Shown here: one piece after another, positions 1 through 32,000 of the stretch | Position numbering within the stretch: position 1 is the stretch's first letter | How the letters are laid out: each line of letters begins with the position of its first letter | Source of the DNA: an archaeon | GTDB lineage: Archaea > Iainarchaeota > Iainarchaeia > Iainarchaeales > CSSED10-239 | Assembly: GCA_035390665.1 (NCBI GenBank) | Contig: DAOOUC010000006.1 | Span: 1 to 32,000, forward strand | DNA length: 32,000 bases | Direction: 5' to 3' | Notes under the pieces: generated by a model | Told to the model about the DNA's origin: nothing | The model's input: only the letters and a program-made list of their open reading frames with translations | Database searches by the model: none | Position numbers and translations under genes: made by a program

Positions 1-113
1 CATATCCTGTTGCGATAAATTTAATAGAAAATCAAAAACAATTTAAGAATACATTTGGTTTTGAGGTTAATTTAGGCGCGGTTAAGTTTAGTTGGAGTAA
101 GCAACAGATATAA
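1..113 (+). CDS. 3' end of an ORF truncated by the window edge (hypothetical)
   Basis: Frame 3 is open from the window edge to TAA at 111-113 (...YPVAINLIENQKQFKNTFGFEVNLGAVKFSWSKQQI*). No recognisable motif. Confidence 0.25.
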   Translation, partial: YPVAINLIENQKQFKNTFGFEVNLGAVKFSWSKQQI

Positions 114-200
114 TGGTTGAAATATACCATTTCCAAAACCTATATAAATATTTATAATTAAATATAATTATATAAGTTTGAAAGATATTAGGTTTAATAT

Positions 201-761
201 ATGAGCGAAATAGATGATTATTTAGGTGATTTATCTGAATTACAAAAATATATTATTTTATTGTTAGCTTCTAACAATAATGTACCTATAAGAGGAGATG
301 TTTGGTTTCAAAAAGAGCTTTTTTTGATTGCCAAGAATTTGAAAAATATAGATGAAGAAGCATCATTTTGTTCTGATATGTATGGGCCATATAGTGAAAA
401 TGCAGATAATCAATTAGAAGAATTGGAATTAGATGATGTAATTAAGAAAGATGGTTCTAAAATTGCAATAACTAATTATGGCAAAGAAATTGCAAAAAAG
501 ATTGAATCCAATATTGCTAAGCCAATTTTAAATATGATTTCTGATTTCAAAATACTATTAAACGATTTAGACAATGAAGAAGTGTTAGCAATTATATATT
601 TTACTTTTCCGGATTATACTGATGAATCGTTAGTAATTGCTAATATTAAAAAAGATAGAAAAGAGATAGCAATTAGATTATACAAAAAGGACAAAATTAG
701 TTTACAAAAAGCATCCGAAATCGCCGGAATTCCATTAGATAAATTCATAAGGAGTATTTAA
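201..761 (+). CDS. Putative antitoxin: N-terminal wHTH/Panacea-like region fused to a UPF0175-type C-terminal HTH
   Basis: The C-terminal KISLQKASEIAGIPLDKFIRSI resembles the UPF0175 HTH that usually partners DUF3368 PIN proteins. The N-terminal assignment (LQKYIILLL...GDVWFQKELFLIAK...YGPYS) is weaker. Stop TAA at 759-761 lies 1 nt before the next ATG. Confidence 0.55.
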   Translation: MSEIDDYLGDLSELQKYIILLLASNNNVPIRGDVWFQKELFLIAKNLKNIDEEASFCSDMYGPYSENADNQLEELELDDVIKKDGSKIAITNYGKEIAKKIESNIAKPILNMISDFKILLNDLDNEEVLAIIYFTFPDYTDESLVIANIKKDRKEIAIRLYKKDKISLQKASEIAGIPLDKFIRSI

Positions 762-762
762 T

Positions 763-1254
763 ATGAAACTAGTGGATTCTTCTTGTTTAATTTGTTTATT
801 TGGGGAGATAAATAAGCCATTTGTATTATTGGATTGGAAAAGAAATGGACACAGGATAGTAATTACAGACCAAGTAAATGATGAAATTATTTGTGGTGAT
901 TGTTACAATAAAATTGTTTCAGAAATTAAAAATGGGAATATAGAAGTTGAACATTTAATTTCCTCACAAGAAGTAGATAAATTAAGATACAGATATCTAC
1001 GATTGGGAAAAGGCGAATGTTCAATAATTCTCGCAGCATTGAAATATAATCAAAAGAAAGAAAAATATTATGCTATATTAGACGATAAAGATGCACGAAA
1101 AATTGCAAAGGAAATGGGGGTTAATTTAACAGGTACAGTGGGTTTATTACTAAAATTAAAAGAAAAAAATTGTATTTCTGAAGAAACATATACAGATTGT
1201 GTGACACAAATGAAAAATTCTAAATTTAGATTTAATTGGGAGCAGTTAGAATGA
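763..1254 (+). CDS. PIN-like nuclease, DUF3368 subfamily (putative toxin)
   Basis: N-terminal VDSSCLICL, then GKGECSIILAA and AILDDKDARKIAKEMGVNLTGTVGLLLKLKE, match the pattern I know for DUF3368 PIN-domain proteins. It sits immediately downstream of the UPF0175-like gene. Confidence 0.7.
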   Translation: MKLVDSSCLICLFGEINKPFVLLDWKRNGHRIVITDQVNDEIICGDCYNKIVSEIKNGNIEVEHLISSQEVDKLRYRYLRLGKGECSIILAALKYNQKKEKYYAILDDKDARKIAKEMGVNLTGTVGLLLKLKEKNCISEETYTDCVTQMKNSKFRFNWEQLE

Positions 1255-2423
1255 GTACCACTACTGATATTAAGACAATCAAATTTGATCCCGATTCATT
1301 ATATAGATCTCAGAGAATCAAATTTTCTTCATCGAAAATTATAACCACCCCAACTAAAACGATACCATTAGATAAATTCAATTTAAAACAAAACATAAAT
1401 CCAACAGCATTGCAATTAAATGAAGTATTTAAACGATTTACGGCAAGTCAAATAAAAGAAGCAAATGAAGATTGTGAAAAAGAAGACAAAGTTAATGAAT
1501 TCTTTAATTCTCAGAAGAATAAAATAAAAGAGAATACAGCAACACTTTGTATTTTAGATTTTAATGAAATTAGGATTCCGACAGAGGAGGAAATTGGATT
1601 TTTAACCGCAATAGGTTATTGTAATTCAGACATCTCAGTAATTCCAACACTAAGTCATTTTAGCGATTCAAAATCCTCTCCAATAAATTATGAAGACTAT
1701 AAAAAATATCTAGATTTAACGATAGAAATTATAGAACAGTTAAATCATAAGCCAATTATGGGAATTATTCCGCGATTATCAAGTAAAAATATCCTTGATC
1801 TTCTAAATTTTTATCACGATAAAGGAATAAACTCATTTGCTTTGGATTTAGATGGTCGGAATCCAGTTAGCTCTTCAACAAAGATATTTAAAATATTGAG
1901 AACATTAAACAAGCAGAAATTATTAGACACATCGTATATTCATGCTCACAATGTAGGTATGAGAGTTAATAAGATTACGGATACAATCCCAGCAAAGGAC
2001 ATATTGGGTTTTGGATTAGGGCTAGACAGTATTGGGGAGAAACGAAAAGAATTTAAACCCAATAAAACCTTTATAGAATTTATAAAGCAGAATCCGTTGA
2101 ATAAATTTCGTTTATTTAACAAAAATGATTATTGTTACTGGAAAACAATTTCATTATCTGATTTAAAAAATGTATATCCTGCAGATTCTAGTATATCGTT
2201 CTCTGAATTTAAAGAACCGGTAGTACTTAGAAATGCAGCATTATTTAATAAATTGCAATACAGATTTAATTCAGAGCAATTATCTATTGAATCAAACAAT
2301 ATTAAAAAAATTATTTCAGAAGATTCTGAAAATACACTGAAATATATTAAGAAAAAGAAAGGAATTTCTACTGATGATATAAAAGTAATAGAGTCTGCAC
2401 CTAACAAAATTAAGAAAAAATAA
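1251..2423 (+). CDS. Hypothetical protein (~390 aa), third gene of the antitoxin/PIN cassette
   Basis: ATG 1251 overlaps the PIN stop (ATGA at 1251-1254). The ORF-track start at 1236 is a TTG. Long uninterrupted ORF with no motif I can name. Confidence 0.6.
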   Translation: MSTTTDIKTIKFDPDSLYRSQRIKFSSSKIITTPTKTIPLDKFNLKQNINPTALQLNEVFKRFTASQIKEANEDCEKEDKVNEFFNSQKNKIKENTATLCILDFNEIRIPTEEEIGFLTAIGYCNSDISVIPTLSHFSDSKSSPINYEDYKKYLDLTIEIIEQLNHKPIMGIIPRLSSKNILDLLNFYHDKGINSFALDLDGRNPVSSSTKIFKILRTLNKQKLLDTSYIHAHNVGMRVNKITDTIPAKDILGFGLGLDSIGEKRKEFKPNKTFIEFIKQNPLNKFRLFNKNDYCYWKTISLSDLKNVYPADSSISFSEFKEPVVLRNAALFNKLQYRFNSEQLSIESNNIKKIISEDSENTLKYIKKKKGISTDDIKVIESAPNKIKKK

Positions 2424-2521
2424 AATTTAATCCACAGAAATCTATCTCAACCATCAGACCTTTAGCTTTCTAATTTTCTTTAAGCAACCCATTTAAAACC
2501 TTTTTGAGCTAATATATATTT

Positions 2522-3565
2522 ATGTTTTCTAAGGCAAAGTTTGTGTTTTCCAAAAAGGCAATCACAGATAATTATTCTAAATTACAAGAATTAACTGACA
2601 TTGTAGCCTATAGCGTAAAATCAAATCCTTACCTAACAGAAACACTTGAACAAAAAACAAACTCCTTATTTCTAATACATCATATTAATGAACTAAATTA
2701 TATCAAAGACATAAATAGAATAATATTTATGCTACACTGCCCAGAAAAAGAAGAACTAGATATTCTTTTTAAAAAAGGTATAGACAAATTCATAGTGGAT
2801 AATATTAATGACCTAAATTTCTTAGAAAAATACATAAAAACACAAAATAAACAAATAACCTTACTTCTAAGAATGAGATTAAAAGAATATACAGTACAAA
2901 CAGGAAGATACTTTGTATATGGCTTCTTCTCAAAAGACATAAATGAACTAATACCTGAACTAAAAACTAATAATAACATAAAAGAACTAGGAATACATGT
3001 GCATAGAAAAACACAAAACCTCTCAGAATGGAACCTAGTTGAAGAACTAGAGGAGTCTTTGTCTAAAGAAACTTGGGAAAACCTAAACTACCTAGACATT
3101 GGCGGAGGAATACCAATAGATTACAAAAACGTCAAAGCAGAAACCCTTAAAGACATCTACAAGAAAATAAAAGAACTAAAAAGCCATATCAATAGAAAAA
3201 ACATAAAACTAATAATTGAACCAGGAAGAGCAATTGCTGGACCTAGCGGTAAACTTATTGCTACTATAAAAAACATTGTTGGAGATAATATATTTATTGA
3301 TGCCTCTGTCTTTAACTCAGCTATGGATTTAATTGTAGCTAATGTTAAACTTCTTGTGGAAGGAGAACTAGAGGAAACAGATAAAGGAGCTAAAGCTTAT
3401 GTCATTAAAGGACTAACTCCTGCTTCAGAAGACATCTTTAGATATAGAGTATATCTTAAAAATCCTAAAGTAGGAGACCAAATAGTCTTTCTTAACGCAG
3501 GGGCATACATTTACTACACAGATCTTTTCAATCTTGAAAGACCAGAAATAGTTTTTGAGGAATAA
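2522..3565 (+). CDS. PLP-dependent Orn/DAP/Arg decarboxylase family enzyme (probable arginine or ornithine decarboxylase)
   Basis: VAYSVKSNP (PLP-lysine motif, cf. YAVKAN), DIGGGIPIDY and EPGRAIAGPSG are fold-type III decarboxylase signatures. An agmatinase gene follows. Confidence 0.75.
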   Translation: MFSKAKFVFSKKAITDNYSKLQELTDIVAYSVKSNPYLTETLEQKTNSLFLIHHINELNYIKDINRIIFMLHCPEKEELDILFKKGIDKFIVDNINDLNFLEKYIKTQNKQITLLLRMRLKEYTVQTGRYFVYGFFSKDINELIPELKTNNNIKELGIHVHRKTQNLSEWNLVEELEESLSKETWENLNYLDIGGGIPIDYKNVKAETLKDIYKKIKELKSHINRKNIKLIIEPGRAIAGPSGKLIATIKNIVGDNIFIDASVFNSAMDLIVANVKLLVEGELEETDKGAKAYVIKGLTPASEDIFRYRVYLKNPKVGDQIVFLNAGAYIYYTDLFNLERPEIVFEE

Positions 3566-3568
3566 ATT

Positions 3569-3685
3569 ATGAATAAAGAAATAAAAAATAAAACTAAGGC
3601 AAAAAAAGAGTTGTTTTCTTTATTAGATAACCCTGCAAAAATTAAAGGCAAGATACCTAAACATAGAAGGGAACTTTATGAATAA
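3569..3685 (+). CDS. Possible small basic protein (38 aa), absent from the ORF track
   Basis: ATG lies 3 nt after the decarboxylase stop, and the TAA overlaps the agmatinase start by 8 nt. Sequence: MNKEIKNKTKAKKELFSLLDNPAKIKGKIPKHRRELYE. Packing suggests it is real, but no homology is recognised. Confidence 0.35.
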   Translation: MNKEIKNKTKAKKELFSLLDNPAKIKGKIPKHRRELYE

Positions 3686-4574
3686 TTTTATGAATCTTCC
3701 AAAGGAATATAGGGACAAGAACAAGTCAAAGGTTGTAATACTTCCAATATCTTTTAAGACAAAGACCACAAGAAAGAACGAAAGTCATCTTGGGCCTAAG
3801 GCAATCATAGAGGCAAGCCAAGAACTAGAATACTTTGAAGAAGATTTACTTTGTGAGCCTCACGAGAAAGGCATTTACACAGAAGAACAATTAACAATTA
3901 AAGAAACAGACTTTACAAAGATTAAACACAAAATCCTGGACAAGACAAAGAAAATAAACAACAAGTTTCCAATAATCCTTGGTAGCGACCACTCAACAAC
4001 AATTCCAGTAATCGAAGCATTGGAAGAAAAAGAAAAAGATTTTGGAGTAATTGTGTTTGACGCGCACTCAGATTTAAGAGAGCAGTGGGGAAAAGACACT
4101 TGGTGGCATGCTTGCGTGTCAAGAGAAATATCAAAGAAACATAAAACCCTTCTTGTTGGTGTAAGATCAATGGACAACAACGACATAGATTTCTTACAAT
4201 CAAAAAAAGGAAACAATACTGGACTAATATTTGCAAAAGACCTATTGTCTTCTAAGAAACAACATAACTGGGATCTTTCTTCCTGTTTTGAATTAGAGGA
4301 AAAGTTAAGACCATTACCAAAGAAAGTTTATATCTCAATAGATGTTGATGTGTTTGATCCATCAATCATAAGATACACAGACACTCCTGAACCAGGAGGT
4401 CTTGACTGGACACAAGTAAATAATCTTTTAAAAAAGATTTTTGAAGAAAAAGAAGTAATTGGAGTAGACCTAGTTGAGTTTTCTCCACAGCCTAAAGAAA
4501 AAGCAGTATTCTGCGAAAGCTATCTTCTTTCAAAACTGATTTATAAAATAATTGCATATAAATATTATAGGTAA
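3678..4574 (+). CDS. speB: Agmatinase / ureohydrolase family
   Basis: Arginase-family Mn-binding motifs are present: GSDHSTT, VFDAHSDLR, SIDVDVFDPS, GVDLVEFSP. Confidence 0.8.
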   Translation: MNNFMNLPKEYRDKNKSKVVILPISFKTKTTRKNESHLGPKAIIEASQELEYFEEDLLCEPHEKGIYTEEQLTIKETDFTKIKHKILDKTKKINNKFPIILGSDHSTTIPVIEALEEKEKDFGVIVFDAHSDLREQWGKDTWWHACVSREISKKHKTLLVGVRSMDNNDIDFLQSKKGNNTGLIFAKDLLSSKKQHNWDLSSCFELEEKLRPLPKKVYISIDVDVFDPSIIRYTDTPEPGGLDWTQVNNLLKKIFEEKEVIGVDLVEFSPQPKEKAVFCESYLLSKLIYKIIAYKYYR

Positions 4575-4584
4575 GTGAAAAAAT

Positions 4585-6117
4585 ATGTTTAAGAAAATAT
4601 TAGTTATTTTAATATTATTAATGTCTGTGGGGTTAGTGCTTGCCGCAGATTCTAATTGTGAAGACGAAAACACAACAGTTTGTACTATTGAACCTGGAGA
4701 ACCATTGTTTGGAAAATTACTTACAAAAGACACAATTAACCAAACAGAAAAAACAGAAATATTTGGTTTAGTTTACTTTACAGGAATTGGTTGTCCTCAT
4801 TGTGCTAAAGTTGATCCAATCTTATTAAAGAAAATGCCATTTGAAAATAATAATTTAGCAATAATTGAATATGAAGTCAAATTAAATCAAGAAAATGCAA
4901 AACTAATGGTTGAATATAATAATGAGTTTGAATCAGGTCTTGGTTATCCATTAATTATTTTAAGTCAATATGATTCTTTTGTTTCAGGAGACATAGTCCC
5001 TAAAGTTGAAAGATCACTAGAACAAGGAAAAACAAACGATGTTCCTTTCCCAGCAACAGTTTATGAAAAAGGAACAACAGCCTTTGAAAATATAGAATTT
5101 AGTAAATTAAAAGGCAAACCAGTCATCTGGTATAATGGAAAAGTAATTTCAAGATTCTATGATGGAGAAACCCCAGTTGATGATAAGATATTACATGAAA
5201 TATTAAATGCAAAGACTCCAGAAGAGATTGAAGAAGTAATAAAGAAATATGATTACCACACAATAGATGATAAAAGAATACAACTATCTCAAACTGAAAT
5301 TGTTTTTGATAACACAATACATTTACCTGGTTGGAAAATATATTATAATGGGGAAAGTACACTTAGTTATGTTGCTTGTCCAATAACCACAGAAGTAACA
5401 GAACAAGACTGTGCAGAAAAGAAAAAAATTCCATTACTTACAGTTGTTTCTTTAGCTTTAGTTGATGCTGTTAATCCTTGTGAGTTTGCAGTTTTAATTA
5501 TGTTATTGATTGCTATAATGACTGCATATCCAAAAAATAAGAAAAAAACACTTCAAGCAGGACTTGCATTTACTGCTGCAATTTTTATTTTATATTTTAT
5601 TTATGGAGTGTTATTAATAAATGTCTTTAAATTAATACCAGGAATTGATTCAATTAGAACTGTAGTTTATACAATTATTGCTTGTATTGCAATATTGATT
5701 GGACTATTACAATTAAAAGACTTCTTTGATTATAAGCCAGGAGGATTTTTAACAGAAATGCCAATGTCGTTTAGACCAAAGGTCCAAAAGATGATATCAA
5801 GTATAACTTCACCAGGGGGTGCGTTTATTGTTGGAGCATTTGTAACACTTTTCTTGATGCCATGCACTATTGGGCCATATGTGATTTTAGGAAACTTGCT
5901 AGCATCTGAGACAATCCTTGCAGCTCTTCCACAGTTATTATTGTACAATATAATTTTCATACTTCCAATGCTTGCTATAACCTTTACAGTTTACTTTGGA
6001 GTAAGAAAAGTTGATCAAGTAGCAGAATGGAAAGCAAGAAACACAAAGTACATGCATTTAATAGCAGGAATCATAATGTTATTAATAGGTATTGGAATGT
6101 TATTAGGGTGGTTTTAA
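4585..6117 (+). CDS. Secreted thioredoxin-fold (CPHC) domain fused to a CcdA/DsbD-type thiol-disulfide transporter membrane domain
   Basis: Signal peptide MFKKILVILILLMSVGLVLAADS. GIGCPHCAKVDP is a Trx/DsbA-like active site. The C-terminal multi-TM region carries VDAVNPCEF and LMPCTIGPY, the two conserved Cys of CcdA/DsbD. Confidence 0.7.
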   Translation: MFKKILVILILLMSVGLVLAADSNCEDENTTVCTIEPGEPLFGKLLTKDTINQTEKTEIFGLVYFTGIGCPHCAKVDPILLKKMPFENNNLAIIEYEVKLNQENAKLMVEYNNEFESGLGYPLIILSQYDSFVSGDIVPKVERSLEQGKTNDVPFPATVYEKGTTAFENIEFSKLKGKPVIWYNGKVISRFYDGETPVDDKILHEILNAKTPEEIEEVIKKYDYHTIDDKRIQLSQTEIVFDNTIHLPGWKIYYNGESTLSYVACPITTEVTEQDCAEKKKIPLLTVVSLALVDAVNPCEFAVLIMLLIAIMTAYPKNKKKTLQAGLAFTAAIFILYFIYGVLLINVFKLIPGIDSIRTVVYTIIACIAILIGLLQLKDFFDYKPGGFLTEMPMSFRPKVQKMISSITSPGGAFIVGAFVTLFLMPCTIGPYVILGNLLASETILAALPQLLLYNIIFILPMLAITFTVYFGVRKVDQVAEWKARNTKYMHLIAGIIMLLIGIGMLLGWF

Positions 6118-6141
6118 TACAATCAAAATGGAGATAAAATT

Positions 6142-6498
6142 ATGTCAAGAAATTTAAGAGAACTTGGAGAAATAATAATTAAATTTAATGATAAAAGGAA
6201 TTGGCAAAAATATCAAACACCAAAAGATTTAGTAATAGGGATTTCTACAGAAGCTGGAGAATTACTAGATCATTTTAGATTTAAAACTGATGATGATATT
6301 AAACAAATTTTAGAAAATTCAAAACGAAAAGAAGACATTGCTGAAGAAGCGGCAGATGTATTGTGGTTTTTATTATTATTTGCAGAAAGAAATAATATTG
6401 ATTTAGAAGATGCATTATTAAAGAAATTAGAAAAAAATGATAAAAGATTTCCTGTAGAAAAATATACAGGATATTGGGAAAAACCAGGAAGAGAATAA
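6142..6498 (+). CDS. MazG-like nucleoside triphosphate pyrophosphohydrolase (DCTPP1-like)
   Basis: EAGELLDHF ... EEAADVLWFLLLFAERNNIDLEDALLKKLEKNDKRFP shows the all-alpha NTP-PPase EXXE/EXXD pattern. Confidence 0.75.
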   Translation: MSRNLRELGEIIIKFNDKRNWQKYQTPKDLVIGISTEAGELLDHFRFKTDDDIKQILENSKRKEDIAEEAADVLWFLLLFAERNNIDLEDALLKKLEKNDKRFPVEKYTGYWEKPGRE

Positions 6499-6539
6499 TT
6501 GTTTTATTTTTAACCGAATATTTTTAAATGTGATAAAAT

Positions 6540-6977
6540 ATGATTAAAATAAAAAGACTAACAGAAACTGCAAAAGTTCCAACAAAGGCACATGAAGAAG
6601 ATGCGGGTTATGATCTTTATGCAGATGAAGAAAAAATTATTCCTGCACAATCAAGAGAATCAATACACACAGGAATTGCAATAGAGCTTCCAGACCTTCA
6701 AGAAGAAAATAAAGAAATATATGTGAGAATTGCTCCTCGTTCAGGTCTTTCGGTTAAATCTGGGATTGATATCTTTGGTGGAGTAATTGACAGAGGATAC
6801 ACAGGAGAACTTGTAGTTTGTATGTTTAATAGTTCTAAAGAAGAATTTAAAGTAAACAAAGGAGACAAAATTGCCCAAATGATTCCAACAATAATCTATA
6901 AAGATAACTTAGTAGAAGTAACAGAACTTCAAGAAAGCAAAAGAGGAGAAAAAGGATTTGGAAGTTCAGGAAAATAA
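6540..6977 (+). CDS. dut: dUTP diphosphatase (trimeric dUTPase)
   Basis: Canonical motifs are present: AGYDLYA, IAPRSGLS, GVIDRGYTGEL, KGDKIAQM, RGEKGFGSSG. Confidence 0.9.
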   Translation: MIKIKRLTETAKVPTKAHEEDAGYDLYADEEKIIPAQSRESIHTGIAIELPDLQEENKEIYVRIAPRSGLSVKSGIDIFGGVIDRGYTGELVVCMFNSSKEEFKVNKGDKIAQMIPTIIYKDNLVEVTELQESKRGEKGFGSSGK

Positions 6978-6990
6978 CTTAATTAATTAT

Positions 6991-6998
6991 ATTTATAA
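6991..6998 (+). promoter_or_regulatory. TATA-like box upstream of the GC-rich leader and tRNA-Gly
   Basis: ATTTATAA lies about 25-30 nt upstream of where the GC-rich segment begins (about 7026). Confidence 0.35.
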
Positions 6999-7028
6999 TC
7001 CTTTTCCTACTTAATATTAATAGAATAC

Positions 7029-7104
7029 TGCGATTTTTGTTAGGTGCGAGCAACCGCAGATAACTGCGGAAACAATTGCGCGCGAGCCTAGCGAAACAGG
7101 CTCT
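7029..7104 (+). ncRNA. GC-rich structured leader/element directly abutting the tRNA-Gly 5' end (copy A)
   Basis: A GC-rich island in AT-rich DNA. Hairpins CCGCAG-ATAA-CTGCGG (7054-7069) and GAGCC-N10-GGCTC (7084-7103). GCAA/TTGC and TGCG/CGCG flanks extend the first stem. It shares three sequence blocks with 18439-18575 in the opposite orientation. Confidence 0.4.
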
Positions 7105-7176
7105 GCAACTATAGTCTAGCGGTTAGGATCTCAGCCTTCCAAGCTGATGAGCCGGGTTCGAATCCCGGTAGTTGCA
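7105..7176 (+). tRNA. tRNA-Gly (anticodon UCC)
   Basis: Manual cloverleaf: acceptor GCAACTA/TAGTTGC, anticodon stem TCAGC/GCTGA with loop CTTCCAA, T-arm CCGGG-TTCGAAT-CCCGG. No encoded CCA. T-run follows. Confidence 0.85.
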
Positions 7177-7244
7177 CTTTTTTAATTATAGTCTATTTTT
7201 GTCTAATAAAAACATTTTAAAGAGTTATCTCTTACTATTTTTAT

Positions 7245-7988
7245 ATGAGAAAAAGATTGGATATTTCTAAGAATCCAATATTTAGAAAAATGGTAGGTAA
7301 ACCACTTAGAAAACCAAGATTGGAGTTTAATGAGAAAACTAATGTAGCTTTAGCTATTACTCCAAAGACAAGAACAACATTAAAAGAAAATCCAGGGATT
7401 CTTCTTAAATTTTTAAAATTTGTAAGAGAAGGTAAAAATTCTTCTACAACAAAATTGTTTTCATTTAAAAGATCAAAACAATCTAATTCTTTTTTAGTAG
7501 AAACTAAAGAACAAAAGTTATATGTTAGAAAGATAGAACAAGTAAATAAAGAAAGACCCTGGGGAAATCACGCATATAATTCTGCATTAATTATGTCCGA
7601 ATTAGAAGCACACGGGGTTAATACAGTACCTGTTGAATTTGCATATAGTAATCTAAAAAAAGGAGAAAGTTATATTGCTTATGATTACAAAGAATTAGAA
7701 AAACTACAAACACTTGAGAAAGCAAAAAAAGCAAGAACATTAACTGAAGCTGAAATTAAAGAATTTGAAGGTAATGTTTTTAACATAAATGCTAAATATT
7801 ACTACAAGATATTATCTAAATTAAAAAAAACAAAACCAACAAGAGAAAAACTATTATTTAGTTTCTATAAGGAGCACGAGATTTTATTTAACCCAACAAC
7901 AAGAAAATTTGTAGTATTTAATCCAGAAATAGATTTAAGAAGAAACAAATTGGAATATAATAAAAGATTTGCAGCAGAAGATTATTAA
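7245..7988 (+). CDS. Hypothetical protein, paralogue 1 of a three-member family (possible degenerate kinase-like fold)
   Basis: Shares AITPKT+T, LKENPG/ELxxFL, KxY/F-V/F-R/I-K, WGN, ExxxG(V/F)N, (Y/I)I(A/I)YDY and a terminal hydrophobic-F-(N/D) strand with the ORFs at 8419 and 22002. Confidence 0.6.
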   Translation: MRKRLDISKNPIFRKMVGKPLRKPRLEFNEKTNVALAITPKTRTTLKENPGILLKFLKFVREGKNSSTTKLFSFKRSKQSNSFLVETKEQKLYVRKIEQVNKERPWGNHAYNSALIMSELEAHGVNTVPVEFAYSNLKKGESYIAYDYKELEKLQTLEKAKKARTLTEAEIKEFEGNVFNINAKYYYKILSKLKKTKPTREKLLFSFYKEHEILFNPTTRKFVVFNPEIDLRRNKLEYNKRFAAEDY

Positions 7989-8009
7989 TTATAATGGAGG
8001 ATAAATAAA

Positions 8010-8432
8010 ATGGTAAAAGGATGTATTTTTTGTAAAATTTCAAAAGGGAAGATGCCTTGCTATAAGGTTTATGAAGATAAAAAAATTATTGCTTTTTTAG
8101 ATATTAATCCAATAACTAAAGGACATACACTTGTGATACCTAAAAAACACCATGAAAATATCTTTGATTGTAAGGATAAAATTTTAGAAAAGATTATTAA
8201 AGTCGCTCAAAAGATTGCAATTAATTATAAGGAAAAATTAGGATGTACTGGAGTAAATGTATTAAATGCTTCTGGGCAATCAGCAGAACAATCAGTATAT
8301 CATATTCATTTTCATATAATTCCAAGATTTGATGAAGATGGTTATAAAACCTGGCCAAATACAGGATATCAAAAAGAAGATTTAGAAAGTTTAACAAATA
8401 AATTAAAACTTGAAGAAAATGGTAAAGAATAG
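8010..8432 (+). CDS. HIT-family nucleotide hydrolase/transferase (HinT-like)
   Basis: Histidine triad HIHFHIIPR. N-terminal CIFCKI and ITKGHTLVIPKKH. GGAGG lies 9 nt upstream of the ATG. Confidence 0.85.
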   Translation: MVKGCIFCKISKGKMPCYKVYEDKKIIAFLDINPITKGHTLVIPKKHHENIFDCKDKILEKIIKVAQKIAINYKEKLGCTGVNVLNASGQSAEQSVYHIHFHIIPRFDEDGYKTWPNTGYQKEDLESLTNKLKLEENGKE

Positions 8433-9327
8433 ACAAATAAATCTAAATAAATCAATGAATAGAAGAGAACAAAGAAAAACTATTTATCAAACTAAATTAA
8501 ATCTAACTGCCGAAGAAAGAACACAACGTAAAAAAGACTTCTTAAGATTTCTAAACGAAAGACAAAAGATTGAAGTTAAAGAAAAAGTAAAAAATCCAAG
8601 ATTTAGATTTGTAGAATCAGAAACAAAAGAATTAGGATATTCTAAATTAGCAAAACAAATAATACACGAAACCCCAGGACTATTAAGAGAATTTTATAGA
8701 GTATCAAAAGAAAGACTAAAAGAATATAAAGACCCAGAAGGCAGATTTGAAATAAAAAGACACTTGATGTTGCCGTCTGTTAGAACAACAAACGTTGCTT
8801 ATGTCTTGTCTGTTAAACATAATGGAAAAATAAAGAGATTTTTTATAAAAGAAACAAATAATTCAGGAATTTTAGAAAGAACAAGTGGAAATAACAAAAC
8901 TACTTCTTTTTTAGATTATGTAAATAGAGGAATAGACGGAATAAGTGAAGCAAGAGCTTTATCTTTGATTCAAGATTGTGGGATTCAAATAATTACTCAT
9001 CATTTTGCGTTTAAAGATCTAGAAAGAAAAAAAAGCTATATTGTTTATGATTTTGTACCAGAATTATTAAATGGAATACATTTAAAGAAATTAATCTCAA
9101 GAAAACAAATACCTATGTCAAAGATACAAGAAATAAAACAATATATTGAAGATGCAAAAGATAAGATTTATCAAGAATTAAAAAATAAGAACAAATATGG
9201 AATAGAGGATAATAGAATCATAACAGATATTTTAGATTTCGATAATATTTATTATGATAGTAAAAAAGATAAGGTATTTTTATTTGATCCTTTATTAGAA
9301 AATACAGAATATGTAAGAAAGATATGA
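8419..9327 (+). CDS. Hypothetical protein, paralogue 2 of the family
   Basis: The first ATG (8419) overlaps the HIT 3' end. Alternative starts are TTG 8410 and ATG 8455. Family motifs: IIHETPGLLREF, RFFIKE, SGN, GIQII, SYIVYDF, DILDFDNIYY, VFLFDP. The stop overlaps the next gene (ATGA at 9324-9327). Confidence 0.6.
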   Translation: MVKNRQINLNKSMNRREQRKTIYQTKLNLTAEERTQRKKDFLRFLNERQKIEVKEKVKNPRFRFVESETKELGYSKLAKQIIHETPGLLREFYRVSKERLKEYKDPEGRFEIKRHLMLPSVRTTNVAYVLSVKHNGKIKRFFIKETNNSGILERTSGNNKTTSFLDYVNRGIDGISEARALSLIQDCGIQIITHHFAFKDLERKKSYIVYDFVPELLNGIHLKKLISRKQIPMSKIQEIKQYIEDAKDKIYQELKNKNKYGIEDNRIITDILDFDNIYYDSKKDKVFLFDPLLENTEYVRKI

Positions 9328-10730
9328 ATAAAATAATTAAAGCAATATTATTTTCATCAATAATATTCTTAATAATAATATTACAAACAATTGTGGGAAA
9401 TATGAATGATAATAATTTTAGAAAACCAACAGTGGCTGGAAGTTTCTATCCTGAAAATAAAGCAATACTTACAAGTCAATTAGATACTTTTTTTGAAAAA
9501 GTAGAAATAAAATATTCTGGAGAAAAAGTAAATGCACTTATTGTTCCACACGCAGGATATATATATTCTGGAAAAACAGCAATGTTTGGCTATAAAGAAC
9601 TTTACTTGGATTTATTACTTAGAGAAGAAGATAATTTTAAAATTATTATTATTGCCCCTGCGCACACAGAATATGTTAAAGATATAGTTATATCTGACTA
9701 TAATTATTTTAGAACACCATTTGGAGATATTAAAATTAATTCTACAAAAATAAAAGCAGAAATAAACAACTCTCCACATGTTAAAGAACACTCTATTGAA
9801 GTTCAGCTTCCTTTCTTACAATATATTTTCCAAAAGGCAGGAAAAGAATTTACAATTGTTCCTATAATTGTTGGAGAAGTAAATGAAAAAGAAATATCAG
9901 AAATTGCTAAAGATATAAACAAAGAAATTACAGAAAATACAATAGTGATTGTCTCAAGTGATCTTTCACATTATCTACCTGAAGAAAAAGCTAAAGAAAT
10001 TGATAATAAAACAATACAGCAAATCTTGGACAACACAACAAATAACAAAATAGATGCCTGTGGTAAAAACCCTATATTGGTATTAGAAGAAATTGCTAAA
10101 ATAAAAAAATGGAATAAGCCAAAACTATTAAAACAAACAACCTCTGGAGATGTCACAAAAGACAAAAAAGCAGTTGTTGGTTATGCAAGTATTTCTTATA
10201 CAGAAAATAAAGAACATTTATTGATAAGATTAGCACATAGATCAATACAAAATGTTTTTGATTCCAGAGCTGATAACTTTAAAGACTTACAAACCTCAAT
10301 TCCAAAAGAATACTTAGAAAAGAAAGGAAGTTTTGTAACTTTAACAATAGGAAAAAGACTAAGAGGATGTATTGGTAACATTACAAGCACAAAAACAGTT
10401 TTTGAAGGAATAATTTCTAATTCCAAGTTTGCTGCTTTTCAAGACCCACGTTTTGATGAATTAACTGAAAAAGAATTTGAGAGAACAGATATTGAAATAT
10501 CAATTCTTTCTAAACCAAAAGATTGTACTTTAGAAGAAATCAAGATTGGAGAAGGAGTAATTATAAGACAAGGGGTAGCTAGTGCTGTTTATCTTCCACA
10601 AGTTTGGGAACAATTACCTGATAAAGATCAATTTCTTGCAAGTCTATGTGAGAAAGCAGGACTAGAGTGGAACTGTTACAAAGAAAAAGAAACAAAATTT
10701 CAAAAATTTTCTGTTGAAATAATTGAATAA
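9324..10730 (+). CDS. Fusion of Memo-like (AmmeMemoRadiSam protein B) and AMMECR1 (protein A) domains with an N-terminal TM helix
   Basis: N-terminal hydrophobic IIKAILFSSIIFLIIILQTIV. Memo motifs: VAGSFYPEN, LIVPHAGYIYSG, IIAPAHT, EHSIEVQLPFLQ, SSDLSHY. AMMECR1 motifs: GSFVTLT...LRGCIGN, QDPRF, ISILS, AVYLPQVW. Confidence 0.8.
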   Translation: MNKIIKAILFSSIIFLIIILQTIVGNMNDNNFRKPTVAGSFYPENKAILTSQLDTFFEKVEIKYSGEKVNALIVPHAGYIYSGKTAMFGYKELYLDLLLREEDNFKIIIIAPAHTEYVKDIVISDYNYFRTPFGDIKINSTKIKAEINNSPHVKEHSIEVQLPFLQYIFQKAGKEFTIVPIIVGEVNEKEISEIAKDINKEITENTIVIVSSDLSHYLPEEKAKEIDNKTIQQILDNTTNNKIDACGKNPILVLEEIAKIKKWNKPKLLKQTTSGDVTKDKKAVVGYASISYTENKEHLLIRLAHRSIQNVFDSRADNFKDLQTSIPKEYLEKKGSFVTLTIGKRLRGCIGNITSTKTVFEGIISNSKFAAFQDPRFDELTEKEFERTDIEISILSKPKDCTLEEIKIGEGVIIRQGVASAVYLPQVWEQLPDKDQFLASLCEKAGLEWNCYKEKETKFQKFSVEIIE

Positions 10731-10734
10731 AAAA

Positions 10735-12129
10735 TTATAAGAAATATGGAATGATATTTAGTATTAATAATAATAATATCATATATCCAAAAAATTTCTT
10801 AACCATTTTCATTCTCTTTTCTTCATCATGTCTTTTATTTAAATACCCTGAATAAATGTTTTGTGCAAGAGACCCACCATCAAACGGAATTGTTGGAAGG
10901 AAATTTGTAGTTGCAATTATAAAATTAAGCATAACAAACCAAAGAAGGACTTGGTAAATTAATTTATAACTTTTATATTTTTGTGGTAAAGGAACACTTT
11001 CATCAATCTTAATATCAGCAGAAATACCAATATTTCCTAATTCATTTGTTCTTATATATTCTGTTCTTGTAATATTAGTATCAATATTTTGAACAACAAA
11101 AACATTTTCATAATCGTTCTTTACAGCTTTACGTAAATCACTTTGAGTCTTAATTGTTTTACTATTAACTGAAAGGATTTTATCATTTTTTACAAGTTTA
11201 CCATATGCAGGATTTTCAAAAGAAGAACCACAGATCTCTGCACTTTCTGTAACATTGTTTACAACTAAACCAATCTCTCTTTGATTATCTATTGATGTTG
11301 TGTATTTTGAAATTGGAGAAGTAATCATTAAAAGAATCAAACCAAAAACAACAGCTAAGAAAAGATTACTTGCTGGCCCTGCCGCATACATTTTTGTAAC
11401 CTTTCTTTTATCAATTTTTTTTAATTGTTCTTCATCTGGTTCAACAAATGCACCTAATGGAAGTATTCCAAAAAGAATAACCCCAACTGACTTTAATCTA
11501 ACTTTTGCAACACGAAGCATTATTCCATGACAAAATTCATGAATAAATGCAGCAATAATTAAAATAATCCAACCATACCAAGGAATAAAGAAATTTGTTT
11601 TAGGAACCTTTACGCCTGGAATTACTAAACCAACACCTGGACAAGCAACTTTTCCTACAAACATTTTTGCAATAATATCATATGCTGAAAATATCAAAGA
11701 ACCAAGAATAAAACCAGATAGTCCCATTAAACCAGTTAAACCTACAATGAAATATGAAATAAACTTAGGGATTAGAGGATTATTAAAAAATAAACTTCCC
11801 GCAAGATAATATGAAACAACAGTAAAGACAATTAGAGAAATAATAAATATTATAGTTCTTTTTAATTTACTTGCTTTATCTTTAATTAAATAATCAATTC
11901 CAAAAGGGCCAAAACCAGCAATTATTCCAAAATTAGATAACCAAGTTAATTGTTTTTCATATTTTTTTGATAATTTATCTATTGTTTTTGTTAATTTTTT
12001 TGTTTCCAATAAAATAAATAACCAAAGCATTGTTCTTGTTTTAAAGAAAATTCTTGCAACGCTTGCACAAAATAATGCAACTAAAAAAATTAAAATTATC
12101 CATAAATAGGTTGTCATATTGATTCTCAT
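10735..12129 (-). CDS. Site-2 protease family (M50) membrane zinc metalloprotease with a PDZ-like insert
   Basis: HEFCHGIM (HExxH) within a TM segment, NFLPTIPFDGG near the C-terminus, multiple TM helices. Confidence 0.8.
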   Translation of the reverse strand: MRINMTTYLWIILIFLVALFCASVARIFFKTRTMLWLFILLETKKLTKTIDKLSKKYEKQLTWLSNFGIIAGFGPFGIDYLIKDKASKLKRTIIFIISLIVFTVVSYYLAGSLFFNNPLIPKFISYFIVGLTGLMGLSGFILGSLIFSAYDIIAKMFVGKVACPGVGLVIPGVKVPKTNFFIPWYGWIILIIAAFIHEFCHGIMLRVAKVRLKSVGVILFGILPLGAFVEPDEEQLKKIDKRKVTKMYAAGPASNLFLAVVFGLILLMITSPISKYTTSIDNQREIGLVVNNVTESAEICGSSFENPAYGKLVKNDKILSVNSKTIKTQSDLRKAVKNDYENVFVVQNIDTNITRTEYIRTNELGNIGISADIKIDESVPLPQKYKSYKLIYQVLLWFVMLNFIIATTNFLPTIPFDGGSLAQNIYSGYLNKRHDEEKRMKMVKKFFGYMILLLLILNIIPYFL

Positions 12130-12211
12130 TTTATTATTGTTATAATATTTATGTTATATTATATTTATATTAGTTATGCTACTTATCTATATTAGTAAAC
12201 TTGGTGAAAAA

Positions 12212-13252
12212 ATGGGAGTTGCTATTGGACCTTTAGTTGAAGATTGTAAGAAAAGAATAGAGCTATCTGAGTTTAAAGGCAAAAAATTTGGTTTTGATGC
12301 ATATAATATGCTATATCAATTTGTTACAACGATAAGAGGAATAGATGGAGAACCTCTTAAAAATGAAAAAGGAGAAATTACTAGTCACTATTCTGGAATA
12401 TTTTATAGAATATCTAATGTTTTAAGTAATGGAATTACACCTGTGTTTGTTTATGATGGAAAAAGCAACGAATTAAAGAACCAAACAAAACAAGATAGAA
12501 GGAACAAAAGAGCAGAAGCTAAAGAAAAACTAGATCAAGCAATCCTAGATGAAGACCTTGAAAGCATGAATAAGTTTTCTAGACAATCTGCAACTATTGA
12601 TAAAAAGATAATAGATGAATCACAAGAACTTCTTCAAGCTATGGGAGTATCTTGTTTTACAGCTCCTGGAGAAGCAGAAGCACAAATTTCTTACATGACT
12701 TCAAACAATCAAGTTGATTATTGTGTATCACAAGACTTTGATTGCCTTTTATTTGGTTCTCCAAATCTTGTTAAGAATATCGGAGTAAGTGGAAAAAGAA
12801 AGGTTCCTTTCAAGAAAGTATATGTTGACGTTTATCCATACATCCTTGAAAGCGAACAAGTGTTTTCTAAACTAAACATCACAAGAGAAAAACTAATCTG
12901 GATGTCTATGCTTATAGGAACAGACTTTAATAACAAGGTTGAAGGCATTGGCCCTAAGACTGCTCTTAAACTCGTACAAACAAATAACTCCTTTGAAGAC
13001 ATTTTAACAGAAATAAAAAAGAAAAATGTAGAAATTGATTTTGATTACAAAGAGATACAAGATATCTTTCTTAATCCAGATATAGACAAACAACCAAAAT
13101 ATGAAAAACAAACATTCAACCGTTCAAAGATAGAGCACATACTTATTGACAAAGCAGGATTTGAAGAAAAAAGAACAATTAATTATCTTAACGAATTTGA
13201 AAAGAAAAGAAACGAAGTAGATAAACAAAAAACACTAAGTAAATGGTTTTAG
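12212..13252 (+). CDS. fen: Flap endonuclease 1
   Basis: MGVAIGPLV start typical of FEN1, DAYNMLYQF, VFVYDG, APGEAEAQ, SQDFDCLLFG, GTDFN..V.GIGPKTA. The upstream ATG 12176 falls in the TATA region, so 12212 is preferred. Confidence 0.88.
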   Translation: MGVAIGPLVEDCKKRIELSEFKGKKFGFDAYNMLYQFVTTIRGIDGEPLKNEKGEITSHYSGIFYRISNVLSNGITPVFVYDGKSNELKNQTKQDRRNKRAEAKEKLDQAILDEDLESMNKFSRQSATIDKKIIDESQELLQAMGVSCFTAPGEAEAQISYMTSNNQVDYCVSQDFDCLLFGSPNLVKNIGVSGKRKVPFKKVYVDVYPYILESEQVFSKLNITREKLIWMSMLIGTDFNNKVEGIGPKTALKLVQTNNSFEDILTEIKKKNVEIDFDYKEIQDIFLNPDIDKQPKYEKQTFNRSKIEHILIDKAGFEEKRTINYLNEFEKKRNEVDKQKTLSKWF

Positions 13253-13255
13253 AAA

Positions 13256-13966
13256 ATGTTTAAAAGAATAATTACAAAAGTAAGTAATGCATTAAAACCG
13301 AAACAATGGGTTAGAGATAAGAGTGTTCCTCCAAAGACAGGTAAATCAATTAAAGAAATTTTAGATAATGACCCACATAAAGATTTAGAAATCCTTATAA
13401 GAAAAATAAAAACAGGTAAAGAAAAGGGAACATATGTTGATACTTCCGTAAGAAGATTAAAAGGACAAGTAGATGAAAGTAATGCTTATGATAGTGGAGT
13501 TGAACATCCAGATTTTAATAATCAAAAAGATATTATGATTCACACACACCCTAATGATCATCCAATCCCAAGTCCTGTTGATTTAATGGAGGATATCTAT
13601 AGATATGAATTAATAGATATTTATAAAAAGGACAAAAATAAACCGGCATCATTACCAATGACGGTTATTTCAGTTAAAGATTCAAAAACTCATGAAGAAA
13701 TTGGGCGTACATATTATACAATACCAAAGTTTAAAGATAAAAATGGCAATTTAACTAATGATCCAAAATATGCCCTTGAGAAATTTAAACAATTATTAAA
13801 TCCAAACTCATTTTCGAATTTTAAATGGGCGGTTGGTAGTTTAGCCCAAGGCAAAACACATGATTATAATGCAATAAAAAAATACTTAGATATTCATTTT
13901 AAGTTTATACCTGCGAAAGGTTATAGATTTAATAAAAAGAAAATAAGATTTGAAAAAATAAAATAA
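13256..13966 (+). CDS. JAMM/MPN+ metalloprotease-motif protein
   Basis: HTHPNDHPIPSPVD fits HxH-x7-S-xx-D exactly, with an upstream Glu (GVEHPD). The rest of the protein is unrecognisable. It starts 4 nt after the FEN1 stop. Confidence 0.55.
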   Translation: MFKRIITKVSNALKPKQWVRDKSVPPKTGKSIKEILDNDPHKDLEILIRKIKTGKEKGTYVDTSVRRLKGQVDESNAYDSGVEHPDFNNQKDIMIHTHPNDHPIPSPVDLMEDIYRYELIDIYKKDKNKPASLPMTVISVKDSKTHEEIGRTYYTIPKFKDKNGNLTNDPKYALEKFKQLLNPNSFSNFKWAVGSLAQGKTHDYNAIKKYLDIHFKFIPAKGYRFNKKKIRFEKIK

Positions 13967-13995
13967 GAAATAGAAAAATAAAAAGTAAATTAGAA

Positions 13996-14148
13996 CTACT
14001 TAGCTCTTTTACCTTTCTTCTTTACTCTAATCTTTACTGATTTACATTTTCTACAACATTCTGGTTTCTTTGGTGATCTCATTGTAGCATTACATGCCAT
14101 ACAACACCACATGTTCTTTAATCTTCTTTGTTTTGCTGCTTCATCCAT
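13996..14148 (-). CDS. rpl40e: Ribosomal protein L40e (50 aa; absent from the ORF track)
   Basis: Manual translation: MDEAAKQRRLKNMWCCMACNATMRSPKKPECCRKCKSVKIRVKKKGKRAK. It has the CxxC...CxxC zinc ribbon and basic tail typical of archaeal L40e. Confidence 0.7.
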   Translation of the reverse strand: MDEAAKQRRLKNMWCCMACNATMRSPKKPECCRKCKSVKIRVKKKGKRAK

Positions 14149-14370
14149 ATTCTTTTTACACCTTTTAATTATTAATGTTAATATACTTCCATAAAATAAG
14201 AAATACTATATAATAATTATAATAAATAAACTTTATAAATAGAAGTCTTATATAAGTAATAAAAAAATAAATAGAAACCCATATAATATATAAATGTTTT
14301 TGTTCTTATTTATATATAATATTTCTATTTTTAAGTAGTCGACCTTAAATAAATAGAAAGATACCTTTAT

Positions 14371-14444
14371 GCTCCGATAGTGTAGCCCGGTAATCACACT
14401 GGCCTTTCAAGCCAGTAACGCGGGTCCGAATCCCGCTCAGAGCA
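14371..14444 (+). tRNA. tRNA-Glu (anticodon UUC)
   Basis: Acceptor GCTCCGA/TCAGAGC (one C-A mismatch), D stem GTGT/ACAC, anticodon stem CTGGC/GCCAG with loop CTTTCAA, T-arm GCGGG-TCCGAAT-CCCGC. Confidence 0.8.
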
Positions 14445-14519
14445 GATTTAAATTTAAGATGACTTTAAAAACTTAAAGAGACATAAATATTATAAGAAAT
14501 GAAACAATAAAGTGATAAA

Positions 14520-14651
14520 ATGGGAACACGTAAAAAAGATAGCAGTAGATTTAAAAAAACCAGATCCAGAGAAAGATGGAAATGGAAAAAGAAGAAAATG
14601 AGAGAAAAGCAAAGAGAAAGAAGATATTTAAGAAAGAGAGCAGCTACATAA
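14520..14651 (+). CDS. Small very basic protein, ribosomal protein L41e-like (43 aa; absent from the ORF track)
   Basis: MGTRKKDSSRFKKTRSREKWKWKKKKMREKQRERRYLRKRAAT. The KWKWKKKKMR.K.R.RR.LRKR core resembles eL41 (KW+KK+MRRLKRKRRK). It lies next to rRNA, tRNA and L40e genes. Confidence 0.45.
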   Translation: MGTRKKDSSRFKKTRSRERWKWKKKKMREKQRERRYLRKRAAT

Positions 14652-14727
14652 AGCTGACTTTCTTTTATTTTATTCTTATTATATTTTTTTCTTTAAATCA
14701 AGTTCTAATTCTTTAATTTTAGAATCA

Positions 14728-14745
14728 AAACATCTATTTATAAAT
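14728..14745 (+). promoter_or_regulatory. Candidate distal 16S promoter (copy 1 of an 18-nt repeat with a TATA box)
   Basis: AAACATCTATTTATAAAT is repeated exactly at 14832-14849 and contains TTTATAAA. Confidence 0.4.
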
Positions 14746-14831
14746 TAATTGCTCTTTCTTTAATGTATAAATTATTTTAGTTAAAGACCACAGAAAATTA
14801 TCTAGTGGTTGATAGAAAAATCATGTTTTTT

Positions 14832-14849
14832 AAACATCTATTTATAAAT
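14832..14849 (+). promoter_or_regulatory. Candidate proximal 16S promoter (copy 2 of the 18-nt repeat)
   Basis: Exact repeat of 14728-14745, about 160 nt upstream of the 16S 5' end. Confidence 0.4.
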
Positions 14850-15006
14850 CTTTCTCTACTTATATTTATTATAACTGTAAAAAAGTTTCAAGCAATTTTG
14901 CAGTTCTATACTTTTTGTGAGGGTTCAAGATATTTGAGTCTGATGTTAGGAAAAAGATGTGTAATGCATAAACTGTTTAAAATTTATGTGTGCATTCTAT
15001 AAAACC

Positions 15007-16502
15007 AATTCCAGCTGATCCTGCTGGTGGATACTGCTATTAGAGTTTGACTAAGACATGCAAGTTTGAAAGTCTCGGCCATGAGAGACTTTGGCAGACG
15101 GCTCAGTAACGCGTGGTCAACCTACCTTTCTGATAAGTTAATCTTGGGAAACTGAGGATAATGCTTAATAGAAAAACAAATCTGGAATGATTGTTTTTTC
15201 AAAGGTCTTGCACTCATGCGTGTAAGATGCGGAAAGATGGGACTGCGTCAGATTAGGCTGTTGGCAGGGTAACTGCCTACCAAACCGAAGATCTGTACGG
15301 GCCTTGAGAGAGGGTGCCCGGAGAAGGAAACTGAGATAAGGTTCCTAGCCCTACGGGGTGCAGCAGTCGCGAAACTTTTACAATGCGGGAAACCGTGATA
15401 GAGAGACTCTAAGTGCCAGCAAAAACTGGCTTTTATATAGCTTAGATAGCTATGTGAATAAGGGGGGGGCAATATGCGTGCCAGCCGCCGCGGTAATACG
15501 CAATCCTCGAGTGGTATCCAGCTTTATTTGGCTTAAAGCGTGTGTAGCTGGTTTATTAAGTCTTTTGTGAAAGCAGTGAGCTCAACTTATTGAATTGCAA
15601 AAGATACTGGTAGGCTAGAGATAGGGAGACGTCTGGGGTATTCCTAGAGTAGGAGTAGAATCTTAAGATACTAGGAAGACCACCTGTGGCGAAGGCGCCA
15701 GACGAGAACTAGTCTGACAGTGAGACACGAAAGCTGGGGGCGCAACCCGGATTAGATACCCGGTTAGTCCCAGCCGTAAACGATGCGAATTAGGTGTTGG
15801 GTTAACTACGAGTTAACTCAGGGCCGAAGGGAAACCATTAAATTCGCCGCCTGGGGAGTACAGTCGCAAGGCAGAAACTTAATGGAATTGGCGGGGGTGC
15901 ACTACAAGGGGTGGATGCTGCGGTTTAATTGGATGAAACGCCAGATATTTTACCAGAACAGACAGCAAGATGATGGTCAGTCTAAAGGGCTTACCTGATG
16001 CGCTGAGAGGTGCTGTATGGCCGTCGCCAGCTCGTACTGTGAAGCTTCCTGTTAACTCAGGTAACGGGCGAGACCCATGTTATTAGTTGCTACTTTCTTT
16101 AGTGATAAGGAGAGGCACTCTAATAAGACTGCATTGGTAACAATGAGGAAGGAATGGGCGAAGGCAGGTCTGTATAGCCCGATTGCTCTGGGCAACACGC
16201 GGCATACAATGACTAGGACAATGAGTCTCTAACCCGAAAGGGGGTGGCAATCTCAGAAACCTAGCCGAAGTTCGGATTGTGGGTTGCAACTCACCCACAT
16301 GAAGCTGGAATCCCCAGTAATCGCGTGTCACTATCGCGCGGTGAATATGTCCCTGCGCCTTGCACACACCGCCCATCAAGCCAGTTGAGTAGAGTGTGGA
16401 TGAACTCTAGCCTATTACAGGTTAAAGTAATTCTACATTTTGCGAGACGGACTAAGTTGTAACAAGGTGTCCGTAGGGGAACCTGCGGACGGATCACCTC
16501 CT
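15007..16502 (+). rRNA. rrs: 16S ribosomal RNA (archaeal type)
   Basis: 5' AATTCCAGCTGATCCTGCTGGTGG (cf. ATTCCGGTTGATCCTGCCGGAGG). GTGCCAGCCGCCGCGGTAATAC, GGATTAGATACCC, GCACACACCGCCC. 3' GTAACAAGGT...GGATCACCTCCT. About 1.5 kb. Ends are good to about +/-5 nt. Confidence 0.95.
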
Positions 16503-16674
16503 ATATACAAATTAAATTTGTGTGTACTATTAAGCAAGAAACATAAAATTTGTTTAGCTTTATGAATTTTCCTAACGCCCCACAAAATAAAAACTTTTTT
16601 TATTTTTTAATCGTTAAATTTTAATCTTACTATCAGACCATATTCTTTTAAACACTATGGTAGTTCTTTTAATT

Positions 16675-18300
16675 ATGAAATTAAAAGCATTATCTCCAAT
16701 AATAGCAACAATTCTTTTAGTAGTAGTTGCAGTAATTCTTATAACAATTATTCTAACTTGGGGAAAAGAATTTTCAACAAGCAGCTTAAATAAAACAAAC
16801 AATTTTGGAGATTTAAAAGCATCAGATGCAACAAATTTCATTTATCCAAAATCTGCACAAAATGGAATAATGCAATTTACTTATTCTCCACCAAGTCAAA
16901 TAACAGAAGACATAAATATCACACACTATCGTGTGCTTAATATTACAGAGATGACTGAACCAATTGCTTTAGAAGAACCTACAATTTTAACAAACACAAA
17001 TATTTTAGAACTTCCTTGTCTTTATGAATACAGCACAATAACACCAGATCTTACAATACAACTTATCACAGCAGAAAATACATACATTAATATAAAAACA
17101 AAAGACCCTGGAATGGTTTGTTCTCCTGGAGGAACAGGAACAGAAGCTGATCCAATTATCATTTGTGATGCAGAAGATTTAAACAATATAAGAAATGATT
17201 TAGATGCAAATTATTCTTTAGGAAAAGATATTGATTTACAATGCTTTTCAAGAAGAGATGAAAATGGTTGGGAACCTATCGGAAATACCGGTAGTGGAAA
17301 TTATTTTACGGGATCATTAAATGGTAATAATCATATAATCAATAATTTATATATCAATAGACCTGCAACAGATATTGTTGGATTATTTGGGATTATTAAT
17401 GGAGAACTTGATAATATTGGATTAACCGACGTAAATATAACTGGGGGACATATAACTGCTGGATTAGTGGGAGATTATGAAACCTCAGGCACTTTAATTT
17501 TAAATAATAGTTATGTTACTGGAAATATTTCAGGAAATTATATTGTTGGAGGTTTGGTGGGATATAATGAAGCCTATATTGATAATTGCTATTTTTCAGG
17601 AAACATTATAGATACTAATGCAGTCGGGTATTGTATTGGTGGATTAATAGGTATGCAAAATTGGACTAACATATCTAATAGTTATTCTACAGGCACAATA
17701 ACAGTAACTTCACCATCTAGTCAAACTGGCGGATTAGTAGGATATGCCGATGGTAATATCTCTAATTGTTATTCTACAGCAAATGTAATAGGGCAGGATT
17801 ATGTCGGAGGATTAGTGGGTTACTATTATTTTAATACCATTTCGTCTAGTTATGCTACCGGAGATGTTAATGGAAAAAAATATGTAGGTGGGTTTGCGGG
17901 CTATAATGATGGTTCAGATTCTGCTGCTGGTACTTTAAATATTTCTAATAGTTATTCTCTTGGAGATGTAACTAGAATTTCTGGTTTAGATCAAAATATT
18001 GGAGGGTTTGTAGGATTTAATAAAAAAGGAGCAATTATAAATTCTTATTCTACGGGTTCAGTTTCAGGGAACAGTTGGACGCCAACAGATAAAGGCTTTG
18101 TCGGGGCAATAACTACTGGTGGCAATTATGCAGACACAAATAATTTTTATGATACTACAATATCTTTACAAACTTCCACAGCAGGTAATGCTGTTGCAAA
18201 GACTACAGCACAAATGAAAACTCAAAGTACTTTCTCTGGATGGGATTTTTCAACAGTTTGGAATATTACAGAAGGAGTTACTTATCCTTTCTTAAGATAA
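16675..18300 (+). CDS. Surface protein: archaeal class-III (type IV pilin-like) signal peptide + GLUG-motif repeat domain
   Basis: MKLKA|LSPIIATILLVVVAVIL matches the archaeal pilin/flagellin N-terminal motif (K-A/G then LSPxIATxLL). The central part reads GTGTEADPIIICDAEDLNNIRNDL..Y.LGKDIDL...WEPIG. About 8 repeats of (V)GGLVGY..x..I.NSY(S/A)TG follow. The alternative start 16657 adds 6 aa. Confidence 0.75.
   Translation: MKLKALSPIIATILLVVVAVILITIILTWGKEFSTSSLNKTNNFGDLKASDATNFIYPKSAQNGIMQFTYSPPSQITEDINITHYRVLNITEMTEPIALEEPTILTNTNILELPCLYEYSTITPDLTIQLITAENTYINIKTKDPGMVCSPGGTGTEADPIIICDAEDLNNIRNDLDANYSLGKDIDLQCFSRRDENGWEPIGNTGSGNYFTGSLNGNNHIINNLYINRPATDIVGLFGIINGELDNIGLTDVNITGGHITAGLVGDYETSGTLILNNSYVTGNISGNYIVGGLVGYNEAYIDNCYFSGNIIDTNAVGYCIGGLIGMQNWTNISNSYSTGTITVTSPSSQTGGLVGYADGNISNCYSTANVIGQDYVGGLVGYYYFNTISSSYATGDVNGKKYVGGFAGYNDGSDSAAGTLNISNSYSLGDVTRISGLDQNIGGFVGFNKKGAIINSYSTGSVSGNSWTPTDKGFVGAITTGGNYADTNNFYDTTISLQTSTAGNAVAKTTAQMKTQSTFSGWDFSTVWNITEGVTYPFLR
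17374..18115 (+). repeat. Intragenic tandem array (~8 units, ~28-32 codons each) of GLUG-type repeats
   Basis: Recurring GGLVGY / GGLIGM / GGFAGY / GGFVGF cores, each followed by I(S/D)N(S/C)Y(S/A/F)(T/L/S)G. Confidence 0.7.
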
Positions 18301-18366
18301 TTAAAATAAACATTATTTATTGGACAAATATCAATTTATAATAATTTCTTTAACTAATCTATCTAT

Positions 18367-18438
18367 GGGCTTCTAGTTCAATGGTAGAATATCTCCTTCG
18401 CATGGAGAAGGTTGCGAGTTCGAGTCTCGCGAAGTCCA
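18367..18438 (+). tRNA. tRNA-Ala (anticodon CGC)
   Basis: Acceptor GGGCTTC/GAAGTCC with G3:U70, anticodon stem TCTCC/GGAGA with loop TTCGCAT, T-arm GCGAG-TTCGAGT-CTCGC. TATA (TTTATAATAA) lies about 30 nt upstream. Confidence 0.85.
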
Positions 18439-18575
18439 TGAGAGCCGGTTTCGGTCGTGCTAAACAAATCGCATCTGTGATTTCTTGGCATCCAGAAAAC
18501 TTATAGTTTTCTTGAGCTCGCGCCCAATGGTGTCGGTTCGTGCGCAATGGATTTCGCGGTTATCCGCAATGATTA
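18439..18575 (-). ncRNA. GC-rich element abutting the tRNA-Ala(CGC) 3' end (copy B; inverted and rearranged relative to 7029-7104). The transcribed strand is unknown.
   Basis: Read on the minus strand it contains GCGGATAACCGCGAAATCCATTGCGCACGAACC, which matches 7056-7088 at 26/33 positions. It also contains TGCGATTTGTTTAG (cf. 7029-7043) and CGAAACCGGCTCT (12/13 vs 7092-7104). Confidence 0.4.
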
Positions 18576-18591
18576 ATTTATATTTATTTCT
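18571..18591 (+). promoter_or_regulatory. Promoter (TATA TTTATATTTA) for tRNA-Ala(AGC)
   Basis: GATTAATTTATATTTATTTCT recurs at 18695-18715 with one mismatch. The TATA box ends 24 nt before the tRNA 5' end. Confidence 0.5.
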
Positions 18592-18609
18592 CTGGTTAAT
18601 TATATTAAA

Positions 18610-18681
18610 GGGCTTCTGGCTCAACGGTAGAGCACTTCCCTAGCACGGAAGGGGTTGCGAGTTCGAATCTCGCGGAGTCCA
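18610..18681 (+). tRNA. tRNA-Ala (anticodon AGC)
   Basis: Acceptor GGGCTTC/GGAGTCC with G3:U70, D stem GCTC/GAGC, anticodon stem CTTCC/GGAAG with loop C-T-A-G-C-A-C, T-arm GCGAG-TTCGAAT-CTCGC. T-run follows. Confidence 0.8.
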
Positions 18682-18694
18682 CTTTTAAAAAAAA

Positions 18695-18715
18695 GATTCA
18701 TTTATATTTATTTCT
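18695..18715 (+). promoter_or_regulatory. Promoter (TATA TTTATATTTA) for tRNA-Ala(UGC)
   Basis: GATTCATTTATATTTATTTCT is the second copy of the 21-nt promoter block. Confidence 0.45.
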
Positions 18716-18765
18716 TTAATTATATATATTAGTAATCAAGCAATTTTTGTTTTAAATTCTTAGAT

Positions 18766-18837
18766 GGGCTCCTGGCTCAATGGTAGAGTACTTCCCTTGC
18801 ACGGAAGGGGTTGCGAGTTCGAGTCTCGCGGAGTCCA
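18766..18837 (+). tRNA. tRNA-Ala (anticodon UGC)
   Basis: Acceptor GGGCTCC/GGAGTCC with G3:U70, anticodon loop CTTGCAC. It differs from the AGC copy at only 5 of 72 positions. Followed by the hairpin GCGTTTTTCTT-TC-AAGAAACACGC. Confidence 0.88.
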
Positions 18838-18945
18838 TGCGTTTTTCTTTCAAGAAACACGCGGAAAAGAAACTACTTATTTTGCTATTCTATTTTTTAG
18901 ATAACTTTATAAATTATATATTTCTATATTATATTGTGATAATTT

Positions 18946-19170
18946 ATGCCTGTAATTAAACCAAAGCAAGTAAAAAGGCCAGCAAAAAGAATTGCTCCTA
19001 AAACTTTAGAAAATATGAGAAAAAAAACTGCAATTATGACAGATTTAAAAAAGTTAGTAGATAATTTAGGGAAACCAAATCCGGAATTACAAAAAAGATT
19101 GGACGAAAATGCAATAAGAAATAATAGAGTTCCAAGAAACGGACTAAAATTAAGACAATCTAAGAAGTGA
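18946..19170 (+). CDS. Small basic hypothetical protein (74 aa)
   Basis: ORF with a TATA-like CTTTATAAATT about 30 nt upstream. Lys/Arg-rich, no recognisable motif. Confidence 0.45.
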   Translation: MPVIKPKQVKRPAKRIAPKTLENMRKKTAIMTDLKKLVDNLGKPNPELQKRLDENAIRNNRVPRNGLKLRQSKK

Positions 19171-19176
19171 AAAGAT

Positions 19177-19911
19177 ATGATAGATTTTAAAAAAGCATTA
19201 ACTAGTTTTTATTCTGGTATTAAATGGTATTATATTGTTTTTATATTGGCAATTGCTTGCCTTTCTTTGATTAATGATACAATGGCTATTGTTTCTTTAA
19301 TGCTAACATTGATATTTGGAATATCTATTTTTGGTTTAAAACTTACAGATAAATTAAAAACACCAAAAAAAACAGTTGTCCCAATCTTAAAAAATTCAGG
19401 AATGTTATTATTAATATCAATAATCTTCTTGATTGCTCAATATGTATTAATGATAATCGGAATGATTCCATTCTTACTAATTGCTAAAGATCCAAGTATG
19501 TTAGTTAACCCTTCTGATTTTGAAGTATTATTATATTCTACACCTGGTTGGCAATTAATTATTGCAGCAATTGTTTTATTGATATTTGTAATGGGTGCAA
19601 TAATCTTAGAACTATTTAAAATATTCGGAATGACAAGATATTTTAAAACAGAAAAATTTGTAGAAATATTTGATATTAAAGATAATTTAAAACAAATATT
19701 TACTAAAGACTACTTAACAATAATTATATTTTTATTTGGAATAATATTTATAAGCATAATAAAAATATCAATTATTTTCTTTTTACTTACATTAATCCTT
19801 AATGAAACAATTTCAGGATTAATTACAAGTGCATTTTTGATAATTATTGCTTTAATTGTTATAATAATACACTATTCTTTAGTTTATGATAAGCTTTATA
19901 ATAAAAAGTAA
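19177..19911 (+). CDS. Hypothetical polytopic membrane protein
   Basis: About 6 hydrophobic helices. Starts 7 nt after the preceding ORF. Confidence 0.55.
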   Translation: MIDFKKALTSFYSGIKWYYIVFILAIACLSLINDTMAIVSLMLTLIFGISIFGLKLTDKLKTPKKTVVPILKNSGMLLLISIIFLIAQYVLMIIGMIPFLLIAKDPSMLVNPSDFEVLLYSTPGWQLIIAAIVLLIFVMGAIILELFKIFGMTRYFKTEKFVEIFDIKDNLKQIFTKDYLTIIIFLFGIIFISIIKISIIFFLLTLILNETISGLITSAFLIIIALIVIIIHYSLVYDKLYNKK

Positions 19912-19946
19912 AGCTTTTTATTCTCTTTTTCTCTTTATTTATATAT

Positions 19947-20190
19947 AGTAGCTGGTGTTTTGGTTGTTTTGGGTTTCTAATCCAAAAAGGAAAGTCCACT
20001 CACTAGGTTAAAATTGTTTTTTGAGTAGAAAGGAACACGGCTTCTTGTCATTCAACAGATGATGTGTTAAACTGATGGACAAGAAGAGAGGCTGAAAAAT
20101 TGCAAAAGACAATTCTAGTGCAAGGAAGTCAAACTTCTGCTTAGACAAATAAACCAAATTAGTACAGAAAGTGGCTTATAGCCAGTTACT
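19947..20190 (+). ncRNA. rnpB: RNase P RNA (short, ~244 nt)
   Basis: P1 pairing AGTAGCTGG (19947-55) with CCAGTTACT (20182-90). CR-I-like AGGAAAGTCCAC, AGTGCAAGGAAG, and CR-V-like ACAGAAAGTGGCTTATAGCC. Confidence 0.8.
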
Positions 20191-20809
20191 ATATTTTTTC
20201 TAATCTTTTTATAGATCTTTTTAAATTAATTCTGGCTTTTTTTTCATATTTTTTTCTATAGAAATCAGTATTATAAATATTTGATTTTTGTAAAAAGTAA
20301 AGTAATACTTTTATTCTTCCATCTTTGTATTTTTCTAACGGAACCCAATAATATTCTTTTCTAATATTATTTTCATATTTATCAAATTCTTTTTTGGATT
20401 GCCCAAAAATACACAAGTCAATATCTTGTAATAATCTTTCTTCCTTTTTTCTAGATGTTTTCTGATGTTTTGTAGAAAGTATTAATGATGTCGTTTTATT
20501 TATTAATTTATTAGATAATTTTGCTTTTTTTAAAACTTTTACAAGATATTTTGCAGACATTTCTTCGTTATCATTATCTTTTGTATCGTAGATTATATCG
20601 TGATACCAAATAGCAAGTTCAATTAAATCAAAATCATATTTGTCTTTAGTTTTTTTAAAATTATCTAATTCTTTTAAACACATTTTTATATGTGATAAGT
20701 TATGATAATATCTTTTTTTGGAATAAAGTGTATTTAAATTATTAAATTCAATAATTGGATCACTTTTCGCATTAATTTGCTTCCATAACTTAATAAATTT
20801 TGATTTCAT
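20189..20809 (-). CDS. HD-superfamily metal-dependent phosphohydrolase (COG4339-like)
   Basis: YHNLSHIKMCL ... AIWYHDIIYD fits the H...HD pattern of this family. Confidence 0.6.
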   Translation of the reverse strand: MKSKFIKLWKQINAKSDPIIEFNNLNTLYSKKRYYHNLSHIKMCLKELDNFKKTKDKYDFDLIELAIWYHDIIYDTKDNDNEEMSAKYLVKVLKKAKLSNKLINKTTSLILSTKHQKTSRKKEERLLQDIDLCIFGQSKKEFDKYENNIRKEYYWVPLEKYKDGRIKVLLYFLQKSNIYNTDFYRKKYEKKARINLKRSIKRLEKI

Positions 20810-21945
20810 TTTAGATTTAATTCTTTTATTATATTGTCGATTATTTTATTTAGAACTTCTTTATTTTTATTAAATTCTTCAGAATTATCAAAAATCCACA
20901 ATTTTCCGTAATTATTTTTTACTATTATTTCTTCTAAATTATTTTTCTTTTGTATATAGTCAAATTGGCTATTTAATCTTCTATCTATCTGTTCACTAGT
21001 TAGTTTTCTAGAGAATAGTCTTTGTTTTTGAATATCTTTATCTACTTTAACAACTAATACATTATTATTACAAAGATATGTAAGATTAGATTCTGCAATT
21101 AATGCAGCATTAATTATTATGAGTCCTTTTTTACCATATATTTCTTTTCTTAATCTTACTAATATTGGAGTATACATTATTTCATTTAATTGCTTTAATT
21201 TTTCATTATTATTAAATACAATTTCTCCAAGAATTTTGCGATCTATTGTTCCATCAGATTTCTTTATATTTTCTCCAAAAGTTTTAATTAATTGATTTCT
21301 GATTTTCTCATATTTTTCATCTTTTAATTCAGAGAGAATCTTGTGCCCCAAATGATCTAATTCAATATTGTGTGCCTCTATTCCTTTTTCTTTACATAGT
21401 TCTAAAATTTGTTCACAAACAAAAGATTTCCCACTTCCAATTTCTCCAGTTACTCCTATAATAAACTGATTAGATAATTTTCTTTCAATCTCTTGCTTAA
21501 CATTTAAAGGTACATATTCATGTACAAATCCTTGTTCTTTCTGAATTCCTTTTACTACACTTGAACTTACATGAGCAAGTTCTGGTCTTGCAAAAAGAAT
21601 AAAAGTATCAATACCTAATTTTTGACTATCTCCTACTTGATGTAAAATATTTTCATAATCAAAATCAGCAGAATTTCTTACACCTTTAACTATAACATCT
21701 ATGTCATTTTCGTAAGCATAATCCACTAAAAGTCCAGAAAAAGAGACTACTTTTACATTATTTAAATCAATTAAGGATTTTTTAGCAAGAGATAGTCTTT
21801 CTTCTAGAGTAAACAAATAATTCTTACTGGGATTTACTCCAATTCCAACAACGACTTTATCAAAAACTTTAGAAGCTCTCTTAATTATGTCAATATGTCC
21901 AAAAGTAATTGGATCTCCAGAAAATGCATACATTGCTGTTGTCAT
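20806..21945 (-). CDS. coaDE: Bifunctional bacterial-type phosphopantetheine adenylyltransferase (CoaD) / dephospho-CoA kinase (CoaE) fusion
   Basis: N-terminal half: FSGDPITFGHIDIIKRA, NPSKNYLFTLEER, GLLVDYA, VKGVRNSADFDYE, SSSVVK (CoaD). C-terminal half: IGVTGEIGSGKS P-loop and CoaE-like remainder. The stop overlaps the HD gene start by 4 nt. Confidence 0.8.
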   Translation of the reverse strand: MTTAMYAFSGDPITFGHIDIIKRASKVFDKVVVGIGVNPSKNYLFTLEERLSLAKKSLIDLNNVKVVSFSGLLVDYAYENDIDVIVKGVRNSADFDYENILHQVGDSQKLGIDTFILFARPELAHVSSSVVKGIQKEQGFVHEYVPLNVKQEIERKLSNQFIIGVTGEIGSGKSFVCEQILELCKEKGIEAHNIELDHLGHKILSELKDEKYEKIRNQLIKTFGENIKKSDGTIDRKILGEIVFNNNEKLKQLNEIMYTPILVRLRKEIYGKKGLIIINAALIAESNLTYLCNNNVLVVKVDKDIQKQRLFSRKLTSEQIDRRLNSQFDYIQKKNNLEEIIVKNNYGKLWIFDNSEEFNKNKEVLNKIIDNIIKELNLK

Positions 21946-22001
21946 AAATATCTTATCTTATTATACATTTTATATTTGTTTTGATTGTTAATTTTTATAT
22001 T

Positions 22002-22814
22002 ATGCCACTAAGAAATATTACTTTAGGCTCAAGATTAAGATCCAAAGTAAGAACAATTAGAAAGATAACAACAAAAGATAATGGAAAAGTAGCAATAACT
22101 GTTGATCCAAAAACAAAAACACGATTTTATACTAAAGTTGAAAAAAACCAATTTAATCTTCCTTCAAGAATCACACACATGACCCCTGAAGCCCATAGAA
22201 TATTAAAAGAAAATCCAGAATTACCTAATTTTCTAAAACAAGAGCTTTCTCAAAAAGGTAAAAGAATAGATGCAAGATTAGAAACAAGAAATGGAATATT
22301 TATCTTAAGAGATTTTGAAAATAATGGTTTAACAAATAATGGAACATTTAGTTTATGGTATATGGATAAAAAAACAACCACAAATAAAACTTATTTTATA
22401 AAAAGATATCCGAATCTTACAAGTTGGGGTAATGCAGAAGCTGAATTTCTCGCGGTTAAAGAAATGGAAAGATTAGGATTTAATATAATTAAACCACAAT
22501 TTGCAATTACCGATATAGCAAAAACACCTAATATTATTATTTATGATTATACTAATCTATTATCTTATCCTCAAGCAGTAATAAAAAGAAAAATAAGTGG
22601 TAGTGAAATACTTAAAATAGAAGAAACTTTTACTAAATTAGTAAAATCTCCTGCATTAAAAAATCTAAATGATTTTCACACATTTACATATAGGGTTTCT
22701 CCTAATAAGAACGTCTTTATTAAAAGATTATCTAATGGTAAATTAAAACTATATTTTACTGATATCTATTGGGAAGAAGAAGCATATAAAAGAAAGAGAG
22801 AAGAATATCTATGA
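22002..22814 (+). CDS. Hypothetical protein, paralogue 3 of the family
   Basis: The ORF-track start 21981 is a TTG inside the TATA region, so ATG 22002 is preferred. Motifs: VAITVDPKTKT, ILKENPELPNFL, TYFIKR, WGNAEAEF, GFNIIKP, NIIIYDY, SPNKNVFI, LYFTDI. The stop overlaps the tdk start (ATGA at 22811-22814). Confidence 0.6.
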   Translation: MPLRNITLGSRLRSKVRTIRKITTKDNGKVAITVDPKTKTRFYTKVEKNQFNLPSRITHMTPEAHRILKENPELPNFLKQELSQKGKRIDARLETRNGIFILRDFENNGLTNNGTFSLWYMDKKTTTNKTYFIKRYPNLTSWGNAEAEFLAVKEMERLGFNIIKPQFAITDIAKTPNIIIYDYTNLLSYPQAVIKRKISGSEILKIEETFTKLVKSPALKNLNDFHTFTYRVSPNKNVFIKRLSNGKLKLYFTDIYWEEEAYKRKREEYL

Positions 22815-23380
22815 GTGGAATATTAACTACAATTGTTGGGCCAATGTTTTCTGGTAAAACAACAGAACTTTTGCGTTTGATGGATAGAGAATTGATTGCT
22901 AAAAGAAGTTCAATTCTATTTAAACCAAATATAGATAATAGATACTCAAAAGAAGAGGTTGTTAACCATAACGGTATTGGAAGAAAAGCACTAATTGCTT
23001 GCTGTTCTAAAGATATTTTAAATAAAGTTTTAGAATTAGAAAAAACCGAAAATATAGAAAACATATTTATTGATGAAGTTCAATTTTTTGATTCAGGAAT
23101 AACTGATGTTATTAAAAAAATTAATGATTTAGGAATAGACATATATACTTGTGGACTTAATCAAACCTTTAAAGGAGAACCATTCCCGTTTAAGGATGGA
23201 GAAAAAGACATAGGTTATCTTATGGCTATAAGTGATTATGTTATATCTATTGATGCTGTTTGTAATGAATGTGGAAACAAAGCCACAAAGACATATAGGA
23301 AAGGAAAGGAAGAAGAAACAGTAATTGTTGGTGGGCAAGACTTGTATCAAGCAAGATGTAAAAATTGTTGGAATAAATAA
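22811..23380 (+). CDS. tdk: Thymidine kinase
   Basis: GPMFSGKTTELL P-loop, IDEVQFF, a C-terminal zinc motif CNECG...and RCKNC. Confidence 0.9.
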   Translation: MSGILTTIVGPMFSGKTTELLRLMDRELIAKRSSILFKPNIDNRYSKEEVVNHNGIGRKALIACCSKDILNKVLELEKTENIENIFIDEVQFFDSGITDVIKKINDLGIDIYTCGLNQTFKGEPFPFKDGEKDIGYLMAISDYVISIDAVCNECGNKATKTYRKGKEEETVIVGGQDLYQARCKNCWNK

Positions 23381-23438
23381 TTATATTTATAAATTATTGG
23401 GACTTATAAATTTAAAACAAAAAGGAGAAAGATAAAAT

Positions 23439-23867
23439 ATGGCAGAAGAATCAATTCAATTTATAGCAAATTTTGATAAATTTGTTTCTATTAAGAAACT
23501 AACAATTGACAAAGAAGTTGGACCAAAAGAAGTTATTGAATTTCTTACAAGTGTTCAGTTTACTACATCTCAAAAAATAAAAGACTATATTGGTAAGATA
23601 ATAGATGTTAAAAGCTTTGATGAAAAAACCAAAAAACTTTATGCACTAAATCTTGGACAATTTATGGAAGAAGTTAATTCAAATGGAACAAAGAAAATAA
23701 TTAAAGAATTTATACCTGCAACAATGGAAAAGAAAGAAGAAAAAGATGCATATATTGAACTTTTAAAAGTTTACTTGATAGAAAAATATGCTGCAGAAAA
23801 AAAGATAGTCATCGGGGCACACCATATTGTCTTTCCAGCAAATAAAAAGTTAATGAAGAAGAAATAA
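23439..23867 (+). CDS. Hypothetical protein (142 aa)
   Basis: ORF preceded by AAGGAG. No recognisable motif. Confidence 0.5.
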   Translation: MAEESIQFIANFDKFVSIKKLTIDKEVGPKEVIEFLTSVQFTTSQKIKDYIGKIIDVKSFDEKTKKLYALNLGQFMEEVNSNGTKKIIKEFIPATMEKKEEKDAYIELLKVYLIEKYAAEKKIVIGAHHIVFPANKKLMKKK

Positions 23868-23868
23868 A

Positions 23869-24750
23869 ATGAATTTTTCAGAAAAATTAAAACTAAGATG
23901 GGATTTATCTCTTTTCTCTCTTGTTATAACAAATATAATTGTAATTGTTATAGCTATTATTCAGAAATGGGACTTTCCAATATTGTTTTCAGTATATATA
24001 GCACAAACTCAAATAATTGCTTTCTTTTATTTCTTTAAAATAATATTTAAAAAAAACACAATAACTTATGGATTAACAATTAATAAGAAAACAATTAATC
24101 CGACAATTACTAATAAATTAATTTTAGCATTACTTTATTATGGTGGTTTTTATCTGGTTATGAGAATTGTTTATTTTTTTGCTCAGTTCTTGAGTTTTAC
24201 AATGCCAGGACTGAACCTTTCTAAAATGGCAACTGCTTTTGTGGGTATTGTTATTTTTTTTATAAATCATCTAATCTCATTTATAGTTAATTTTAAAATA
24301 GATTCAGAAAAAGAAGAAACATTAAAAGAATTAATGATTGCTCCGTATTTAAGAATTATACCAATCATTATAATTAGTTTCTTTGGTATTTTACTTAATT
24401 TTTTATCAATTATATTTTTAATATTAAAAGCAATTGTTGATATTTATAGTCATAACTATATACATCAAATGAAAGACGACTATTTGAAATATAAGGTAAA
24501 GAATAAAACAAAAGAAAATCCAAAAACAAATTTAATAAAAATTAAATCATCAGTTGCGCCTTTTGTCAAAGGTCTAGTAATCTATTGGATAGTATCTGTT
24601 GCAATTTTTATTGTTTTATTATTTTTAATATTAGGTGCAATAGTAAATTTTTGGTTTTATATAGCCTCAGGATTATCTTTAATTGTTACAATATTACTAA
24701 TTCTTGTTTTCCTTAAACATTTTAAAAGAATCAACGAGTCAGACAAATAA
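23869..24750 (+). CDS. Hypothetical polytopic membrane protein (293 aa)
   Basis: Starts 1 nt after the previous stop. Multiple hydrophobic helices. Confidence 0.55.
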   Translation: MNFSEKLKLRWDLSLFSLVITNIIVIVIAIIQKWDFPILFSVYIAQTQIIAFFYFFKIIFKKNTITYGLTINKKTINPTITNKLILALLYYGGFYLVMRIVYFFAQFLSFTMPGLNLSKMATAFVGIVIFFINHLISFIVNFKIDSEKEETLKELMIAPYLRIIPIIIISFFGILLNFLSIIFLILKAIVDIYSHNYIHQMKDDYLKYKVKNKTKENPKTNLIKIKSSVAPFVKGLVIYWIVSVAIFIVLLFLILGAIVNFWFYIASGLSLIVTILLILVFLKHFKRINESDK

Positions 24751-24828
24751 ATGGAATAAACAGTAGGTATTTATATAATTTTTCTTTCTTAATTATTATA
24801 TCAAGCAATTGATTAAAAGGAAAATTAT

Positions 24829-24955
24829 CCCTCCTTAGCATAGCGGTTAGTGCGTCCGGCTGTAGACTAAAAGATTACACTCTTTTTTTGATTGTGGCAA
24901 TCCACATCAAAAGGCAGTGACCGGAAGATCCCCAGTCCAAATCTGGGAGGAGGGA
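24829..24955 (+). tRNA. tRNA-Tyr (anticodon GUA) with a 54-nt intron (24866-24919) at canonical position 37/38
   Basis: Acceptor CCCTCCT/AGGAGGG gives C1:G72 (archaeal/eukaryal Tyr identity). D stem GCAT/GTGC. Anticodon stem TCCGG...CCGGA is split by the intron after CTGTAG. T-arm CCCAG-TCCAAAT-CTGGG. Confidence 0.8.
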
Positions 24956-24963
24956 ATCCGACT
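24950..24963 (+). repeat. Direct repeat copy 1 (GAGGGAATCCGACT), overlapping the last 6 nt of tRNA-Tyr
   Basis: Exact 14-mer, repeated at 26058-26071. Confidence 0.6.
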
Positions 24964-25033
24964 TCAACTAAAACCTTCTATTTAAGTTGGAGTAACATAT
25001 TAACTAAATAGTGTTACCTTAAATTTTTTAATT

Positions 25034-25095
25034 AAATAGTGTATTACTCACTAAAGTGTATTACTCGATACCTTTTTAAATATTTTGAGTAATAC
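25034..25095 (+). promoter_or_regulatory. Operator-like repeat array and TATA box upstream of fic
   Basis: AGTGTATTACTC occurs twice (25038-49, 25055-66), with its inverted copy GAGTAATAC at 25087-95. TTTTAAATAT (25074-83) lies about 20-30 nt before ATG 25103, suggesting a leaderless mRNA. Confidence 0.45.
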
Positions 25096-25102
25096 AATTT
25101 AT

Positions 25103-26038
25103 ATGAGCTATTTATCTAAATTACAAAGAAATAATAAAACGTATTATTATCTTGTAGAGAATATTCCTGTGTCAAAAGGAAAAAGAAAGCAGATAAGAAA
25201 ATATATAGGAACTGCAAAACCAACAGAGCAACAGTTATCTTTAGAATTATCAAAATTTGAAAACGAAATTAGCCCTAAGAAAAAGCAATTGCAAGGATTT
25301 ACATATTTAACTAAAGACGAAATTAAAGAAATTGATGAGATTAATTCAAATTTTTGGAAGAAATACAATACCTTAACAAAAACAGAAAAAGAAAGCTTTT
25401 GGAATAACTTCATTAGTGTTTTTGTATATAATACCAATTCAATAGAAGGTTCTACTTTAACCTTAAAAGAAGTTGAACTATTATTATCTGAAAACATTTC
25501 TCCAAATAGACCATTAGAAGATGTATTAGAAACAAAATCTGCTAAAAGAGCAATTGATTATCTTTTAGACTATAAAGAAGATTTATCTATTGATTTAATA
25601 ACCGAATTACATAAAATTTACTTTAAAGAAAGCTTTCCAGAGATTGCAGGTAAATTAAAAAGATTAAACAATAGAATAATGGGCTCAAAATTTGATACCA
25701 CCCCAAAAGAATTTGTTTTAACTGACTTAAAGATATTTATTGATAATTATAATAAACTAAAAAAAGAACTACATCCAATAGAGCTTTCAGCTTGGACACA
25801 TTGGGCTTTTGTTAAGATTCATCCGTTTCAAGATGGTAATGGCAGAATATCAAGATTAATAATGAACTTTGTACTTCACAAAAACAAATATGCATTAATT
25901 GATATTAAAACCAAAGAAAAGCAAGCTTATTTTAATGCACTTGAAAGATGTAATTATACAAGCAATGGAAAACCATTAGCACAAAGATTAGTTAGAAGAT
26001 TTAAAAAACAATATCAAAATGCTTTTTCAGAACTATAA
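25103..26038 (+). CDS. fic: Fic/DOC-family protein (probable AMP transferase) with an intrinsic inhibitory helix motif
   Basis: Fic motif HPFQDGNGRISR. Upstream TNSIEG fits the (S/T)xxxE(G/N) auto-inhibition motif. The ORF-track start 25085 is a TTG, so ATG 25103 is preferred. Confidence 0.85.
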   Translation: MSYLSKLQRNNKTYYYLVENIPVSKGKRKQIRKYIGTAKPTEQQLSLELSKFENEISPKKKQLQGFTYLTKDEIKEIDEINSNFWKKYNTLTKTEKESFWNNFISVFVYNTNSIEGSTLTLKEVELLLSENISPNRPLEDVLETKSAKRAIDYLLDYKEDLSIDLITELHKIYFKESFPEIAGKLKRLNNRIMGSKFDTTPKEFVLTDLKIFIDNYNKLKKELHPIELSAWTHWAFVKIHPFQDGNGRISRLIMNFVLHKNKYALIDIKTKEKQAYFNALERCNYTSNGKPLAQRLVRRFKKQYQNAFSEL

Positions 26039-26057
26039 ATCTTTTAATATCTTAGTA

Positions 26058-26071
26058 GAGGGAATCCGACT
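26058..26071 (+). repeat. Direct repeat copy 2 (GAGGGAATCCGACT)
   Basis: Exact match to 24950-24963, 19 nt after the fic stop. Confidence 0.6.
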
Positions 26072-26426
26072 CCTATTTCTAAAAAGAAACTCTTTTAAAT
26101 ATTATGTTTTATACTTTTGTATAAATTATTAATTAAATAACTTAAAATGGAGATGATGTTAAAAGGTTCCAAGAAAGTGAAAGAAAAAGACTAGCACAAA
26201 AAGCAGAAGCAGCTAGTGAAATGCAACGACAACAGCAAAGAAAAATAGAACAATATAGGGGATTATTAAAAACTAAAATTAATAAATAATATTAATTTAA
26301 ATTATTAATAACTTTGTAAATAATTAAAGGAGTTGGTAAGAATGAAAGGAAAGTATCTACCAACTTCTAACAATGAACAGATTTATTTTTAATTAACTTT
26401 ATATTCTTTTTGTTTCTCTTTCTTTT

Positions 26427-27086
26427 ATGGCTCCAGTATCTGTATCTTTTAGAAGACATGCTCAAAAGACAAGAAATGGGCATAGTATTACTTCTAATGG
26501 AAAAAAAGATGTTAAAGATTTATCAAATAAATTATCAACTACTACAAAACTATATTCTTCTCCTGAAAATAGAACAATAGAAACCGCAGAATATCTAAAA
26601 TTATTTACTCACTCAGAATATAATATAAGAGTAAGAAATATTTTACGAGGACATAAATATTTTGCAGGAAAAAGAATTAAAACCACTAAAAAAGATAATT
26701 TTCTAACTTTATTTAAAGACCTGGCTAAAAAGATTGGAATTAATGACAAATTGCTAATTAAGGTGTGGCTATCTGGGAAAGTTCCAAAAAAGATTGTTCC
26801 AAGACCAGAAGTTATTGCTGATGAAATAATAAGAGATAGATTTAGATTACCTAATAGAGTAAAAAACACAGAAAAATCAATAATCTTTGAAAACATAACA
26901 CACGATATTGTTATAGCTGCTTTGTTTCAACGATTGTCTGGAGAGAAATATCATAGTCAATTTAAGGATTTACCAAAAGAATTAGAATCTTTAAAAGTTG
27001 ATATTTCAAGAGATGGAAAAGCAACCATGCAATTTAGAAATTATAAAAAAGGAATAACAGAAACATTAAAAGAAATATTAAAATAA
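26427..27086 (+). CDS. Histidine phosphatase superfamily protein (SixA/PGAM-like)
   Basis: N-terminal SFRRHAQK (RHG/A motif), LYSSPENRTIETAEYL (SSP..R..QTA-like), a later ITHDIVIAAL (second catalytic His). Confidence 0.55.
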   Translation: MAPVSVSFRRHAQKTRNGHSITSNGKKDVKDLSNKLSTTTKLYSSPENRTIETAEYLKLFTHSEYNIRVRNILRGHKYFAGKRIKTTKKDNFLTLFKDLAKKIGINDKLLIKVWLSGKVPKKIVPRPEVIADEIIRDRFRLPNRVKNTEKSIIFENITHDIVIAALFQRLSGEKYHSQFKDLPKELESLKVDISRDGKATMQFRNYKKGITETLKEILK

Positions 27087-27087
27087 A

Positions 27088-27912
27088 TCATTTTGTTCTA
27101 TAGATTCTATTTATTATTTCTATCTTCTTATCATAATCTATTGCTGTTTTATAATTATACCAGAAGATATTCATAAAGAAATTAATCCAAGTATCATCGT
27201 ATATATCATAAATCAAAGTAATGTCTTTCTCTAATTCATGAAGCTTAAAATTTTTCTCTTCTTTGCTTTCTTTAAAGATAGAATGCCCACAATCAAATAT
27301 AATACCTCTTAATGGTTGTAATTGATGCCTTAATTCTATTGATTTAGGATATTTTTGTAATAAAGGCAAAAGAAGATTAATATTTTTTAAAGTATCTATA
27401 TCTATTCTTGCAATAATTTTAACTTTTAACCCGTTTTTTATTCTGGTCTCTAATTTATCTATAAGATTCTCATTCTTATATTTAATTTTAAGAAAAGACA
27501 GATTTCCAGATAGAAAATATACAAAATTAGATTTGTCTAGATATTCAAAAATTAATTTTGGATCAAAATCTTCTCCCTTATATAAATGTCCATTTGATCT
27601 CTCTTTAGAAACATATTGAAAAATTTCCATAAAACTGAAATCTTTCTTATAATTTGTACTTTTTATTTTTGTAAATAAAATATTTTCTATTTCAGTAGAA
27701 GAAACTTTATTAGTTGAATAAACCAGTTTTATAATGTTATATCCTGCTTTTATGTTCTTGATATCAATTAATCCAGTATTCTTTCTAAACTCGTCTACAT
27801 ATTTCTCTGCAGTTACCCAACTAATTCCTAGTTCTTTAGAAATTTCCTGTATAGTTCTTGGTTCAACTTCTACAAGTTTAATTATTTCATTTGCTTTTTC
27901 TTGTGATATCAT
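27088..27912 (-). CDS. HTH transcriptional regulator (TrmB-like architecture)
   Basis: N-terminal wHTH EPRTIQEISKELGISWVTAEKYV plus a ~200-aa C-terminal domain. Divergently transcribed from the radical SAM gene. Confidence 0.5.
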   Translation of the reverse strand: MISQEKANEIIKLVEVEPRTIQEISKELGISWVTAEKYVDEFRKNTGLIDIKNIKAGYNIIKLVYSTNKVSSTEIENILFTKIKSTNYKKDFSFMEIFQYVSKERSNGHLYKGEDFDPKLIFEYLDKSNFVYFLSGNLSFLKIKYKNENLIDKLETRIKNGLKVKIIARIDIDTLKNINLLLPLLQKYPKSIELRHQLQPLRGIIFDCGHSIFKESKEEKNFKLHELEKDITLIYDIYDDTWINFFMNIFWYNYKTAIDYDKKIEIINRIYRTK

Positions 27913-27998
27913 AGAAATATTTAGCCCCGAAATATTTAAATATATATTTTAATAAAATAAAACCAATTAAAATAAACAATAAAACACATAACAAATCT

Positions 27999-29039
27999 AT
28001 GTTAGAAGACAACTACTTTACAAAAGAATATATTTTCAATAAAATCCCAATTAGATTTATGTTAACTGAAAAATGTAATTTAAGATGTCACATGTGTAGT
28101 GCTGATGGATTAGGCATAGGAAAAGTAAATTGCAATCAATCAAAAGAAATGAATTTAGAGAAAGCAAAAATATTAGTGGATCTTTTATCTGAAATAAATT
28201 ATTCTGGAGAAATTACCTTCTCTGGCGGAGAACCAATGGTTTATTCTTATTTTTATGAATTGATTGAATATATTTTAAAAAACAACAAAAATACAATAAA
28301 AGTAATAACAAATGGCACAATCCCATTCAAAGAAAATTTCTTCACAGATAGAAAAAAAGCACAAATATCTATTCATTCTTTAGATTATAAATCTTGGAAT
28401 AAGATTACTCAAGGAAATATAATCCAATTCAATAACCTTGTTAAAAATTTAGAAAAAATGAACAAAGAACAAGTACATAACATTAATGTAGTAATTCATA
28501 AAGGAATAAATGATAGTAATGAAGAACTATTTTCTTTATTTGAATTTTCAAAAAATAATAATTTTCATTTAAGATTGTTTAAGTTATTTCCATATACCGA
28601 AAATATGTATAATAAATATAAAGAAATTAATAAAGAATATTTGAATGATTTAAAATTAAAAAAATCCCCCAATAAAGTGAGATGGCATAATCAAGATGAA
28701 TATTCTCAATTGGAAAGATATTATTTTAATGATAATCTAAATCAAGAAATAGATGTTGCATCTTGTCCTTGCTTTAGTGGAGAATGTAGTAGTTGCTATA
28801 AATGGCATTTTCTTCAAATTACTTCTGATTTAAAAATAAAAACTTGTCTGGAAAGAGATAATTACATCGATTTAAATGAAGCAATAATAAAAAAAGATTC
28901 AAAATTACTTTGGGAAAAAATAATAGAATCTAGAATTGCAATCTTTAACCATGGAAAAGAAAGCCCACCTTTAAGGAATCATCCGTTTTTTAATTGTGGA
29001 TTGAATACAATAAAAATTATAAATAATTTAAGACACTAA
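27999..29039 (+). CDS. Radical SAM enzyme, MoaA-like
   Basis: CNLRCHMC (CxxxCxxC), FSGGEPMV, and a C-terminal CSSCYKWHFLQITSDLKIKTCL resembling the MoaA auxiliary-cluster segment (CxxC...R.T.DG.L..CL). Confidence 0.65.
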   Translation: MLEDNYFTKEYIFNKIPIRFMLTEKCNLRCHMCSADGLGIGKVNCNQSKEMNLEKAKILVDLLSEINYSGEITFSGGEPMVYSYFYELIEYILKNNKNTIKVITNGTIPFKENFFTDRKKAQISIHSLDYKSWNKITQGNIIQFNNLVKNLEKMNKEQVHNINVVIHKGINDSNEELFSLFEFSKNNNFHLRLFKLFPYTENMYNKYKEINKEYLNDLKLKKSPNKVRWHNQDEYSQLERYYFNDNLNQEIDVASCPCFSGECSSCYKWHFLQITSDLKIKTCLERDNYIDLNEAIIKKDSKLLWEKIIESRIAIFNHGKESPPLRNHPFFNCGLNTIKIINNLRH

Positions 29040-29117
29040 CTAATTTCTGTTTATAAACTAATTGTTTCTTAAATATATATTACTATATTATTAATATAAT
29101 TTAAAAAGGAAAAAAAT

Positions 29118-30482
29118 ATGACTAGTTCTAATGAGAGCTTTGATGGCTTGGTCAAAGATAAACAAATATTACAAGCAATAACAAATATCGGTATTACTAA
29201 ACCAACAGAAATACAAGAAAAAGTAATTCCATTAATTTTAGAGGGGAAAAACGTAATTGCTCAATCTGCTACAGGAACAGGAAAAACAATTGCTTTTTTA
29301 GCAGGAATTTTACCTTCTGTTAATAAAATAAAAAAAGTGCAATGTTTAATTATTGTTCCAACAAGAGAACTTGCAAATCAAGTTTATGAAGAAACAAAAA
29401 AGATTGGAAAAGTAAAAGATTTACAAGCATGTGCTGTTTTTGGTGGTGCATCAATTAATAATCAAGCAAAACAATTAAGATATGCAGATATTGTTATTGG
29501 AACGCCAGGAAGACTAATTGATCAAATAGATAGAGGAAACCTAAGATTAGACAATATCAAATATCTAGTATTAGATGAAGCAGACAGAATGTGCGATATG
29601 GGATTTTATGAAGACATTTCAAAGATAATCACGCAAGTTCCAAAAGAAAGACAAACTCTTCTTTTTTCAGCAACAATAACAGATGATGTATCTAAACTTG
29701 AAAGAGATTATATACCTAAACCACAAAAAATAAAAGTACAAACAAATGTAGATCCTAAAAATCTTTTACAAGAATATTATATTGTTAAATCAAATCAAAA
29801 ATTTTCATTACTTTTACATTTAGTTAAACAACACAATAAAAAATCAATTATTTTTTGTAATACAAGAAGCGAAGTTGATGTTTTATATAATAATTTTAGA
29901 GAACACAGGGTTGAATGCTTTAGATTACATGGTGGATTAGAGCAAAACAAAAGAAGTGCTACAATTGAAAAGTATCAAGATCATAAAGATGCAGTATTAA
30001 TCTCAAGTGATGTTTCTGCAAGAGGAATACATGTTGATAATTTAGAATATATCTATAATTATGATTTACCTAAAGACAATACACAATATATTCACAGAAT
30101 TGGTAGAACAGCAAGAGCTGGAAAAAAAGGAAAAGCAATTGCAATAATTACAAATAAAGAAGAAGAAGATTTCTTAAGAATGTGTAAGAAATTTGGATTT
30201 TCCGTTGAACATAAGCAATTACCGGCATTAGTACCAATTGCTCTAAAAAGAACAACAGAAGAACAAAAAAGACTAGAAGAAAGAAATCAAGATGGAAGAA
30301 ATAGATATAGAGAAAGAAGAGAACACTTTAGTAAAGGACCAAGAGATAGGCAAAAAGAAAATTTTAAGAAAAAATTCGTAGGAGAATTAACAGAAGAAGA
30401 AATCAAGAAACAAAAAACAGATTTTTTCAGACATAAAAGAAAAATTAGACAAAACAAATACTCTAAAGGAGGAAGAAGATAA
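29118..30482 (+). CDS. DEAD-box ATP-dependent RNA helicase with a basic C-terminal tail
   Basis: Q motif (PTEIQ), AQSATGTGKT, PTRELA, GTPGRL, DEAD (LDEADRM), SAT, ARGIHV, HRIGRTARAG. Confidence 0.92.
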   Translation: MTSSNESFDGLVKDKQILQAITNIGITKPTEIQEKVIPLILEGKNVIAQSATGTGKTIAFLAGILPSVNKIKKVQCLIIVPTRELANQVYEETKKIGKVKDLQACAVFGGASINNQAKQLRYADIVIGTPGRLIDQIDRGNLRLDNIKYLVLDEADRMCDMGFYEDISKIITQVPKERQTLLFSATITDDVSKLERDYIPKPQKIKVQTNVDPKNLLQEYYIVKSNQKFSLLLHLVKQHNKKSIIFCNTRSEVDVLYNNFREHRVECFRLHGGLEQNKRSATIEKYQDHKDAVLISSDVSARGIHVDNLEYIYNYDLPKDNTQYIHRIGRTARAGKKGKAIAIITNKEEEDFLRMCKKFGFSVEHKQLPALVPIALKRTTEEQKRLEERNQDGRNRYRERREHFSKGPRDRQKENFKKKFVGELTEEEIKKQKTDFFRHKRKIRQNKYSKGGRR

Positions 30483-31042
30483 TGATTAAAAAAACAGAAC
30501 AAAAGAAATTAGAAAATATAGTCTATAATGTTATAATGTTTGCATTAATCTTTGCTTTAGTAATTAGTTTTGTATTTACTATTGATAAATTAATCTTAGA
30601 GAAACCAAAAGACACATGTTATTTACAAGACTATACTTACTATAAGGCAGAGCCAGTAGTAAATCTTGACCAAAACTGTAACTATGATGAATATTATATC
30701 TCCTCTTGTGTACAATCAGAAGGAAATATAATATATAGAAAAAACTGCCAAATGGAATGTAGTTATTGCTATAGAGATTTTAATAAAGTTATGGAAACCT
30801 ACAACAACAGAATAAATCTTGGCAGAATGATTCTAACTTTCTTGTTAGCTTTAGCTTTTGCATTTATAACCATTAAAGACAAAATCATAAGATATTCAAT
30901 ACTATCAGCATCATTAGTTTCATTATTTATTGCAACAATGTCTGCAATGAATTTATTAGATAAAATGTTGCCATTAGTAATAATTGTTGAATTCTTATTG
31001 GTAATTTTTATCTACAGGAAAACAAATAAAGATAAGAAGTAA
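30482..31042 (+). CDS. Hypothetical membrane protein with a Cys-rich extracytoplasmic segment
   Basis: TAATG overlap with the helicase stop. GGAGG lies 8-9 nt upstream. N-terminal TM, 7 Cys within about 55 aa, C-terminal TM helices. Confidence 0.55.
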   Translation: MIKKTEQKKLENIVYNVIMFALIFALVISFVFTIDKLILEKPKDTCYLQDYTYYKAEPVVNLDQNCNYDEYYISSCVQSEGNIIYRKNCQMECSYCYRDFNKVMETYNNRINLGRMILTFLLALAFAFITIKDKIIRYSILSASLVSLFIATMSAMNLLDKMLPLVIIVEFLLVIFIYRKTNKDKK

Positions 31043-31050
31043 AGAGCTTT

Positions 31051-31701
31051 TTATTTTGCTCTACTTCTTATTACTTTTTTTTTATAATTTGGATTTTCAT
31101 TAATTAATATAAATTGTTTTTTAGCAGGTCCGGGATTATTTTTACTTTCAGGAATTGTAATTAAATCATATTTAAAACTAGAATGTTCAAAACTTCTAAA
31201 AATCTCTTTTGTTTTTATTCTGTTTTCAATTGGAACAATTAGTGGTCTTTTTCCAACAACTTTTGAATTTACGGATTGGGTTTCAGGAAAAGCACTCATA
31301 TAAATAAATTTAGATTTGTGTTTTACTCTCTGATCAGCAATTACCCTTTCCATAAGTAAAGTTCCTAATCCTTGTCCTTGATATTTAGGATTGATAAAGG
31401 TTTCTGTTAAATGAAAAAAATTAGCTGTTGGATTTTCTTTAATATAAAGTTCTGATGCTTTTCTTAAATGACCCATAGTGCATCCCAGTAGTTCTTTGCC
31501 ATTATACATTAAATAAAAAATCGTTTTTGATTTTTCTTTTTTTCTTTCATTTAAATAATTTTTTAAATCATCAGGTTTTCTTTGAAATAAATTATCAATA
31601 TTGCTAATATCTTTTATAATTTCTGGAGTTAATTTATCAAATTCTTCCCAGGTTATTTTCTTGTAATTTATATCTTTGAATCTAGAATGTATTGGTTGCA
31701 T
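31051..31701 (-). CDS. GNAT-family N-acetyltransferase
   Basis: Acetyl-CoA binding motif QGQGLGTLLMERV. Confidence 0.7.
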   Translation of the reverse strand: MQPIHSRFKDINYKKITWEEFDKLTPEIIKDISNIDNLFQRKPDDLKNYLNERKKEKSKTIFYLMYNGKELLGCTMGHLRKASELYIKENPTANFFHLTETFINPKYQGQGLGTLLMERVIADQRVKHKSKFIYMSAFPETQSVNSKVVGKRPLIVPIENRIKTKEIFRSFEHSSFKYDLITIPESKNNPGPAKKQFILINENPNYKKKVIRSRAK

Positions 31702-31764
31702 ACCTAAGAATATTAAAGAAAGTTTTTTAAATAAATTGAAAATATATATATTAGGTGTAAATTT

Positions 31765-32000
31765 ATGTTAGATAAGATTACTAGATTAGAAATAGATAAT
31801 AAAAGACTTAAAAAGAAAATAACAAGTGCTAAAAAGAAATTACAAAAAGAACAAGAAGCACTTAAAAAAGAAACCCTAACAAGACTTACTGCACTTATTA
31901 CTGCTGCTTTTGGTCTAGTCGCAGCTCTTGCATGGAATGATACAATTAAAGCACTTTTTGTTATGCTTTTTGGAAAAGCCGAAACTTTCTGGGCGATGTT
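31765..32000 (+). CDS. 5' part of a small coiled-coil/TM protein (DUF5654-like), truncated by the window end
   Basis: MLDKITRLEIDNKRLKKK... then ITAAFGLVAALAWNDTIKALF, a motif I associate with a small conserved membrane-protein family. Confidence 0.5.
   Translation, partial: MLDKITRLEIDNKRLKKKITSAKKKLQKEQEALKKETLTRLTALITAAFGLVAALAWNDTIKALFVMLFGKAETFWAM

Follow-up and report, generated by a model that had tools for sequence, protein, structure and literature searches.

Two short GC-rich islands, each touching a tRNA gene, lie in the window, the 32,000-nt stretch of DNA analysed here, and they raise the question of whether such islands are signals that serve the adjacent tRNAs, the arms of an inversion switch or copies of a mobile repeat. 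The window covers positions 1 to 32,000 of contig C6 in G000, an archaeal MAG of 848 kb in 21 contigs that is 86% complete and has a GC content of 28%, and it contains one archaeal 16S gene and six tRNAs. Copy A lies in front of tRNA-Gly(UCC), which is intact at 7105-7177 on the plus strand according to both ARAGORN and Rfam (66 bits), and copy B lies behind tRNA-Ala(CGC), also intact (18366-18439, plus strand, 66 bits). The GC content is 0.44-0.45 in both islands, compared with about 0.25 in their surroundings. The 16S rRNA gene at 15008-16502 is solitary, with tRNA-Glu 560 nt upstream and no 23S gene in the window. With regard to the tRNA complement of this genome, we also recorded a tRNA-Tyr gene with an intron (129 nt, window 24828-24956), a tRNA-Trp gene with an intron (167 nt, C4:9717-9883) and a tRNA-Ile gene with a UAU anticodon (C2:38875-38952).

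An earlier note on this DNA had described three blocks shared, in a different order, between A and the minus strand of B, and this description withstood every check. Block Y (7056-7088 versus 18567-18535 on the minus strand, 26 of 33 positions identical) is the best local alignment of A with the reverse complement of B; its score of 31 was reached by none of 2,000 dinucleotide-preserving shuffles (mean 15.2, sd 2.4, maximum 28), and alignment of the two copies on the same strand scored only 13. Blocks Z (7029-7043 versus 18473-18460) and X (7092-7104 versus 18453-18441) were recovered at the positions given for them, the order of the blocks is indeed unlike between the two copies, and X abuts the tRNA in both, as A ends at 7104, directly before the +1 of tRNA-Gly, and B starts 1 nt after the discriminator base of tRNA-Ala(CGC). 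The compensatory change from GCAG/CUGC to GCGG/CCGC in the Y hairpin is real as well, being one of at least four compensating stem variants found in 13 Y modules. Copy A folds with −32.6 kcal/mol (z = −4.1, none of 200 shuffles as good). For copy B, the fold restricted to nested pairs does not stand out from shuffles (z about −1.7 to −1.9), as expected given that a pseudoknot makes up part of its structure. The similarity between A and B is no greater than that to other copies elsewhere: the X unit of A is identical to one in G002, and the Y module of B matches one in G001.

Searches with BLAST, a profile HMM (nhmmer) and a covariance model placed A and B as two of approximately 26 loci in G000, and six congeners gave 5-18 matches. 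The core unit of this family, X, is about 31 nt long and reads AYTGSGCGCGAGCY-(N)-GASCGMAAC-CRGCTCT; its ends are AYTG or GCTG on the 5' side and CTCT or CTCA on the 3' side. In the long form, for which 19 examples from seven genomes were aligned in a model of 88 positions, two hairpins (hp1 and hp2) are inserted in the loop of X. Block Y is an optional 5' module, present in at least 13 instances, that consists of a 5-6-bp hairpin with an AUAA-type loop followed by GAAAUCC, and a second 5' module, W (CCAGU...CUGG), goes with the GCUG-type X units. These parts are also found inside one another, as at C18:5874-5932 and in B itself, or in 52-nt tandem arrays of W plus X, which comprise at least five units at a contig end in G001 (the arrays lie at C30:22271-22614 and C12:18809-18891, loci L132-L136 and L143). 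Two near-identical GC-rich units of about 110 nt in G000 (C14:500-616 and C12:11990-12110) start with a truncated X (ATTGCGCGCGAGCCGAGCGCAACCAG) and continue to ...GGGAUCGCAACACCUUUUCUAAAGGGGUUCCACUGGACACCUACCCCCCCG, and pieces of this unit recur beside X copies at C1:21301, on C15 of G001 and on C8 of G004.

The alignments carry a clear structural signal. P1 of the short form is a 6-bp stem that is 97% paired, with compensatory changes at five of its six pairs, and its conserved 8-nt loop, A-S-C-G-M-A-A-C, pairs back to the 5' tail UUGS to give a second helix, P0. Because P0 and P1 cross, X would be a compact H-type pseudoknot. The diagnostic column pair of P0 is CG in 24 copies, GC in 11, UA in one and UG in one, and is unpaired in none of the 37. 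Over the 37 distinct short forms, 93.8% of the cells are paired under this fold, versus 22-42% when the partners are slid; the corresponding values for the long form are 87.8% and 30-46%, and 13 of its pairs have changed on both sides. With both helices supported by this covariation, X and the long form are predicted to fold as H-type pseudoknots. The loops of X, of 3, 1 and 3 nt, are presumably feasible sterically, judging from the general geometry of pseudoknots. The sense strand is probably the one that folds, as conserved pairs contain 54 G-U cells versus 21 A-C cells on that strand, a count that lends modest support to this assignment. A G-U pair in P0 becomes an A-C mismatch in antisense, and copies in trailers and at stop codons therefore cannot form the pseudoknot within the host transcript. 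A pseudoknot conserved together with its G-U pairs exceeds what most DNA repeats need, and this hints at a role at the level of RNA.

Several other structural readings of the islands were considered and rejected. Small self-cleaving ribozymes (hammerhead, HDV-like, twister, pistol or hatchet) did not appear in a scan of both regions with Rfam 15 at E ≤10, which returned only tRNA and noise, and a hammerhead or HDV-like reading of the GAAAC motif fails as there is no CUGAUGA core, the topology is wrong and the short form lacks equivalents of P3 and P4. On inspection, the loop is not a K-turn or K-loop either, because the G-A pairs are misplaced. A split or trans-spliced tRNA of the Nanoarchaeum type was discarded because both tRNAs are complete (66 bits each) and inverted repeat copies explain the complementarity of A and B.

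With these modules in hand, both islands can be read as composites. Upstream of A, at a distance of about 30 nt, a TATA-like box (attatatttataat, 6986-6999, plus strand) may act as the promoter of tRNA-Gly; it is kept at the orthologous position in G008, G006 and G003 and is similar to the tttatatttatttc boxes that precede the tRNA-Ala genes. Copy A begins at 7029-7053 (plus strand) with block Z plus GTGCGAGCAA, which match GCGATTTGTTTAGCACGACCGAAAC of the long-form alignment; block Z corresponds to the 3' arm of hp2, so that the 5' portion of A represents a long-form tail, truncated to this arm and the junction. A Y module follows at 7054-7074 (plus strand; hairpin CCGCAG-AUAA-CUGCGG, then AAACA), and a 30-nt short form of X occupies 7075-7104 (plus strand; nhmmer E = 1.5e-7, with a match to the covariance model). 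In this predicted pseudoknot, both stems of which covary, P1 pairs 7084-7089 with 7098-7103 and P0 pairs 7076-7079 with 7091-7094, and the gap to the tRNA +1 is 0 nt. Copy A is thus a long-form remnant plus Y plus X, set between the putative tRNA-Gly promoter and the tRNA. As the box lies so close upstream and is conserved at orthologous loci, A must be transcribed, as a leader of 80-90 nt, which would then be cut off by RNase P.

Copy B is built on the minus strand from a Y module at 18549-18569 (hairpin UUGCGG-AUAA-CCGCG, then AAAUCC, assigned from the alignment and from comparison of the Y modules), the truncated 5' part of an older X unit at 18530-18548 (ATTGCGCACGAACCGACAC) and a long form at 18441-18529 that comprises P0, P1, hp1 and hp2 (88-nt model; covariance model R1, 99.2 bits, E = 8.6e-26, in agreement with the alignment and pair counts). 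This long form is convergent on tRNA-Ala(CGC), with its X (3') end at 18441, 1 nt from the discriminator base. G007 has an uninterrupted Y+X at this site, and the long form of G000 appears to have been nested into the older X or to have replaced the 3' part of it. On the far side, B is bounded by the TATA-like box of tRNA-Ala(AGC) (18577-18590, plus strand), a box kept before each tRNA-Ala gene in G003, G007 and G002. Copy B therefore consists of Y, a truncated X and a nested long form, placed in inverted orientation in the trailer of tRNA-Ala(CGC); it is antisense to the tRNA-Ala cluster and would form only simple hairpins in the tRNA transcript.

Two other elements were seen in this part of the window and in related positions. 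A distinct second repeat family occurs in tRNA 3' trailers, with a CCUUUUCUUU...AAAGAAAAGG hairpin followed by ...CAUUCCAAAAGAA...; it is present at 18839-18880 of the window, from C19:5346 and C17:2989 onward in G000 and, at L043 and L044, after tRNA-Ala(AGC), and weak covariance-model matches indicate similar units in G001, G002, G006 and G007. A candidate RNase P RNA lies at 19947-20190 on the plus strand (RF00373, 60.7 bits, E = 6e-17, full model length); it was missed by the default Rfam scan of the window because its score is below the gathering score of 84.

The family has a narrow distribution. It is found in 7 of the 10 genomes of the genus, all of which are rich in the element (G000, G001, G002, G004, G006, G007 and G008); in the covariance-model search, G003 and G009 gave zero copies and G005 only two weak matches. 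Two sister genera of the same family, g4 and g5, contain a few copies each, and in the other families of the order only one borderline match of 30 bits was obtained among the 151 genomes of the order searched. A pattern scan over one genome per prokaryote species returned four related archaeal MAGs and single matches in GC-rich bacteria, which we read as chance, and the viral contigs scanned for the pattern gave no match. By these searches, the repeat appears to be confined to one family of AT-rich DPANN archaea with tiny genomes.

Comparison of orthologous sites shows how readily the copies come and go. The spacer between rpoA' and rpoA'' is occupied by an X in G000, whereas five congeners have nothing there; G017, which belongs to another genus, has an X copy (L163, C27:6004-6034) directly after the rpoA' stop at the same spacer site, and these two may be either independent hits on a hot spot or an old polymorphism. 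In FtsY of G000, an X lies in frame within the disordered N-terminal region and encodes PLRASPSETGS. Its only orthologous copy is a diverged one in G008; it is missing in G006, G007, G003 and G002, the last of which carries a copy of its own at another position of FtsY. More in-frame copies occur in a PLD-like protein and a HerA-like ATPase, and a nucleotidyltransferase-like ORF contains the repeat twice in antisense; all of these frames are open, and both orientations occur within ORFs. The sites of A and B behave in the same way. In the tRNA-Ala(CGC) trailer there is only an AT-rich spacer in G003 and G002, Y+X in G007 and Y plus truncated X plus long form in G000, and the tRNA-Gly(UCC) leader has a complete long form in G006, a 130-nt mosaic of other modules in G008 and an AT-rich remnant in G003. 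This pattern of turnover is that of an insertion element with fast local rearrangement and not that of a fixed signal.

Where the copies meet tRNA genes, they obey a rule. Every tRNA-linked copy meets its tRNA with its 3' (X) end, either in tandem, 0-3 nt before the +1, or convergently at the discriminator base, and no copy in G000 or its relatives meets a tRNA by its 5' end. Tandem and convergent cases number 7 and 2 in G000 and 12 and 7-8 in its congeners, with further cases in G019, G016, G015 and G021. Nine of the 26 copies abut a tRNA end, about 70 times the expectation even under the assumption that copies fall only in DNA outside long ORFs (P ~6e-15). A further five copies between genes either stop 1-3 nt short of the stop codon of a convergent protein gene or overlap it, and the terminal CTA of stop-codon copies often provides the TAG stop. 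Approximately 35 of the 44 tRNA genes in G000 have no copy, and several tRNA genes (Leu-AAG, Asn, Ser-UGA, Leu-UAA and Gly-UCC) are filled in more than one species, a recurrence that could reflect function rather than ancient insertion. In both tRNA configurations, the P1 helix is about 1 nt away from the 7-bp acceptor-stem sequence, and the docking junctions coincide with the cleavage sites of RNase P and tRNase Z. We infer that the element is inserted 5' of the strand that forms the cloverleaf, whichever DNA strand this is; selective retention at tRNA ends is the alternative to targeted insertion. Complementarity between P1 and the adjacent acceptor stem was also considered and was dropped, being inconsistent across copies.

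These observations bear unequally on the three explanations that the earlier note had offered. The inversion of the 11.4-kb segment that carries the 16S rRNA gene is now highly improbable. A and B do bracket this segment and are inverted relative to each other, but the blocks they share are short (33 nt at 79% identity, plus blocks of 13-15 nt) and rearranged, the two are only a pair among some 26 dispersed copies, and in G003, which is free of the GC-rich repeats, a single contig shows tRNA-Gly and the tRNA-Ala cluster with unchanged order and orientation; G008 appears collinear too, with tRNA-Gly and tRNA-Glu on the same strand at a similar spacing. A module that serves the host is unlikely. 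Such a hairpin or pseudoknot would be kept at the acceptor stem to aid tRNA biogenesis, perhaps because it displays the cleavage site to RNase P or tRNase Z, fends off exonucleases or shields adjoining transcription units from one another, and the stop-codon copies would be stabilisers of 3' ends like REP. The junctions exactly at mature tRNA ends, the strongly conserved fold, the same isoacceptors filled in several species (though with differing forms) and the leader copies, which must be co-transcribed given the TATA box upstream of them, would all suit a processing or stability module, and for the leaders this part of the proposal can stand as possible. As a primary role, however, it is hard to reconcile with a majority of tRNA genes that do without a copy, with orthologous sites that are empty in congeners, with the lack of any copy in G003 and G009 and the mere two weak matches in G005, and with copies inside ORFs in both orientations; moreover, the copies in trailers and at stop codons read antisense in the transcript of the host, and there the mismatch in P0 makes the pseudoknot impossible. 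The proposal of a mobile element that targets tRNA flanks fared better, as the copies are dispersed, polymorphic for insertion and very strongly linked to tRNA ends in an orientation-specific way; what has to be given up is its specificity for tRNAs, since stop codons, ORFs and the repeat's own copies are also hit. We therefore consider it probable that the two islands are composites drawn from a non-autonomous family of selfish repeats, rather than a signal dedicated to tRNA processing or a switch for inversion; their family membership, the covariation of the fold, the insertion polymorphism and the docking rule are demonstrated by the comparisons above.

A different possibility is that the sense transcript itself, above all that of the long form, is active, as the product of a small-RNA gene or of an element with an RNA stage. 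Its 3' end would be cut at the adjacent tRNA or at an antisense-tRNA cloverleaf, and new copies would arise by reverse transcription or template switching at processed tRNA ends, hence the junctions at +1 and the discriminator base. We regard this as doubtful. The junctions do lie at RNase P and tRNase Z sites, not at transcript boundaries, and show 0-3 extra nucleotides, the conserved G-U pairs favour a sense-strand fold, lone long forms in other genera converge on the 3' ends of tRNAs and are preceded by TATA-like boxes, and G000 and G007 encode a reverse transcriptase (RT). However, TATA-like strings are common in DNA of 72% AT, no CCA is present at the trailer junctions, docking at stop codons is left unexplained, no RT was found in G006, G002 or G001, and the RT at hand is part of an ordinary DGR that has a TR/VR pair of its own and no copy of the element close by. 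In the most explicit version, X would be a pseudoknotted, minihelix-like RNA of about 10-11 stacked bp plus one 3' nucleotide, with ends set by the tRNA-processing enzymes, and thus a retro-type 'tRNA-end hitchhiker' whose copies are joined to the processed +1 or discriminator base of a tRNA by reverse transcription, template switching or priming. Such an element would explain both the junctions on RNase P and tRNase Z sites and a pseudoknot that forms on the sense strand only, but we hold it, and the manner of joining with it, to be a long shot.

For the selfish repeat that we favour, movement within genomes and turnover among species would generate a BIME-like mosaic of X, long form, Y, W, arrays and nested copies. 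Mobility may involve a folded single-stranded intermediate that is recognised by a trans-acting enzyme and guided to the foot of the acceptor stem, so that the element would land or survive with the 3' (X) end against a gene terminus, be it a tRNA +1, a discriminator base or a stop codon, and would also land or survive in frame within tolerant regions of proteins. The search for such a mobilising enzyme found none. A Y1/RAYT transposase (PF01797) had no match in G000 (86% complete) and was found only in G008, where the repeat is not near those copies, and TnpB was missing from G000 and found only in G002; because the compared genomes are all incomplete MAGs (59-87% complete), such absences are weak evidence. 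A GIY-YIG enzyme was rejected as mobiliser, as the sole match is an ORF of about 530 aa, probably UvrC, that occurs in all genomes, those free of the element included. The only RT of G000 was rejected likewise, belonging to the DGR on C13, and the repeat is not an IMH-like target of that system, which has a different 3' end and no X copy on its contig. The DGR is complete at C13:876-4602, with VR at 2101-2219 at the end of a 450-aa ORF, TR at 3231-3349 and RT at 3571-4602, and TR and VR are 83% identical, most mismatches falling at adenines of the TR, the pattern that a DGR should show. With regard to the hallmarks of DNA transposition, the ends TTGCGCG and CCGGCTC are not inverted repeats, so that terminal inverted repeats are absent, and no clear target-site duplication was seen, the flanks being YA...TN in AT-rich DNA.

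The repeat resembles several known systems, and its nearest analogues, the first two below, likewise lack a known transposase. Rickettsia palindromic elements (RPE) were reportedly described by Ogata et al. in 2000. These repeats, small and structured, occupy a reduced, AT-rich genome and have no known transposase (PMC10969869). Like the archaeal repeat, RPE have no genes of their own, occur in frame in functional protein genes, beside or within RNA genes and between genes, and are polymorphic between species; an in-frame insertion that orthologues lack is seen here in FtsY, where the insert has no counterpart in G006, G007, G003 and G002. The likeness is one of kind, as RPE are bacterial and longer (about 100-150 nt) and sequence homology is not expected. 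RPE are not known to form a pseudoknot or to dock by one end on mature tRNA ends or stop codons. A second parallel comes from the GC clusters of yeast mitochondria and from the GC-rich palindromes found next to tRNA genes in the mitochondria of Neurospora, as far as these are outlined in PMC4478555 and the 1981 paper cited there. Both are GC-rich palindromic units in small, very AT-rich genomes that are mobile, form tandem arrays, merge or nest and flank tRNA genes, and no dedicated transposase is known from these accounts. They differ in being organellar and unrelated in sequence, and the yeast clusters use an AG target site, whereas the archaeal repeat has a conserved-loop pseudoknot and orientation-specific docking at the tRNA +1 and discriminator base.

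REP sequences and their BIME mosaics carry a conserved GTAG or CGTC tetranucleotide tag at one end and are mobilised by RAYT (PMC3733652). They share with the archaeal repeat the format of 20-40-nt imperfect palindromes, the multi-module mosaics and the location at gene 3' ends, and in both a strand-specific fold is probably recognised as single-stranded DNA; the copy number of about 26 loci in G000 and the mosaics of X, Y, W and long form with nested copies and arrays fit this pattern. The archaeal repeat has neither a GTAG/CGTC tag nor a RAYT/Y1 in G000, and it therefore fails membership of the REP/BIME class; in addition, its copies within ORFs and at tRNA 5' ends set it apart. PATE derived from IS200/IS605, and MITEs, are likewise short, non-autonomous and hairpin-rich, and a single-stranded intermediate is plausible for them as for the archaeal repeat, but no parent IS was found for the latter, which lacks terminal inverted repeats and a clear target-site duplication and is unlinked to the Y1 copies of G008. 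Overall, we count the family among the small, selfish palindromic repeats, within which its fold and its target rule are unusual.

DPANN genomes, at about 1 Mb, are considered streamlined, and to our knowledge such small structured repeats have hardly been studied in these archaea. Beyond the description of the two islands, our analysis adds the long form, the pseudoknot, the distribution at family level and, chiefly, the rule of docking at tRNA ends. The repeat is also a source of annotation artefacts, as it can produce long 'leaders', false ORFs and an apparent complementarity of distant loci. In G000, a family without genes occupies about a fifth of the tRNA genes, alters where core genes (rpoB and rpoA' among them) have their stop codons rewritten, and extends FtsY by additional peptides. 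The docking rule, together with a pseudoknot supported by covariation, provides a concrete handle on the mechanism by which the family spreads, and if it is true that this spread is mediated by RNA, the family would represent a new type of archaeal retro-element.

Follow-up and report, generated by a model that had tools for sequence, protein, structure and literature searches.

Three diverged genes of an archaeal contig probably belong to an undescribed, lineage-restricted family of minimal protein-kinase-like proteins

The window analysed here, a 32,000-nt stretch of archaeal contig DAOOUC010000006.1 (positions 1 to 32,000), carries on its plus strand three ORFs of interest: P1 (7245..7988, 247 aa; HOW29605.1, an NCBI 'hypothetical protein'), P2 (8419..9327, 302 aa; HOW29607.1) and P3 (22002..22814, 270 aa; HOW29619.1). 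Between P1 and P2 lies a HinT-like histidine triad (HIT) gene (8010..8432, plus strand; Pfam HIT 9.5e-27), for which the best NCBIfam match was HinT at 1.6e-29, under the equivalog cutoff. P2 is followed by a Memo-AMMECR1 fusion gene (9324..10730, plus strand; Pfam Memo 6.6e-54, AMMECR1 5.5e-42) corresponding to AmmeMemoRadiSam proteins B and A, with both models above cutoff (TIGR04336, 241 bits; TIGR04335, 160 bits). The only radical SAM gene in the window (27999-29039) is MoaA-like but below cutoff, and the radical SAM model of that system was not among its matches. P3 precedes a thymidine kinase gene, tdk (22811..23380, plus strand; Pfam TK 7.7e-46), and a MazG-like gene (6142-6498; Pfam MazG 1.4e-10) and a dUTPase gene (6540-6977; Pfam dUTPase 3.7e-33) lie upstream of P1, also on the plus strand. 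The Pfam matches thus bear out the neighbour identities proposed in the preliminary description.

The gene junctions were likewise as described when read from the sequence. A Shine-Dalgarno-like GGAGG motif (7996..8000, plus strand) stands 9 nt before the HIT ATG, HIT and P2 overlap by 14 nt, and the stop codons of P2 and P3 overlap the starts of the Memo-AMMECR1 fusion and tdk in ATGA at 9324 and 22811, respectively. Translational coupling is not special to these genes, since such tight spacing is usual in the window, where 9 of the 22 pairs of adjacent genes on the same strand either overlap or are separated by at most 3 nt. MazG and dUTPase are indeed present just upstream, but not in the transcription unit of P1, because 267 nt containing a tRNA-Gly(TCC) gene (7105..7177, plus strand; ARAGORN, Rfam and sequence reading) intervene. 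On its upstream side, the gene string P1-HIT-P2-Memo/AMMECR1 is delimited by this tRNA gene.

Pairwise BLASTP revealed significant similarity between all three proteins (E=1e-6, 2e-6 and 2e-6 in single comparisons). Among the ORFs in all six frames of the window, the family HMM matched P1, P2 and P3, with the next best ORF at E=0.05 and no fourth copy found. By these sequence comparisons P1, P2 and P3 are remote, diverged paralogues, as had been claimed. Most of the ordered motifs listed for them proved to be real and family-wide in the family alignment, namely ENPG-L, K-Y-F-x-K, E...G-x-N-x-I, FA(Y/F), xI(V/A)YD(F/Y), D-x4/5-N and (F/Y)xFD. The 'AITPKT+T' motif of P1 and P3 does not occupy homologous positions: it directly adjoins the ENPG motif in P1, while 'AITVDPKTKT' of P3 is placed some 30 residues upstream, and the P3 segment that truly corresponds to that of P1 in the alignment is 'HMTPEAHRILKENPE'.

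A search of 1.84 billion proteins at E≤1e-3 gave 128 representatives, so that the family comprises about 128 clusters at 50% identity. The recovered loci have a GC content of 23-31% and all carry archaeal genes. No matching family model was found in Pfam, NCBIfam, PADLOC or PHROG; the Pfam and NCBIfam searches, including those with 60 members and the family consensus, gave no covering model, in agreement with the earlier statement that no named family could be recognised.

Comparison of a 94-sequence family profile with the PDB gave matches to 6vvg_A (E=4.4e-5) and CK2α' (E=1.6e-3). The former is the PK-1 protein of Cydia pomonella granulovirus, which has a eukaryotic protein kinase fold (PMC7881018). 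The PK-1 alignment covers only about 150 residues with 26 bits, and places 'KKyFvKe' of the family opposite 'KRFVCKIVK', and 'sDitpeNvfid…lylfD' opposite 'nDVKLENLLYD…LFVCDY'; with a 60-sequence profile the same motifs aligned to CK2 'HRDVKPHNVMID…LRLIDWG'. Both kinases are therefore in register with the family at the β3 Lys, in the catalytic loop and at the Mg-binding Asp: in P2 numbering, K144 pairs with the β3 Lys region of PK-1, D270/N276 are aligned to CK2 HRDVKPHN and PK-1 DVKLEN, and D290 to the D of CK2 'IDWG' and PK-1 'CDY'.

The predicted structure of P2 agrees with these alignments. Two AF2 models were obtained (the first with pLDDT 79, the second with pLDDT 92.3 and pTM 0.90), in which residues 1-57 form a basic tail of low confidence, residues 60-100 a β-hairpin plus a helix-ENPG-helix extension, and the core contains K144 (8848-8850), E177 (8947-8949), the hinge residue Y210, D270 (9226-9228), N276 (9244-9246) and D290 (9286-9288). 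A bilobal kinase fold was recognised by structure comparison: the best 50 Foldseek matches of the P2 model in the PDB were all kinases, and the first model gave the same picture. A. fulgidus Rio1 (1zth_D) ranked first with probability 1.00, TM 0.43/0.44, 234 aligned columns, rmsd 10 Å and E=1.8e-3, and the best BFVD matches were viral Ser/Thr kinases (E=4.8e-4). Because this Foldseek support is marginal, with a best PDB E-value of 1.8e-3 and TM-scores of only 0.3-0.45, the family as modelled is far from every solved kinase. The kinase-like fold of a small RIO/Kdo-like kind that had been proposed is nevertheless upheld by the profile and structure matches, as well as by conservation, the K-E-D-N-D pentad being among the most conserved columns of the family (K144 95%, D290 90%, E177 88%, D270 87% and N276 83% in 94 members). 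The KEYDND string is found in 93 of the 187 sequences collected.

The C-lobe is truncated throughout, with a median of 12 residues beyond the Mg-binding Asp and at most 31 in 93 of 94 members, and hence the members have no activation segment and no αF-αI. P2 itself ends 12 residues beyond D290; a single strand and a helix of 6 residues are all that its model contains past that point.

The paralogues differ in the catalytic residues that they retain. P2 keeps all five in the family profile alignment, with the catalytic-loop Asp and Asn spaced as D-x5-N, and its dN/dS of 0.13 is similar to that of HIT (0.14) and Memo (0.15). In P1 the five residues K, E, D, N and D are replaced by R95, S113, S206, E212 and N226; alignment to the family profile with hmmalign reads 'RSYSEN', and the same string is conserved in P1 orthologues. 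The preliminary description had suspected a pseudo-enzyme from the missing metal-binding Asp, and the loss evidently extends to the rest of the catalytic five. Having lost these residues while remaining under purifying selection (dN/dS=0.29 against the orthologue in L001, one of the related loci), P1 is likely to be a pseudokinase without catalytic activity that may serve as a scaffold or regulator. P3 retains K134, E148, N237 and D254, but the alignment of its clade puts R231 at the position of the catalytic Asp; its dN/dS is 0.13-0.30, compared with 0.11 for tdk. Since the nucleotide- and metal-binding residues are kept and Arg replaces the catalytic Asp, P3 is predicted to be an ATP-binding member that is probably transfer-deficient or mechanistically atypical.

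Eukaryotic-type kinases (PK-1 6VVG and CK2α') gave the only statistically significant sequence-profile matches of the family. The family differs from them in having no HRD context, Gly-rich GxGxxG loop, activation segment, APE motif or αF-αI, and Pfam Pkinase (PF00069) found no match in P1-P3, the 60 members or the family consensus. The 'minimal' bacterial effector kinases of the HopBF1 type (PDB 6PWD/8HOE) gave non-significant profile matches (E=0.41-0.51). HopBF1 is an effector that bacteria secrete and that targets HSP90 of the host. The family described here, by contrast, is archaeal and multi-copy, and its members appear to be cytoplasmic.

The best-ranking structural match of the P2 model is a RIO kinase (A. 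fulgidus Rio1, PDB 1ZTH/3RE4; PF01163). Both families consist of small archaeal atypical protein-kinase-like (PKL) proteins of similar size that carry an additional N-terminal element ahead of the N-lobe, lack an activation loop and have the K / E / D-x-x-x-x-N / D set, and the Rio1 alignment covers 234 of 245 residues. RIO kinases have a flexible loop between β3 and αC; P2 has a long, low-confidence insert at that place, but it is P2-specific and not family-wide. These likenesses raise the question of whether the genes are very divergent copies of RIO1/RIO2, Bud32 or Kdo/WaaP that perform the function known for those families, for instance in maturing the small ribosomal subunit or in t6A synthesis, which we regard as very unlikely. 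There was no Pfam RIO1 or APH match in the 60 members or the family consensus (RIO1 at E≤0.1 and E≤10, respectively), and no RIO or Bud32 chain among the PDB profile matches even at E≤10. Kdo (PF06293) was matched by 2 of the 60 members, the best at E=0.028, which is far below the cutoff, and by none at gathering score. In Rio1 the metal-binding Asp is followed by C-lobe helices; the present family stops about 12 residues past this Asp and has its own ENPG-L N-terminal motif. To our knowledge RIO and Bud32 are single-copy and universal, whereas this family shows several copies per genome, pseudokinase members and rapid turnover. Bud32/PRPK of KEOPS is a small archaeal/eukaryotic PKL protein with a reduced C-lobe, often encoded beside its partner; it was not among the top Foldseek or profile matches, and the family genes have no Kae1 neighbour.

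The explanation that we consider probable is that P1, P2 and P3 have diverged within an undescribed family of minimal PKL proteins that occurs only in a single lineage of low-GC, uncultured archaea, with P2 catalytically complete, P1 dead and P3 atypical. These proteins have a bilobal kinase fold, an N-terminal β-hairpin and helix-ENPG-helix extension, and a C-lobe ending about 12 residues past the Mg-binding Asp. In P2 and most of the family, ATP·Mg would be bound through β3 K144, αC E177, N276 and D290, with D270 as the putative catalytic base, and from these assignments the proteins are predicted to be phosphotransferases or ATPases. Because they would have no substrate-docking platform of their own, a macromolecular partner is the most likely substrate or switch of P2-like members, by analogy with the atypical RIO and Bud32, and a free nucleoside or nucleotide seems less likely; this preference is drawn only from the missing C-lobe elements and that analogy. 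RIO and Bud32 function as kinase/ATPases, RIO proteins acting as ATPases on a macromolecular client (PMC5815136) and Bud32 as an ATPase within a complex (PMC11621456).

The gene neighbourhood was compared among related loci. Adjacency of family genes to HIT/Memo-AMMECR1 recurs in five distinct genomes, and the string dUTPase - family gene(s) - HIT - Memo/AMMECR1 is found in the window, L001, L004, L014 and L015. A gene of the P3 clade, which is the clade located upstream of tdk, is paired with tdk at every distinct P3-clade locus except one, and the two genes often overlap by 4 nt. The pairing survives upstream rearrangement, as two extra minus-strand genes lie between orf244 and P3 in the window; the exception is L007/L008, with a P3-clade gene but no tdk. 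This recurrence is seen among close relatives only: the syntenic loci form collinear blocks in which housekeeping proteins are 62-95% identical (HIT 62-88%, dUTPase 71-90%, tdk 67-95%). The adjacency to HIT, Memo-AMMECR1 and tdk is real, and at present it is indistinguishable from synteny inherited within a densely packed genome. As a counterpoint to the explanation preferred here, the recurring tdk and HIT/Memo-AMMECR1 adjacency could reflect a true functional link.

The recurrent string at five loci and the persistent P3-tdk pairing are what would be expected if the proteins phosphorylated small molecules (nucleosides, nucleotides or related compounds) and shared a pathway with HIT, tdk, Memo-AMMECR1, dUTPase and MazG, such as one for salvaging nucleotides in a reduced genome. 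Small-molecule kinases with a PKL fold exist, and a few members match Kdo and fructosamine kinase weakly, below threshold. We nevertheless think this unlikely. The linkage may be inherited, given that the syntenic loci are all from close relatives in collinear blocks, and the equally tight spacing of other pairs in the window and the absence of tdk from L007/L008 weaken it further. Genes of other family clades lie elsewhere, 1-12 nt after genes for TBP, an RPA-like protein or a GNAT acetyltransferase, or beside ERCC4. P1 appears catalytically dead and P3 has no catalytic Asp, the truncated C-lobe seems in the model to offer no obvious substrate pocket, and the best sequence matches are protein kinases rather than APH-, ChoK- or Kdo-type enzymes. 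The nucleotide-handling kinase system tied to HIT, tdk and Memo-AMMECR1 that the preliminary description put forward is therefore not sustained.

Copy number varies between related genomes. L014 and L015 have a single copy before HIT, L004 has three tandem copies, and L001 has P1, a truncated 203-aa copy, HIT and P2. The 'triplication' noted earlier is accurate for the window, but understates a multi-clade family with birth-and-death turnover. Family genes are also the fastest-evolving in their blocks (P3 46-67% identity against tdk 67-87%). Fast evolution and variable copy number would be accounted for by a HipA-like toxin kinase or other conflict/defence module in which P1 is a pseudokinase decoy or antitoxin paired with active P2, and HipA_C was matched weakly by one member (E=0.014) and by the family consensus (E=0.09). 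Such a module is, however, extremely unlikely: no PADLOC or PHROG match and no tblastn match in 50,697 phage records was found, the genes sit within conserved strings of housekeeping genes and not in islands, P2 is under purifying selection of the same strength as HIT, and the single-copy arrangements of L014 and L015 have no pseudokinase partner. For the lineage-restricted PKL family that we favour, evolution would have involved family genes being duplicated locally, relocated and lost, while the housekeeping backbone around them stayed conserved.

BLASTP comparison of the three proteins P1 (7245-7988, 247 aa), P2 (8419-9327, 302 aa) and P3 (22002-22814, 270 aa), all encoded on the plus strand and each annotated by NCBI as a 'hypothetical protein', gave pairwise E-values of 1e-6, 2e-6 and 2e-6; the mutual similarity noted in the preliminary description thus holds on formal alignment. 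When a family HMM was run against all six-frame ORFs of the window, P1, P2 and P3 were recovered and no others. The AITPKT+T motif proposed as common to P1 and P3 was rejected, its positions being non-homologous in the alignment. An in-frame TTG at 8410 is also present for P2 and is the less likely start because orthologues begin with MVKNRQ.

Pfam identified the neighbouring genes as HIT, a Memo+AMMECR1 fusion, thymidine kinase (tdk), MazG-like and dUTPase, all as previously named, and the junctions could be read in the sequence as claimed: GGAGG lies 9 nt ahead of HIT, HIT and P2 share 14 nt, and ATGA overlaps occur at two junctions. These tight junctions are real, but their reading as translational coupling carries little functional information, since abutting or overlapping genes are the rule in the window (9 of 22 same-strand pairs). 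MazG and dUTPase are present, although not quite 'just upstream': the dUTPase is parted from P1 by 267 nt that include a tRNA-Gly gene (7105-7177). The window is archaeal, has a GC content of 28%, and carries an SSU (16S) rRNA gene at 15008-16502, which stands alone with no adjoining 23S rRNA gene in the window.

Scans of P1, P2 and P3 against Pfam, NCBIfam, PADLOC and PHROG gave no family match, in line with the earlier failure to recognise a named family. Single-sequence Pfam/NCBIfam matches to GatF, SH2 and the poxvirus polyA polymerase N-terminal domain were at chance level and were discarded, and similarity to DUF6382 was weak: it appeared in 3 of 60 members, at best with E = 5.9e-5, and the consensus scored 20.6 bits (E = 4e-4), short of the 26.7-bit cutoff. 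Word-indexed homologue searches were nearly blind to the family (16, 23 and 15 matches), and a back-translated locus search with the P2 clade returned just 2 genome loci. At E ≤ 1e-3, 128 family members emerged when 1.84 billion representative proteins were searched exhaustively with HMMER; almost all measure 200-310 aa. A literature search found no paper joining DPANN, protein kinase-like and archaea.

A three-sequence profile had no match among PDB sequences, and it took profiles of 60 and 94 sequences to reach significance. The 94-sequence profile matched 6VVG (E = 4.4e-5) and CK2α' (1.6e-3). Entry 6VVG, deposited as 'arginine kinase', is the PK-1 of Cydia pomonella granulovirus, a eukaryotic-type protein kinase (PMC7881018). 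In the profile alignment to 6VVG and CK2, the β3 Lys, the catalytic loop and the DFG-equivalent Asp pair residue for residue. Most prominent in the 60- and 94-member alignments were K144, D290, E177, D270 and N276 (P2 numbering; 95%, 90%, 88%, 87% and 83% of the 94 members, respectively), and the hinge Tyr210 and Pro86 of the N-terminal ENPG-L motif are also conserved. Judged from these alignments, the conserved set is the Lys/Glu/Asp-x-x-x-x-Asn/Asp pentad of the protein-kinase-like (PKL) superfamily.

For the P2 core, AlphaFold2 run on the family alignment gave a confident model (pLDDT 92.3, pTM 0.90). The best 50 Foldseek matches of this model in the PDB were all kinases, headed by Archaeoglobus fulgidus Rio1 (probability 1.00, TM 0.43-0.44, 234 of 245 residues). 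An earlier, shallower model left this picture unchanged, and Ser/Thr kinases ranked first in a viral structure library. Foldseek E-values were marginal and TM-scores modest, so the family is far from every solved kinase. Despite this distance, profile matches, the model, Foldseek and pentad conservation are concordant on a kinase relationship, as the preliminary description had guessed from the sequence. Four of the five membership features of the PKL superfamily were found, the fifth, enzymatic activity, being predicted. We hold the assignment of fold and family with high confidence.

The model and alignments place, from the N-terminus, a variable basic tail (57 residues in P2, of low confidence), a conserved extension of a β-hairpin plus helix-ENPG-helix, a five-stranded N-lobe with αC, and a hinge (xIVYDF). 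Then follow two or three helices, one of them αE-like, the catalytic-loop and Mg-loop strands, and the C-terminus. The Mg-binding Asp is followed by a median of 12 residues, and by no more than 31 in 93 of 94 members; the activation segment and αF-αI are absent. This architecture is smaller than that of the RIO kinases, whose topology is well established, and the truncated C-lobe is the main mark setting the family apart from an ordinary PKL family. Although RIO appears nearest by structure, tests for membership in RIO, Pkinase and Kdo placed the proteins in none of these, and a divergent RIO, failing both the sequence and the C-lobe tests, is quite improbable. By sequence profile the nearest relatives are the eukaryotic-type kinases PK-1 and CK2, and by concept the 'minimal' kinases HopBF1 (PMC9950578) and Bud32.

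The three copies differ in the state of the pentad. It is complete in P2 (K144-E177-D270-N276-D290), and dN/dS between P2 and its orthologue at the related archaeal locus L001 was 0.13, with 0.14 for HIT and 0.15 for Memo-AMMECR1. In P1, where an Asn in place of the metal-binding Asp had suggested a pseudo-enzyme, the loss goes beyond this one change: all five positions are replaced (R95-S113-S206-E212-N226), a pattern common to P1 orthologues, and the family member P0015 (48% identical) reads K-S-G-E-E. Purifying selection persists on P1 (dN/dS 0.29). By its residues P1 is a pseudokinase, a non-catalytic paralogue that may serve as a scaffold or regulator. In the P3 clade K134, E148, N237 and D254 are invariant, and the catalytic-Asp position is Arg231, with Asp in only one clade member. 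P3 is predicted to be nucleotide-binding yet atypical, binding ATP/Mg without a conventional catalytic base.

The gene order dUTPase - family gene(s) - HIT - Memo/AMMECR1 - (M50 peptidase, FEN1) was found in five distinct genomes, which differ in how many family genes they carry and in what order. The window has P1, HIT and P2; L001 has P1, a truncated 203-aa copy, HIT and P2; three tandem copies precede HIT in L004-6, and one copy does so in L014 and L015/16. In a neighbour-joining tree P2 is sister to the pre-HIT clade, which suggests that a copy was duplicated across HIT and that the original then decayed. The 203-aa pre-HIT copy of L001 (6875-7486) stops short of the catalytic loop, and at L026 (2497-3339) a P3-clade gene directly upstream of tdk is broken into two ORFs; both point to family copies in decay among the relatives. 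The second block, orf244 - P3-clade gene - tdk - (sometimes a further family gene) - DUF2666, was present in all distinct loci found but one (L007/8, without tdk). Downstream of tdk, the window encodes a DUF2666 protein and a DUF6498 membrane protein (23439-24750). In most related loci DUF2666 comes directly behind tdk or behind the family gene after it; its identity is 74-93% overall versus 67-95% for tdk, and is the higher in most loci with both.

Among syntenic relatives HIT is 62-88%, dUTPase 71-90% and tdk 67-95% identical, and the family genes just 32-67%; the kinase-like genes are the fastest-evolving of their blocks. The adjacency to HIT, Memo/AMMECR1 and tdk does recur, but only in close relatives, so that it is inseparable from inherited synteny. 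Other clades lie in unrelated contexts, 1 nt past TBP (L017), 11 nt past an RPA-like gene (L020), 12 nt past GNAT (L019) or adjoining ERCC4 (L018), and there is therefore no family-wide nucleotide-metabolism theme. The small-molecule kinases of a nucleotide pathway proposed in the preliminary description, which the HIT and tdk neighbours had suggested, are thus unlikely, and a new nucleotide-salvage pathway is not revealed on present evidence. PADLOC, PHROGs and phage tblastn searches were negative and lend no support to a defence or viral origin; a toxin or defence module, for which almost nothing speaks, is very improbable.

We favour, as probable overall, minimal PKL proteins of which P2 and most other members would bind ATP·Mg, with the γ-phosphate then either transferred or hydrolysed. 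Because a substrate-docking C-lobe is missing, their target or their switch is probably a macromolecular partner. RIO and Bud32 are atypical kinase/ATPases with such a partner-directed mode (PMC5815136, PMC11621456). A more specific version, which we consider a long shot, is that of modular client-dedicated kinases/ATPases, in which each clade would be co-translated with the product of the housekeeping gene next to it (HIT, thymidine kinase, TBP, RPA-like, GNAT) and act on that product; the docking surface missing from the C-lobe would come in trans from this partner or from a pseudokinase paralogue such as P1. If true, the core nucleotide, transcription and replication proteins of a reduced archaeon would be under a phospho-regulatory layer specific to the lineage.

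The PKL superfamily and its tendency to such offshoots are already well known; this is an uncatalogued, lineage-restricted family of it, distinguished by the unusual truncation of its C-lobe, by an N-terminal module of its own and by diversification into pseudokinases within the family. Three 'hypothetical' proteins and about 128 related clusters, outside every curated family library, can thereby be given a fold and a probable chemistry and be called active or dead. With a full N-lobe, catalytic and Mg-binding loops and nothing past the DFG-equivalent Asp, the architecture is among the most reduced kinase-like ones seen here, and one may ask what stabilises a kinase core without the αF scaffold and how such a core finds a substrate. 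The results suggest that uncultured, genome-reduced archaea have a kinase/pseudokinase repertoire that is expanding and evolving fast on a conserved housekeeping backbone, of interest to specialists in kinase evolution and archaeal genomics.

Several other features of the window were recorded. Divergently upstream of P3, one 379-aa protein (20806-21945, minus strand) fuses CoaD (TIGR01510, 155 bits), a bacterial-type phosphopantetheine adenylyltransferase, to CoaE (TIGR00152, 107 bits), a dephospho-CoA kinase, giving bacterial-style last two CoA steps in an archaeal genome. The scores of the Memo-AMMECR1 fusion (9324-10730) exceed the cutoffs for proteins B and A of the AmmeMemoRadiSam system. 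The radical SAM partner of this system is not adjacent: the window has a single radical SAM gene (27999-29039), MoaA-like, below cutoff and 17 kb off, which was rejected for the role.

Three clustered tRNA-Ala genes (18366-18838) have anticodons CGC, AGC and TGC, the GGC isoacceptor being absent from the cluster. The middle one (18610-18682), with anticodon loop CU-AGC-AC, is an A34 tRNA-Ala, which is odd because archaea normally use G34 here and A34 deamination is not known in them. A 127-nt tRNA match at 24829-24955 was found by Rfam and not by ARAGORN, and an intron is probably present. Two stretches, 7020-7100 just upstream of tRNA-Gly and 18440-18560 between two tRNA-Ala genes, are G+C-rich by eye, had no Rfam match at gathering score, and could be tRNA-precursor leaders or spacers or small RNAs. 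A Fic-domain protein with an N-terminal coiled-coil-like region is encoded at 25085-26038 (Pfam Fic, 9e-18), and a further Fic gene lies near the family member of L020 (5171-6154). At the window start (201-1254), a gene for a UPF0175-like protein lies 1 nt ahead of one for a DUF3368 protein, which scored 27.2 bits where the cutoff is 27.3; if DUF3368 is PIN-like, as we take it to be, the two would be a toxin-antitoxin-type pair.

Follow-up and report, generated by a model that had tools for sequence, protein, structure and literature searches.

According to reviews, Archaea lack every ANN anticodon (PMC8007984); 3 of 10,517 archaeal tRNAs have been counted as A34, and a strict co-occurrence of A34 with TadA/ADAT has been argued (bioRxiv 10.64898/2026.05.15.725136). 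A survey of 167 archaeal genomes recovered only single-genome gains, such as the tRNA-Leu(AAG) of Ferroplasma, which was read as a G-to-A change (PMC6000648). No paper on A34 tRNAs in DPANN archaea was found in the literature outside subscription journals. A tandem cluster of tRNA-Ala genes with a middle copy bearing the anticodon AGC, in an Iainarchaeota-like DPANN archaeon, raises the questions of whether such a gene is genuine, how it arose, and how its A34 reads the alanine codons. The window that was analyzed comprises 32,000 nucleotides (positions 1 to 32,000 of contig DAOOUC010000006.1), and the host genome (G000) is 848 kb in size with 28% GC and is 86% complete. Its assignment to an Iainarchaeota-like lineage follows from two of its proteins, whose closest named homologues bear the label Candidatus Iainarchaeum.

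The tRNA-Ala cluster and its conservation

The features of the locus, in window coordinates, are as follows.

15008..16502, + strand: archaeal 16S rRNA gene, with the Ala cluster as its downstream spacer tRNA
16657..18300, + strand: GLUG-repeat protein gene (Pfam PF07581), outside the decoding feature
18335..18363, + strand: degenerate copy of a TATA-like motif 5' of the CGC gene (four-species alignment; putative promoter)
18367..18438, + strand: tRNA-Ala(CGC) (ARAGORN and Rfam; G3:U70), duplicate of the UGC gene
18441..18572, − strand: insertion of a dispersed GC-rich hairpin repeat in the CGC-AGC spacer
18577..18605, + strand: TATA-like motif (TTTATATTTATTTC...) 5' of the AGC gene, its core invariant in four species (candidate promoter)
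18610..18681, + strand: tRNA-Ala(AGC) (ARAGORN and Rfam; A34 at 18642, G3:U70, A73)
18701..18729, + strand: TATA-like motif 5' of the UGC gene (four-species alignment; presumptive promoter)
18766..18837, + strand: tRNA-Ala(UGC) (ARAGORN and Rfam), the ancestral 16S-linked gene

ARAGORN and Rfam agree with the initial annotation that three tandem tRNA-Ala genes with the anticodons CGC, AGC, and UGC are present, with Rfam scores of 62.6-65.9 bits where the gathering threshold is 29. The G3:U70 pair that had been claimed for all three is present in each, together with A73, and the reported divergence of the AGC and UGC genes was exact at 5 of 72 positions (6, 16, 24, 33, and 58), wobble base included. 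The base at 18642 is A, the anticodon loop of the AGC gene is CU-AGC-AC, and folding of this gene yields a clean cloverleaf with conserved D and T loops and an anticodon loop of 7 nt. Over 9 distinct Ala tRNA sequences, 189 of 189 stem cells are paired and 9 pairs show compensatory change. With its cloverleaf, G3:U70, A73, and an AlaRS encoded in the genome, the gene has the structural and identity features of a canonical tRNA-Ala. Each of the three genes has its own upstream copy of the TATA-like motif, and these copies are kept in four species while the spacers have diverged. The 16S gene is unlinked from the 23S gene, a motif of which lies on contig C3.

The gene order CGC-AGC-UGC is common to G000 and three other species of the genus (G002, G003, and G007). 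For the Ala(AGC) gene, identity to the G000 copy is complete in G007 and 96% in G002 and G003, and the CGC gene is unchanged in G003 and G007. The AGC gene also stands letter for letter, with flanks that are 99.4% identical, in L118, which belongs to an independent assembly of this species, and 7 more metagenome contigs from the clade carry it (L129, L132, L136, L139, L140, L143, and L152). That the AGC gene might be a sequencing or assembly error, or a pseudogene, merits consideration since A34 calls from single archaeal genomes are rare and often doubtful, as the count cited above indicates. However, the gene recurs in four species and eight further contigs, its stems are intact with compensatory change, and its upstream motif is conserved, such that this explanation has next to no probability. 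In particular, the misread base at 18642 that the initial annotation had allowed for is ruled out by the same-species assembly, the three other species, and the further contigs, and the intact folds together with this recurrence uphold the A34 gene as genuine. The AGC gene is thus real, conserved, and against the stated rule on archaeal ANN anticodons. A search of 185,579 species genomes with one exact pattern of the Ala(AGC) gene returned only 7 matches, comprising four in this family, one contig labelled as Woesearchaeota, and two tRNA arrays. Within the limits of that one pattern, this type of Ala(AGC) gene is rare and clustered. Ala(AGC) genes also occur in dense, phage-like tRNA arrays of other bins and metagenome contigs (L027, L032, L123, L126, and L149) and in the unplaced low-GC contigs L135 and L147.

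The GLUG gene between the 16S gene and the tRNA cluster is a strain-level insertion: it is missing in L118, where the CGC gene begins 209 nt past the 16S end. A short stretch following the Ala cluster (~18950-19165) is also missing in L118; the 16S-tRNA locus takes strain-level insertions. The hairpin repeat is missing from the CGC-AGC spacer of G002 and G003. Its core, CGAAACCGGCT, is present in ~25 copies in G000, one of them just upstream of a tRNA-Gly gene at 7105, and several copies abut the 5' ends of tRNA genes (Gly, Asn, Ser, and Leu). The repeat resembles a REP-like or miniature mobile element. Elsewhere in the window, a bacterial-type CoaD-CoaE fusion (CTP_transf_like + CoaE) is encoded at 20806-21945 on the − strand.

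Triplication of a 16S-linked tRNA-Ala(UGC) gene

A single tRNA-Ala(UGC) gene lies 160-290 nt past the 16S end in eight relatives (G005, G009, G012, G014, G015, G019, G020, and G021) and 1.1 kb past it in a ninth (G013). No second Ala gene was found in these nine genomes, each of which has a single Ala 3' end; they include G012 (one contig, 94% complete) and G015 (two contigs). In G003, G007, and L118, the trio occupies the position of this lone UGC gene. With the wobble base masked, the AGC genes show 1-4 differences from the UGC genes of the clade, and the CGC, AGC, and UGC genes group with the UGC gene of G014 at a bootstrap of 95 in a 72-nt tree that is weak in detail. These data show that the trio is a triplication, in the ancestor of the clade, of the 16S-linked UGC gene together with its upstream TATA-like motif. 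Since the nine relatives show only a UGC gene and since the motif was triplicated as part of the unit, A34 derives from U34 and not from G34. The initial annotation regarded the CGC gene as an oddity, but C34 isoacceptors are absent in just 14-40 of 167 archaeal genomes (PMC6000648), and what is notable about this gene is that it too was re-made by duplication.

A recent duplication with a switch of anticodon had also been proposed. The duplication of a UGC copy and the switch are borne out, but the timing is not. In a species tree of seven proteins (G001 left out), the trio is found on both of the deepest branches of a fully supported seven-genome clade across which RpoA' identity is ~85%, indicating that the event was not recent; the diverged spacers likewise speak against a young age. 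The other three members of that clade (G004, G006, and G008) have an unassembled Ala locus, and UGC is the only Ala gene seen in G005 and G009, the sister pair. In the other main branch of the family, the AGC gene of G010 groups with the UGC and CGC genes of its own genome (bootstrap 75), which are at separate loci, and this AGC gene probably represents a second, separate origin in another genus.

It could also be envisaged that the AGC gene arose from an ancestral GGC gene by a G-to-A change and that its body was later homogenized with that of the UGC gene by gene conversion. A G-to-A change of this kind has been proposed for Ferroplasma Leu(AAG). The bodies of the three genes do mix within G002, a sign of conversion. 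Further, the only GGC gene of the family, that of G011 (at least 13 differences from every other Ala gene, wobble base masked), is situated ~775 nt downstream of the UGC gene in the same 16S locus. However, the AGC gene has the anticodon stem of the UGC gene rather than that of the G011 GGC gene, the upstream motif was triplicated as well, and the immediate sisters, G005 and G009, have UGC alone after the 16S gene. Derivation from GGC is quite improbable, and it alters the origin of the gene but not the mechanism of decoding.

The host tRNA set and the search for a wobble deaminase

ARAGORN identified 44 tRNAs in G000, to which one missed Arg(CCG) is to be added. The assembled genome shows no tRNA-Ala(GGC): none of Ala(GGC), Pro(GGG), and Leu(GAG) is among the tRNA calls of this 86% complete assembly, and a T-arm scan for hidden intron-containing or missed copies of the three returned Arg(CCG) alone. 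Because the assembly is 86% complete, a GGC gene or a deaminase gene could be unassembled. The tRNA tables of G000, G003, and G012 likewise contain no GGG, GGC, or GAG, and G003 (five contigs) has the same tRNA pattern as G000. G34 is kept in the Val, Thr, Gly, Arg, Ser, and Ile boxes of G000. Two points escaped the initial annotation. One is that the genome has a second A34 tRNA, Leu(AAG) with A37 (L236:253-334; G000 C2:56452-56533), which is fixed across the family: it is present in 18 of 22 family genomes and in all five genera, and Leu(GAG) was found in 0 of the 22. Among the other families of the order for which this tRNA was seen, the majority have GAG, and Leu(AAG) also occurs in families f23 (G059 and G060) and f3 (G023 and G164). 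The other is that a single UGC tRNA seems to suffice for all four Ala codons in sister genomes.

The absence of an A34 deaminase, which the initial annotation gave as the norm for Archaea, is matched by the search of this genome for TadA/ADAT. The TadA model NF008113 reached 9 bits against a cut-off of 150, and the ADAR/ADAT1 domain (PF02137) had no match. Two proteins in G000 carry PF00383. One is an ordinary kinase-fused dCMP deaminase encoded beside folA and thyA. The other is a paralogue of 147 aa with a C-A-E motif (G000 C2:16141-16584; L025:1432-1875, − strand), encoded head-to-head with an L7Ae-S28e-L24e-aIF5B cluster. Its Glu and PCxxC are intact, and a His-to-Cys change of the zinc-binding residue is invariant. 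It matches dCMP deaminases best, both in sequence and in predicted fold (TM 0.80, with TadA reaching ~0.63 at most), and, judging by sequence, both PF00383 proteins are dCMP-deaminase-like. The paralogue is present in all four trio genomes (G000, G002, G003, and G007) and is confined to genus g1 and G011. It is missing from G010 in spite of the Ala(AGC) and Leu(AAG) genes there, and likewise from genera g4 and g5 with their Leu(AAG); conversely, G005 and G009 encode it, and no A34 tRNA turned up in either. PF00383 genes are lacking altogether in G012 (94% complete, in one contig) and G015, both of which retain Leu(AAG). Given these mismatched distributions, no candidate tracks A34. TadA-like matches in G005 and G009 and deaminases adjoining the Ser(ACU) genes of G130 and G147 were also rejected, as they are not co-distributed with A34 tRNAs; by their motifs they are presumably guanine-deaminase-like and fungal-type cytosine-deaminase-like proteins.

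These results bear on whether A34 is converted to inosine by an unrecognized archaeal enzyme, for which the C-A-E protein is the sole candidate found. The idea draws on the modification of every eukaryotic A34 tRNA and of the Leu(AAG) of some bacteria, on the status of the C-A-E protein as an extra paralogue besides the ordinary dCMP deaminase, on its intact Glu and PCxxC residues, invariant His-to-Cys change, and adjoining translation genes, and on its presence in the four genomes with the trio. Nevertheless, the paralogue does not co-occur with A34 (G010, g4, and g5 versus G005 and G009), and its motifs and modeled fold point to a dCMP deaminase. Moreover, family f10 keeps a split-box Ser(ACU), in which inosine would misread the Arg codon AGA. 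Conversion to inosine is therefore unlikely, and the specific proposal that wobble inosine is produced in these DPANN archaea by a novel enzyme, such as the C-A-E paralogue recruited from a dCMP deaminase, is rather improbable; if true, Archaea would gain their first I34 system, and A34 editing would have been invented independently. Since no enzyme for A34-to-inosine conversion was found, A34 is probably unmodified.

Reading of the alanine box and A34 tRNAs elsewhere

By analogy with systems that have been characterized, the AGC gene probably encodes a functional, selected tRNA-Ala with an unmodified A34, and, given the conserved upstream motif and the conservation of the gene itself, it may be expressed. 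In most sequenced members of the family, within the limits of their assemblies, the Ala box is served by one 16S-linked UGC tRNA and the Pro box by one UGG tRNA. GGC and CGC would have been lost earlier, with U34 covering the strong, GC-first Ala and Pro boxes. The unit of upstream motif and UGC gene was triplicated, and the change of one copy to CGC and of another to AGC gave back the usual three-tRNA archaeal set with A in place of G. The choice of U-to-A over U-to-G may reflect AT-biased mutation in a genome of 28% GC. G3:U70 is the identity element for AlaRS and is independent of the anticodon. AlaRS would charge the AGC tRNA via this pair, and the unmodified A34 would read GCU and GCC almost equally by two-out-of-three pairing, allowing the AGC tRNA to stand in for the lost GGC tRNA. 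The same tolerance would account for Leu(AAG) throughout the family and, elsewhere in the order, for the Ser(AGA), Thr(AGU), and Ser(ACU) genes of other lineages.

Most unmodified A34 tRNAs favor U3 by about tenfold or more, but for Ala in E. coli A34 did not discriminate between U and C and two-out-of-three pairing was measured, on an orthogonal tRNA body rather than this tRNA (PMC11066159). ANN tRNAs with native backbones were functional and not severely harmful (bioRxiv 10.64898/2026.05.15.725136). Together these observations indicate that an unmodified AGC tRNA can cover both GCU and GCC (2986 and 568 codons in G000) in place of the missing GGC tRNA. The ratio of GCY to GCR is lower in AGC genomes than in UGC-only genomes, kin that are not independent, and GCC is not depleted relative to other boxes. 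A role of A34 as a booster of GCU reading found no support, as GCU is not enriched in AGC genomes. CUC is depleted, as weak reading of C3 by an unmodified A34 in Leu would predict, but the depletion is seen in outgroup G053 as well, which has GAG.

An auxiliary role should also be weighed, in which the AGC tRNA is dispensable and reads GCU only, GCC being read by the UGC tRNA through four-way wobble of U34. Both GCU and GCC are in use in sister genomes in which UGC was the only Ala tRNA found, UGG alone is available for 2245 CCU and 225 CCC codons in the Pro box of G000, and the roughly tenfold preference of most unmodified A34 tRNAs for U3 would fit such a division of labor. However, Ala is among the exceptions that do not discriminate between U and C, the AGC gene is nearly unchanged across the clade, and AGC genomes show no enrichment of GCU, making this role very unlikely. 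The genome encodes Elp3, so U34 may be modified, and four-way reading by the lone UGC tRNA of the sisters is less obvious for that reason. G012 (L073:5026-5099), a single contig that is 94% complete, has a lone UGC tRNA for Ala and a lone UGG tRNA for Pro and yet encodes Elp3, a set that suggests four-way reading by U34 in an archaeon. UGG is alone for Pro in G003 as well. Ala and Pro, where one U34 tRNA per box is left in this family, are both strong boxes, which fits the logic of two-out-of-three pairing.

Among known systems, the AGC gene most likely works most like the Mycoplasma tRNA-Thr(AGU), for which reading of U- and C-ending codons has been shown (PMC11066159). That tRNA and the yeast mitochondrial tRNA-Arg(ACG) combine A34, a four-fold box, a small AT-rich genome, a U34 tRNA alongside, and the absence of a matching deaminase (PMC11066159), and the locus examined here shows the same traits, namely a reduced AT-rich genome (848 kb, 28% GC), a four-fold box, a U34 partner, and no deaminase found. 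It differs in being archaeal, in serving the Ala box, in its origin by triplication of an rRNA-linked gene, and in that its unmodified state is inferred. The tRNA-Leu(AAG) and tRNA-Thr(AGU) of Lactobacillales are similar in being clade-wide, in the missing G34 isoacceptor, and in the AT-rich setting; however, most bacteria with such tRNAs encode TadA, some modify Leu(AAG), and the change has been read as G34A (bioRxiv 10.64898/2026.05.15.725136). The change at the present locus is U34A, and the search for TadA was negative. The Leu(AAG) gene of Ferroplasma acidarmanus and other archaeal ANN genes of sporadic occurrence (PMC6000648) share an archaeal A34 and the absence of a G34 isoacceptor, but these are single-genome gains and none has been reported for Ala, in contrast to the clade-fixed genes and the two A34 tRNAs per genome described here. 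Eukaryotic tRNA-Ala(IGC), made by ADAT2/ADAT3, likewise has the gene anticodon AGC, no GGC, and UGC and CGC alongside; unlike in that system, no ADAT/TadA was found here, Val, Thr, Arg, Ser, Gly, and Ile keep G34, and the gene originated independently, from a local UGC copy. Of the hallmarks of TadA/ADAT-dependent I34, the 86% complete genome has an A34 gene without a G34 isoacceptor, but neither an encoded TadA or ADAT2-3 nor a deaminase co-occurring with A34 was found.

Other A34 tRNAs occur in the order. A split-box tRNA-Ser(ACU), an anticodon that reviews list as universally missing, is present in 20 of 38 genomes of family f10 (e.g., at L058:2362-2446, L059:2474-2557, L070:1906-1990, and L071:1584-1669) and is an extra copy near Ser(GCU) in 4 of 4 cases checked. 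Ser(AGA) with a UGA-like body was found in three genomes of the host's family (G013, G016, and G019), Thr(AGU) in G060 (L072:1474-1546), and His(AUG) in G008 (L066:720-793). A34 tRNAs are fixed in whole archaeal lineages with no TadA/ADAT found, and several arose separately within one order (Ala, Leu, Ser, Thr, and even the split-box Ser(ACU)). Two questions become testable: whether an unmodified A34 is really selected against, and whether an A34 gene can be fixed before any deaminase, a step needed towards the eukaryotic I34 system. The Ala locus further exemplifies a tRNA set that shrinks to one gene per box and is then rebuilt from an rRNA-linked copy.

Several minor observations were made on these tRNAs and on the host set. 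Several A34 tRNAs that arose separately have C33 where U33 is usual, namely those of G010 (L048:1501-1572), L132 (1330-1401), a Woesearchaeota-labelled contig (L030:2720-2791), and the His(AUG) of G008. A short AlaRS (583 aa; L235:2846-4597, − strand) that has no C-terminal domain is the form of the g1+g3 branch, the enzyme of the family's other branch being ~900 aa long; a tie to the triplication was rejected because the short form spans the whole g1+g3 branch, UGC-only genomes included. The tRNA-Arg(CCG) missed by ARAGORN (L103:5317-5545, − strand, on G000 C3) has an insertion of ~157 nt in its variable region. A tRNA-Ile(UAU) (G000 C2:38875-38950) is present along with only two CAU tRNAs, and there are two distinct His(GUG) genes (G000 C2:85920 and C3:86519); both arrangements are conserved in G003 and G012.
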